Source: a virus
Taxonomy: Duplodnaviria > Caudoviricetes
IMG/VR virus record: IMGVR_UViG_3300042198_000101
Coordinates: 1-40,502 of that record
Direction: 5' to 3' (one strand)
Length of the DNA: 40,502 nucleotides
Under the pieces are notes generated by a model that saw only the letters and a program-made list of their open reading frames with translations, did not search any database and had not been told where the DNA came from. Below are positions 1 through 40,502 of this stretch, one piece after another; within the stretch, counting starts at the first letter, position 1, and each line of letters opens with the position of its first letter. The translations under genes were made by a program, and so were the position numbers.

Positions 1-84
1 CTTGTCGGCCCCGTCTCGATCCGCGAGCCGTCCAGCCGGCAGCGCTCCCTTGAATTTCAAGCCCGCCAAGTGATCCGCGTCTGA
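1..84 (+). CDS. 3' end of a tail gene (probably distal tail protein), partial
   Basis: Frame 1 is open from the window edge (LVGPVSIREPSSRQRSLEFQARQVIRV*); its TGA overlaps the next ATG at 84; product inferred from position only. Confidence 0.55.
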   Translation, partial: LVGPVSIREPSSRQRSLEFQARQVIRV

Positions 85-773
85 TGCCCCTTCCTCTCAC
101 AACCGACACGCGCGACCGGCTCCAGTCGCGGCAGGTAGGCTGCGCCTGGCTGCTTGAGTTGTTCACGGAAAGCGCAGGCGGCTCGCCCGCCTATCTGCGC
201 GGGTGGGACAAGACCGAGACTATCAACTACGATAGCGTTGATTTTGAACCCCTGGGCGATGCGTGGGGCATATCGGGCGAGATCAGGGCGGGGGCCGATC
301 TTGTGGCCGAGCCGCTGACCATCTGGTTCGATGGCTCCAAGCAACTCGACGATGCGTCCTTCGTGGGGCGGCTGCTAGATCGGCGCTGGCATCAACGCAA
401 GGTGCGCGTGCGGCAGTTGCTGATGACATCGGGATCAAACTTCACGGTCGCCGTAGGCGTCGCGCTGGACTGGCGCGGCTTCATGGACCGGATTGAGACG
501 CCCGAGGGCGATGACGGCCCATCGCGCGTGATCCTGACGTGCGAAAGCGGAACCTTCCGGGCGCGGGCCCGCAACATGACAACGGTGACGGACATGGATC
601 AGAAACGGCGCGACGCCACCGACGCCAGTTTCCGCAACATTGCGACGAAGCCGTTTCAGTCAGTCCCGTTCGGCACGGACTGGAGCAACATTCCCGGCGT
701 GCGGACGGGCGGCGGCGGGGCTGGCCAGGGCGCGCCAGGCGGCGCAGGCGGGAACAGGTTCAACAAGGTCTGA
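84..773 (+). CDS. Tail tip / hub-associated protein (DUF2163-like)
   Basis: 229 aa, WRGFMD and TDMDQKRR motifs, lies directly before the NlpC-like and gpJ-like genes, TGATG coupling at both ends. Confidence 0.7.
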   Translation: MPLPLTTDTRDRLQSRQVGCAWLLELFTESAGGSPAYLRGWDKTETINYDSVDFEPLGDAWGISGEIRAGADLVAEPLTIWFDGSKQLDDASFVGRLLDRRWHQRKVRVRQLLMTSGSNFTVAVGVALDWRGFMDRIETPEGDDGPSRVILTCESGTFRARARNMTTVTDMDQKRRDATDASFRNIATKPFQSVPFGTDWSNIPGVRTGGGGAGQGAPGGAGGNRFNKV

Positions 774-1177
774 TGCGCATCCGGGGATGGGAACAGGCGC
801 TCGCGGCGTTCACGCGCGCGCACATGCGCACGACTTACGAATGGGGGCGGCATGACTGCGCGCTGTTTGCCGCAGGGGCCGTCGCCTCAATTACGGGCGT
901 GGATTTTGCCACGGACTTCAGGGGCGCTTATGACGACGAGGAAGGAGCAAGGCGTGTGCTGGCATCGATCGGCTGCGCTGATGTGGGCGACCTTGCGTCG
1001 CGCTATCTGCCAGAGATCGCGCCAGCAGAGGCTCGCCGCGGTGATATCGTTCTGATCGACGGGGTGCGCGGCATGTTCCTCGCTGTCGTCGATGGCAGGA
1101 CCGCCGTGGGGCCGACCGTGCGCGGCCTGTCGCATACCCCGCTCAACCTTGCCCTTCGCGCCTGGGCGGTTGGCTGA
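773..1177 (+). CDS. NlpC/P60-like tail-associated protein (DUF6950-like)
   Basis: Likely start is ATG 773 overlapping the upstream stop; YEWGRHDCALFAA catalytic-Cys motif and ARRGDIV motif. Confidence 0.8.
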   Translation: MRIRGWEQALAAFTRAHMRTTYEWGRHDCALFAAGAVASITGVDFATDFRGAYDDEEGARRVLASIGCADVGDLASRYLPEIAPAEARRGDIVLIDGVRGMFLAVVDGRTAVGPTVRGLSHTPLNLALRAWAVG

Positions 1178-4100
1178 TGGCTGAAGCCGCCGCCGCATTC
1201 GTCGTCAAGGGGCTTGCCCTCAAGGGCGCCGAGGCCGCCGTCGTGGCCGCCATCGTCGAGGTCGCCGTCAACGCCGCCATCTATGCCGGCGTCAACGCTA
1301 TCGCGCGGCAGAACAGCGAGGAGAAGCAACAGGGCGGGCTGATTGACCTGCAGTTGAACAGCGCGGCGCCGCGCCAACTGGTGATTGGCAAGCGCATGAC
1401 AGGCGGCGTGCTGGTCGATTGGTATCTGGCCGGCAATAACAACACCAAGCTGTACCTGCCGGTCTATCTCTCGGAAGGCCCGTGCGGGCAGGTGACGAAA
1501 GTCTATGCCGATGGGCGGTTGGTCTGGTCGACGCCCCTCGTGCACGGCGTTCGCACCACCATTCCCGACTTCCGGTCGGGCGGCGATCGCCTCTGGTTGA
1601 CCTATTACGATGGCCGGGTCGGCCAGACGGCAGACGCCACGCTGGTCGGGTTGTCACAAGGCTGGACCAGCGCCAACAAGATGACGGGCTGCGCCTGGGT
1701 GCTCATTGAATGCCAGTGGGACAGCGACAACATGCGTTCCCCGCCCTCTCTCTCGTTCGAGATGGAAGGCGCGAAACTCTACGACCGGCGCAAGGACACC
1801 ACGGCGGGAGGTTCGGGCTCGCATCGCCTGAGCGATCCGGCCACGTGGGAGTTCAGCGATAACCCTGCCGTGGCGCTCGACCACTTCTTGCTTGGTCGCT
1901 ACTGGTCCGGCGCGCGAACGTTTGGCATCGGCCTTTCGGCGGACGAGGTTCCCTACAGCTATTTTGCTGCCCAGGCCAATGTCTGCGACGAAGACGTGAC
2001 GCTGAAGGCAGGCGGCACGCAGAAGCGCTACCGGGCGAATGGGTTTATCTTCGCGAATGAAGACTATGCGACCACCATCACGAAGCTCTGCACGGCCATG
2101 GCCGCGCGGCCTGCCGACTTTGGCGGCCGGTTCGGCGTCGTCGGCGTCGAAAGCAAGACCCCGGTCCTGACCATTGACGACGCTGACCTGATCGCGGGCG
2201 TGCAAGAGGTCTACACGCCCAAGCGTTCGTGGAGCGAGCTGGTTGGATCGGTCGAGGGGCGGTTTCAAGACCCGGCGCAGCTTTACCAGCCGACGCCCTA
2301 TCCTACCGTCACCGATGCGACCTGGGAGGCTGAAGACGGCGGCGAACCCAAGCTGATGACGCTCGACCTGGAAATGGAAACCAACGTTGAGCGTGCACAG
2401 CGGCTGGCCTTGCTCAAGGCCCGCGCCGAGCGCCGGCAGGCGACGCTTCGCGGCGTCTATCCGCTCTGGGCTGTGGAGCTTGAGCGCGGCGACTGGTTCA
2501 TCCGCACCGGCGACAAGTGGGGCGAGGACGGCAAGACGTTCGAAGTGATCGAGCGCATGCTTGATCTGGCAAGCTACACCGTCACCATCGTCTCGCAAGA
2601 AGTCGACCCTGCCGATAGCGCTTGGGATGAAAGTACGGCCAGCGATGGCCCACCCGCCCCGCTGGATCCGACCGATACGCTGTCATCCGTTAGCGCTCCG
2701 TCGCTGACCGTCACCAGCAACCCAATTGTGGGCGCGGCGTCCAACACGCCGGCAATCAAGGTTGCGTTTACAAACCCGACCGATCCGCGCGTGCAAACCC
2801 TTTTCGTTGAGGTCTATCGCGATAGCGATGGCCTCAAGGTGGCGACCGTTCCCGTTACCATCCCTGACGACGATGAAGAGGTCATCATTCAGAACGGCAT
2901 CGCTGATGGCGTGCTGTATGATGTGCGCGCCAAGTTCCTGACGCCCGGCCTTTCGTCGGCCTGGTCGACGACCGTCAGCGCGACGACCGGCGCGACATAC
3001 GCGACAGGAAGCGCGACTAGCGTCCCGTGGTCTGGCGTCACGGACAGCGGCGGCAAGCCTGACGATAACGCCGACGTCACGGCGGCGAACACGGCAGCCG
3101 CGATCGCCGGTCAGGGAGCGTTGGCGACACAGTCTCAAGTCAACCTTGGCGCGTCTGGCCGTGTCTATCGCGATGACGGCGTCACTCGCTTGACCGATGC
3201 CCTGGCTGTCACATCGCTGGGAACAGCTGCGGCGATTTCGGGTCAAGGTGCGCTCGCTACTCTCAGCAATGTGGCGGGGCAATACCTGGCCGCGGGTGTC
3301 GGAAAAAATGCCCTGATCGATACGGAATTTCGATACCTCACTGCTAACTGGCGCTCGACCGCGCAAAGCGGCAGCGTTTCGTCGGCCGTCAACACGTCGA
3401 CGAATGGCATCCGCCGCCTGTCCCTTACGGGGTCCGGCGTCACGGTCGGGCACTGGCTGCAACTCGACACGCTCCCGCAATTCAACAGTTTCCCCTGTCT
3501 TCCCGGCGATTGGGTCGAGGGCTCGGCCTACGTTGGCGGCTCCAACATTTCGTCGACTTCGCTGTTCCTAGACTTCCGCGACGCAGCCGGGGCAAACACC
3601 GGATACAGCACGTTCCCCGCCGACGCATCGCCAACGGCGGGCAGCGGCGAACTGACGACATTCGAACGCCTGTCCGTTATCGCGCAAGCGCCGGCCAACA
3701 CGGTCAAGGCGTATCTTTGCGTCAGGGGCATCGCTTCAACGGCCGCCCCGGTTCTCAGCGTCACCAAGCCTTACTTGGGCCGCGCGCTACAGGGTCAGAC
3801 GGAAGCGACGCCTTGGAACACCGGCTTCGATGGAGAGTCCGGCGCGAACGTCACAGAAAGCCGAACCGCGGCTGCAATTACGGGGCAGGGAGCGCTGGCG
3901 ACCAAGGCGACGATCGACAGCAGCGGCCTCGTCGGCTCTGGCGTCATCGTCTACACCGCTCTTGCGTCCACCGCTGTTCGTCTCGGAACCAATATCACCC
4001 GAAACGACGGGACAACTTCGCTGACCGATGCGCTGGCTGTCACCAGCCTCGGAACGGCTGCGGCCATCGCTTCGCAAGGGGCGCTCGCCACGCGCAGCAC

Positions 4101-6315
4101 GGTGCTCGCTTCCCACACCACCGAATACGACACCTCCAACATGGTGCTCGACAGCGAACTGCTCGACAGCAGCTACTGGACGGTAGGCGCCGGCTGGGTG
4201 TTCGCGTCAACTGACAGCCCTGAAGTCGTCACCACGCTGGCCGCCAATCGCGCCATCAAGTCAGTGGTTGGCAATGGAACGACATCCCAGGCGGCAAGCG
4301 CCACCGATACCGGGACCAGTCAGTATATCGGAGTAGAGGCGGACGCGAGCTATCGGCTAAGCGGCAAGGTGCTGAATAAATCAGGATTTACAGGGCGCGC
4401 TCGCCTTGGCGTCGTCTGGTATGACGCAACAAAAACGCTGATTTCAATTTCCTACGTGTTCGGGAACAACTACACCGCGGCTGCGGCGGGAAGCGATGTT
4501 GTTCAGACCATCACCGGCGTCGTGAAAGCGCCGTCAACCGCCGTTTATGCCCGCTTCCGCACGCTGGTCGAATGGTCAACCACGCTTGCCAATGCGCAGC
4601 GGGCCTACTTCGCCAACCTGCGCATGTCTCGCGCGCCGCAGCTTGGAAACCACATGGTGCGCGAGGATGGCGCAACCTTGCTGACTGACGCCAGTGCGGT
4701 CACCGCGCTCGGGACGGCTGCTGCCATTACTGGTCAGGGGACGGGTGCAACTGCAAGCAGCCTTGCCGGCTTAAATGCTACCGATAACGCAAACCTGAGT
4801 GCTTCCCTGGCAAGCGCAAAGCGCTTGATTGTTTCTGACTTCTCGGGCGATGCGCGCCATTGGACGACCGCGTTCGGCGGATCGCCGGACACAATTGCCG
4901 ATCCAACCGCGGATGGCTATTTCGACGTTGCCAACATTGGGCGCGTGATCCGCATCACGCCGACGCAGTATCTGCAGCCGAAGGGCATCATGAAGCCGCT
5001 GCAAGGGCGGCGCTACCTGCAGGTTGTTCGCCTGCGCGCCCAGACTGATCCGTCGTCGGGGCAAATCAACGTCTCGATCGCCAACATTAACGGACTATCT
5101 GCAAGTTACGTTCACGGTGCGGCAACATCGACAAGCGCGACGCCGGTCAACGCGATCAGCAGCAAGAGCGCGCTAGTTGTCGCCGATGGGTGGGTGACGC
5201 TGGCGCTGATATGGACGGCGGGCGCGCCATCGACCTACGATGCCTTTTGGCGCTTCCGTGTCGACCTTGTGCAGACAGGATCGGGAGGAAAGGTCGAGGT
5301 CGCCGCGTTTAACGTCTTTGACGTAACCGACATTCCGGTTGGGCGCGCTCTGACAGAACTATTCCGCGCGGATGGATCAACGGCGCTGACTGATGCGTCG
5401 GTCATTACGTCACTTGGAACTGCATCCGCCATCACAAGCCAGGGGGCGCTTGCTACCCTCGGCCAGGTCAACCTGGGAGCCAGCGGCAGGGTCTACCGCG
5501 ACGACGGGACAACCCGGCTAACAGACGCGCTGGCCGTTACGGCGCTCGGCACAGCAGCGGCAATCGCTTCGCAGGGTGGCCTTGCAACGCTGAGCTTTGT
5601 ACAACTTAACTCGAATGTCCGACTGCAGGACGGCACGACCATCATTACTGACGCCATCGTCGTCACAGCCAGCGGCACGGCGGCAGGGATCGCGGGGCAG
5701 GGGAACTTCGCGACGGTCAACTTCTATCGGCAATCAAGCGCGCCGTCTTCGCCGCAGGAAGGCTGGTGGTGGGTCGATACAACAAATGGCCTGCTGAAGC
5801 TCTACACGGGAGGTGCGTGGCAGACGATCGCCGACATCACGTCGGCTGCGACGGTCGCCGCTGCTGTGGCCGAGAACGTGTTCACGAAAAGCGCCAATGT
5901 CGGCGGCTTCACGACATCGGGAACGACGATCGCCACGCTTGCGACCATCGACGTCAACAACGTGCCGGCGTCTGGCTTCCTGAAATTGCTTAACGCTTAT
6001 CTGCCGGTTGGCTCTTACACGTTGAGCGCGGGCACGACTTGGGACGGTCAATTGATCGTCACCGAACAACTGCAGTCAGGCGGAACTGAATACACGCTGC
6101 ATACGATCTCCGTTCAACTCGACACGGGCTTGCTGGGCTTCACGTATGAAGGCGGCAATGATCCGGGGTTTATCTATCCGAAAAATCCGGTGGCGCAGAA
6201 CGTATCCGGCAACTCGCGTTATCGCCTTAAGCTGCAGCGCACGAGTGGGACCAACAACATCAACGCCTCGCCGGCATCGGGCGGTCTTTTCCAGATCGAA
6301 CGGACGCCGGGATAA
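1177..6315 (+). CDS. Tail tip / central fibre (gpJ-like N-terminus) with repeat-spaced putative carbohydrate-binding domains
   Basis: 1712 aa; N-terminal GAKLYDRRKDTTAGGSGSHR...WEFSDNPA and QANVCDE motifs typical of tail-tip proteins; FN3-like segment; C-terminal repeats. Confidence 0.85.
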   Translation: MAEAAAAFVVKGLALKGAEAAVVAAIVEVAVNAAIYAGVNAIARQNSEEKQQGGLIDLQLNSAAPRQLVIGKRMTGGVLVDWYLAGNNNTKLYLPVYLSEGPCGQVTKVYADGRLVWSTPLVHGVRTTIPDFRSGGDRLWLTYYDGRVGQTADATLVGLSQGWTSANKMTGCAWVLIECQWDSDNMRSPPSLSFEMEGAKLYDRRKDTTAGGSGSHRLSDPATWEFSDNPAVALDHFLLGRYWSGARTFGIGLSADEVPYSYFAAQANVCDEDVTLKAGGTQKRYRANGFIFANEDYATTITKLCTAMAARPADFGGRFGVVGVESKTPVLTIDDADLIAGVQEVYTPKRSWSELVGSVEGRFQDPAQLYQPTPYPTVTDATWEAEDGGEPKLMTLDLEMETNVERAQRLALLKARAERRQATLRGVYPLWAVELERGDWFIRTGDKWGEDGKTFEVIERMLDLASYTVTIVSQEVDPADSAWDESTASDGPPAPLDPTDTLSSVSAPSLTVTSNPIVGAASNTPAIKVAFTNPTDPRVQTLFVEVYRDSDGLKVATVPVTIPDDDEEVIIQNGIADGVLYDVRAKFLTPGLSSAWSTTVSATTGATYATGSATSVPWSGVTDSGGKPDDNADVTAANTAAAIAGQGALATQSQVNLGASGRVYRDDGVTRLTDALAVTSLGTAAAISGQGALATLSNVAGQYLAAGVGKNALIDTEFRYLTANWRSTAQSGSVSSAVNTSTNGIRRLSLTGSGVTVGHWLQLDTLPQFNSFPCLPGDWVEGSAYVGGSNISSTSLFLDFRDAAGANTGYSTFPADASPTAGSGELTTFERLSVIAQAPANTVKAYLCVRGIASTAAPVLSVTKPYLGRALQGQTEATPWNTGFDGESGANVTESRTAAAITGQGALATKATIDSSGLVGSGVIVYTALASTAVRLGTNITRNDGTTSLTDALAVTSLGTAAAIASQGALATRSTVLASHTTEYDTSNMVLDSELLDSSYWTVGAGWVFASTDSPEVVTTLAANRAIKSVVGNGTTSQAASATDTGTSQYIGVEADASYRLSGKVLNKSGFTGRARLGVVWYDATKTLISISYVFGNNYTAAAAGSDVVQTITGVVKAPSTAVYARFRTLVEWSTTLANAQRAYFANLRMSRAPQLGNHMVREDGATLLTDASAVTALGTAAAITGQGTGATASSLAGLNATDNANLSASLASAKRLIVSDFSGDARHWTTAFGGSPDTIADPTADGYFDVANIGRVIRITPTQYLQPKGIMKPLQGRRYLQVVRLRAQTDPSSGQINVSIANINGLSASYVHGAATSTSATPVNAISSKSALVVADGWVTLALIWTAGAPSTYDAFWRFRVDLVQTGSGGKVEVAAFNVFDVTDIPVGRALTELFRADGSTALTDASVITSLGTASAITSQGALATLGQVNLGASGRVYRDDGTTRLTDALAVTALGTAAAIASQGGLATLSFVQLNSNVRLQDGTTIITDAIVVTASGTAAGIAGQGNFATVNFYRQSSAPSSPQEGWWWVDTTNGLLKLYTGGAWQTIADITSAATVAAAVAENVFTKSANVGGFTTSGTTIATLATIDVNNVPASGFLKLLNAYLPVGSYTLSAGTTWDGQLIVTEQLQSGGTEYTLHTISVQLDTGLLGFTYEGGNDPGFIYPKNPVAQNVSGNSRYRLKLQRTSGTNNINASPASGGLFQIERTPG
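3070..5703 (+). repeat. Eight intragenic peptide repeats TA[AS][AG]I[AST][GS]QG, six preceded by R..DG.T..TDA
   Basis: Copies near 3070-3129, 3133-3260, 3844-3903, 3976-4090, 4645-4740, 5356-5457, 5461-5590, 5608-5703; read from the translation. Confidence 0.85.
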
Positions 6316-6761
6316 TGGACGACGTTCCGGTTTATTATGCTTGGCTGGCGTATTGCGCCCAGCTTCGCGATCCCGGCTGCATCGTTCGGGAAATCGGCCC
6401 GTCCGATCTTGCGTGGATCAACGCCGCCATAAATCGCGGCATGACGCCGGTAAACGATGCTGGGCCCGACACCTGGACGCCATTCCCTGCTGATCGGCGG
6501 GGCGACTGTGACGATTACGTGGTGTCGAAGCGGCTTGCGCTTTTTGCGTTAGGCTTCCCCGCAGAGGCCATGACGATCGTCGCCGGCGCGCTCGAAAACG
6601 GCGAGCGGCATCTGGTTCTAGAGGTCACGCTTAACGGCGCGACGTGGGTTCTTGATAACCTTGTGACTGATGAAATCTACCGCCCCGGAAAGCAGCCCTA
6701 CGGCTGGCGGGAGATAGCGCGACAGCCCGTAACGGGCGCAATCTGGAGAAAGCCGAAATGA
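6315..6761 (+). CDS. Bacterial transglutaminase-like cysteine protease (BTLCP / peptidase C93, LapG family)
   Basis: GDCDDYVVSKR (Cys), HLVL (His), WVLDN (Asp) triad; N-terminal YC...C pair; no hydrophobic signal peptide. Confidence 0.85.
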   Translation: MDDVPVYYAWLAYCAQLRDPGCIVREIGPSDLAWINAAINRGMTPVNDAGPDTWTPFPADRRGDCDDYVVSKRLALFALGFPAEAMTIVAGALENGERHLVLEVTLNGATWVLDNLVTDEIYRPGKQPYGWREIARQPVTGAIWRKPK

Positions 6762-7042
6762 GCTACCCGACAGAACTGATCCCAACGGCGAACGGGGTGC
6801 AGAGCTACACCACGCCGCCGGAGGATGTTGCGGACGCCTATCAGGCCGCGTCGCTGAAGGCATCGCCCGTTGACAAGATTGTGGGTGCGTTCGACGCACT
6901 GAAAAACCAGATCGAGGCGCTGGACGCCGAAGGCTTGGCCGTCCTTGCATCCTGCGCCCAGCAAATCGTCATTAACGGCTTCCACGGCAAGGGCGCCGAG
7001 GCCCTGACCGTTCGCGATGCTGCCATCGCTGCGATGGCGTAG
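6758..7042 (+). CDS. Hypothetical protein, 94 aa
   Basis: ATGA-coupled to the upstream gene; helical, Ala-rich. Confidence 0.7.
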   Translation: MSYPTELIPTANGVQSYTTPPEDVADAYQAASLKASPVDKIVGAFDALKNQIEALDAEGLAVLASCAQQIVINGFHGKGAEALTVRDAAIAAMA

Positions 7043-7047
7043 CGCAC

Positions 7048-7734
7048 ATGGCCGGGCAAGTTCGTGATCGGGTCGCCGCTGCGCGGCGTGTAAGTGAGCT
7101 TGTCCGGCTTCGCGCGCTCAAAACCGATCGGCTGACACAACAGGACTATCGCGACGCCGGATCGCGCCATGGCATCGAGCCTGCCGCCCTGCATGCCTTC
7201 GCCGATATTGAAAGCAACGGCGCAGGCTTTGGTCCCGATGGGCGCGCGGTTATCCTGTTTGAGCCGCACATTTTCAGCCGGGACACGCGTGGCCAGTGGG
7301 ACGGCTATGCGCCGGCCGGCATGGTCCTGTCCTATCCGAAATGGTGTCCGCCGGGGAAACGACCGCCGGGCTGCGACTTCCATCCCTATCAGCTGGATCA
7401 GGGCGGACGCTGGGCGCTTCTGGCTTTCGCAGCCGAACTGGATTTTGAGGCCGCGCTGAAGGCGTGCAGCTGGGGATCGTTTCAGATCCTCGGGAAAAAC
7501 CACGCCGTCATCGGCTACCCGACCGCCTGGCATATGGTTGTCGCATTCCACGCGGGCGAGCATGCGCACCTTGACGCCGCCGTGGCCTTTCTCGCCGCGA
7601 ACGATGTGCTTGGCGCTGCGCGTCGGGGCCAGTGGGAGCACGTGATCACGGTCTGGAACGGGCCGGGGCAGGTGAAACTTTACCTGCGGAAATTTTTGGA
7701 ACGCCTCGCCGAGAGGAGAAAAGCATATGCTTGA
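7048..7734 (+). CDS. Endolysin, N-acetylmuramidase (DUF3380-like)
   Basis: IESNGAGF, ILFEPHIF and SWGSFQILGKNH motifs. Confidence 0.9.
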   Translation: MAGQVRDRVAAARRVSELVRLRALKTDRLTQQDYRDAGSRHGIEPAALHAFADIESNGAGFGPDGRAVILFEPHIFSRDTRGQWDGYAPAGMVLSYPKWCPPGKRPPGCDFHPYQLDQGGRWALLAFAAELDFEAALKACSWGSFQILGKNHAVIGYPTAWHMVVAFHAGEHAHLDAAVAFLAANDVLGAARRGQWEHVITVWNGPGQVKLYLRKFLERLAERRKAYA

Positions 7735-8173
7735 CTTGAAGATGTTGGGGATGGGCGCCGCCGGCGGGGCAATACTCGCGACGATGGTGGCGTGGCCGAT
7801 GGCAGATGCGAGCGGATATAGCCGCGGCGTCAAGACCGTCGCCGATGAGCTAGCTGCAACGAAGCGGGTGGCCAACCGCTTGCTTGCCGAGCGCGACCAG
7901 GCGCGAGCGGAAGTGGACAAGGTCAATTTCGCGATTGCGGCGCAGGTCAAGGAACTGGCCGCGCTGATGAGCGCGGATCAGACGGCGCGGCAGGAAGCGG
8001 CGGCGCGAATGGAGGCGGCGGCCAATGAGGCCGCGAAAGAAGCCAAGCTGGCAGGGCAGCGCGCACTTGCCGCGCGGGAGGTCATCAAGAATGTTGCGGA
8101 TCAATGCGCACGCGCTGGCGTGCCTGACGATGTTGTGCGCGTCCTGCGCGACATCACCGGACCAAGCTCCTGA
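7727..8173 (+). CDS. Rz: Inner-membrane spanin (Rz-like)
   Basis: N-terminal TM followed by an Ala-rich coiled coil and a C-terminal Cys; follows the endolysin. Confidence 0.75.
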   Translation: MLDLKMLGMGAAGGAILATMVAWPMADASGYSRGVKTVADELAATKRVANRLLAERDQARAEVDKVNFAIAAQVKELAALMSADQTARQEAAARMEAAANEAAKEAKLAGQRALAAREVIKNVADQCARAGVPDDVVRVLRDITGPSS

Positions 8174-8390
8174 GTGGGTCAAGGCTGAATGTCCGCCGCC
8201 CTCCGTGGTGGTGGATCGCTCTTTCAAGACGCCGGAACCCGAATGCCTGTCGCGGCTGGCCGCGCTGGAAATCCGGCAAGGCGTGACGTGGGGTGAGCTG
8301 GCCGTGGACGCGGTCAAGGCGAACAAGGATCGCGACACCTGCCTGCAACAGGTCGCGGCGTGGGTAGCAAGTGAAAAAGGGGCTGATTGA
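8091..8390 (+). CDS. Rz1: Outer-membrane spanin lipoprotein (Rz1-like)
   Basis: Starts within the Rz 3' end in another frame; MLRINAHALACLTMLCASC signal/lipobox-like, Pro-rich segment, C-terminal helix. Confidence 0.7.
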   Translation: MLRINAHALACLTMLCASCATSPDQAPEWVKAECPPPSVVVDRSFKTPEPECLSRLAALEIRQGVTWGELAVDAVKANKDRDTCLQQVAAWVASEKGAD

Positions 8391-9358
8391 TGGACGGCAT
8401 GGGGCTTGATCCGACTGCCGCGCGCGCGAGCGCCGGGCATGTGCAGATGACGTGGCAGGCGCGGACGCGCCGCTGGTTCGCGGCCCTGCCTGACCGGCTG
8501 CGCAAATATCTGCCGGTGGCGATCCTCGTCGGCGTCTGGGCGGGCGTGCTTATCTGGGAGATGGCGAACACTATCGATGGTTTCGCGCGCATCTGGCCCG
8601 AGCGCGGCGTTCTCGTCGTCGTGATCGGCATTGTCTGCCCGCTAGGTTTCATGATCGCCTGGCGCTTCGCTGCCGAGGGTTTCCGGGCCAAGCAGTTCAT
8701 GCCTGCGCTGGGCTTCTCGGTGGTCTCCTCGCTCCTCTTTCTGGTGGTGCTTTTCGGGACGTTCTCAAACTTCGTTGCCGAAACGCAGGTCGCGGGCCGC
8801 GAGGCGCGCGAGATCAACGATGATCGGCAAATCCTGCGCGATGCGATCCGGCGGTTGGACCGCGAACTAGTCTCGATGCCGGAACCCGTCTCGCTTGAGG
8901 CTGATCAGGCCTTGCTTGAGGCGCGGCTGGCCGAGGCCGAGGGTTGGGCGATGCCCAACCTTGACGCCGTGGCGCCAGCGGAGGCGGACAAGGACTATCC
9001 CGGCCCTGCCTGCGCTGCGGACCTGAAGCCCCGCCCGCGTTTCCTGTGCAACGAAGCGGCTGCCATCCGTGACGACATCATCCGCGGCGAGGCCATGAAG
9101 GCGGCCAAGGAAGCCAAGCGGATCGAGATCGAGGCGAGGGAGCGGGAACTTGCCGACCTTCAGATCGCGGAAGCAGGTGCGCAATACGACGCGATGGCGG
9201 GCATGCTGGCGCCGGGCGAGCTGGCAGCGGAGGACCGCGAGCGCCTGGCCGACTTCCTGTCGTCCTGGGCGCTGTTGATCATCGCGCTTATCTTCCTGAT
9301 CACGGATGCTATCTTCGGGGATTACCTGCTGGAGCGGCGCGAACGCAAGGAAATCTGA
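8387..9358 (+). CDS. Membrane protein: three N-terminal TMs, coiled coil with two Cys, C-terminal TM
   Basis: 323 aa; hydrophobic segments visible; coupled to Rz1. Confidence 0.75.
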   Translation: MMDGMGLDPTAARASAGHVQMTWQARTRRWFAALPDRLRKYLPVAILVGVWAGVLIWEMANTIDGFARIWPERGVLVVVIGIVCPLGFMIAWRFAAEGFRAKQFMPALGFSVVSSLLFLVVLFGTFSNFVAETQVAGREAREINDDRQILRDAIRRLDRELVSMPEPVSLEADQALLEARLAEAEGWAMPNLDAVAPAEADKDYPGPACAADLKPRPRFLCNEAAAIRDDIIRGEAMKAAKEAKRIEIEARERELADLQIAEAGAQYDAMAGMLAPGELAAEDRERLADFLSSWALLIIALIFLITDAIFGDYLLERRERKEI

Positions 9359-9360
9359 CA

Positions 9361-9639
9361 ATGGATCACCTGCTAATGATTGTTCTGGGCTGCGCCGCGA
9401 TCGGCGCATGGGTGCATGCGATGCGCAGGAAGGGTACGCCCTTCCCGTGGAAGGTCGCCGCGCCTTTCGGTGTCGTCATCTTGCTGGTTTACGTGCTGCT
9501 TGAGGCGATGCGCTCGCGCGGAATGTGGATTAGCGGGGAGGCGCAGGCGGGCTGGCCGGTGATCATCGCCGCAGGCTTCGGGTTCACGGTTGCGACCGGG
9601 GCCTTTGACGAGAAACCCAAGGCGCAGGCGCGCCGATGA
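9361..9639 (+). CDS. Small 3-TM membrane protein, holin candidate
   Basis: 92 aa, three hydrophobic stretches, basic C-terminus KPKAQARR. Confidence 0.6.
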   Translation: MDHLLMIVLGCAAIGAWVHAMRRKGTPFPWKVAAPFGVVILLVYVLLEAMRSRGMWISGEAQAGWPVIIAAGFGFTVATGAFDEKPKAQARR

Positions 9640-9953
9640 AATACGTGGTGGGAAGCATGGTAGGTGCGGGCGTTCTGGCGGGCGCGCAGCTTGGCGCATC
9701 AAGCCTCGATCAGATGATCGGGCAGGAAATGGGCATGTCGGCGGACATGGTCCAAACGGCGGTGCAGTCGGCCAATGCCGCGCTGGGCGCCGGTCCCGAT
9801 GCGTCGTGGGTGATCCTCGCCGTGGCGGCCATGCCGGTGGTTTTCCACCTGTCGAAAGCCGGCATGGCCATGGTGCAAGCAGAGCATGAATATTCCATCG
9901 CGAAGCGACGGAAGGCGGCGGGGCTCGACCGATCAACGAGCGAAACGGAGTAA
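9636..9953 (+). CDS. Membrane protein, 105 aa
   Basis: ATGA coupling; two hydrophobic segments; charged tail. Confidence 0.65.
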   Translation: MKYVVGSMVGAGVLAGAQLGASSLDQMIGQEMGMSADMVQTAVQSANAALGAGPDASWVILAVAAMPVVFHLSKAGMAMVQAEHEYSIAKRRKAAGLDRSTSETE

Positions 9954-9963
9954 GGAGAAACTA

Positions 9964-10146
9964 ATGAAGTTCGAAGTCACCTTGGACAACGCGCTGGACG
10001 TGGTCGGCACGGCCGCGGCTGCTTACGTCGGCTACGTGCTGACGGGCGGCAAGCCCATCCCCGGCTTTGCCGAGCTGGTGCCGTTCATCGCGGCGGCCGC
10101 GCTGGGGATCTTCACGTGGCGGCAGGTTCGCAAGAACAACGTCTAG
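9964..10146 (+). CDS. Small 2-TM membrane protein, holin candidate
   Basis: AGGAGA SD before ATG 9964; 60 aa, two TMs, basic end RQVRKNNV. Confidence 0.65.
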   Translation: MKFEVTLDNALDVVGTAAAAYVGYVLTGGKPIPGFAELVPFIAAAALGIFTWRQVRKNNV

Positions 10147-10165
10147 GCCAGACGCCAGACGCAGA

Positions 10166-10202
10166 AACGGCCCCGGTGTTAAGCCGGGGCCGTTCTGTTT
10201 TT
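10166..10202. terminator. Rho-independent terminator between convergent genes, ending the late/lysis operon
   Basis: AACGGCCCCGG / CCGGGGCCGTT stem followed by CTGTTTTT. Confidence 0.8.
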
Positions 10203-10207
10203 GCGTT

Positions 10208-10675
10208 CTAGGCTGCCTTGTTCCAGCGCTTTTCAGCGAGGAGGCGGGCGGGGTTCACGACCGGGGCTTGCTCCCGGTGATCCTTCATCGATCGGGCAAA
10301 GCCGAACGTGGCGAACACGTTCACCAGCGAGATGAAAAAACAAGCCGGCCAGAGCGCCCAATCAGGGGCCAGCGCATATTCGGCGTTGAGGTGTTCCAAA
10401 CCGAGGTGGTTCAGGTTGGCCTCGATGGCGCCGAAACCTACGCCGAGAATGCCGGCGATGATCGCCGTGGCGTAGTTCTTCGTTTCCCATGCTTCCATCA
10501 CGCGCGCCACCGCGCGGGACAGGAGGAACACGATCACCACCATGGCGGTGGTGAGGAGCGTTCCGGGGAGCCAACCCTTCGACCAGAAGCCGAGGGTGGC
10601 GGTCACAACTGAGAGCCCAACGAAGGCAAGGCAGGCTTGCTGTTCAAGCGGGCGGTCTTCGGTATACTTGGTCAT
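10208..10675 (-). CDS. Polytopic (about 4 TM) membrane protein, moron-like
   Basis: AAAGGA SD before ATG 10675; 155 aa; opposite strand to the late genes. Confidence 0.75.
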   Translation of the reverse strand: MTKYTEDRPLEQQACLAFVGLSVVTATLGFWSKGWLPGTLLTTAMVVIVFLLSRAVARVMEAWETKNYATAIIAGILGVGFGAIEANLNHLGLEHLNAEYALAPDWALWPACFFISLVNVFATFGFARSMKDHREQAPVVNPARLLAEKRWNKAA

Positions 10676-10776
10676 AGCGCGGTCCTTTCGCGTTAGGCCC
10701 GGTTGAGGGTTGCCGCCTCGCCGGGCCGTTCTGATTGTCAAACATCTCTAGGGGGCGCGAATTTCGACCCCCTCAT

Positions 10777-10810
10777 AAAAAGGCCCCGACACTCGGGGGA
10801 GGGTCGGGGC
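10777..10810 (-). terminator. Rho-independent terminator of the putative sRNA
   Basis: Minus strand GCCCCGAC...GTCGGGGC-C-TTTTT. Confidence 0.75.
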
Positions 10811-10998
10811 GCTTTCTTCAGGCGATTTGGAAGCTAGAGCGGTGTTCTGGGGTCCGGTATTCTGCCCTGTCGTATTCTGGTGCCCTTTTCCATCTTGGCT
10901 CCCTTGCGGGGGCGGTATGGGTTCCGGTTTTCTGGGTCCGATGTTCTGCCCTGCCGTGGTTCCTGTGATCCGCTCTAGCTACCAAATCGTCTGCCTAT
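10777..10998 (-). ncRNA. Putative structured small RNA, ~220 nt, unknown family
   Basis: Own promoter and terminator; 24-bp inverted repeat 10819-10842/10970-10993 (22/24 match); duplicated ~30-nt motif; central GCAA-tetraloop hairpin. Confidence 0.6.
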
Positions 10999-11004
10999 GA
11001 GAGC

Positions 11005-11033
11005 AATATGGCGGCAATCCACCGACATGGCAA
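11005..11033 (-). promoter_or_regulatory. Leftward sigma70-type promoter for the putative sRNA
   Basis: Minus strand TTGCCA-17 bp-CATATT. Confidence 0.6.
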
Positions 11034-11089
11034 GCCACCAGAAAGCCACCACTGATCACAAGTTCGTGATTGCCACCAGCTTGCCACCA
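11034..11089. promoter_or_regulatory. Four GCCACCA direct repeats, putative RHH operator
   Basis: At 11034, 11045, 11072, 11083 (two pairs with 11-bp period) around an ATCAC-N6-GTGAT palindrome. Confidence 0.6.
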
Positions 11090-11109
11090 CACTGGCCATG
11101 GGTTAATAT
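11081..11109 (+). promoter_or_regulatory. Rightward sigma70-type promoter for the RHH gene
   Basis: TTGCCA-17 bp-TAATAT. Confidence 0.6.
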
Positions 11110-11133
11110 TCTTCACGATTGGGAGAACGACCT

Positions 11134-11400
11134 ATGAGCAAAGCAAAACCCCGCACCGGCGACAGGCATGTCGGGACCGCCAAAACGATCCGTTTCACTG
11201 ATGAGCAGGCGGCCCGCCTGGACGCGCTGAAGGATCGGACGGGGGGAACCTATGCCGATGCTATCGACGCCGCTGCCAGGGCCTTGCTGGGCTCAAATGA
11301 CAGGCGCGCCGACCTGGCCCTCGAATTGCGCCGTCTGGCCGATCAGATCGAGGGCGGCAAACCCCAACACGATGGGACACGCCGCCGCGAAAAGCCTTGA
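11134..11400 (+). CDS. Ribbon-helix-helix (CopG/Arc-like) DNA-binding protein
   Basis: GGGAGA SD; KTIRFTDEQAARLDALKDRTGGTYADAIDAA fits strand-helix-Gly turn-helix. Confidence 0.7.
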   Translation: MSKAKPRTGDRHVGTAKTIRFTDEQAARLDALKDRTGGTYADAIDAAARALLGSNDRRADLALELRRLADQIEGGKPQHDGTRRREKP

Positions 11401-11553
11401 AATCATGCGCATGGCTATTTGTCCCATCCTTCCGATAGACCGTTGATCCGTCACACTTTGCCCTGTCCCCTAGGGACTGCCAGCGCGTTTTTAGCGACCT
11501 GTTTAATAACAGATTTTCGCTCAATTGTCCCACTGGCAGGGTCGGCTGGGACA
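11373..11553. other. attP: core 11466-11482 (tRNA-Glu-like 3' end) with flanking TGTCCCA arm-type sites
   Basis: TCCCCTAGGGACTGCCA resembles the T-arm/acceptor/CCA end of tRNA-Glu; TGTCCCA or its complement at 11373, 11420, 11526, 11547. Confidence 0.7.
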
Positions 11554-12584
11554 GAAACCCCAAAAACCGCCCCCAAGGCATCGCTCGCCATGCCCGCCCT
11601 TTGCGCCTTGGCCGTGTAGGTCGCCGCCTGCTGATGCGTGGCGTGGCCAAGCACGGCCATAATCTGATGGGGCGTGCATCCCGCCTCAGCCATCCGGGCC
11701 GCCGCGGCCTTCCTGAGCCCGTGGAACGAGCACGCAGGGTCAACGCCTGCCTCGGCGCACCATTCCCGAAACTTGTTCTGCAGGCCCTTGCCGCTGGCAA
11801 AGGGGTGGCCATAGGCCGTTTCCAGCCAGGTCAGGCCCTTGCCCTGCCAAGCGTCCAGCGCCTCACGCAGCGGCGGGACAATCGGAATATCGACATGCAC
11901 CGGGCGCCGGTTGGCGTTCTTCGACTGCGTGAACCGCAAGCGCCCGTCCCGCTCATGCGGGCGTCCGATCCGCACCGCGTCGCTGATGCGCTGCGCCGTG
12001 TAAAGCCCGATCGCATAGGCTGTGCGGGCCTGCGTGCCGAGCGGGTGCTTGGCCTCATAGGCCATGCAATCCTCAGCGGTCCATGTCCTGTGCCCCTCCG
12101 TGACGTTGGGCTTGCGCCGGATGCCTGCCGTGGGATCCGTCATCACCAGACCGTCATCGCAGGCCAGCCGATAGACGGCACGCAGGGCGGCGAGAAATTC
12201 TTTTCCCTGCGCATAGGTTCGCACTTTCACCCCTAGCCGGATCGTCATTGGATCGATCACCGCCGGCAGGTGGCCGAACTTCTCCACCAGCGCCTCTAGC
12301 AGCCGCTCACGCGGGCGTTGTGTCAGCTTGCGGTCCAGCGCCCGAAAATCCCGGCTCGTCAGGTAATGGCGCACGATGTAGGCGAATGTACCCCGCCCCG
12401 GCCCTGTGCGGCGCGTGGGGGCGGCTTCGCCATTGCGGGCAGCGAAATAGGCCAGCGCAAAAGCCTCGCTGCCTGGGTCACCATGCAGGCGCACCTTTGG
12501 CTTACCCGGCGCGCGGAAATACCACCGCACATTGCCCCGCGCGTCCACGTCGCGCGTGATGCCCTTCCATTCGATCGACGCCAT
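11451..12584 (-). CDS. int: Tyrosine recombinase / phage integrase
   Basis: TAQRISD (R), FHGLRK (HxxR), LGH, ATYT (Y); start at ATG 12584 or coupled TTG 12596. Confidence 0.95.
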   Translation of the reverse strand: MASIEWKGITRDVDARGNVRWYFRAPGKPKVRLHGDPGSEAFALAYFAARNGEAAPTRRTGPGRGTFAYIVRHYLTSRDFRALDRKLTQRPRERLLEALVEKFGHLPAVIDPMTIRLGVKVRTYAQGKEFLAALRAVYRLACDDGLVMTDPTAGIRRKPNVTEGHRTWTAEDCMAYEAKHPLGTQARTAYAIGLYTAQRISDAVRIGRPHERDGRLRFTQSKNANRRPVHVDIPIVPPLREALDAWQGKGLTWLETAYGHPFASGKGLQNKFREWCAEAGVDPACSFHGLRKAAAARMAEAGCTPHQIMAVLGHATHQQAATYTAKAQRAGMASDALGAVFGVSVPADPASGTIERKSVIKQVAKNALAVPRGQGKV

Positions 12585-12592
12585 GTCCGGCC

Positions 12593-12805
12593 TCAAATCC
12601 TTACCCCCGCCCAAGGGTTGGCCTCGACCGTTGGTAATTCGTTAAGCGTCTCCTCAAGCTCGCTGCGCAGCCAGAACAGGCGGCGCGTCTCGGGGTACTG
12701 CCTCGCCCTGGGCATGTGGCCGCGCTCAACCAGTTTATCGAACGTGGTCGGCGAGACGCCGACAAACTCCGCAGCCTGGCGACGGTTCAGCGCGTGGGGT
12801 GTCAC
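12593..12805 (-). CDS. xis: Excisionase / AlpA-like winged HTH
   Basis: LNRRQAAEFVGVSPTTFDKLVERGHMP...LFWLRSEL; directly upstream of int; GTG start in a GTGA overlap. Confidence 0.8.
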   Translation of the reverse strand: MTPHALNRRQAAEFVGVSPTTFDKLVERGHMPRARQYPETRRLFWLRSELEETLNELPTVEANPWAGVRI

Positions 12806-12927
12806 CACCGCCACCCTCTCGGCCAGATGATCGCGGCCACGAGCAACACAAGGCCGACGACAACGATGGGCGCTGCCGCGCAAAGCCCTTGCCATAGGCG
12901 TGCATATTCTTCTGGATCGTTGATCAT
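12802..12927 (-). CDS. 41-aa single-TM microprotein (not in ORF track)
   Basis: MINDPEEYARLWQGLCAAAPIVVVGLVLLVAAIIWPRGWRW; ATGA overlap upstream and GTGA overlap downstream. Confidence 0.65.
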   Translation of the reverse strand: MINDPEEYARLWQGLCAAAPIVVVGLVLLVAAIIWPRGWRW

Positions 12928-13106
12928 TCCGCGGGCCGCCTTGGCTGATCAAACAGCATCGCCTTTAGTCGTTCATCTTCCCGCTTGCGCAGCGCCGCGA
13001 TCTCGTCGGCGGCATCATTCAACAGATCGCCCGTCACGCGGACGAACGGCGTCGCCTGACTGCATTGGGCGGCCTTGGTGCGGAGCTGGTCAAGGATGTC
13101 GCTCAC
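12924..13106 (-). CDS. Hypothetical early protein, 60 aa
   Basis: DIL.QLR...DAADEIAALR pattern common in phage early genes; coupled at both ends. Confidence 0.7.
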   Translation of the reverse strand: MSDILDQLRTKAAQCSQATPFVRVTGDLLNDAADEIAALRKREDERLKAMLFDQPRRPAE

Positions 13107-13507
13107 GGCAGCGGCTCCCCCTTGTCCTGCTCCAGCGCCGCGCGGATTTTCTCTGCGGCTGCGCGGGCGCGGCGCAAGTGGCCGAGGTTGAACATGGCGG
13201 GCACGGCTGGATACCCGGCCTCCCTGACCTCAATCGGGAAGTCGTCCGGCAAAGGCTTTCCGTTGACACCCCACTCTGCGGCTTCTTTCGCAAACGGCTC
13301 CAGCGCCCCCAGCGCCTCGGCCAGCAACTCGCGCGGGGGAAGGGCGGAGAGGGCGGCGCGGGCTTGCTTCATCGCAAGATCATGCAGCGCATAGAAGCCT
13401 TCGCTATCAAGATTTTCCCAGGCGACGTAGTCCCTGCCGCCTTTGGGAAAGCCACCTTCATAGATCGCCCGCGCGACCCGCTCCACCGTCTCATCATCGT
13501 GTGTCAC
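13103..13507 (-). CDS. Hypothetical early protein, 134 aa
   Basis: VERVARAI...QARAALSAL...ALEPFA phage motifs; coupled. Confidence 0.7.
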   Translation of the reverse strand: MTHDDETVERVARAIYEGGFPKGGRDYVAWENLDSEGFYALHDLAMKQARAALSALPPRELLAEALGALEPFAKEAAEWGVNGKPLPDDFPIEVREAGYPAVPAMFNLGHLRRARAAAEKIRAALEQDKGEPLP

Positions 13508-13538
13508 TGTGCGTCTCCTTCAGCGAGTTCGCGGTGGG

Positions 13539-14123
13539 TCATGCTGCTGTCCTTTCGCGAATGGCGTCTGTCCATTGGTGTGCCATCGCTTCCGCCACGC
13601 CGCGGAAGGTACGCGAGCGCTCCTTCCACCTGTCCGGGCCTGGCGGCATCCGGTGGACGCGTGCGACACGGCCGGCGACGATGTTGGTAGGCTCCAGCTT
13701 CGGCAGGCCCTTGAGCCAGAGGCAGGTGGCCTTGACCTCGCCATGTCCGAATTGCCACGGCTGTATCACCTGATCCGGCTTGCGGATGCGGCTGCTGATG
13801 ATGCTGATGGGGTTCTCGATTGCGATGCGCGGTATGGGCGCGGCCATCAGGTCGGCCACGAACTGCAACGCTTCGGCTTGTTCTGCCTGCTTGTCCTTGA
13901 ACCAGCGCGCGCCACTGACGGCCAGATGCGTGCAGGGCGGATGTGCGATCATTAGATCCCAGCCAAGGTGCAGAACCTCGCGCACGTCGCGCTGATAGTG
14001 CGCGCCTGGCGTCTCGCTCGGGAGCAGGTCGCAACTGAACGCGGTCCAGCCCTGCCGGCGGAATGCGTCACGCACCGTTCCGGAGAACTCGCAGGCGACA
14101 AGAACACGCGGCGCGCGGCTCAT
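13539..14123 (-). CDS. Short phage DNA cytosine-C5 methyltransferase-like protein
   Basis: VLVACEFSG (SAM motif I variant), DLMIAHPPC (catalytic PC), IENP motif. Confidence 0.75.
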   Translation of the reverse strand: MSRAPRVLVACEFSGTVRDAFRRQGWTAFSCDLLPSETPGAHYQRDVREVLHLGWDLMIAHPPCTHLAVSGARWFKDKQAEQAEALQFVADLMAAPIPRIAIENPISIISSRIRKPDQVIQPWQFGHGEVKATCLWLKGLPKLEPTNIVAGRVARVHRMPPGPDRWKERSRTFRGVAEAMAHQWTDAIRERTAA

Positions 14124-14305
14124 TGCGGTGCGCCTGACTTGGTGATGGAAAAATCCGGGATCACGCCGTGTTCGTTGAAGTACATGAGCAGGCTGTGATA
14201 CAGGTGCTCGCGATCCTTCTCGGCGTCGGGAACCTCAGCGATGGCCGCATCAAGCTTTGCGTTGATTGCGTCTCTGAGTGAGTTCGGGATGACAAACATG
14301 CTCAT
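14120..14305 (-). CDS. Hypothetical protein, 61 aa
   Basis: ATGA-coupled in the early-left operon. Confidence 0.65.
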   Translation of the reverse strand: MSMFVIPNSLRDAINAKLDAAIAEVPDAEKDREHLYHSLLMYFNEHGVIPDFSITKSGAPQ

Positions 14306-14571
14306 GCTGACCGCCCCTCTTCCCGCGCCATCCGCTCCAGCCTGCGCGCCAAAAACATCGCGTGGACGGGCTTGTCGCGTCGCACATCAATCTCGAACCC
14401 CCGCTGATCCTGGCACGTACACGCGCGCGCCTCGGCGTGCTCCACGTACTCCGCGATGCACTGGACGGTGGCGACGCGGATCGCGGCCATGGCGTCGGGG
14501 ATGCCGCTGTTGAAGTGGCGGGCGAGGATGCGGGCAGTCTCGGCGCGGATGTCTGATGCGATGTCGGTCAT
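14302..14571 (-). CDS. Hypothetical protein, 89 aa
   Basis: ATGA-coupled in the early-left operon. Confidence 0.65.
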   Translation of the reverse strand: MTDIASDIRAETARILARHFNSGIPDAMAAIRVATVQCIAEYVEHAEARACTCQDQRGFEIDVRRDKPVHAMFLARRLERMAREEGRSA

Positions 14572-15152
14572 GGCTGGGCTCCAAAGAGTGTGAAGGGTTC
14601 GGGCTGCAGTTTCAGGCGCTGCGTAATGGCGTGGCTCATCGCGCCCGAGCCGGGAAACAGATCGTTGACGTCATCGCCGGGCTGCGCGCCGAGAAGGTCA
14701 AGAACCCAGAGGCAGAAGGCGTGAGGCTTGCGGCCTACGAATATTTTACCGGCGCGAATGTCCGATTTCTTCATCTGGTAGCGGGGCTCGTTGGTCGGCT
14801 GCTGCGCTGTGAAAACGAAGTCGCCGGTGCGGTTGCCCGTGCTATCGTAATCGCGCCCACCCATGAGAATAACGGGCTCGAAATGACGGCGCACGGGGAC
14901 GGCCTTGCCGGCAAAGCGCGGGCGGTCTGTGATCCACGCGCAGACCCGCGCGCCGTTCGGGCACATCGGCAGGATCACGCGCAAGCTCTGCTCGCTTAGG
15001 CTCATGACCCAGCCATCCGGGTACTCAGCTTGCAGGCGGTCGATCAGCTTGTTGTGCGTTGTCGGATCGTCCCAAATCATCGCCTCGGGGTGATGCGCAA
15101 CATAGTATTCAGCGCGCCCGAGGTACGGCGGATCGGCGTAAGCGAACCTCAC
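14568..15152 (-). CDS. Amino (N6-A/N4-C) DNA methyltransferase, beta-class motif order
   Basis: YADPPY at the N-terminus, DLFPGSGA at the C-terminus; GTG start after GGGAGG. Confidence 0.8.
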   Translation of the reverse strand: MRFAYADPPYLGRAEYYVAHHPEAMIWDDPTTHNKLIDRLQAEYPDGWVMSLSEQSLRVILPMCPNGARVCAWITDRPRFAGKAVPVRRHFEPVILMGGRDYDSTGNRTGDFVFTAQQPTNEPRYQMKKSDIRAGKIFVGRKPHAFCLWVLDLLGAQPGDDVNDLFPGSGAMSHAITQRLKLQPEPFTLFGAQP

Positions 15153-15225
15153 GGCACATCCTCCCAATCGGCAAGGTCCAGCGGGTGGCGGGGGGTGAAA
15201 AGGTCGAGGAGGCGGGAGAGGAGGG

Positions 15226-15465
15226 TCATGGAACGCGCTCTACAATTGAGCGCACAGCTTCAAGAGCCTCTCGAAGGCATTCGCTTTTTGATTTTCCGGT
15301 GTGCGTGGAGTAGGCCGCCGCGGCCAACCCCAGACAAGCGGCAGTCGCATAAGTTCCGACAATGAAAGCATCCTTGTCGTTGTCACAAAGCTTCATCACC
15401 GGAAGAACCGCCCGCTCTGCTTTGCGCGCTGCGTGGTCGCCAAGGTCGTCAACGATTGCACTCAT
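15226..15465 (-). CDS. Hypothetical protein, 79 aa
   Basis: MSAIVDDLG start in an ATGA overlap. Confidence 0.6.
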   Translation of the reverse strand: MSAIVDDLGDHAARKAERAVLPVMKLCDNDKDAFIVGTYATAACLGLAAAAYSTHTGKSKSECLREALEAVRSIVERVP

Positions 15466-15776
15466 CGCGCACCTGCCAGCGCGGCGCGGGCGGCAAAGAC
15501 GCAACGGTCGTAGCCATCCTCAAAGTCGGCGGCTTCGTAGTAATCCTCGTCCATGTCCTTGGCGGGAACCTGCTTGGCGATTTCTGCCAGCGCGCTTTCT
15601 AACACCCTCACGCGCTCGGCCTGTGCGCGGATCAGGGCGGCGGCGGCGCGGAGCGTGTTGGCGTCTTCAAGCTCGTCCTTAGACGGCTCCCACGCACTGG
15701 CGTTGTACGCCTCATGGCTAGCTGTGTCGGCCAGCGCCTCCAGCCTATCGGCCACCTGTTCCGGGGTCGGGCTCAT
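15462..15776 (-). CDS. Hypothetical protein, 104 aa
   Basis: MSPTPEQVADRLE...ARAAL; ATGA overlap, GAGG SD. Confidence 0.65.
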   Translation of the reverse strand: MSPTPEQVADRLEALADTASHEAYNASAWEPSKDELEDANTLRAAAALIRAQAERVRVLESALAEIAKQVPAKDMDEDYYEAADFEDGYDRCVFAARAALAGAR

Positions 15777-16093
15777 ACCGACACCTCGTCGCGCGCGGTG
15801 GCGGCGCGGTGGTCCGGCTCGCGGCACAGCCGGGCGATGACAGCGGCCAGCGCCTGCTCACAGTCGCGCGCTGCGAGCTTCAGGCCCTCAAGCTGTTCAT
15901 CGGTGGCTTTCCAGCGCTGGGCGCGCTCGACCGATCCGGCCATGCGCTCCATGTGAATGCGCGCTTCCTCTGCTGCGGTCTGCGCAAGGTAGACCTGCCG
16001 GCCCAACTCATCGTGTTGCGTGATCGTGAAGCGCGGCGCTGCGCAGTAGGGCGTGTCGCCTGCGTCGCTTAAGGGTCCGTGGTCGCGGTACAT
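15773..16093 (-). CDS. First gene of the early-left operon, hypothetical
   Basis: AGGAG SD; lies downstream of PL. Confidence 0.7.
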   Translation of the reverse strand: MYRDHGPLSDAGDTPYCAAPRFTITQHDELGRQVYLAQTAAEEARIHMERMAGSVERAQRWKATDEQLEGLKLAARDCEQALAAVIARLCREPDHRAATARDEVSV

Positions 16094-16117
16094 GTGGGCT
16101 CCTGTGGTGTGGAGCCA

Positions 16118-16170
16118 TGGTTCGCAAAATCCGAACCCTCAGTCAACAGCTAAGTTCGCGCTTTCCGAAC
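16118..16170 (-). promoter_or_regulatory. PL promoter with operators OL1/OL2
   Basis: Minus strand TTGACT at 16146-16141; palindromes GTTCG-N7-CGAAC at 16120-16136 and 16154-16170. Confidence 0.75.
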
Positions 16171-16195
16171 TTTTTCGTTCACGAGAAGTAAACGG

Positions 16196-16522
16196 CTAGC
16201 CTTGCTTGCGCTTCGGTGGGGCGGCCAGTGTTTCGAGAATGCGTCTGGCGTCTTCGCGCTTCGTTTCGGGGATGCGGTCCCATATCGACCAGATGCCGTC
16301 AGGCTGCATCGGATTACGCATGATCAGATCAGCGGGCTCGCACGCCAGCGCGTCCGCCAAGGCTTCTAAAAGGTCCTGATTGTAGCGGGTCACGCCGTTT
16401 TCAAACTCGGAAATGTTGCTCTTGCTCTTTCCGATACGCTCACCCAGGCGCGCCTGCGTCAGTCCACGATACTGACGCCACTCTTTGAGGAACCATCTGG
16501 GTCGGGTTTTCTGAGGCATCAC
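16196..16522 (-). CDS. cI: CI-like XRE repressor without an S24 peptidase domain
   Basis: LKEWRQYRGLTQARLGERIGKSKSNISEFENG HTH; divergent from cro; flanked by operators; ATG 16519 may be a leaderless start. Confidence 0.85.
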   Translation of the reverse strand: MMPQKTRPRWFLKEWRQYRGLTQARLGERIGKSKSNISEFENGVTRYNQDLLEALADALACEPADLIMRNPMQPDGIWSIWDRIPETKREDARRILETLAAPPKRKQG

Positions 16523-16528
16523 GCCACT

Positions 16529-16605
16529 ATTCGCATTTTGCGAACCCTGTCGTTACGAAAAATCCGAACGACCCTGTTGACAGCCGGTTCGGAATTTCCG
16601 AACCT
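16529..16605. promoter_or_regulatory. OR1-3 operators and PR/PRM promoters
   Basis: 17-bp sites at 16529-16545, 16553-16569 (degenerate), 16587-16603; TTGACA at 16577-16582. Confidence 0.8.
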
Positions 16606-16611
16606 AGAGGC

Positions 16612-16839
16612 ATGTCGAAACTCAAATCATACCGCACACGCAAAGGCTGGACGCTGGACGAGGCCGCCGCTGAGCTGGGGCTTTCTAAGTCTTACATATC
16701 AGAACTTGAGACCGGCGCCCGCCCGTGGACGCTGAAGGCGGCGCGCAAGGTCGAAGCTGCCACGGGCGGCGCGATCAGGGCCGCCGACCTTCTCGGCTTC
16801 AGTCAACCCAAACGCAGGGAGGCCGGGGCGACCGCCTGA
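16612..16839 (+). CDS. cro: Cro-like HTH repressor
   Basis: 75 aa, WTLDEAAAELGLSKSYISELETG...EAATGG. Confidence 0.85.
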   Translation: MSKLKSYRTRKGWTLDEAAAELGLSKSYISELETGARPWTLKAARKVEAATGGAIRAADLLGFSQPKRREAGATA

Positions 16840-16858
16840 AGCGGTTCACGGGGCACAC

Positions 16859-17143
16859 ATGACACATCAATCATTTCAGCGCGCCCTGCGGCGCGCATCC
16901 GAAAACCGCCGCCTGTCTGGTGCGTGCCAGTCAGCGGCGGGCGCCGTGGCGACTTGTCCCCCACCCAACCCGGCCGCCACGGCGCAACCCCCATCACCCG
17001 CCCGTGGTCCGGTCGGCACTCCCCGCGCTGCGGCGCGGGGCTTTTTATTCCAATCCGCGAAGTCGAACCCAGGACGCGGATCCAAGCCCGGCGCGCTCCT
17101 GACTGTGGTGTACCGCGCGCCGGGCAAGGGGGGGCGCTCGTGA
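16859..17143 (+). other. Highly structured leader (six hairpins); overlapping 94-aa ORF is doubtful
   Basis: Hairpins at 16879-16896, 16906-16940, 16941-16985, 17021-17040, 17053-17081, 17086-17125. Confidence 0.5.
17021..17049 (+). terminator. tR1-like terminator
   Basis: CCCCGCGC-TGCG-GCGCGGGG-CTTTTTATT. Confidence 0.7.
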
Positions 17144-17583
17144 TTAGGTTCACAGTTCCCGGAGAGCCGCGCGGATGGGCTCGCGCTCGCACGCGGCAGG
17201 GTAGGTTTTTCACGGACACCAAGACGCGCAGCGAAAAGCAGGCTGTCGCGGCATGGGCGATCGAGGCTGGCGCGACGGTGCATGACGGGCCCATTCGCCT
17301 CATCGTTCGCGCCTATCTCGGCATTCCGCGATCGGCATCTAAACGGCGTCAGGCGGCTATGCTGGCAAATCAGGAATATCCGACCAAAAAACCTGACGGC
17401 GACAACCTCGCAAAATTGGTTGGCGACGCGCTCACGGGCGTGTGTTGGCGCGACGACGTGCAGGTGGTCGATTGGATTATTGAAAAGCGGTGGTGTGTTG
17501 AGCCGCGACTGGAAATCGAGGTTGCCCCGATGGCCGGGGCCATAAGGCAGAGCGATGGAAACCAGCGAAATAAGGCGGCCTAG
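17140..17583 (+). CDS. rusA: RusA-family Holliday junction resolvase
   Basis: FTVPGEP...KPDGDNLAKLVGDALTGVCWRDDVQVV; GTG start at 17140. Confidence 0.9.
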   Translation: MIRFTVPGEPRGWARARTRQGRFFTDTKTRSEKQAVAAWAIEAGATVHDGPIRLIVRAYLGIPRSASKRRQAAMLANQEYPTKKPDGDNLAKLVGDALTGVCWRDDVQVVDWIIEKRWCVEPRLEIEVAPMAGAIRQSDGNQRNKAA

Positions 17584-17682
17584 ACCGCACGAATAAGCTG
17601 GCGCGCTGGCTTCTTTCCTTTCCATCGCCGCGAAACTTTTCGCGAGCAAGGGCAGGAAGCCGAAAAGGAAAGGACTGTCATC

Positions 17683-18516
17683 ATGGGCCTGCCCATTATC
17701 ACAGCCGACCAACGGATGAAGCAGACGAGGGGCGTCAAGGCGCTCATTCTCGGCCTTCCCGGCGTCGGCAAGACTTCACTGCTGCGCACGATCGATCCGG
17801 CGTCCACATTGTTTGTGGACCTTGAAGCTGGGGATCTCGCCGTGCAGGACGTGCCGGTTGATCAGATGCGCCCAGGCACATGGGAGGAGTGTCGCGACCT
17901 GGCGGCCTTCCTCGCCGGGGCCAACCTCAACGTGCGCCCGAAAGACCTTTACGGCCAGGAGCACTATGAGCGGGCCGTGGCGCGCTTCGGCTCGCCGGAT
18001 GCGTTGACGAAGTATTCAACGATCTTCGTCGACAGCGTGACCGTTGCCGGTCGCCTCTGTTTCAACTGGTGCGAGCACCAGCCCGAAAGCTTCAACGCCA
18101 AGGGCGAGAAAAACCTTCTCGGCACGTATGGGCTGCACGGGCGCGAGCTGATCCAGTGGATTACGCGCCTGCAGCACGCGCGCATGCAGAACGTCGTATT
18201 CGTCTGCCTGCTTGACGAGAAGGAAGACGATTTCAAGCGCAAGTCATGGGTGGCGCAGATCGACGGCAGCAAGGCGGGGCGTGAAATGCCCGGCATTGTG
18301 GACGAGGTTCTGACCCTCGCTATCATCCGGCCCGACGAGGGCGAGCCGTTCCGCGCGTTCATCACCAACCCCGATAATCCGTGGGGCTTCCCCGCGAAGG
18401 ATCGTTCGGGGCGGCTGGATCCGATGGAAGCGCCGGACCTTGGCCAACTCTTCAATAAGCTCAACGACACGGCGCGCGGCACATCCGCCAAGACGACACC
18501 GCGCGCCGCTGCCTGA
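17683..18516 (+). CDS. Sak4-like AAA ATPase / recombinase
   Basis: Walker A GLPGVGKTS, IFVDS Walker B, AKDRSG motif. Confidence 0.85.
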   Translation: MGLPIITADQRMKQTRGVKALILGLPGVGKTSLLRTIDPASTLFVDLEAGDLAVQDVPVDQMRPGTWEECRDLAAFLAGANLNVRPKDLYGQEHYERAVARFGSPDALTKYSTIFVDSVTVAGRLCFNWCEHQPESFNAKGEKNLLGTYGLHGRELIQWITRLQHARMQNVVFVCLLDEKEDDFKRKSWVAQIDGSKAGREMPGIVDEVLTLAIIRPDEGEPFRAFITNPDNPWGFPAKDRSGRLDPMEAPDLGQLFNKLNDTARGTSAKTTPRAAA

Positions 18517-18545
18517 TCAATCCCATTCAAGAAAGAACAAGCAAC

Positions 18546-19142
18546 ATGTCTATGGATTTCAACGACGCAGAACGTCAATCCTCCGGCGGCGGTGAGCCTA
18601 TGCCTGCGGGCACGGTGGCCCCGGTGGTGATCAGCCTTCGCGGCATCAAGACCAGCAAGAGCGACAACCGCGTGCAGGGCCTCGACCTTGAGTTTACTGT
18701 CAGCGCTGGTCCGTTCAAAGGCCGCAAGGCTTGGAAGTGGGCAGGCTTCTCCGGCAACGGATCGGACGGCCACAACAAGATGGTCGCCATTACCCGCGCC
18801 TTTATCCGAGGCGCGCTCGAAAGCGCCTACGGCGTTGACCCTTCAGATGATAGCCAGGCGGCAATGGACGCGCGCCGCCTTGGCGATTGGGACGACCTGC
18901 AGGGGCTGGAGTTCGTCGCCCGCTTCGATGTCGAAAAGGGCGAGGACTACACGGACCAGCGCACGGGCGAGCACCGGAAGGGCAAGGACAAGAACACACT
19001 CGTTGCCGTCACCCCTGATGACCCGGATTATCAGGGCTTCACGCCGGCCAAGCGCAAGCCTGCGCTGGCGTCTGCGGGCGGCGTCAGCGCCCCCAAGGGC
19101 AATAGCGGCGGCGCCTATCAGCGCCCGAACTTCGCGAGGTAG
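18546..19142 (+). CDS. Single-stranded DNA-binding protein (DUF669-like)
   Basis: Follows Sak4; LDLEFTV..GPFKGRK.W motif; low-complexity tail. Confidence 0.7.
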   Translation: MSMDFNDAERQSSGGGEPMPAGTVAPVVISLRGIKTSKSDNRVQGLDLEFTVSAGPFKGRKAWKWAGFSGNGSDGHNKMVAITRAFIRGALESAYGVDPSDDSQAAMDARRLGDWDDLQGLEFVARFDVEKGEDYTDQRTGEHRKGKDKNTLVAVTPDDPDYQGFTPAKRKPALASAGGVSAPKGNSGGAYQRPNFAR

Positions 19143-19185
19143 GGCGATGGGGCGGGGTAACTCCCGCCCCTGACCCGCACGCATC

Positions 19186-19575
19186 ATGAGAGAAGACCCA
19201 GACAATCTGGCGACGGCGACAGCCGCCGCCACGCTCAAACGCATGTTTGCCGATCGGCAGCACGCGATGACGACAGACGAGAGCTGGCACATAGCCTTCA
19301 CCATCATCAACACATGGATACAGGCCCGCACATGCAATTGGGCAAAGCGCCGGGGCACGCCCCGGATCGGCTCGCCGGATGCGATGACGCTGGGCTTCAC
19401 TGAGGCCGCATTGCCGCTGATCGCCGACAAGGCGTCGGGCATGCCCTGGGGTTCGCCCCTGGGCGACTGGTCCAAAGTTGAGGCTGCACTGCTCTTTGCC
19501 ATCGCGCACGAGGCGATCGAGCAGACCCGAATGCAAACGCTGGAAGATCCATCAGATGACGAGGTGCCGGCATGA
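19186..19575 (+). CDS. Hypothetical protein, 129 aa
   Basis: W..PL.DWSK motif and acidic DEVPA end; in the replication cluster. Confidence 0.65.
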   Translation: MREDPDNLATATAAATLKRMFADRQHAMTTDESWHIAFTIINTWIQARTCNWAKRRGTPRIGSPDAMTLGFTEAALPLIADKASGMPWGSPLGDWSKVEAALLFAIAHEAIEQTRMQTLEDPSDDEVPA

Positions 19576-19949
19576 GCCGCAAACGCAAGACTGAAACCGT
19601 TCCCGCTCCGGTTGCGATCAGCGCCGGCCAGCGCCTGACGTGCGAGGGCTGCCAGGCGCTGAGGCGCTATCCCACGCCGATGTGTCGCAATGAGCATTCG
19701 CCCAACTACCGCAGGCCGGTGGATACCTATTCGCTGCAATGCAACCGCTATGCCGTTGCCGGCGCCGTCACAAAGCCGCCAGAGCCCAAGCCGGAACCCC
19801 CGCCGGTTTCGCGCGCAGTGATTGCTGGCGAGGTGGCAAAGGCTAAACACAATCGATGGGCTATCCGCGATGGCGTGCTGTTCAAGCCGCGCGATCCTGA
19901 ACACGCGGCGCTTATGGAGCGCAATCGCGCGCGGAGGGTGCGCGCATGA
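19572..19949 (+). CDS. Hypothetical Cys-containing protein
   Basis: CEGC...C...C; ATGA-coupled. Confidence 0.65.
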   Translation: MSRKRKTETVPAPVAISAGQRLTCEGCQALRRYPTPMCRNEHSPNYRRPVDTYSLQCNRYAVAGAVTKPPEPKPEPPPVSRAVIAGEVAKAKHNRWAIRDGVLFKPRDPEHAALMERNRARRVRA

Positions 19950-20674
19950 TCGACCTCAATCCTTCTTCCATGATCCGCAGCGCTGACGTTGCAGCGATCC
20001 ACGCTGCTCTTGATAGCGTCTCGCCCAGGCCTGAGAAGCGCCGGGCCTATGTTGGCGCGTCATCGATCGGCGGCATGTGCGAACGGCGCGTGCAGTATGA
20101 TTTCCTGCAGACGCCATACGATGAGGGCTGGCGCCACTCGGCCCGCACGCTGCGCATCTTCGAGCGCGGGCACATGATGGAAAGCATGGCCGCGCTCTGG
20201 CTGGTCGACGCGGGGTTCCGGCTGACGCAGACGGGCAAGGACGGAAAGCCGCTGGGCTTCAGCGTGGCGGGCGGCGCGTTCGCCGGCCACGTTGACCGGG
20301 TCTGCACTGGGGGGCCGCTGATGCTCGCCTATCCGTTTGTGATCGAGTTCAAGGCGCTCGGCCAGAAGTCGTGGAAGGCGATCGAAAGCAAGGGCCTTGC
20401 GAAAGCCAAGCCCGAATATGCCGACCAGGTCGCGCTCTACCAGGCCTACATGGACATCACAAACCCGGCGCTTTTCTTCGCGGTCAATTGCGACACGATG
20501 GAGCTTTATCTGGAAATGGTCCCGTTCGATGCCGCGCGCGCACAGGCTGCATCCGACCGGGCGGTGGCCATCATCGAGGACAGCCGCGCCGGGGCCATGC
20601 GTCCGCGGTGTACGGATGATCCGGGGTTTTTCGCGTGCAGTGATTGCCCGTTCAAGCGGAGGTGCTGGGGATGA
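19946..20674 (+). CDS. Cas4-like PD-(D/E)XK exonuclease
   Basis: GASSIGGMC, GHVD, IEFKA, QVALYQ and C-terminal C..C.....C cluster ligands. Confidence 0.85.
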   Translation: MIDLNPSSMIRSADVAAIHAALDSVSPRPEKRRAYVGASSIGGMCERRVQYDFLQTPYDEGWRHSARTLRIFERGHMMESMAALWLVDAGFRLTQTGKDGKPLGFSVAGGAFAGHVDRVCTGGPLMLAYPFVIEFKALGQKSWKAIESKGLAKAKPEYADQVALYQAYMDITNPALFFAVNCDTMELYLEMVPFDAARAQAASDRAVAIIEDSRAGAMRPRCTDDPGFFACSDCPFKRRCWG

Positions 20675-21138
20675 GCTGCGAGCATCAGAGAACGGAAATC
20701 CGGCACAAAATCGCCAGCAACGGCCAGCCGTTTGTAAAGCGGCAATGCCTCGACTGCGGCAGGGCGGCGGGAAACCATATTGCTCACCGAGAGTTGCAAT
20801 GGCGCCCGCAGGATTATCCGCCCTGGGATAACGACCTGGCGCAGCGTGGCGCAGCAATGCGCAGTGCCGAGTTCGAGAAGATGCGGCGCCAGAAAAACCA
20901 CCTCTGGTGGAGCTGGTACAACAACTATCTGTCATCGAATGCATGGAAGGAGCGCCGGAAAAAGGTTCTCGCCCGCGCCGGCGGCATTTGTGAAGCCTGC
21001 GGCGTTGCCGAGGCCGGGTCGGTTCACCACACGACATATGAGCATGTTGGCGATGAGCCCTTGTGGGAGCTGAAGGCCATCTGCGAGGCCTGCCATGACC
21101 GCTTGCATGATTATCAGCATCCGATCAGGGGAGGCTGA
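20671..21138 (+). CDS. HNH endonuclease with N-terminal Zn ribbon
   Basis: CEACG...HHTTY...CEACHDRLH; ATG 20671 coupled. Confidence 0.8.
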   Translation: MSCEHQRTEIRHKIASNGQPFVKRQCLDCGRAAGNHIAHRELQWRPQDYPPWDNDLAQRGAAMRSAEFEKMRRQKNHLWWSWYNNYLSSNAWKERRKKVLARAGGICEACGVAEAGSVHHTTYEHVGDEPLWELKAICEACHDRLHDYQHPIRGG

Positions 21139-21139
21139 T

Positions 21140-23158
21140 GTGCTAGATTTCAATGACGCGGCATCTGTTCTTGAGAATGTCTACAGCCTGCCCAGCAAGC
21201 CCAATGTCGAAGCCATGCGCGCTATGGTCGACATGCTTTTCCGCATGGCGACCAAGGGCAGGATAGAGCTGGCGTGGACTTCGGATGTCGCGCCCCACAC
21301 GCTGAACAGCGCCCGCATGTTCGGGCCGGAAGACCTTGAAGATCTTGTCGACCGGGCCGTGAGGCTCAACGAAACGCCCAACCGCAATGTCTATGTGTCG
21401 GCAGGCCTCAGGCGCGAAACGGTCGACAGCGATCACAGAGCGACAGATGCGGACGTGTTCGCCGTCACCGCTGTCAAAGCGGACTTTGATGCGCCAGGCG
21501 CACTGGACGCCGCTTGGCGGCTCCTGAAAGAGCGCGCGCTTTTGCCCAATATGGTTGTCATTACCGGCAATCATCCGCACATGCGCGGGCAGATGTGGTG
21601 GGTTCTCGATGAGCCTACCGATGATCTTGAAGTCGCGCGCGAGCTGGAAAGGCGGCTTGCCATCTGGCTTGGGGGCGACAAGTCGATTATCAATCCCTCT
21701 CGCGTCATGCGCCTGGGCGGGTCGGTTGCATGGCCCCTCAAGGCCGGTCGCAAGGTCGAAGTCACCGACCTGATCACAAAAACGGCCCGGCAGGCTGCAT
21801 GGGGCCTTGAGGAACTGAAGGCCGCCGTCCGTGAAGCCGTGCCGGTCAATGCAAATCCTGCCGCACCCATCGATCCGATGGACTTCAACACAGCCGGCAA
21901 GCAGGGCGGAACCGGCATCCTTGAGCGCATCAACAAGGCGCTGCATGGTGAGGAATGGCACAACAATGTCAGGGATGCGGTAGCCCACGCCGTTGCCCGC
22001 GGAACCCCGGCAGATATCGTTGTCGACCTGATGGCCCCCCTCGTTGTGCGGGCAGGCTACACAATCGAGGAAACCCGCCGAGACATTGCCACCATGGCCC
22101 GCGGGGCTTTGGCCAAAGGGTTTGCGCCAGATCCTGAGAAGCCAACCGAGCCCGACCGCCCCCGCCTGCCCATCCTCGATGTCCCAGGCCTGCTATCGGT
22201 CCCCGATCCCACATGGATTATTGACGGCTGGGTGATCGATGACGGCGTGTCCGTCTGGTACGGGCCGCCAAAGGTCTACAAGACATTCAACGTTCTCGAC
22301 ATGGCGTTGAGCGTGGCCTGCGGCGTGGCCTGGCGCGGCAATGCCGTCACTCAACAGCCGGTCCTGTACCTGCTCGGCGAGGGCATGGGGACTTTCAAGT
22401 ATCGCGTCCACGTCTGGCTTGAGAAGCGATCCGAGGGCCGCCAGGCGCAATTCTGGACCATCCCGGTAGGTGTGCCCCTCTCAACCCCGGAAGGGCTCAC
22501 AAACGCCCTGGCGGCCATAGACAGCCTGCCCGTTCGACCTGGCCTGATCGTGGTCGACACCCTCAACCGACACTTCGGGCCAGGCGATGAAAACTCATCG
22601 CAGGACATGACCCGTTTCGTTCAGGCAATCGATGCGTTGCGGGCCCACACACGCGCCCACATCGCTGTCGTCCACCATAGCGGCAAGGACGCCGAGAAGG
22701 GCGCAAGGGGCTCATCGGCCCTTCTAGGGGCCGTTGACAATGAGTTCAGGATCACCCGCACCGAGGGCACGAAGATTTGTCGGATCGAATGCACCGCGGC
22801 GCGCCATTCCGATGAGCCGAAACCCATGACCGTCGAGTTGGTCCCGGTGGAGGTTACCCATGCGGAAACCGGGCTCGTGATGTCATCCCTCCTGCCCGTT
22901 CTGCGGGATGATGGGGAGGCGGATCAGGGGAGCAAGCCAGCCGGTAAACCTCTCTCTAAATCCGCCCGGCTGGTCATGACACTGCTGTCCGAAGGCCCGA
23001 AATTCGTGAAAGAGCTAGTGGAAGAAACCGGCCTAAAAAGGCCAACGGTGCAGCTAATCCTTTCCGATTTGGCCGCTTCCAAGCAAGTTTATTCCAAAGA
23101 GGCTGAAGGGGCAAAACTCTGGTATGTGTTGGAAGCGGGAGGCAACACCCATGCCTAA
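21140..23158 (+). CDS. Primase-helicase (RepB-like primase, AAA_25/RepA helicase, C-terminal HTH)
   Basis: ADFD and SRVMRLGGS primase motifs; GPPKVYKT Walker A, IVVDTL, VHHSGK...RGSSAL; GTG start after GGGGAGG. Confidence 0.88.
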   Translation: MLDFNDAASVLENVYSLPSKPNVEAMRAMVDMLFRMATKGRIELAWTSDVAPHTLNSARMFGPEDLEDLVDRAVRLNETPNRNVYVSAGLRRETVDSDHRATDADVFAVTAVKADFDAPGALDAAWRLLKERALLPNMVVITGNHPHMRGQMWWVLDEPTDDLEVARELERRLAIWLGGDKSIINPSRVMRLGGSVAWPLKAGRKVEVTDLITKTARQAAWGLEELKAAVREAVPVNANPAAPIDPMDFNTAGKQGGTGILERINKALHGEEWHNNVRDAVAHAVARGTPADIVVDLMAPLVVRAGYTIEETRRDIATMARGALAKGFAPDPEKPTEPDRPRLPILDVPGLLSVPDPTWIIDGWVIDDGVSVWYGPPKVYKTFNVLDMALSVACGVAWRGNAVTQQPVLYLLGEGMGTFKYRVHVWLEKRSEGRQAQFWTIPVGVPLSTPEGLTNALAAIDSLPVRPGLIVVDTLNRHFGPGDENSSQDMTRFVQAIDALRAHTRAHIAVVHHSGKDAEKGARGSSALLGAVDNEFRITRTEGTKICRIECTAARHSDEPKPMTVELVPVEVTHAETGLVMSSLLPVLRDDGEADQGSKPAGKPLSKSARLVMTLLSEGPKFVKELVEETGLKRPTVQLILSDLAASKQVYSKEAEGAKLWYVLEAGGNTHA

Positions 23159-23297
23159 TGATTTCAATGGGTTGGTTGGGGTGTTGCTTGGTGTTGCCTG
23201 GTGTTGCCTGTTGTTCGCCGGATGCCGGGGGGGTGTTGCTTACTTTCGGGGCCCCCTAAAGGGGGGCCCGGAAGCAACACCCGCACCGGGGCAACAT
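23141..23297. repeat. Iteron-like GGTGTTGCYT repeats, putative replication origin
   Basis: Direct copies at 23180, 23190, 23200, 23232; inverted copies at 23141, 23272, 23290; IHF-like TTTCAATGGGTTG at 23162-23174. Confidence 0.65.
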
Positions 23298-23370
23298 GGG
23301 GGGAGGAAAATTTTTTCTCTCTCGATTGCGATTGCCGGACGATTGACCGCCGCTACAAACCCCGCCACCC

Positions 23371-23520
23371 ATGCAGGTCATGCAAGACTGGGAACGCAAG
23401 GCCGCCGAGCTGGCCGAGGAGAACCGCCAGCGCCGCGAGCAATCATCGCCGTGGGGATGGGTCGGGCTGATGATCGCCGGGGTGGTCTGGGTCGCAATCC
23501 TGGTCTCCGCGATTTTCTAA
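23371..23520 (+). CDS. 49-aa C-terminally anchored membrane microprotein (not in ORF track)
   Basis: MQVMQDWERKAAELAEENRQRREQSSPWGWVGLMIAGVVWVAILVSAIF; start may be 23380. Confidence 0.6.
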   Translation: MQVMQDWERKAAELAEENRQRREQSSPWGWVGLMIAGVVWVAILVSAIF

Positions 23521-23643
23521 TCATACGCTCAACGCGCGCGAGCCGCTTGACGGTCCATCCGAAACCCGCCATGCATGAGCCTGTGATCGCCCCGGCAGTG
23601 GGTGACGCAGATCGGACCACGGGCCTTAACCAGAGGCCCGACC

Positions 23644-23961
23644 ATGCAGACCACCTACGAACTCGCGCTGAACGAATTTCGCGATGCTTCCGCCCATGTG
23701 CGGCTTTGCTTCGCCCAGGTGTCCGAAGCGCGCGAGCTACAGATCATCGCCGACAGCAAGCACAAGGTCGCGTCCAACGCGCTTTCCGAGGCGCAGGCCC
23801 GGCTTGATCGGGCAGACGCCGCCCTGGCCGCCGCGCGCGAGGCGCCGCCGCAGCCAATGCCCCGCGTGACGCAGGCCGATATCGACGGGCTGGCCGAGCC
23901 GGCGTGGAATGGATCGGCTGCCATCGCCAACGTTGACGATCAGCCCCTGCGTATCGGCTGA
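23644..23961 (+). CDS. Hypothetical coiled-coil protein
   Basis: AGAGG SD before ATG 23644. Confidence 0.65.
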   Translation: MQTTYELALNEFRDASAHVRLCFAQVSEARELQIIADSKHKVASNALSEAQARLDRADAALAAAREAPPQPMPRVTQADIDGLAEPAWNGSAAIANVDDQPLRIG

Positions 23962-23967
23962 TCGGTC

Positions 23968-24477
23968 ATGGGGCACGGGGCCGCCGCCATCGTCGCAGAC
24001 GTCGAGAGCCAGGCGCGCGACCGGATCGAACGCATCGTTCATGAGGCGATGTTGACAATGCGGATGGAGATGGACCGCGACCGCGCGCCCCGCGGGCGCT
24101 CATGCTGGCCGGATTACGTCTATGAGCGCGAGGACTGGGGCGACCGGCCCGCCCTGGGCGAGCTGCGCTCCCTCGTGCCCCCATGGCGGCCAGGCGGGGC
24201 GCACCTCGACCGGATGGAGTGGGTTTTCCTCGATTGCTACGGCAAATGGCCCAACCCGCGATCGCGATCGAATGGGCTAGAGCGCTGGCAGTGGCTCCTC
24301 CTCGAAATCCGCGCCTGGCAAACCATTTGCGGCCTGCGTGGCGGCTGGCGCCACATCGCCGAGGCCATACGCTCCCGCCCCGGCATGCCGAAATTCGGCT
24401 ATGAGTGGGCAAGGATCGAACACCGCCGACTGATCGACATCGCGGTGTCGGCGGCGCGGCGGGATGGGTGGGTGTGA
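23968..24477 (+). CDS. Putative late transcription regulator (DUF6362-like, Q-equivalent position)
   Basis: WPDY...RP...DRMEW...RAW...WRHIA pattern; immediately upstream of the late promoter/terminator. Confidence 0.55.
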   Translation: MGHGAAAIVADVESQARDRIERIVHEAMLTMRMEMDRDRAPRGRSCWPDYVYEREDWGDRPALGELRSLVPPWRPGGAHLDRMEWVFLDCYGKWPNPRSRSNGLERWQWLLLEIRAWQTICGLRGGWRHIAEAIRSRPGMPKFGYEWARIEHRRLIDIAVSAARRDGWV

Positions 24478-24506
24478 CCCCTGCGACAAAATAATTAGCA
24501 CCCCGA

Positions 24507-24545
24507 GTTGACAAGGTTGACAAAATCATGGCGATTTCCGCCCAT
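24507..24545 (+). promoter_or_regulatory. Putative late promoter with tandem GTTGACAA
   Basis: TTGACA at 24508 and 24517 in an AT-rich intergenic region; -10 box not clear. Confidence 0.5.
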
Positions 24546-24568
24546 CGTGGGGTATAGCGCCCTGCAGC

Positions 24569-24599
24569 AAAACCCGGCCCGAAAGGCGCCGGGTTTTTT
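24569..24599 (+). terminator. tR'-like terminator before the late operon
   Basis: AAAACCCGGC...GCCGGGTTTTTT. Confidence 0.75.
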
Positions 24600-24620
24600 C
24601 GTGGCTGGGGAGCCATCACC

Positions 24621-25025
24621 GTGAAAACCAATGCCGCGCCCAAAGCGCAGCCCAAGCCTGCGCCCGAGCCGCAGGGCAACGGCTTTTCCGCGTTCCTGTC
24701 GCGCCAGGTCGAGAAGTTCAAATCGACCCGGCCTGATCACTCGTTCGAGGGCTTCGTGGCCGCGATCAAGCTGGCGGTCGAGTACGCCGGCAAGCGCGAC
24801 TGGAACAGCGCCGAGGACATGTGCGAGGAGATCGAGGCGCAGATGCGCGCCATGCTGCGCGTCCCCTCGGGGGTCTATGTCGAGTACGTCGCCCGCAACC
24901 GCGAGACCAAGCAGCCCCGCCTGCTGATCCTCACCGAATGGGGCTTCCGCGAAGCCGTCGAGGGACAGCTGTCATTCAACCTGCACTTCAAGCCCGAGCG
25001 CCAGCCGCTGCGGCCAGTCAAGTGA
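24621..25025 (+). CDS. Hypothetical protein, 134 aa
   Basis: GGGGAG SD, GTG start, strongly GC3-biased codons. Confidence 0.7.
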   Translation: MKTNAAPKAQPKPAPEPQGNGFSAFLSRQVEKFKSTRPDHSFEGFVAAIKLAVEYAGKRDWNSAEDMCEEIEAQMRAMLRVPSGVYVEYVARNRETKQPRLLILTEWGFREAVEGQLSFNLHFKPERQPLRPVK

Positions 25026-25034
25026 GCTTTACCT

Positions 25035-25466
25035 ATGGCCCGGCCTAAGCGCGGCGAGGAGCACCCGCGCGATGAGTATCGCGACAAGATCAGGCTCATG
25101 TGCGCGATCGGCATCCCGAAAGACCACATCGCCTCGTTGCTCAGGATGGGCAAAGACACGCTATACGCCTTCTACAGCGAAGAACTTGAAACCGGCGCGT
25201 CATCCGCAAACGCAGTCGTCGGCGGGAAGATTTTCGAGGCTGCCAAGCGCGGCGAGCAATGGGCCTGCACCCTATGGGCCGTGCGCCGCATGGGCTGGAA
25301 GGAAACCAACACGCAGGAAGTGACCGGCAAGGATGGCGGGCCAATCGAAGTCGCAGACGCAGGTGCGGGCAAACGCCTCCTCGATGAGCTGGCCCGTTCT
25401 GACCGCTCAAGAGAGATTGCGGCTAAAGTGGTTAGCGACAGCGAGGGACAATCAAAAGCCACCTAA
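25035..25466 (+). CDS. terS: Terminase small subunit
   Basis: N-terminal HTH, RMGWKET...EVTGKDGGPIE; precedes terL. Confidence 0.85.
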   Translation: MARPKRGEEHPRDEYRDKIRLMCAIGIPKDHIASLLRMGKDTLYAFYSEELETGASSANAVVGGKIFEAAKRGEQWACTLWAVRRMGWKETNTQEVTGKDGGPIEVADAGAGKRLLDELARSDRSREIAAKVVSDSEGQSKAT

Positions 25467-26640
25467 AGGCGATTGGTCCTACTGGCTCCTCCAAGCCGGT
25501 CGCGGCTTTGGCAAGACACGCACCGGAGCCGAATGGCTGGCCTGGGAGATGGAGCGCCAGCCCGATACGCGCTGGGCCATTGTGGCGCCCACCTATGCCG
25601 ATGCGCGCGACACCTGCGTTGAGGGCGAAAGCGGCCTTCTCCGCTGCCTCGCCCACGAGAACATCGAGGACTGGAAGCGATCACTGGGCGAACTGATCCT
25701 GAAGAACGGATCGCGCGCCAAGCTGTTCGCCGCCGAGGAGCCAGATCGCCTGCGGGGACCGCAACACCACGGTGCGTGGTGCGATGAGCTGTCATCCTGG
25801 CGCTATGACGATGCATGGGACCAGTTGCTATTCGGTCTCCGCCTTGGCGATAACCCGCGCGTGCTGGTCTCGACGACGCCCAAACCCAACCCGCTCACGC
25901 GGCGCCTGATCACCGATGCGCGCACCGTGATTACGCGGGGATCCACGTTCGACAACGCAGCGAACCTTGCCGCCTCCGCCCTCGAAACACTCAAGGCCAA
26001 ATACGAAGGCACGCGGCTAGGCCGGCAGGAGCTTTACGCCGAACTGCTTGACGACGTGCCCGGCGCGCTCTGGTCGCGCGCCACCATCGAGAAAGCCCGA
26101 TGGGATGCGCATAAGCCGCCGCCCCTGCTGAGCCGGATTGTGATTGGCGTCGACCCATCGGGGTCGGATGGTGAGACGGGCGATAGTCAGGGCATCATTG
26201 CCGCCGGTGCAGATCGCGCAGGCCATGGCTATGTGCTCGAAGATGGCACGATCCGTGGCAGCCCTGATGAGTGGGCCAAGCGTGTCGCGCGCCTGTTTGA
26301 CGAACACGAGGCCGACGCGATCATCGCCGAGCGCAACTTTGGCGGCGAGATGGTCCGCAAGGTTATCCAGTCGCAGCGCCGAAACCTGCCGGTCAAGCTG
26401 GTGACGGCATCGCGGGGCAAGGTGGTGAGGGCCGAACCGGTCGCCGCGCTCTATGAGCAGGGCAAGGTGAGCCATATGCGACCCATGCCGGAGCTTGAGG
26501 ATCAGATGATCAACATGACCGGCGACGGGTTCGTGGGGATGGGATCGCCCGACCGCGTCGACGCCCTCGTGTGGGCCATAACGGATTTAATGCTGTCGGG
26601 CTCTGATGCGCGAACAGTCACAGTGAGGCTGGCCGGTTGA
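25384..26640 (+). CDS. terL: Terminase large subunit
   Basis: AGRGFGKTRTGAEW, WCDE, IGVDPS, SPDRVDALVWA; start probably ATG 25384. Confidence 0.95.
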   Translation: MSWPVLTAQERLRLKWLATARDNQKPPKGDWSYWLLQAGRGFGKTRTGAEWLAWEMERQPDTRWAIVAPTYADARDTCVEGESGLLRCLAHENIEDWKRSLGELILKNGSRAKLFAAEEPDRLRGPQHHGAWCDELSSWRYDDAWDQLLFGLRLGDNPRVLVSTTPKPNPLTRRLITDARTVITRGSTFDNAANLAASALETLKAKYEGTRLGRQELYAELLDDVPGALWSRATIEKARWDAHKPPPLLSRIVIGVDPSGSDGETGDSQGIIAAGADRAGHGYVLEDGTIRGSPDEWAKRVARLFDEHEADAIIAERNFGGEMVRKVIQSQRRNLPVKLVTASRGKVVRAEPVAALYEQGKVSHMRPMPELEDQMINMTGDGFVGMGSPDRVDALVWAITDLMLSGSDARTVTVRLAG

Positions 26641-28127
26641 GTTCCATCGACGCGAAGCACAAGGCCTACCTCGCCACGCAGCTGGCCTGGCAGAAGGTCC
26701 GCGACTTCGTCGCCGGCGGTGATGCCGTGCGCACTTACGTCCAGACGCTTCCCGGCCACGACACCGACACGGCGACGGCGTTTCGCAATCGCGCTTACTA
26801 CCTGCCGGCCATCGCCCGCACGATCGATGCTTTCACCGGCCTGATCATGAACCCCGAGCCGGTGGTGCAGACGCCCGCCGGGTTGGAAGAATACCTTGAC
26901 GACGTCTCATACGATGGCGAGCCCGCAGCGCGCATGATGGGCCGCACGGTCCGTGAGACCATCGAGCTAGGCCGGTGCGCGGTGGTGGTGGATTACCCCC
27001 AAGCCCCCGGTGCGGATCAGCTATCGATCGCCGAGGCCGAGGCCCAGGGCCTGCGGGCATATGCGCGATTTTATGCCGCCGAGGATGTCCTTGACTGGCG
27101 CATGACGACCAAGGGCGCGATGCGCGTCCTGTCATTTCTGAAGCTGCGCGAGAACTATGACGCGCCATCTCCAACTGATGAGTGGGCGGTCACTGAGGTC
27201 AAACAGATCAGGGTGTTGGACCTTGAGGGCGGCTTTTATCGCCAGCGCGTCTATCGCCTGGGCGATGTGATCGATGAGCGCTCCCGCAAGGTGACGAGCA
27301 CGTGGGAGCAGATCGGCGGCGACATCTTCCCGATGGCGAGCGGGGCGAAGCTGACCGAGATCCCCGCCGTGGTGTTCGGCCCGGATACGCTGGACGCATC
27401 GCAGGTGGACGTGCCGCCCGTGATGGAAATGGTCCAGATCGCCGATGCGCACTTGCAGAACAGCGCGCTCATGGAATGGACGCTGCTCTGGGTGGGCAAC
27501 CCCACGCCGGTCTTTCGCGGCATCCGTCTGGCGGAAGGTGAGACGATCAAGCTGGGCTCATCCCAGGGCATCGCGGTTGACGCCGAGGGCGGGGCCGAAA
27601 TGCTGTTCCTGCCCGCCGATGGTGTCGGCGCCATCGCCACGCAGATGGATCGCAAGGAAAAGCACATGGCCGCCGTTGGTGCGCGGCTGCTGCAGGATGA
27701 AACGTCAAGCCAGATCGCGCGTGACACAGCGATCATTCAACGTGCCGGCGAGCATTCCGTTCTGGCCAATATCGCGACGACCGTGGCCGCGGGCTGGAAG
27801 CGCATCCTTGGCTATCTCGCCATGTGGGCGCGGGTGACGGGCGACATTGGCGTGACGCTCAACACCGACTTTATCCCGCAAGGGGTGACGGCGGGCGAGC
27901 TGACCGAGCGCATCGCGGCGGTTCAGGCGGGCACGCTGTCGTCCCGCGACCTGTTTGCATGGCTTCAGAAGCGCGGCGAGATCAGGCCGGACAAGACTTT
28001 TGATGAGCATCTGGACGAGGTCGACGAAGACGGCCAGCGCGTGCTGGAATTGCCGCCAGGTGCGCCGGGCGGGCCGCCGGCGGAGCAGAACCCGGATCAG
28101 CAGGCCGATGAACAGCAGGCGGCCTGA
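26637..28127 (+). CDS. Portal protein (DUF4055-like)
   Basis: 496 aa after terL; GRCAVVVDYP, Y.AEDVLDW, LNTDF motifs. Confidence 0.9.
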   Translation: MSSIDAKHKAYLATQLAWQKVRDFVAGGDAVRTYVQTLPGHDTDTATAFRNRAYYLPAIARTIDAFTGLIMNPEPVVQTPAGLEEYLDDVSYDGEPAARMMGRTVRETIELGRCAVVVDYPQAPGADQLSIAEAEAQGLRAYARFYAAEDVLDWRMTTKGAMRVLSFLKLRENYDAPSPTDEWAVTEVKQIRVLDLEGGFYRQRVYRLGDVIDERSRKVTSTWEQIGGDIFPMASGAKLTEIPAVVFGPDTLDASQVDVPPVMEMVQIADAHLQNSALMEWTLLWVGNPTPVFRGIRLAEGETIKLGSSQGIAVDAEGGAEMLFLPADGVGAIATQMDRKEKHMAAVGARLLQDETSSQIARDTAIIQRAGEHSVLANIATTVAAGWKRILGYLAMWARVTGDIGVTLNTDFIPQGVTAGELTERIAAVQAGTLSSRDLFAWLQKRGEIRPDKTFDEHLDEVDEDGQRVLELPPGAPGGPPAEQNPDQQADEQQAA

Positions 28128-30088
28128 TGCCCGCCGATAGCCTCACGCTTTACGATGACGCGGTGAGGCGCCGGATTGCGCTGGAGCGCTACTCCACCGC
28201 GCAGGCGCGCGAGGCGCTGAAGCTCTTGAAAGAGGTTGAGGCCGACCTGCTCGCGAAGATCGCGCAGTTTCAGGCCGCGGGGCGCTCAACGCTGACGATC
28301 CGGCAGCAGCAGAACCTGCTTGCGTCCGTCAAGGATGTGAGCGCCGAGATTTACGAGCGCCTGCAGACCAGCTTGCGCAAGGGCATGACGAAGCTCGCAG
28401 GGAGCGAGTTCGACAAGGCGCAGACGGCCATGTCCGCCGCCGCCGAGAGCGTTGGGCTGACCGCCACCACGCAGACGTTGACGGGAACCGCGGCTTTCGA
28501 GATTGCGGCATCAAAGCCGATGCAGGGCGCGCTGCTGAAGGACTGGCTGGCCGATCTTGAGCCGCGCCATCGCGACCGGATCGAGCGGGCTTTGCGGATA
28601 TCGTTCACGGAGGGCGAAAGCCTCTCGTCCGCCGCGCGGCGCCTGCGGGATGCGGGCTTGCAGAATGGCCGGGGGCTGGAAGCGCTGATCCGTACATCGA
28701 ATGCGCACATCGCGGCGCAGGTTGACCAGGCGGTGACGGAGGCCAACGCCGACATCATCGAGGGTGTCGAGTGGGTGGCGGTGCTTGATGCCAGGACCAC
28801 GGACATTTGCCGATCGCGCGACGGGCAGGTGTACCCCATCGACAGCGGGCCGCGTCCGCCGGCGCACATCGGGTGCCGCTCGACGACCCGCAAGATACTC
28901 AAGGGCATGGAACCCTTGCCGCGCGAGACTTACGCGCAGTGGCTGAAGCGCCAGCCCGCGCCGACGCAGGACGACATTCTAGGCCCCGCACGGGGCAAGC
29001 TGTTCCGGTCGGGCAAGCTGACCGTGGATCGGTTTGTGGACATGAAGGGCAAGACGCTGACGCTCGCAGAGCTTGGCGTGTCGCGCTCTGCGCCAGCCTT
29101 CGACTTCGCAAGGTTCGGCCTGCCTGCCGAGCTTCCCGCCAAGGCTCCGGCGCGCAAGGCGGAATTTGAGCGCGCGCTTTCGGCAATGCGTCGCGGCATC
29201 ACTGCCGAGGAATACGAAACCGCAGCGGACTACGCCGGCCGCGCGATGCAGAACGGCTTTGTCGCCAAAGACAGCATCGCCTTTTATCGCGAAACGTGGG
29301 TGGACGTTGGGCGCGAGTTCAACATTCGCATCCCGAACAACATGCGGGCAGCGCCAGAGCTGCCATCAAAGGTTAGCCCGACGCTTGCCGCCGCGATCGA
29401 CAAGACGGCGACGCGTGTCGGTGAAAGCGCGGCTTCCATCAGGGCCCTGGCTGACGACATGCGCGGCTTTGTCTGGGAAACAAATGAAACGCTGACGGCG
29501 CTGGAGATCGACAAGACGGTTTCAAACGTGCTGATACGCTCCGCCGAAAAGTTCGGCCGCATCAAGGACGGTAGCCTGACCTATCAGCAGGCCGCTACGC
29601 TGAACATGTGGACCAAGGGCGGCAACGGCCCGCTACAGCGCGAGTTGCGCAGCGGTCGCAAAGCTCTTGTCGTCGAACGCATGTCCAAACGAATGGATGA
29701 TGCGCTGGCCGCGTGGAACGCGACCGCCGAAGGCCCGCAGGTCACCTATCGTGGCGTCGAGAAGGTCTGGCTTGATGCCTTCGACAAGTGGCGGCCGGGA
29801 CAGACGATCACGCTTGACAGCTATCAGGCGACGTCGCTGAACGAGAAGGTGACCGAAACCTTTAACACGAAGATGGCGTTTCTTTCGCCGGGCGTGCAGA
29901 CGATCACGATTGAATATCGGGGCGTCGGGATTGGCCGTAACCTTGACGTTCTCTCCGAGTTCGGCGGCGAAAGCGAAGTGCTATTGCCGCGTGGCACAAA
30001 GCTTCGTGTTCTTGAAAGACGGGAAGACGCCCACCCGAAAAGTGGCATTATCGACATGCGCATAATCGTCGAGGTGCTTCGTGAATAG
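28127..30088 (+). CDS. MuF / SPP1 gp7-like minor head protein fused to a C-terminal ADP-ribosyltransferase domain
   Basis: WVAVLDARTTDICRSRDG...PPAHIGCRS (MuF); VTYRGV, YQATS, GESEVLLPRG (R-S-E ART). Confidence 0.85.
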   Translation: MPADSLTLYDDAVRRRIALERYSTAQAREALKLLKEVEADLLAKIAQFQAAGRSTLTIRQQQNLLASVKDVSAEIYERLQTSLRKGMTKLAGSEFDKAQTAMSAAAESVGLTATTQTLTGTAAFEIAASKPMQGALLKDWLADLEPRHRDRIERALRISFTEGESLSSAARRLRDAGLQNGRGLEALIRTSNAHIAAQVDQAVTEANADIIEGVEWVAVLDARTTDICRSRDGQVYPIDSGPRPPAHIGCRSTTRKILKGMEPLPRETYAQWLKRQPAPTQDDILGPARGKLFRSGKLTVDRFVDMKGKTLTLAELGVSRSAPAFDFARFGLPAELPAKAPARKAEFERALSAMRRGITAEEYETAADYAGRAMQNGFVAKDSIAFYRETWVDVGREFNIRIPNNMRAAPELPSKVSPTLAAAIDKTATRVGESAASIRALADDMRGFVWETNETLTALEIDKTVSNVLIRSAEKFGRIKDGSLTYQQAATLNMWTKGGNGPLQRELRSGRKALVVERMSKRMDDALAAWNATAEGPQVTYRGVEKVWLDAFDKWRPGQTITLDSYQATSLNEKVTETFNTKMAFLSPGVQTITIEYRGVGIGRNLDVLSEFGGESEVLLPRGTKLRVLERREDAHPKSGIIDMRIIVEVLRE

Positions 30089-30263
30089 CGACTGGAAGTT
30101 CCTTGACCCCGATTTCAGAGCGCGACTGTCTGATGAGTTTCTGTCGCATAGCGCGGCGGAGATTGAATATCAGCAGCGTGTGCTGGGCAGGAACCTCTCG
30201 GAAGTCGAGCGCATCGCAATGATGCGCCGCGTGCGTCATGAGGCGCAGGACGAACAAGAATAA
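30081..30263 (+). CDS. 60-aa protein, candidate immunity protein for MuF-ART
   Basis: Overlaps the toxin stop; GAGG SD, GTG start; function inferred from position only. Confidence 0.5.
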   Translation: MNSDWKFLDPDFRARLSDEFLSHSAAEIEYQQRVLGRNLSEVERIAMMRRVRHEAQDEQE

Positions 30264-30350
30264 AGCTTCGCGCCTCCCGCGCGTAGGCGGCCCGGCTGTG
30301 CCGGACGCATGGGCGCCCGCCTGTGGCGGGCCTGATAGGGAACTAATGAC

Positions 30351-31001
30351 ATGGCAGACGAAAATGACGACGCCTCCGGTGGGGGCGATGCGGACAAGGC
30401 TGTTGCAGCTATGGCTGCGAAGAATGCCGAGCTGCTGAAGGAAAAGAAGGCGCTGGCCGAAAAGCTGCGCGCGTTCGAAGCGGAGAAGGCCGACCGCGAA
30501 AAGGCGCTGGCCGACGCCGAGGAAGAAAAGGCCCGCAAGTCGAAGGACTTCGAGACCATCGAAAAGGGCTACCAGACCAAGCTGCAGAAGGCCGAGGCCG
30601 AGGCGTTCACGTTCAAGGCCAAATATGAAAGCCTGATCATCGACCGTGGCCTTGATGACGCGCTGGACGCCGCGAAGGTCAACCCGGCCCTCAAGAAAGC
30701 CGCGCTGGCGCTGATCAAGGCCGAGCACGGCGTGGAACTGTCCGAGGATGGCAAGGCGTCGATTGAGGGCAAGCCTTTGGCCGACTTCATCGCCGGATGG
30801 GCCAAGTCGGACACCGGCAAGGCATTCATTTCGAACGGCTCATCGGGCGGCGGCGCCGGTGGCGGCGGCAATGGCGGGGGAGGCGACATGCCCAACCCGT
30901 GGAAGAAGGGCGAGCACTTCAACCTGACCAAGCAGGGGCAGCTTGTGCTGACCAATCCTGAACTGGCCAAGCGCATGAAGGCGGAAGCAGGGGTCCGCTA
31001 G
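30351..31001 (+). CDS. Capsid scaffolding protein
   Basis: Charged coiled coil, Gly-rich linker, NPWKK...NLTKQG...NPELAKRMKAEAG tail. Confidence 0.85.
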   Translation: MADENDDASGGGDADKAVAAMAAKNAELLKEKKALAEKLRAFEAEKADREKALADAEEEKARKSKDFETIEKGYQTKLQKAEAEAFTFKAKYESLIIDRGLDDALDAAKVNPALKKAALALIKAEHGVELSEDGKASIEGKPLADFIAGWAKSDTGKAFISNGSSGGGAGGGGNGGGGDMPNPWKKGEHFNLTKQGQLVLTNPELAKRMKAEAGVR

Positions 31002-31002
31002 C

Positions 31003-31524
31003 GTGCTTGCGGCGGTTCTCGGCGGCGCGCGTGGCGTGTGGGCCGAGCTGTCAGAACTTGAGGCCATGCTGGGGCGACGCCCCGGCCTGATCGTCGGCAC
31101 AAACGATGCCGGCGTGGTCTATCCCGGCCATCTCGACGCATGGGCGACGCTCCATCATGAGCGCTTCGCCGAATGGCGGCGCAGGCGGGCGGGCAATCAG
31201 GACTATCGCGCCATCATTCACGCGCCCCTCTCGGGGCTTGATGCGGAAGTGGTGCGCGAACGCTGGTCGGGATCCTCGGGCCTCTTTGCCGCGCAAGTCG
31301 CGCTGCAGGAGCTTGGGGCCGATGGCGTGGTGCTCTGCGGATGCCCCCTCACACCAGAGGCGGCGCATTTCTTCAACGGGGCGCCGTGGACTGATGCAGA
31401 CGTTTTCCGGCGTGGGTTCGAAGCCGCCCACCCGGTCATCCGCGACACCGTCCGCTCAATGAGCGGATGGACGCGGGATTTGCTGGGGTTCCCTGACCCT
31501 CAGTGGCTCAACGACCGGGCGTAA
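31003..31524 (+). CDS. Rossmann-like protein (DUF115/MptE/sialyltransferase-like), putative glycan-related enzyme
   Basis: AVLGGA, IVGTNDA, SGSSGLFA...GADGVVLCG motifs. Confidence 0.5.
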   Translation: MLAAVLGGARGVWAELSELEAMLGRRPGLIVGTNDAGVVYPGHLDAWATLHHERFAEWRRRRAGNQDYRAIIHAPLSGLDAEVVRERWSGSSGLFAAQVALQELGADGVVLCGCPLTPEAAHFFNGAPWTDADVFRRGFEAAHPVIRDTVRSMSGWTRDLLGFPDPQWLNDRA

Positions 31525-31551
31525 GGCCCTTCACTCAACGGAGAAACCACC

Positions 31552-32523
31552 ATGGCAGCCACGCTGCTTTCGAACGTTATCGTCCCCGAAGTCTTCATTC
31601 CCTACACGATCAACCGCACGAAGGAACTGAGCGCCTTTTTTTCGTCCGGCATCATCGGGGAGCTGCCCGAAGTCGCCCCGCTGATGGGCGGCGGCAAGAA
31701 GGTCGACATGCCCTTCTGGAACGACCTGTCTGGCGCCGATGAAGTCATCGACGACACCAGCGACTTGACGATCAACAATATCACGGCGAGCCAGGACGAG
31801 GCGGCGGTGCTGATCCGCGGCAAGGCCTGGGGCGCGTCCGACCTGTCGGCCATGCTGGCAGGCTCTGACCCGATGATGGCGATCGGCGATCTTGTGGCGG
31901 GCTATTGGGCCCGCATGATGCAATCGACGCTCATCAGCACCCTGAAAGGTGCGATGGCCTCGACCAATTCGCCGACCATGGCGACGAACACTTACAACAT
32001 CACGGCGTTGTCGCCCTCGACCGCCCGCGTGTTCGACGCTGAAGCCTTCCTCGATGCCTGCCAGAAGCTTGGCGATGCGCAGGACAGCCTGGCGGGTGTG
32101 GCCGTTCATTCGGCGACTTACAACCTGATGCTGAAGGACGACCTGATTGACTTCGTGAAGCCCTCGGACGGGTCGGACAACATCCCGACCTATCTCGGCA
32201 AGCGCGTGATCGTCGACGACGGCCTGCCGGTCTCCTCGGGCAACTACACCACCTACATTTTCGGGCCGGGCGCCATCGGCTACGCCGAAGGCTCGCCGAA
32301 AGTGCCGGTGGAAACGCAGCGCGAAGCCCTTGTCGGCGGCGGTACGGACATTCTCGTCAACCGCCGTAAATTCGTGCTTCACCCGCGCGGCATTCGCTGG
32401 ACGGGCACGCCGGCTTCCAAGCCGACCCCGGCCAACTCGGACCTTGAGACGGCGAACAAGTGGACCAAGGTCTGGGAAACCAAGCAGATCCGCATCGTTC
32501 GCTTTATCCACAAGATCGCCTGA
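31552..32523 (+). CDS. Major capsid protein (HK97 fold, SPP1 gp13-like)
   Basis: VIVPEVF, MPFWNDL, RGKAW, YLGKRVIVDD, LHPRG. Confidence 0.93.
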   Translation: MAATLLSNVIVPEVFIPYTINRTKELSAFFSSGIIGELPEVAPLMGGGKKVDMPFWNDLSGADEVIDDTSDLTINNITASQDEAAVLIRGKAWGASDLSAMLAGSDPMMAIGDLVAGYWARMMQSTLISTLKGAMASTNSPTMATNTYNITALSPSTARVFDAEAFLDACQKLGDAQDSLAGVAVHSATYNLMLKDDLIDFVKPSDGSDNIPTYLGKRVIVDDGLPVSSGNYTTYIFGPGAIGYAEGSPKVPVETQREALVGGGTDILVNRRKFVLHPRGIRWTGTPASKPTPANSDLETANKWTKVWETKQIRIVRFIHKIA

Positions 32524-32539
32524 TTGGTGATTGCGTGAG

Positions 32540-32570
32540 GCCGGGGGCATAAAGCCCCCGGCTCAACTTT
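32540..32570 (+). terminator. Stem-loop after the capsid gene (attenuator/terminator)
   Basis: GCCGGGGGC-ATAAA-GCCCCCGGC with a weak U tail. Confidence 0.55.
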
Positions 32571-32580
32571 CGGAGACCAA

Positions 32581-32949
32581 ATGAGCCGCAACAAGGAAGA
32601 TGCCCGCGCCGGATGGAAGGCGCGCCGCGAAGGCGGGCGCAGCCGGGGGCGTGTGCATGACGATAAGCGCGCGGAGATCCGCGCGGCGCGTCAGGCGTTG
32701 CTGCATACCGAGGAAACCGGGTTCAACCCGGAGGTGCAGGTCAGCGACCCTTCGCCGGGCGAAGACTACGTGTCGGCCCTGTCGGATGCCGACCTGGTGG
32801 CGCTCTACAAGCAGTTGCACGACAACCGCGCCCCGGCGCCCAAGGCGAAACGGGCGACCATCGAGCGGGCGGTGCGGGCCAGGCAGGCCGAGCTTGCGGC
32901 GGCGCAGGGAGACCCGACCGAGTTTGAAGACGACGACGGGACGCTCTGA
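32581..32949 (+). CDS. Hypothetical protein with HeH/Rho-N-like motif
   Basis: LSDADLVALYKQL...KAKRATIERAV; typical gene position after a capsid gene. Confidence 0.6.
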   Translation: MSRNKEDARAGWKARREGGRSRGRVHDDKRAEIRAARQALLHTEETGFNPEVQVSDPSPGEDYVSALSDADLVALYKQLHDNRAPAPKAKRATIERAVRARQAELAAAQGDPTEFEDDDGTL

Positions 32950-33452
32950 TGCCGCTGGTGGTGGAAGACGGCACGGGGCTGGCTGACGCCAACTGCTACG
33001 TCAGCAATGACTATATCGAGGTCTATGCCGAGGATCGCAGCTGGACGGATTGGACCGCGGCGAGCGATGAGGCGAAGGACGCCGCCATGATCGAGGCGAC
33101 GACCTATCTCGACACGTCATATTCGTGGAAGGGTGTGATCATTGGGACGACGCAGGCGCTTGCCTGGCCGCGCGCGGGCGTCACCGATCGCGAGGGGCGC
33201 GAAGTCACCGGCGTTCCCCAGCGCATCAAGGATGCGTGCTGCGAGCTTGCCCGTCTGAAGCTGTCCGGCGCCCTGGTGGCGGCGCGAACGGAGGCTGAAG
33301 TACAATCGCTGCAGGCCGGATCGGTGAGCATCACCTATGCGCGCGGCAATCGCGTTAGCGAGGGTGAACGATTTGCCTGGGTCGATCGTTTGCTGACTGG
33401 ACTGCATTCGGGCCGCGCTGGCGGGATCAACTTCAACTTTAGCAAGGCGTAA
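32949..33452 (+). CDS. Head-tail adaptor (often annotated DnaT-like)
   Basis: LVVEDGTGLADAN.Y, QALAWPR, IKDACCELA. Confidence 0.85.
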   Translation: MPLVVEDGTGLADANCYVSNDYIEVYAEDRSWTDWTAASDEAKDAAMIEATTYLDTSYSWKGVIIGTTQALAWPRAGVTDREGREVTGVPQRIKDACCELARLKLSGALVAARTEAEVQSLQAGSVSITYARGNRVSEGERFAWVDRLLTGLHSGRAGGINFNFSKA

Positions 33453-33455
33453 CAG

Positions 33456-33821
33456 ATGCCCCTCATAGCTGATTACATCCTCGACTTGGCGCTTGCCGAA
33501 CTGGACACGGCAACGTCGACGCTCCACATTTGCTCGTCCGAACCGGCAAACTACGCCGGCATTGCGGCGGTTCAGCTGGGAACCAAAACCAGCCTTTCGA
33601 TCGGCGCGCCCACCGACAGAACGCCGAACGGTCGCAAAGTCACTGTCGCAAGCTTCACAGACGGAAGTGTTTCGGCGACGGGAACGGCAACGCATTGGGC
33701 CATCAGCAAAGGCGGAACGACGCTGATGGCGACCGGCGCGCTGGCGGCGTCCCAGGCCGTGACGAACGGCAACACGTTCTCGCTTCCCGCCTTCGATATC
33801 GGCATCCCTGACGCGGTCTGA
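33456..33821 (+). CDS. Putative virion structural protein
   Basis: 121 aa, beta-rich; ICSSEP.NY, TGTATHWA, GNTFSL.AFDI. Confidence 0.65.
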   Translation: MPLIADYILDLALAELDTATSTLHICSSEPANYAGIAAVQLGTKTSLSIGAPTDRTPNGRKVTVASFTDGSVSATGTATHWAISKGGTTLMATGALAASQAVTNGNTFSLPAFDIGIPDAV

Positions 33822-33843
33822 TCCCTGACAGGAGGCTAGGCAG

Positions 33844-34029
33844 ATGCCGGCTTGCGCATGGAGCGTTAACGACGAAACGGCGGAGCGCGTGGAGTTCATA
33901 TGCTCAACGTGCAGCCGTGTGATCGGCTTCGTGAAACCGGATTTTGGCCACCCGAACCCCGTGCCTGACGGAAATGGTTCGTGGGCTCCGCCCGACAATG
34001 TTCTCGACTGGTTGGACCCCTGCCCATGA
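33844..34029 (+). CDS. Small Cys-containing hypothetical protein
   Basis: AGGAGG SD; CSTC; stop overlaps the next ATG. Confidence 0.55.
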   Translation: MPACAWSVNDETAERVEFICSTCSRVIGFVKPDFGHPNPVPDGNGSWAPPDNVLDWLDPCP

Positions 34030-35204
34030 CGAACGCGCAGCAATGGAACCCAACGCAGCGCCGCAAGAGCATCCCGCGTGGGCGCATTGAAAGATGGTTA
34101 GGCGTCGATCGCGCCAACCAGCTTTCGTCGTATATGAATGGCTGGTATGGCCCGCCGATCAATGTGCGCGACCTGCCGGGGTCGGTCTGGCTCGACAAGC
34201 ATGGCGAGTTCGTCGGCGATTTCGAGCGCGGGCAGTATTTTTCCGCGGACGACGCCTATGAGGTCTTCATTCGCAAATCGAAGCGCGCGCGGCAGATTGC
34301 GGAACACCTGCTAGGCGCGGACGGCTTGCGCCTTTATGCGGGCGCTGGGTTCGCATCGATTTCCGACGCCCTGTCGCGCGCCTCGCAGGGCAACAAGCAG
34401 AAGCCCAACGGCACGATCTATAAGAGCGGGTCAACCGGCGTTGTCGGCGCGTGCAACACGCTCTGGCGCTCGGCGGGCACGCCGACGGCGGGTGGCGCCG
34501 GGTCCGCCGCGCCTGGCGGTCGCGCATGCTCTAACGCTACAACGGGCGCGCTGGGCCTAGTTAACCCAGCGTCGGGAACGATGCACCTAACGGGCGCGGA
34601 CTTCTACGCCAGCGCGGCGCTTAACTCACTTCTGCTGTATGATCGCATCTTCGACGTCGCCAAAACGATGAACTCGACGGCGACCGAGGCTGTCACCGGA
34701 GTTCCGACCCGATATCAGTCGTCGACGGAATCTAACGAAGATTATGCAGGCGGGAATTTCCTGTTCATCGAAATCTTCACGGCGCTGGCGGCCACGGCGC
34801 ACAACTGGACGACGTGCCTTTACCGGGACGCGGCGGGTAACGACAACCAGACGTTGCCGAGTGTCACGGGTCTAAGCGGCGGGATCATCGACCGCTTTGA
34901 CATGCCGATCAATAACTGGTTCTGCCCGCTCGCATCCGGCGACGTCGGGATTATGGACCTTGCGCAAATGCAATGCTCTGCAGCAATTGCCACGGGCGCG
35001 ATCAACTTCGTTATCGGGCACCCGATCGGCTTCATGGCGTTCCCGGTCACTCCGATGATGACGCCCTTCGACTGGCTGACGAGCCGGGATCAGGCGCCGC
35101 GCATTTTTGATAGCGCCTGCCTTGCCTTCGCAGAAATGCCAAAGCCATCGACAGCGTCGACCAACTATTCGGGCCGGGTTTACATCACGACCGCAGCGCC
35201 TTAA
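34026..35204 (+). CDS. Hypothetical protein, putative virion appendage domain
   Basis: 392 aa from ATG 34026; Gly/Thr/Ala-rich beta pattern with LLYDRIF motif. Confidence 0.65.
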   Translation: MTNAQQWNPTQRRKSIPRGRIERWLGVDRANQLSSYMNGWYGPPINVRDLPGSVWLDKHGEFVGDFERGQYFSADDAYEVFIRKSKRARQIAEHLLGADGLRLYAGAGFASISDALSRASQGNKQKPNGTIYKSGSTGVVGACNTLWRSAGTPTAGGAGSAAPGGRACSNATTGALGLVNPASGTMHLTGADFYASAALNSLLLYDRIFDVAKTMNSTATEAVTGVPTRYQSSTESNEDYAGGNFLFIEIFTALAATAHNWTTCLYRDAAGNDNQTLPSVTGLSGGIIDRFDMPINNWFCPLASGDVGIMDLAQMQCSAAIATGAINFVIGHPIGFMAFPVTPMMTPFDWLTSRDQAPRIFDSACLAFAEMPKPSTASTNYSGRVYITTAAP

Positions 35205-35225
35205 GACAGAGGGAGCGCTTTAGCT

Positions 35226-36707
35226 GTGTTCAACCTTAGACACGGCATAGCGCTTTTCACCAGCGGCCATTTCGGGCCGATGGCAAAGGCCCAGCTAAAC
35301 TATCAGGCTGGCGTTCCGGGCGGGACGGGTGATCCGAACTACCCACAACTTCTGCTCGAAAACCCTGCGGGCGGCGGGCACTCACTAACCGCAGTCGGCA
35401 TCGCAACCGGCGCGCCGACGGTCGGGACGCCATCGCTGACCCAGCTGCACGCGCTGACGGCGAACGGCGTCACCACTACGCCAACGGTTGGAAGCCCGGC
35501 GCTTACGCAAGCGCACGCGCTGACCGCGACGGGTGTCTCGACCGCAGCGCCCACGGTCGGAACGCCAGCGCTCGCTATCGTTCACAATCTGACGGCGAAC
35601 GGCATCGCCACAGCTGCGCCGACTGTCGGATCGCCTGCGATTTCGCAAGCGCACGCCCTCGCGGCGACCGGCGTCTCAACGGGCGCGCCGTCAACCGGAT
35701 CGCCGTCGCTTGCGCAAGTTCACGCGCTGACGGCGACAGGGATATCAACGGGAGCGCCTACCGTTGGCGCCCCGACGCTGTCTCTGGTTCACAACCTAAC
35801 GGCTAACGGCATCGCGACGGCGGCGCCGACGGTCGGGACGCCGTCAATTAGCCAGGCGCATGCGCTGACGGCTTCCGGCGTTTCGGCTGGTGCGTCGACT
35901 GTCGGGACGCCAGCAATCGCCCAGGCGCACGCCCTGGCCGCTGTCGGCGCATCAACCGGCGCGCCCACTGTCGGCGCCCCTACTCTTGCGCAGGTTCATG
36001 CGCTTGCGGCGGCATCGATCGCCACAGGCGCGCCCACGGTCGGGTCGCCATCGATCGCCCAGGTTCACAGCCTGGCCGCCTCCTCGATCGCCACGGGCGC
36101 GCCGACGGTCGACACTCCGTCGCTTTCCTCTGGCGGGTCATCGCACAGCCTGACCGCGGTCGGTATTGCGACAGGCGCACCGACGGTTGGATCGCCAACG
36201 CTTAGCCAGGCGCACAGCCTGGCCGCCGCAAGTGTAAGCGCAGGCGCGCCGACGGTCGGAACCCCGACGATCGGCCAGGGCCACGGCTTGGTCGCCGTCG
36301 GCCTAAGCGCTGGCGCCCCGACTGTGGGCTCGCCCGCGCTTGCGCAGGTTCACAGTCTTGCGATCGGCGGAATTGCAACGGGTGCGCCGACCGTCGGGTC
36401 GCCGACCATCACGCAGGGCCACGCGCTTACGGCTAGCGATCTTTCGACGGGCGCGCCGACACTTGGCAGCCCACGGCTAGACTTTGCCGCTAGCGGGCTG
36501 CGCCGGGTGTCTCTCGCCGCCATCGTGCGGTCGGTTTCTCTGTCGGCGATCGATCGCTCTGTCAGCATCCCGGCGAGCGACCGCGAAGTCGTCTTGTCAG
36601 TCATCCCGCGCGCGGTGGCGCCTGCGGCTGTCTCTCGCTCTGTCGCCCTCGCCGGCGTCTCTCGACGGGTGACGCTTGAGGCTCAATCGCGTCGCATCGC
36701 AGCATAG
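35226..36707 (+). CDS. Repeat-rich putative fibre/filament protein
   Basis: 16 copies of a ~23-aa unit plus ~8 copies of a 9-aa R.V unit. Confidence 0.75.
   Translation: MFNLRHGIALFTSGHFGPMAKAQLNYQAGVPGGTGDPNYPQLLLENPAGGGHSLTAVGIATGAPTVGTPSLTQLHALTANGVTTTPTVGSPALTQAHALTATGVSTAAPTVGTPALAIVHNLTANGIATAAPTVGSPAISQAHALAATGVSTGAPSTGSPSLAQVHALTATGISTGAPTVGAPTLSLVHNLTANGIATAAPTVGTPSISQAHALTASGVSAGASTVGTPAIAQAHALAAVGASTGAPTVGAPTLAQVHALAAASIATGAPTVGSPSIAQVHSLAASSIATGAPTVDTPSLSSGGSSHSLTAVGIATGAPTVGSPTLSQAHSLAAASVSAGAPTVGTPTIGQGHGLVAVGLSAGAPTVGSPALAQVHSLAIGGIATGAPTVGSPTITQGHALTASDLSTGAPTLGSPRLDFAASGLRRVSLAAIVRSVSLSAIDRSVSIPASDREVVLSVIPRAVAPAAVSRSVALAGVSRRVTLEAQSRRIAA
35379..36489 (+). repeat. 16 tandem ~69-bp coding repeats (HxLxAxGxxTGAPTVGxPxLxQ)
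   Basis: Counted from the translation; codons are diverged between copies. Confidence 0.9.
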
Positions 36708-36715
36708 GTGAACCC

Positions 36716-36991
36716 GTGGCGAAACGCTGGCCATTCAAGGATCCGAACGAAGTTCTCGACTTCGAGGTGGACTGGACCGCGCGTATCGGGGCGTCTGACG
36801 CAATCGACACGGTAACGTGGACCCTGCCGGCCGGCATCACGAAGGACGATCAGACAGTCTCGGGCAAGGTAGCCGTGGTGTGGATTTCAGGCGGCACGGA
36901 GGGCCAGAGCTACAACGTTGGCTGCCGTGTCGTGACGACCGGCGGGCGCACCTATGACGAAACCATCGTGCTGCCGGTGCGCTCACGATGA
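36716..36991 (+). CDS. Small virion fibre adaptor-like protein
   Basis: KDPNEVLDFEVDW...VWISGGT.G..Y...C.V.T.GGRT. Confidence 0.65.
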   Translation: MAKRWPFKDPNEVLDFEVDWTARIGASDAIDTVTWTLPAGITKDDQTVSGKVAVVWISGGTEGQSYNVGCRVVTTGGRTYDETIVLPVRSR

Positions 36992-37086
36992 CCGCCCGCA
37001 GCTTCTGGGCCACGTTGGCGGGTTCGGCCTGCCTTGGCATGGCCGTCGCCTGGCTGTCGGCTGCTGTGTTCCTGGGGGCTGCATAA
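36988..37086 (+). CDS. 32-aa hydrophobic microprotein (not in ORF track)
   Basis: MTARSFWATLAGSACLGMAVAWLSAAVFLGAA; ATGA and TAATG overlaps. Confidence 0.5.
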   Translation: MTARSFWATLAGSACLGMAVAWLSAAVFLGAA

Positions 37087-37145
37087 TGAAAATCTGGTGG
37101 AGCGGCTGGAAGCGCCGGCGCAAGGCACGCAGGGCCGCGCTGTGA
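37086..37145 (+). CDS. 19-aa Trp/Arg-rich peptide
   Basis: MKIWWSGWKRRRKARRAAL; TAATG and GTGA overlaps. Confidence 0.4.
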   Translation: MKIWWSGWKRRRKARRAAL

Positions 37146-37678
37146 TCCACCCTGAAGCGTTCATCCACCCGAAGGCGCATGTCGAAGGCGCCACCGTCGG
37201 CGCGCGGTCGAAGGTCTGGCAATTCGCCAGCGTGATCCGTGGCGCGGTGATCGGGGAAGACTGCAACCTTGCGACCGGGGCCTGCCTCGACGGGAGCCAG
37301 ATCGGCGACCGGGTCATCATCGGTCACAACGTCGCGATGGGGCCGGGCTTCCGGGTGTTCGATGATGTGTTCATCGGCCCGCAGGTGACGTTCTGCAACG
37401 ACGCCTGGCCGCGCGCGATCAAGGGCGACTTCGACGCCTCCCGGTTCAGCCCGGTAACGTTCGCGATCATCGTCGAGAGCCGGGCCAGCATCGGCGCAAA
37501 CAGCGTGATCCTGCCCGGCGTGCGCATCGGCTTCGGCGCCATGATCGCGGCGGGGTCCGTGGTCACGAAGGACGTTCCGGCGCGCGCGCTCTGGAAGGAC
37601 CGCGCGGTGATCGAAACGAACATTCGCGAGCGCCCGCGTATGCGGTTCGCCAATGCGGACGTGGACAGTTTTCAGTGA
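37142..37678 (+). CDS. Hexapeptide-repeat (LbH) sugar N-acetyltransferase, WxcM/FdtC/WlbB-like
   Basis: FIHPKAHV...IGEDCNL...DDVFIGPQVTFCND..PR...SIGANSVILPGVRIG...AGSVVTKDVP. Confidence 0.88.
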   Translation: MIHPEAFIHPKAHVEGATVGARSKVWQFASVIRGAVIGEDCNLATGACLDGSQIGDRVIIGHNVAMGPGFRVFDDVFIGPQVTFCNDAWPRAIKGDFDASRFSPVTFAIIVESRASIGANSVILPGVRIGFGAMIAAGSVVTKDVPARALWKDRAVIETNIRERPRMRFANADVDSFQ

Positions 37679-38292
37679 TCACTATCGCCACATTATTTTG
37701 GCAGGCCAATGATCACAGCTACGACTTCAGCCGGGCTTATGACGAGGTTTGGGTCGAGAAGCTTTATCGGGGCTTTGCCCGTAACCTGACGCGGCCCTTC
37801 AAGTTCGTGTGCTTCACCGACAGGCCGCGCGACTTCTGCGAGCCGATCGATCAGGAGCCCATCCGGGGCCGCCTCGACTATTCGGCCTGCATCGAGCCCT
37901 ATCGCCTCGGCGAGCCCATGATCCTTGTCGGGCTGGATACGGTCGTCACGGGCAACTGCGACGCGTTGGCTGACTACTGCATGACGGCGGATCGCTTCGC
38001 GGTCCCGCTGGACCCCTACGCGCCGCATCAGGTGTGCAACGGCGTGGCGCTGGTCCCGCGCGGGCATGAGCGGATCGCATACGAGCACGATGGCCATGTC
38101 AACGACATGGAATGGGTGCGGCGGTTCAACCCTGCCGTGATCGACGAATTATTCCCGGCGCAGGTCGCCAGCTACAAGGTTCACGTCGCCCCGCACGGGC
38201 TGCGGGATACCAAAATAACTTATTTTCACGGCCTCTCGAAACCACACGAAGAATACTCGCGCGTGCCTTGGATACGCGAACATTGGCGCTAG
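37675..38292 (+). CDS. GT-A fold glycosyltransferase (GT8-like)
   Basis: VEKLY...RNL..PFKFVCFTD, GLDTVVTGN.D (DxD-equivalent), YFHGLSKPHE. Confidence 0.7.
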   Translation: MITIATLFWQANDHSYDFSRAYDEVWVEKLYRGFARNLTRPFKFVCFTDRPRDFCEPIDQEPIRGRLDYSACIEPYRLGEPMILVGLDTVVTGNCDALADYCMTADRFAVPLDPYAPHQVCNGVALVPRGHERIAYEHDGHVNDMEWVRRFNPAVIDELFPAQVASYKVHVAPHGLRDTKITYFHGLSKPHEEYSRVPWIREHWR

Positions 38293-38362
38293 AATGAAAG
38301 CGAGCGGGTGGGCGTTTGCACCGCCGAACCCGCTCTGACCAAAATCGACTAGGAGGTCGAAA

Positions 38363-38941
38363 ATGGCTGACGGGCGTTTATGCTCAATCGATGGCTGCGG
38401 CAATCCATTCTTGGCAAGAGGATGGTGCACCGCTCACTACCTGAAATGGCGCAAGTACGGATCACCACTTGCCGAGAGCGAGAACAAGAACCTGCCGCTC
38501 AAGTGGCTCATTGCCAACGCGAACGCCCAGACGGACGACTGTCTGACCTACCCATTCGGAAAAACAGGAATGGGTTACGGCGTCGTCTATCCGAAGGGCG
38601 AAAAGCAGATGATGGCGCACAGATGGATGTGCGAGCATGTCCACGGGCCAGCGCCAGAGGGAAAGATCTGGGTCGCGCACTCGTGCGCCAACGGCCACCT
38701 AGCTTGCGTGAACCCGCGACACCTTCGGTGGGCAACGCCAAAGCAAAACGGCGAAGATAGGGTGGCGCACGGGAACGCCCCGAAGAAGCTGACGAAAGAA
38801 GAAGCGGCGCAGATTTGGCGCCTTAAGGGCACAATGCCAAGTCGGGTAGTTGGTGAACGGTTCGGCGTCGCAAAAAGTACAGTTGCTGGAATTTGGCAGA
38901 GCAGGACTTGGGTATGGCTGACGAGCGCAATCGGCCCCTAG
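38363..38941 (+). CDS. Free-standing HNH homing endonuclease
   Basis: CSIDGC...RGWC..HY Zn finger, AHR...HSC....CVNPRHLRWAT...N, C-terminal HTH; more AT-rich than neighbours. Confidence 0.88.
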   Translation: MADGRLCSIDGCGNPFLARGWCTAHYLKWRKYGSPLAESENKNLPLKWLIANANAQTDDCLTYPFGKTGMGYGVVYPKGEKQMMAHRWMCEHVHGPAPEGKIWVAHSCANGHLACVNPRHLRWATPKQNGEDRVAHGNAPKKLTKEEAAQIWRLKGTMPSRVVGERFGVAKSTVAGIWQSRTWVWLTSAIGP

Positions 38942-38951
38942 GGGCCGCACA

Positions 38952-39302
38952 ATGACCATCCTCGACAGCCTGCCCTCGATCATCGGCGCGGCCTTCTCGG
39001 ATATCTTCCGCGACGCCACCCTGTCTCGCGTCTCGGCGCGCGTCAGCGACGGCCGCGGCGGATGGACCGAGACCACCACCAGCGACGCATGCAAGGCACT
39101 GGTGACTGAATACACCGCCTGGCAGCGGCAGGCGGCGGGCATCCCGGCGAACGAACGCAAGATCCTCGTTTTAGCGTCGACGCTCGAAAGCGGCATGGCC
39201 CCGAAGACCGGCGACGCGCTCACCATTCAGGGCCGCACCTGGGCCATCGTGGAAGTGTCCAGCGATCCGGCCAACGCAACCTATGAATGCCGCAGCCGAT
39301 GA
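38952..39302 (+). CDS. Head closure / stopper protein
   Basis: 116 aa, DGRGGW...P..GD.L...W.IV....DPA; position. Confidence 0.7.
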   Translation: MTILDSLPSIIGAAFSDIFRDATLSRVSARVSDGRGGWTETTTSDACKALVTEYTAWQRQAAGIPANERKILVLASTLESGMAPKTGDALTIQGRTWAIVEVSSDPANATYECRSR

Positions 39303-39712
39303 CTACAGTTCGCGTTGAGTTCGACATCCCGCTGGCCAACCGCGTGGCGCTGGACGCCGCCGAGCGCGGGATCAGGGCGGCGACGATCGAGGGGCAGAGC
39401 ATTCTGAAGGCCGACCTGTTGAGCCGGCCTGGTACTGGCAGGCTTTACCAGCGCGGCAAGACTGTGGAGCATCGGGCATCCGCGCCGGGCGAGCCGCCCG
39501 CGCCTGACACGGGCGAGCTGCGGCGCCGGATCGAAGTCGATGTGCTGCGCGGACCGACCGAGGTGCGCGGCGTCATTACGGCCAACGTTGAATATGCGGC
39601 AGCGCTGGAACTTGGAACCGAGCGGGTAAGGCCGCGCCCATTTCTTTCGCGCCTCGCGCGGGACTACAGCGCGCGGCTTGTTCAGGCCTTCAACAAATTC
39701 GCAGGCGGATGA
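39299..39712 (+). CDS. HK97 gp10-like tail completion protein
   Basis: HRASAPGEPPAPDTGELRR...YAAALELGT..V.PRPFL. Confidence 0.88.
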   Translation: MTTVRVEFDIPLANRVALDAAERGIRAATIEGQSILKADLLSRPGTGRLYQRGKTVEHRASAPGEPPAPDTGELRRRIEVDVLRGPTEVRGVITANVEYAAALELGTERVRPRPFLSRLARDYSARLVQAFNKFAGG

Positions 39713-39713
39713 C

Positions 39714-39803
39714 ATGAGCAATTGGCAGATAAGCGCGGCACTGTGCCTGATCGTTGCTGGCGGCGTCGCCGTGGCCATCATTCTGGGCTGGGTCTTCGCC
39801 TGA
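39714..39803 (+). CDS. 29-aa single-TM microprotein (not in ORF track)
   Basis: MSNWQISAALCLIVAGGVAVAIILGWVFA fills the gap between two neck genes with 1-nt spacers. Confidence 0.55.
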   Translation: MSNWQISAALCLIVAGGVAVAIILGWVFA

Positions 39804-39804
39804 T

Positions 39805-40236
39805 ATGCTTGATCATCAGGCCGCAGTCTTCAGCCGCCTGACGGGCGATGCGACGCTTGCCACCTTGATTGCAACGCACGCCAGCGCGCCGGCTGTGTTC
39901 GAGGATGGCGCGGTGCCGCCCGAATACGTTCACGGCACGCTGCCGATTATCGTTGTCGGCGCGCCCACGCATGCGGGCGATGCCGACACGCTAAGCGAGG
40001 CAATGCGAGCCGAACAGATTGGCTTGCGGCTTTATCACCAGCCCGCGGGGGCAAGCCTGCCGATCGTGGCCGCCGCCGAGCGGGTGCGCGCGCTGTTCAA
40101 GAATTGGGGGGCCGTCGCCATCACAGGCGGGACGGTCATTCAAACCGAGGTGGCGGGGCCTATCCCCGCACCAACTGACGACCCATCGCTTGATGGGCGG
40201 ATCGTTCAACTTTCTCTGCTCATCAAGGAGACCTGA
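39805..40236 (+). CDS. Tail terminator (DUF3168-like)
   Basis: QAAVFSRLTGDATLATLI...AERVRALF; precedes the tail tube gene. Confidence 0.8.
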   Translation: MLDHQAAVFSRLTGDATLATLIATHASAPAVFEDGAVPPEYVHGTLPIIVVGAPTHAGDADTLSEAMRAEQIGLRLYHQPAGASLPIVAAAERVRALFKNWGAVAITGGTVIQTEVAGPIPAPTDDPSLDGRIVQLSLLIKET

Positions 40237-40239
40237 ACC

Positions 40240-40502
40240 ATGGCGGAATTTGTCGCCAAGAACGGCAACGCGGGGCTTTACTACGGGTCCGGCTCGCCGC
40301 TGACATACACAAAAATTGCAGGGGTTAAATCCTTCAACCCCGGCGCCATCACAGCCCCGGAACTGGACGTCACGGACTTCGACAGCCCGGCGGGCTACAC
40401 CGAAACCATTGCGGGGCTCAAGTCTGCATCCGCCGGAACGATCGTCCTGAATTTTGATCCCGGCTCGACCACTCAGGAATACCTGCGCACGGCGTTCAAC
40501 GC
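40240..40502 (+). CDS. Major tail tube protein, partial (runs off the window)
   Basis: AAGGAG SD; YTKIAGV...ELDVTDFDS..GYTETIAGLKS..GTIVLNFDP. Confidence 0.85.
   Translation, partial: MAEFVAKNGNAGLYYGSGSPLTYTKIAGVKSFNPGAITAPELDVTDFDSPAGYTETIAGLKSASAGTIVLNFDPGSTTQEYLRTAFN

Follow-up and report, generated by a model that had tools for sequence, protein, structure and literature searches.

The window, by which we mean the whole 40,502-nucleotide stretch analysed, is the record of a temperate phage that is 55% complete. Tail, endolysin and spanin genes on the plus strand are followed by a unit transcribed leftward, a small plus-strand gene for an RHH-like protein, an att site and a tyrosine integrase gene; the features of this region are collected in Table 1. 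The membrane protein encoded by the last gene of the leftward unit belongs to no family in Pfam, PHROG or PADLOC, and the neighbouring genes show no match to known families of defence or anti-defence. The att core agrees with tRNA-Glu(TTC) exactly in three of five genomes of the family of G001, an alphaproteobacterium whose prophage carries a homologue described below, and with one mismatch in the other two. The likely host family, perhaps Hyphomonadaceae, was assigned from the att core alone. GGGACA-type repeats on both sides of the core (window 11380–11560) are likely integrase arm sites.

Table 1. Features of the leftward operon and its surroundings in the window
Feature	Position	Strand	Remarks
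155-aa four-TM membrane protein gene	10208..10675	-	last gene of the operon
rrn-type boxA TGTTTGACAAT	10734..10744	-	downstream of the RNA terminator
Intrinsic terminator, 8-bp GC stem + 5 U	10777..10810	-	in MFE; predicted 3' end
Closing stem, 3' strand	10819..10842	-	
19-codon ORF, rare AGA/AUA codons	10834..10893	-	not conserved; judged incidental
3' U-poor arm	10843..10889	-	sites at 10880, 10865, 10850; 15-nt period
Central hairpin, CCC-GCAA-GGG core	10890..10920	-	in MFE; structural turn
5' U-poor arm	10921..10969	-	CAGAAYA-type sites at 10949 and 10935
Closing stem, 5' strand	10970..10993	-	pairs with 10842–10819
Promoter TTGCCA-17-CATATT, sigma70-type	11005..11033	-	score 9/12; +1 inferred near 10998
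Four TGGTGGC direct repeats	11040..11089	-	starts 11089, 11078, 11051, 11040; kept in 4/4 aligned relatives
Small RHH-like regulator	11134..11400	+	divergent; promoter-like site 11081–11109
att core	11466..11482	+	tRNA-Glu(TTC) 3' end; inside integrase 3' end

A promoter scan gave three sites in 2.2 kb, as against 0.2 in shuffled sequence, and the promoter of the leftward unit aligns without gaps with that of four related contigs (L143, L144, L145 and L147), all of which lack the RNA considered here. The TGGTGGC repeats are likely the operator to which the divergent RHH protein would bind. The boxA motif sits 230–250 nt before the 16S rRNA in three of three genomes of the family, and this host-family form, TGTTTGA(C/A)AW, precedes cargo genes in the window, in L009–L029 and in L143–L147. 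Its presence suggests that the operon may borrow NusB/NusE antitermination. In relatives without the RNA, boxA lies within about 7 nt after +1; in the window, these two are separated by the inserted RNA with its terminator. This arrangement points to a discrete transcript of about 220 nt (10998–10777), with read-through alone reaching the membrane-protein gene. That gene and its boxA–hairpin leader, a mobile module, are also present in another phage context in L009–L029, facing a conserved small gene.

The initial annotation had described the interval as a structured non-coding RNA running from promoter to terminator, and its reading of the letters was borne out. The promoter and terminator are present, 22 of the 24 closing-stem pairs are formed (two mismatches), the stem encloses a loop of 127 nt with only six U, the direct repeat is 26/31 identical with one gap, and all five SCAGAANA sites (Table 1) were recovered. 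The stem is the sole 24-bp inverted repeat in the window (at most three mismatches, gap of 60–250 nt), and equally U-poor 127-nt windows number 14 among 80,750 on both strands, every one of them at this loop. CAGAA occurs five times, compared with a mean of 0.54 in shuffles (p 5e-5), and the folding z of the 257-nt region is −4.4. The Rfam comparison that had been proposed gave no match to a known family at the gathering level; at E<=10 there were eight matches, terminator-like or trivial.

Three lineages of the RNA were found, labelled W (the window), H (contig L031 and prophage L086) and K (G046). To W belong the window itself, contig L006 with an identical copy, and close variants from 8 of the 22 sequencing runs listed. 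None of the listed runs holding it is an RNA run, which bears on expression neither way. H was reached through an RHH homologue of 40% identity in L031, and then in L129 and in L086, the prophage of G001; K was found by blastn from H (E 1e-15). A model built without K (R1) scores G046 at 89.7 bits, while a model of H and K only (R3) finds W first, at 35.1 bits and E 1e-8, with the next match at 12.1. In each lineage the RNA is preceded by a promoter that diverges from a small RHH/HTH gene and followed by a gene for a membrane protein; K adjoins a muramidase gene. In L031 (2989–4137), three consecutive RHH-like small genes precede tRNA-Gly at the prophage end, one of them fused to a T5orf172/MUG113 domain. 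The first operon cargo upstream of H, in both L031 and L086, is a peptide of about 28 aa with a conserved NPYFGRKCFR end.

The family is rare, occurring in 2 of 262 host-family genomes, both times in prophage-like regions. It is missing from 20 of 21 loci of the membrane gene, from 8 of 9 integrase loci and from all five true RHH relatives, five further RHH matches having been dropped as chance matches of 20 residues. The RNA of H varies at a single base (99% identical) beside downstream membrane proteins that are only 29% identical, and in run X12 a foreign sequence joins exactly at the first base of the stem (10993); the RNA is therefore a cassette. It is a swappable cargo of the leftward operon, which diverges from an RHH/HTH gene between the lysis genes and att and which in relatives is occupied by self-cleaving ribozymes and small genes.

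Wider searches added no member. Blastn of W against phages gave two chance matches of 22 nt, and blastn of K against plasmids none. Pattern scans yielded 1 real match of 4, 2 of 7, 1 of 43, 1 of 43 and 2 of 48 (both matches of this last scan being known contigs), and nothing new; a pattern search of 35 of 64 database parts gave 119 loci, none of which passed the architecture filter, and model R2 made no full-length match in 100 of these. A looser pattern matched 75 of the 262 genomes, with none of 30 examined loci passing the filter. Blastn of W against 401 genomes of the order returned nothing but also missed G001, which holds H, and is uninformative on absence; model R2 had no match in 240 genomes, a set that contained no positive control. 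No description of the family was found in Rfam 15 or in the published papers searched. The motif was absent from the searched supplements of Fremin 2023 (PMC10690425), whose large supplements may list the RNA as a candidate.

The closing stem measures 22–26 bp in W, H and K. The initial annotation had proposed looking for covariation in homologues, and it is there: in a sequence-only alignment the W and H stems are in register over 22 pairs, of which 8 are changed on both sides. None of 500 shuffles did as well, and slid controls were 33–47% paired. MAFFT lost this register after trimming of the flanks; it runs gap-free from the conserved ACCGGACC block. With K added, in an alignment fitted to the model, double-sided changes rise to 12 of 22 pairs. 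The stems of H and K contain G·U pairs, which point to RNA and not DNA, and the positions of their two 1x1 mismatches coincide. In L086 a stem G·U is turned to A-U, and in variant X5 the A·C mismatch of W is repaired; in X15 one pair is broken (10840). We conclude that the closing stem is, on this comparative evidence, kept as structure across the three lineages. Covariation in the stem, recovery of W by a model made without it, variation in the number of repeat units and the lack of an Rfam match all agree with the view of a structured non-coding RNA, and we are highly confident that W is a real RNA gene of this kind.

The loops of the three lineages are 121–127 nt long with 5–10% U. The W–H similarity score is 99, compared with 52±6 in shuffles (0 of 2000 as high), the 3' arm being the best-conserved block, while 2 of 2000 shuffles equalled the W–K similarity. 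The word repeated in these loops is RGAAYA, mostly CAGAAYA, spaced 13–16 nt apart within each arm, apart from one 30-nt gap in K that spans a degenerate GAU site; its enrichment in W, H and K has p values of 0.0004, 0.004 and 0.0002. The 20 RGAA sites in the loops are predicted to be mostly unpaired (0.54–0.98, with one exception at 0.37). The initial annotation is supported in its two equivalent single-stranded arms on a closing stem, but each arm carries the word two or three times rather than presenting a single site. K includes the sites AAAGAACA, CCGGAACA, CAGGAAUA and CCCGAUAA, a set that reduces the core to a few purine-rich letters at constant intervals, a pattern more in keeping with recognition by a protein than with a 7-bp seed. 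Conservation of the motif is weakly sampled, because there are only three lineages and two of them are about 70% alike.

The W variants are single contigs of depth 2–6, taken among the matches listed. In X7 (one contig, depth 4.6) each arm has gained one unit, of 14 nt on the 5' side and 15 nt on the 3' side. Among the matches listed, the CAGAA core is altered once, in X11, where the fifth site is degraded, and position 6 of the motif toggles among C, U and A; A to G at position 2 is also seen. The central hairpin keeps its place and not its sequence. The GNRA loop described earlier is present in W and in its MFE but does not define the family, the loops being GCAA in W and of UNCG type in H (UCCG) and K (UUCG); among hairpin changes in W variants, four preserve or restore pairing and two disrupt it or leave it unrepaired. 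W and H also have an inner helix of 3 bp, CGG/CCG (p~0.55), with a possible UGA/UCA counterpart in K that is absent from the predicted ensemble. The six GGA words are likewise present in the W loop and not kept in the homologues, ANGGA counts being 2, 0 and 0 in W, H and K. The accompanying CsrB-like reading of these words is not supported, as CsrA (PF02599) was detected in none of five genomes of the likely host family (controls detected in 3 of 14).

Three other readings of the loop were rejected. Protein coding with P/A-E-Y/H repeats fails because the frames differ by arm and lineage, and a U-poor RNA lacks stops anyway. The W hairpin presumably resembles a Type I-C CRISPR repeat, but mimicry of such repeats was set aside because the hairpin sequence is not conserved. 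A T-box-like trap of tRNA-Gln(CUG) was also tried: the pattern matched eight loci in five genomes, none of them tRNA-Gln.

The stem of K has a type III hammerhead directly behind it (E 5.9e-5, below the gathering score); no ribozyme was found near W or H. In the window, past the terminator stem, 10760–10783 on the minus strand reads C-UUUUU-AUGAG..CGAAA, a weak resemblance to a decayed hammerhead core in the spot where K has its intact-looking one. The same operon type carries HDV-like and type II hammerhead ribozymes in L143 (2269–2338 and 2044–2120, minus strand) and L144 (2269–2338 and 1985–2060, minus strand), where the HDV-like match (below gathering) and the hammerhead (above gathering) flank a small ORF; the ends they would make would suit circularisation by RtcB. 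Upstream of K, at about 1655–1750 of L303 (minus strand), lies a second candidate RNA of 94 nt that has no Rfam match; it has a closing stem, a central hairpin, five GAC(G/A) words and 11 U. According to Perreault et al. (PMC3088659), hammerheads cluster near prophage integrases, and in Agrobacterium ardA, an anti-restriction gene, is flanked by three such ribozymes in a region ordered tail, ardA, marR, integrase.

We think it somewhat probable that the RNA is a trans-acting sponge of one type or the other, for a protein or for an sRNA. Our leading reading, held tentatively, is that it is a multivalent decoy that, on phage entry or induction, titrates a single RNA-binding protein of the host, which may be a nuclease or sensor active in defence; both the protein nature of the partner and its part in defence are guesses. 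Transcription would start at 10998 and end at the terminator, upstream of boxA. The RHH protein would repress it in a lysogen, so that naive cells would see a burst of RNA. The closing stem would protect the ends and the low U content would confer resistance to U-preferring RNases, while the two unpaired arms of repeated CAGAAYA sites would bind the host protein. In H, RNase III may cut the RNA out of a longer transcript, and in K the hammerhead may free it.

This decoy reading is favoured because a short purine word recurs at fixed spacing with variable spacers and expandable copy number, and also because the ends are sealed, U is low and the accessory operon is linked to a repressor. The slot occupied by the RNA is a cargo operon, which again speaks for a decoy, as do the unit gain in X7, like the repeat expansion of pseudo-ToxI (PMC3475682), and the hammerhead-flanked ardA in the comparable Agrobacterium prophage region (PMC3088659). 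Against it count the broken pair in X15, the degraded fifth site in X11, the register lost by MAFFT, the small number of lineages and the lack of defence-family matches among the neighbouring genes. No candidate protein came to light: besides the negative result for CsrA, ToxN was found in none of 262 genomes, a search in which the controls were silent too, and Hfq is present in five of five family genomes without enrichment of its ARN motif in the RNA.

The main rival, which we consider unlikely although better placed than those that follow, is a multivalent sponge that traps a host Hfq-dependent sRNA by base pairing to a seed UGUUCUG or UAUUCUG, much as AgvB traps GcvB (PMC4104026) and CrfA of Caulobacter traps SisA-D (PMC12559287). 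The presence of Hfq suits this rival, and the C/A-rich, U-poor sites resemble the CACAACA target mimic of AgvB (PMC4104026). Toggling between C and U at motif position 6 preserves wobble pairing with UGUUCUG, as does the A to G change at position 2, which favours base pairing over a protein decoy. Nevertheless, the K sites diverge at pairing positions, and no convincing partner emerged among alpha-r8, 6S, 16S and some tRNAs: in ten alpha-r8/suhB matches the core is of CGUUUCCUCCC type or missing, with no specific pairing to the repeated site, a conserved UUCUG is found in none of five host 6S RNAs, and 16S has one 7-nt match. Likeness to AgvB and AsxR extends to the C/A-rich sites, the Hfq-bearing host and, for AgvB, a moron-type location in the prophage, and likeness to CrfA to the first two of these (PMC4104026 and PMC12559287). 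In contrast, AgvB-type RNAs have 51–60 nt and one site, whereas the RNA here has about 220 nt and 4–7 sites.

It is improbable that the RNA acts in cis, as a leader or processing element of the membrane gene, be it an RNase III substrate, a put-like antiterminator or an mRNA stabiliser. It does precede a membrane gene of its own operon in three of three lineages, the operon carries boxA and ribozymes, and the stem of about 24 bp with 1x1 mismatches fits the size of RNase III substrates. However, most relatives have the same promoter and gene without the RNA, in W the terminator cuts the RNA off ahead of boxA, the downstream proteins are unrelated across lineages, and the repeated sites are left unexplained.

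Slimmer still is the chance of a trans-acting multi-seed sRNA aimed at mRNAs, or of an RNA freed by ribozymes, possibly circular, that has some separate function. A closing stem that brings both ends together, the type III hammerhead just behind the stem of K and the ribozyme pairs of L143 and L144 in the same operon would accord with release, but W and H have no ribozyme nearby, and Perreault et al. did not detect circles from such clusters (PMC3088659). Seeds rich in A and poor in U are weak partners for ribosome-binding sites, and complementary sites do not cluster anywhere in the phage.

It is very unlikely that the 19-codon ORF is a minigene that sequesters tRNAs, as CreT and lambda bar do, and starves the cell of tRNA-Arg(UCU) and tRNA-Ile2. 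CreT acts through consecutive AUA or AGA codons (PMC8501985). The ORF contains three AGA, two AUA and one CGA codons, whereas seven phage genes with 4690 codons together contain three AGA and eight AUA, and the AAGGGAG noted in the initial annotation as a possible SD is there. The peptide itself is not conserved: neither H nor K has an AUG at that place, K has a stop in frame, X7 and X15 (two of eight close variants) carry frameshifts, and the SD is changed to AAGGGGG or similar in six of the seven variants that span it. The SD is also paired within the hairpin, and the CAGAAUA motif accounts for the rare codons. Unlike the CreT and bar minigenes, then, SD, AUG and early rare codons are not conserved here, and the dual function once proposed for RNA and peptide is not supported. 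Least likely of all is an element that acts as DNA, whether a MITE, a cruciform, iterons or a site of recombination. Although terminal inverted repeats, internal direct repeats and cassette-like mobility recall one, the MITE-like scattered repeat that was looked for proved to be a single copy with family members in 2 of 262 host-family genomes, the composition is strongly strand-biased, the stem has G·U pairs and diverges with covariation where a transposase would require conserved inverted repeats, and the att arm repeats are located elsewhere.

Among known systems, the RNA would work like pseudo-ToxI, like CsrB and CrcZ or like AgvB and CrfA. ToxI repeats are pseudoknots of about 36 nt, and expansion of repeat copy number, as in ToxI, was found in X7. 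The pseudo-ToxI of phage PhiTE (PMC3475682) is likewise a non-coding phage repeat RNA with expandable units and a decoy logic; units here have 14–15 nt and are enclosed by a long stem, and no ToxI match was obtained from Rfam at gathering or at E<=10. CsrB, RsmY, RsmZ and CrcZ share with the family many short purine words in A-rich unpaired RNA. The CsrB unit is CAGGA(U/C/A)G, from which CAGAAYA differs by two purine changes; the core here is GAA, whereas that of CsrB is GGA in hairpin loops, and the RNA here is phage-borne with a long closing stem, CsrA having been detected in none of five genomes of the likely host family. Unlike CrcZ-type Hfq sponges, W, H and K contain AANAANAA 0, 0 and 0 times, ARN4m1 is not above shuffles, and the test for enrichment of Hfq ARN motifs gave p values of 0.95, 0.12 and 0.43. 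The likeness to 6S RNA proposed earlier is not supported; closing stem, central unpaired region and approximate length are shared, but there is no RF00013 match, the arms are about 48 nt each and not a promoter-sized bubble, and host 6S RNAs (156–160 nt) lack CAGAA.

RNA anti-CRISPRs (Racr; PMC10651486) are also small phage RNAs with a promoter in front, carried by an accessory operon that is linked to a regulator; in contrast to these, no CRISPR-DR family was among the eight Rfam matches at E<=10, and the W hairpin is not kept in H or K. The ribozyme-punctuated prophage operons of PMC3088659 occupy the same type of region, from structural genes to regulator and integrase, and match the hammerheads of K, L143 and L144, but the cargo described for them consists of protein genes such as ardA, whereas here it is a non-coding RNA. 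As distinct from retron or DRT non-coding RNAs, no RT was found among 61 ORFs (PHROGs) and 27 (Pfam) of the 55% complete record.

The data describe a small, covariation-supported and real family of phage non-coding RNAs, apparently undescribed, for which the decoy model is testable. Only few phage RNAs are known as decoys or sponges. Since the repeated site is clear, copy-number variants exist in nature and the operon is defined, the partner can be fished directly and site mutants tested. A bolder proposal, which we hold to be unlikely, is that a stem-sealed RNA array neutralising an alphaproteobacterial anti-phage nuclease or sensor that reads RGAAYA would be a third kind of RNA counter-defence, following pseudo-ToxI and Racr. 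If so, it would be tuned by adding units of 14–15 nt, swapped as a cassette between phages and excised, through RNase III or a hammerhead ribozyme, from an operon resembling acr-aca, and the RNA would be usable as bait for that defence system. The ribozyme- and boxA-bearing operon beside att carries RNA besides protein cargo, and is a place in which to seek more such RNAs.
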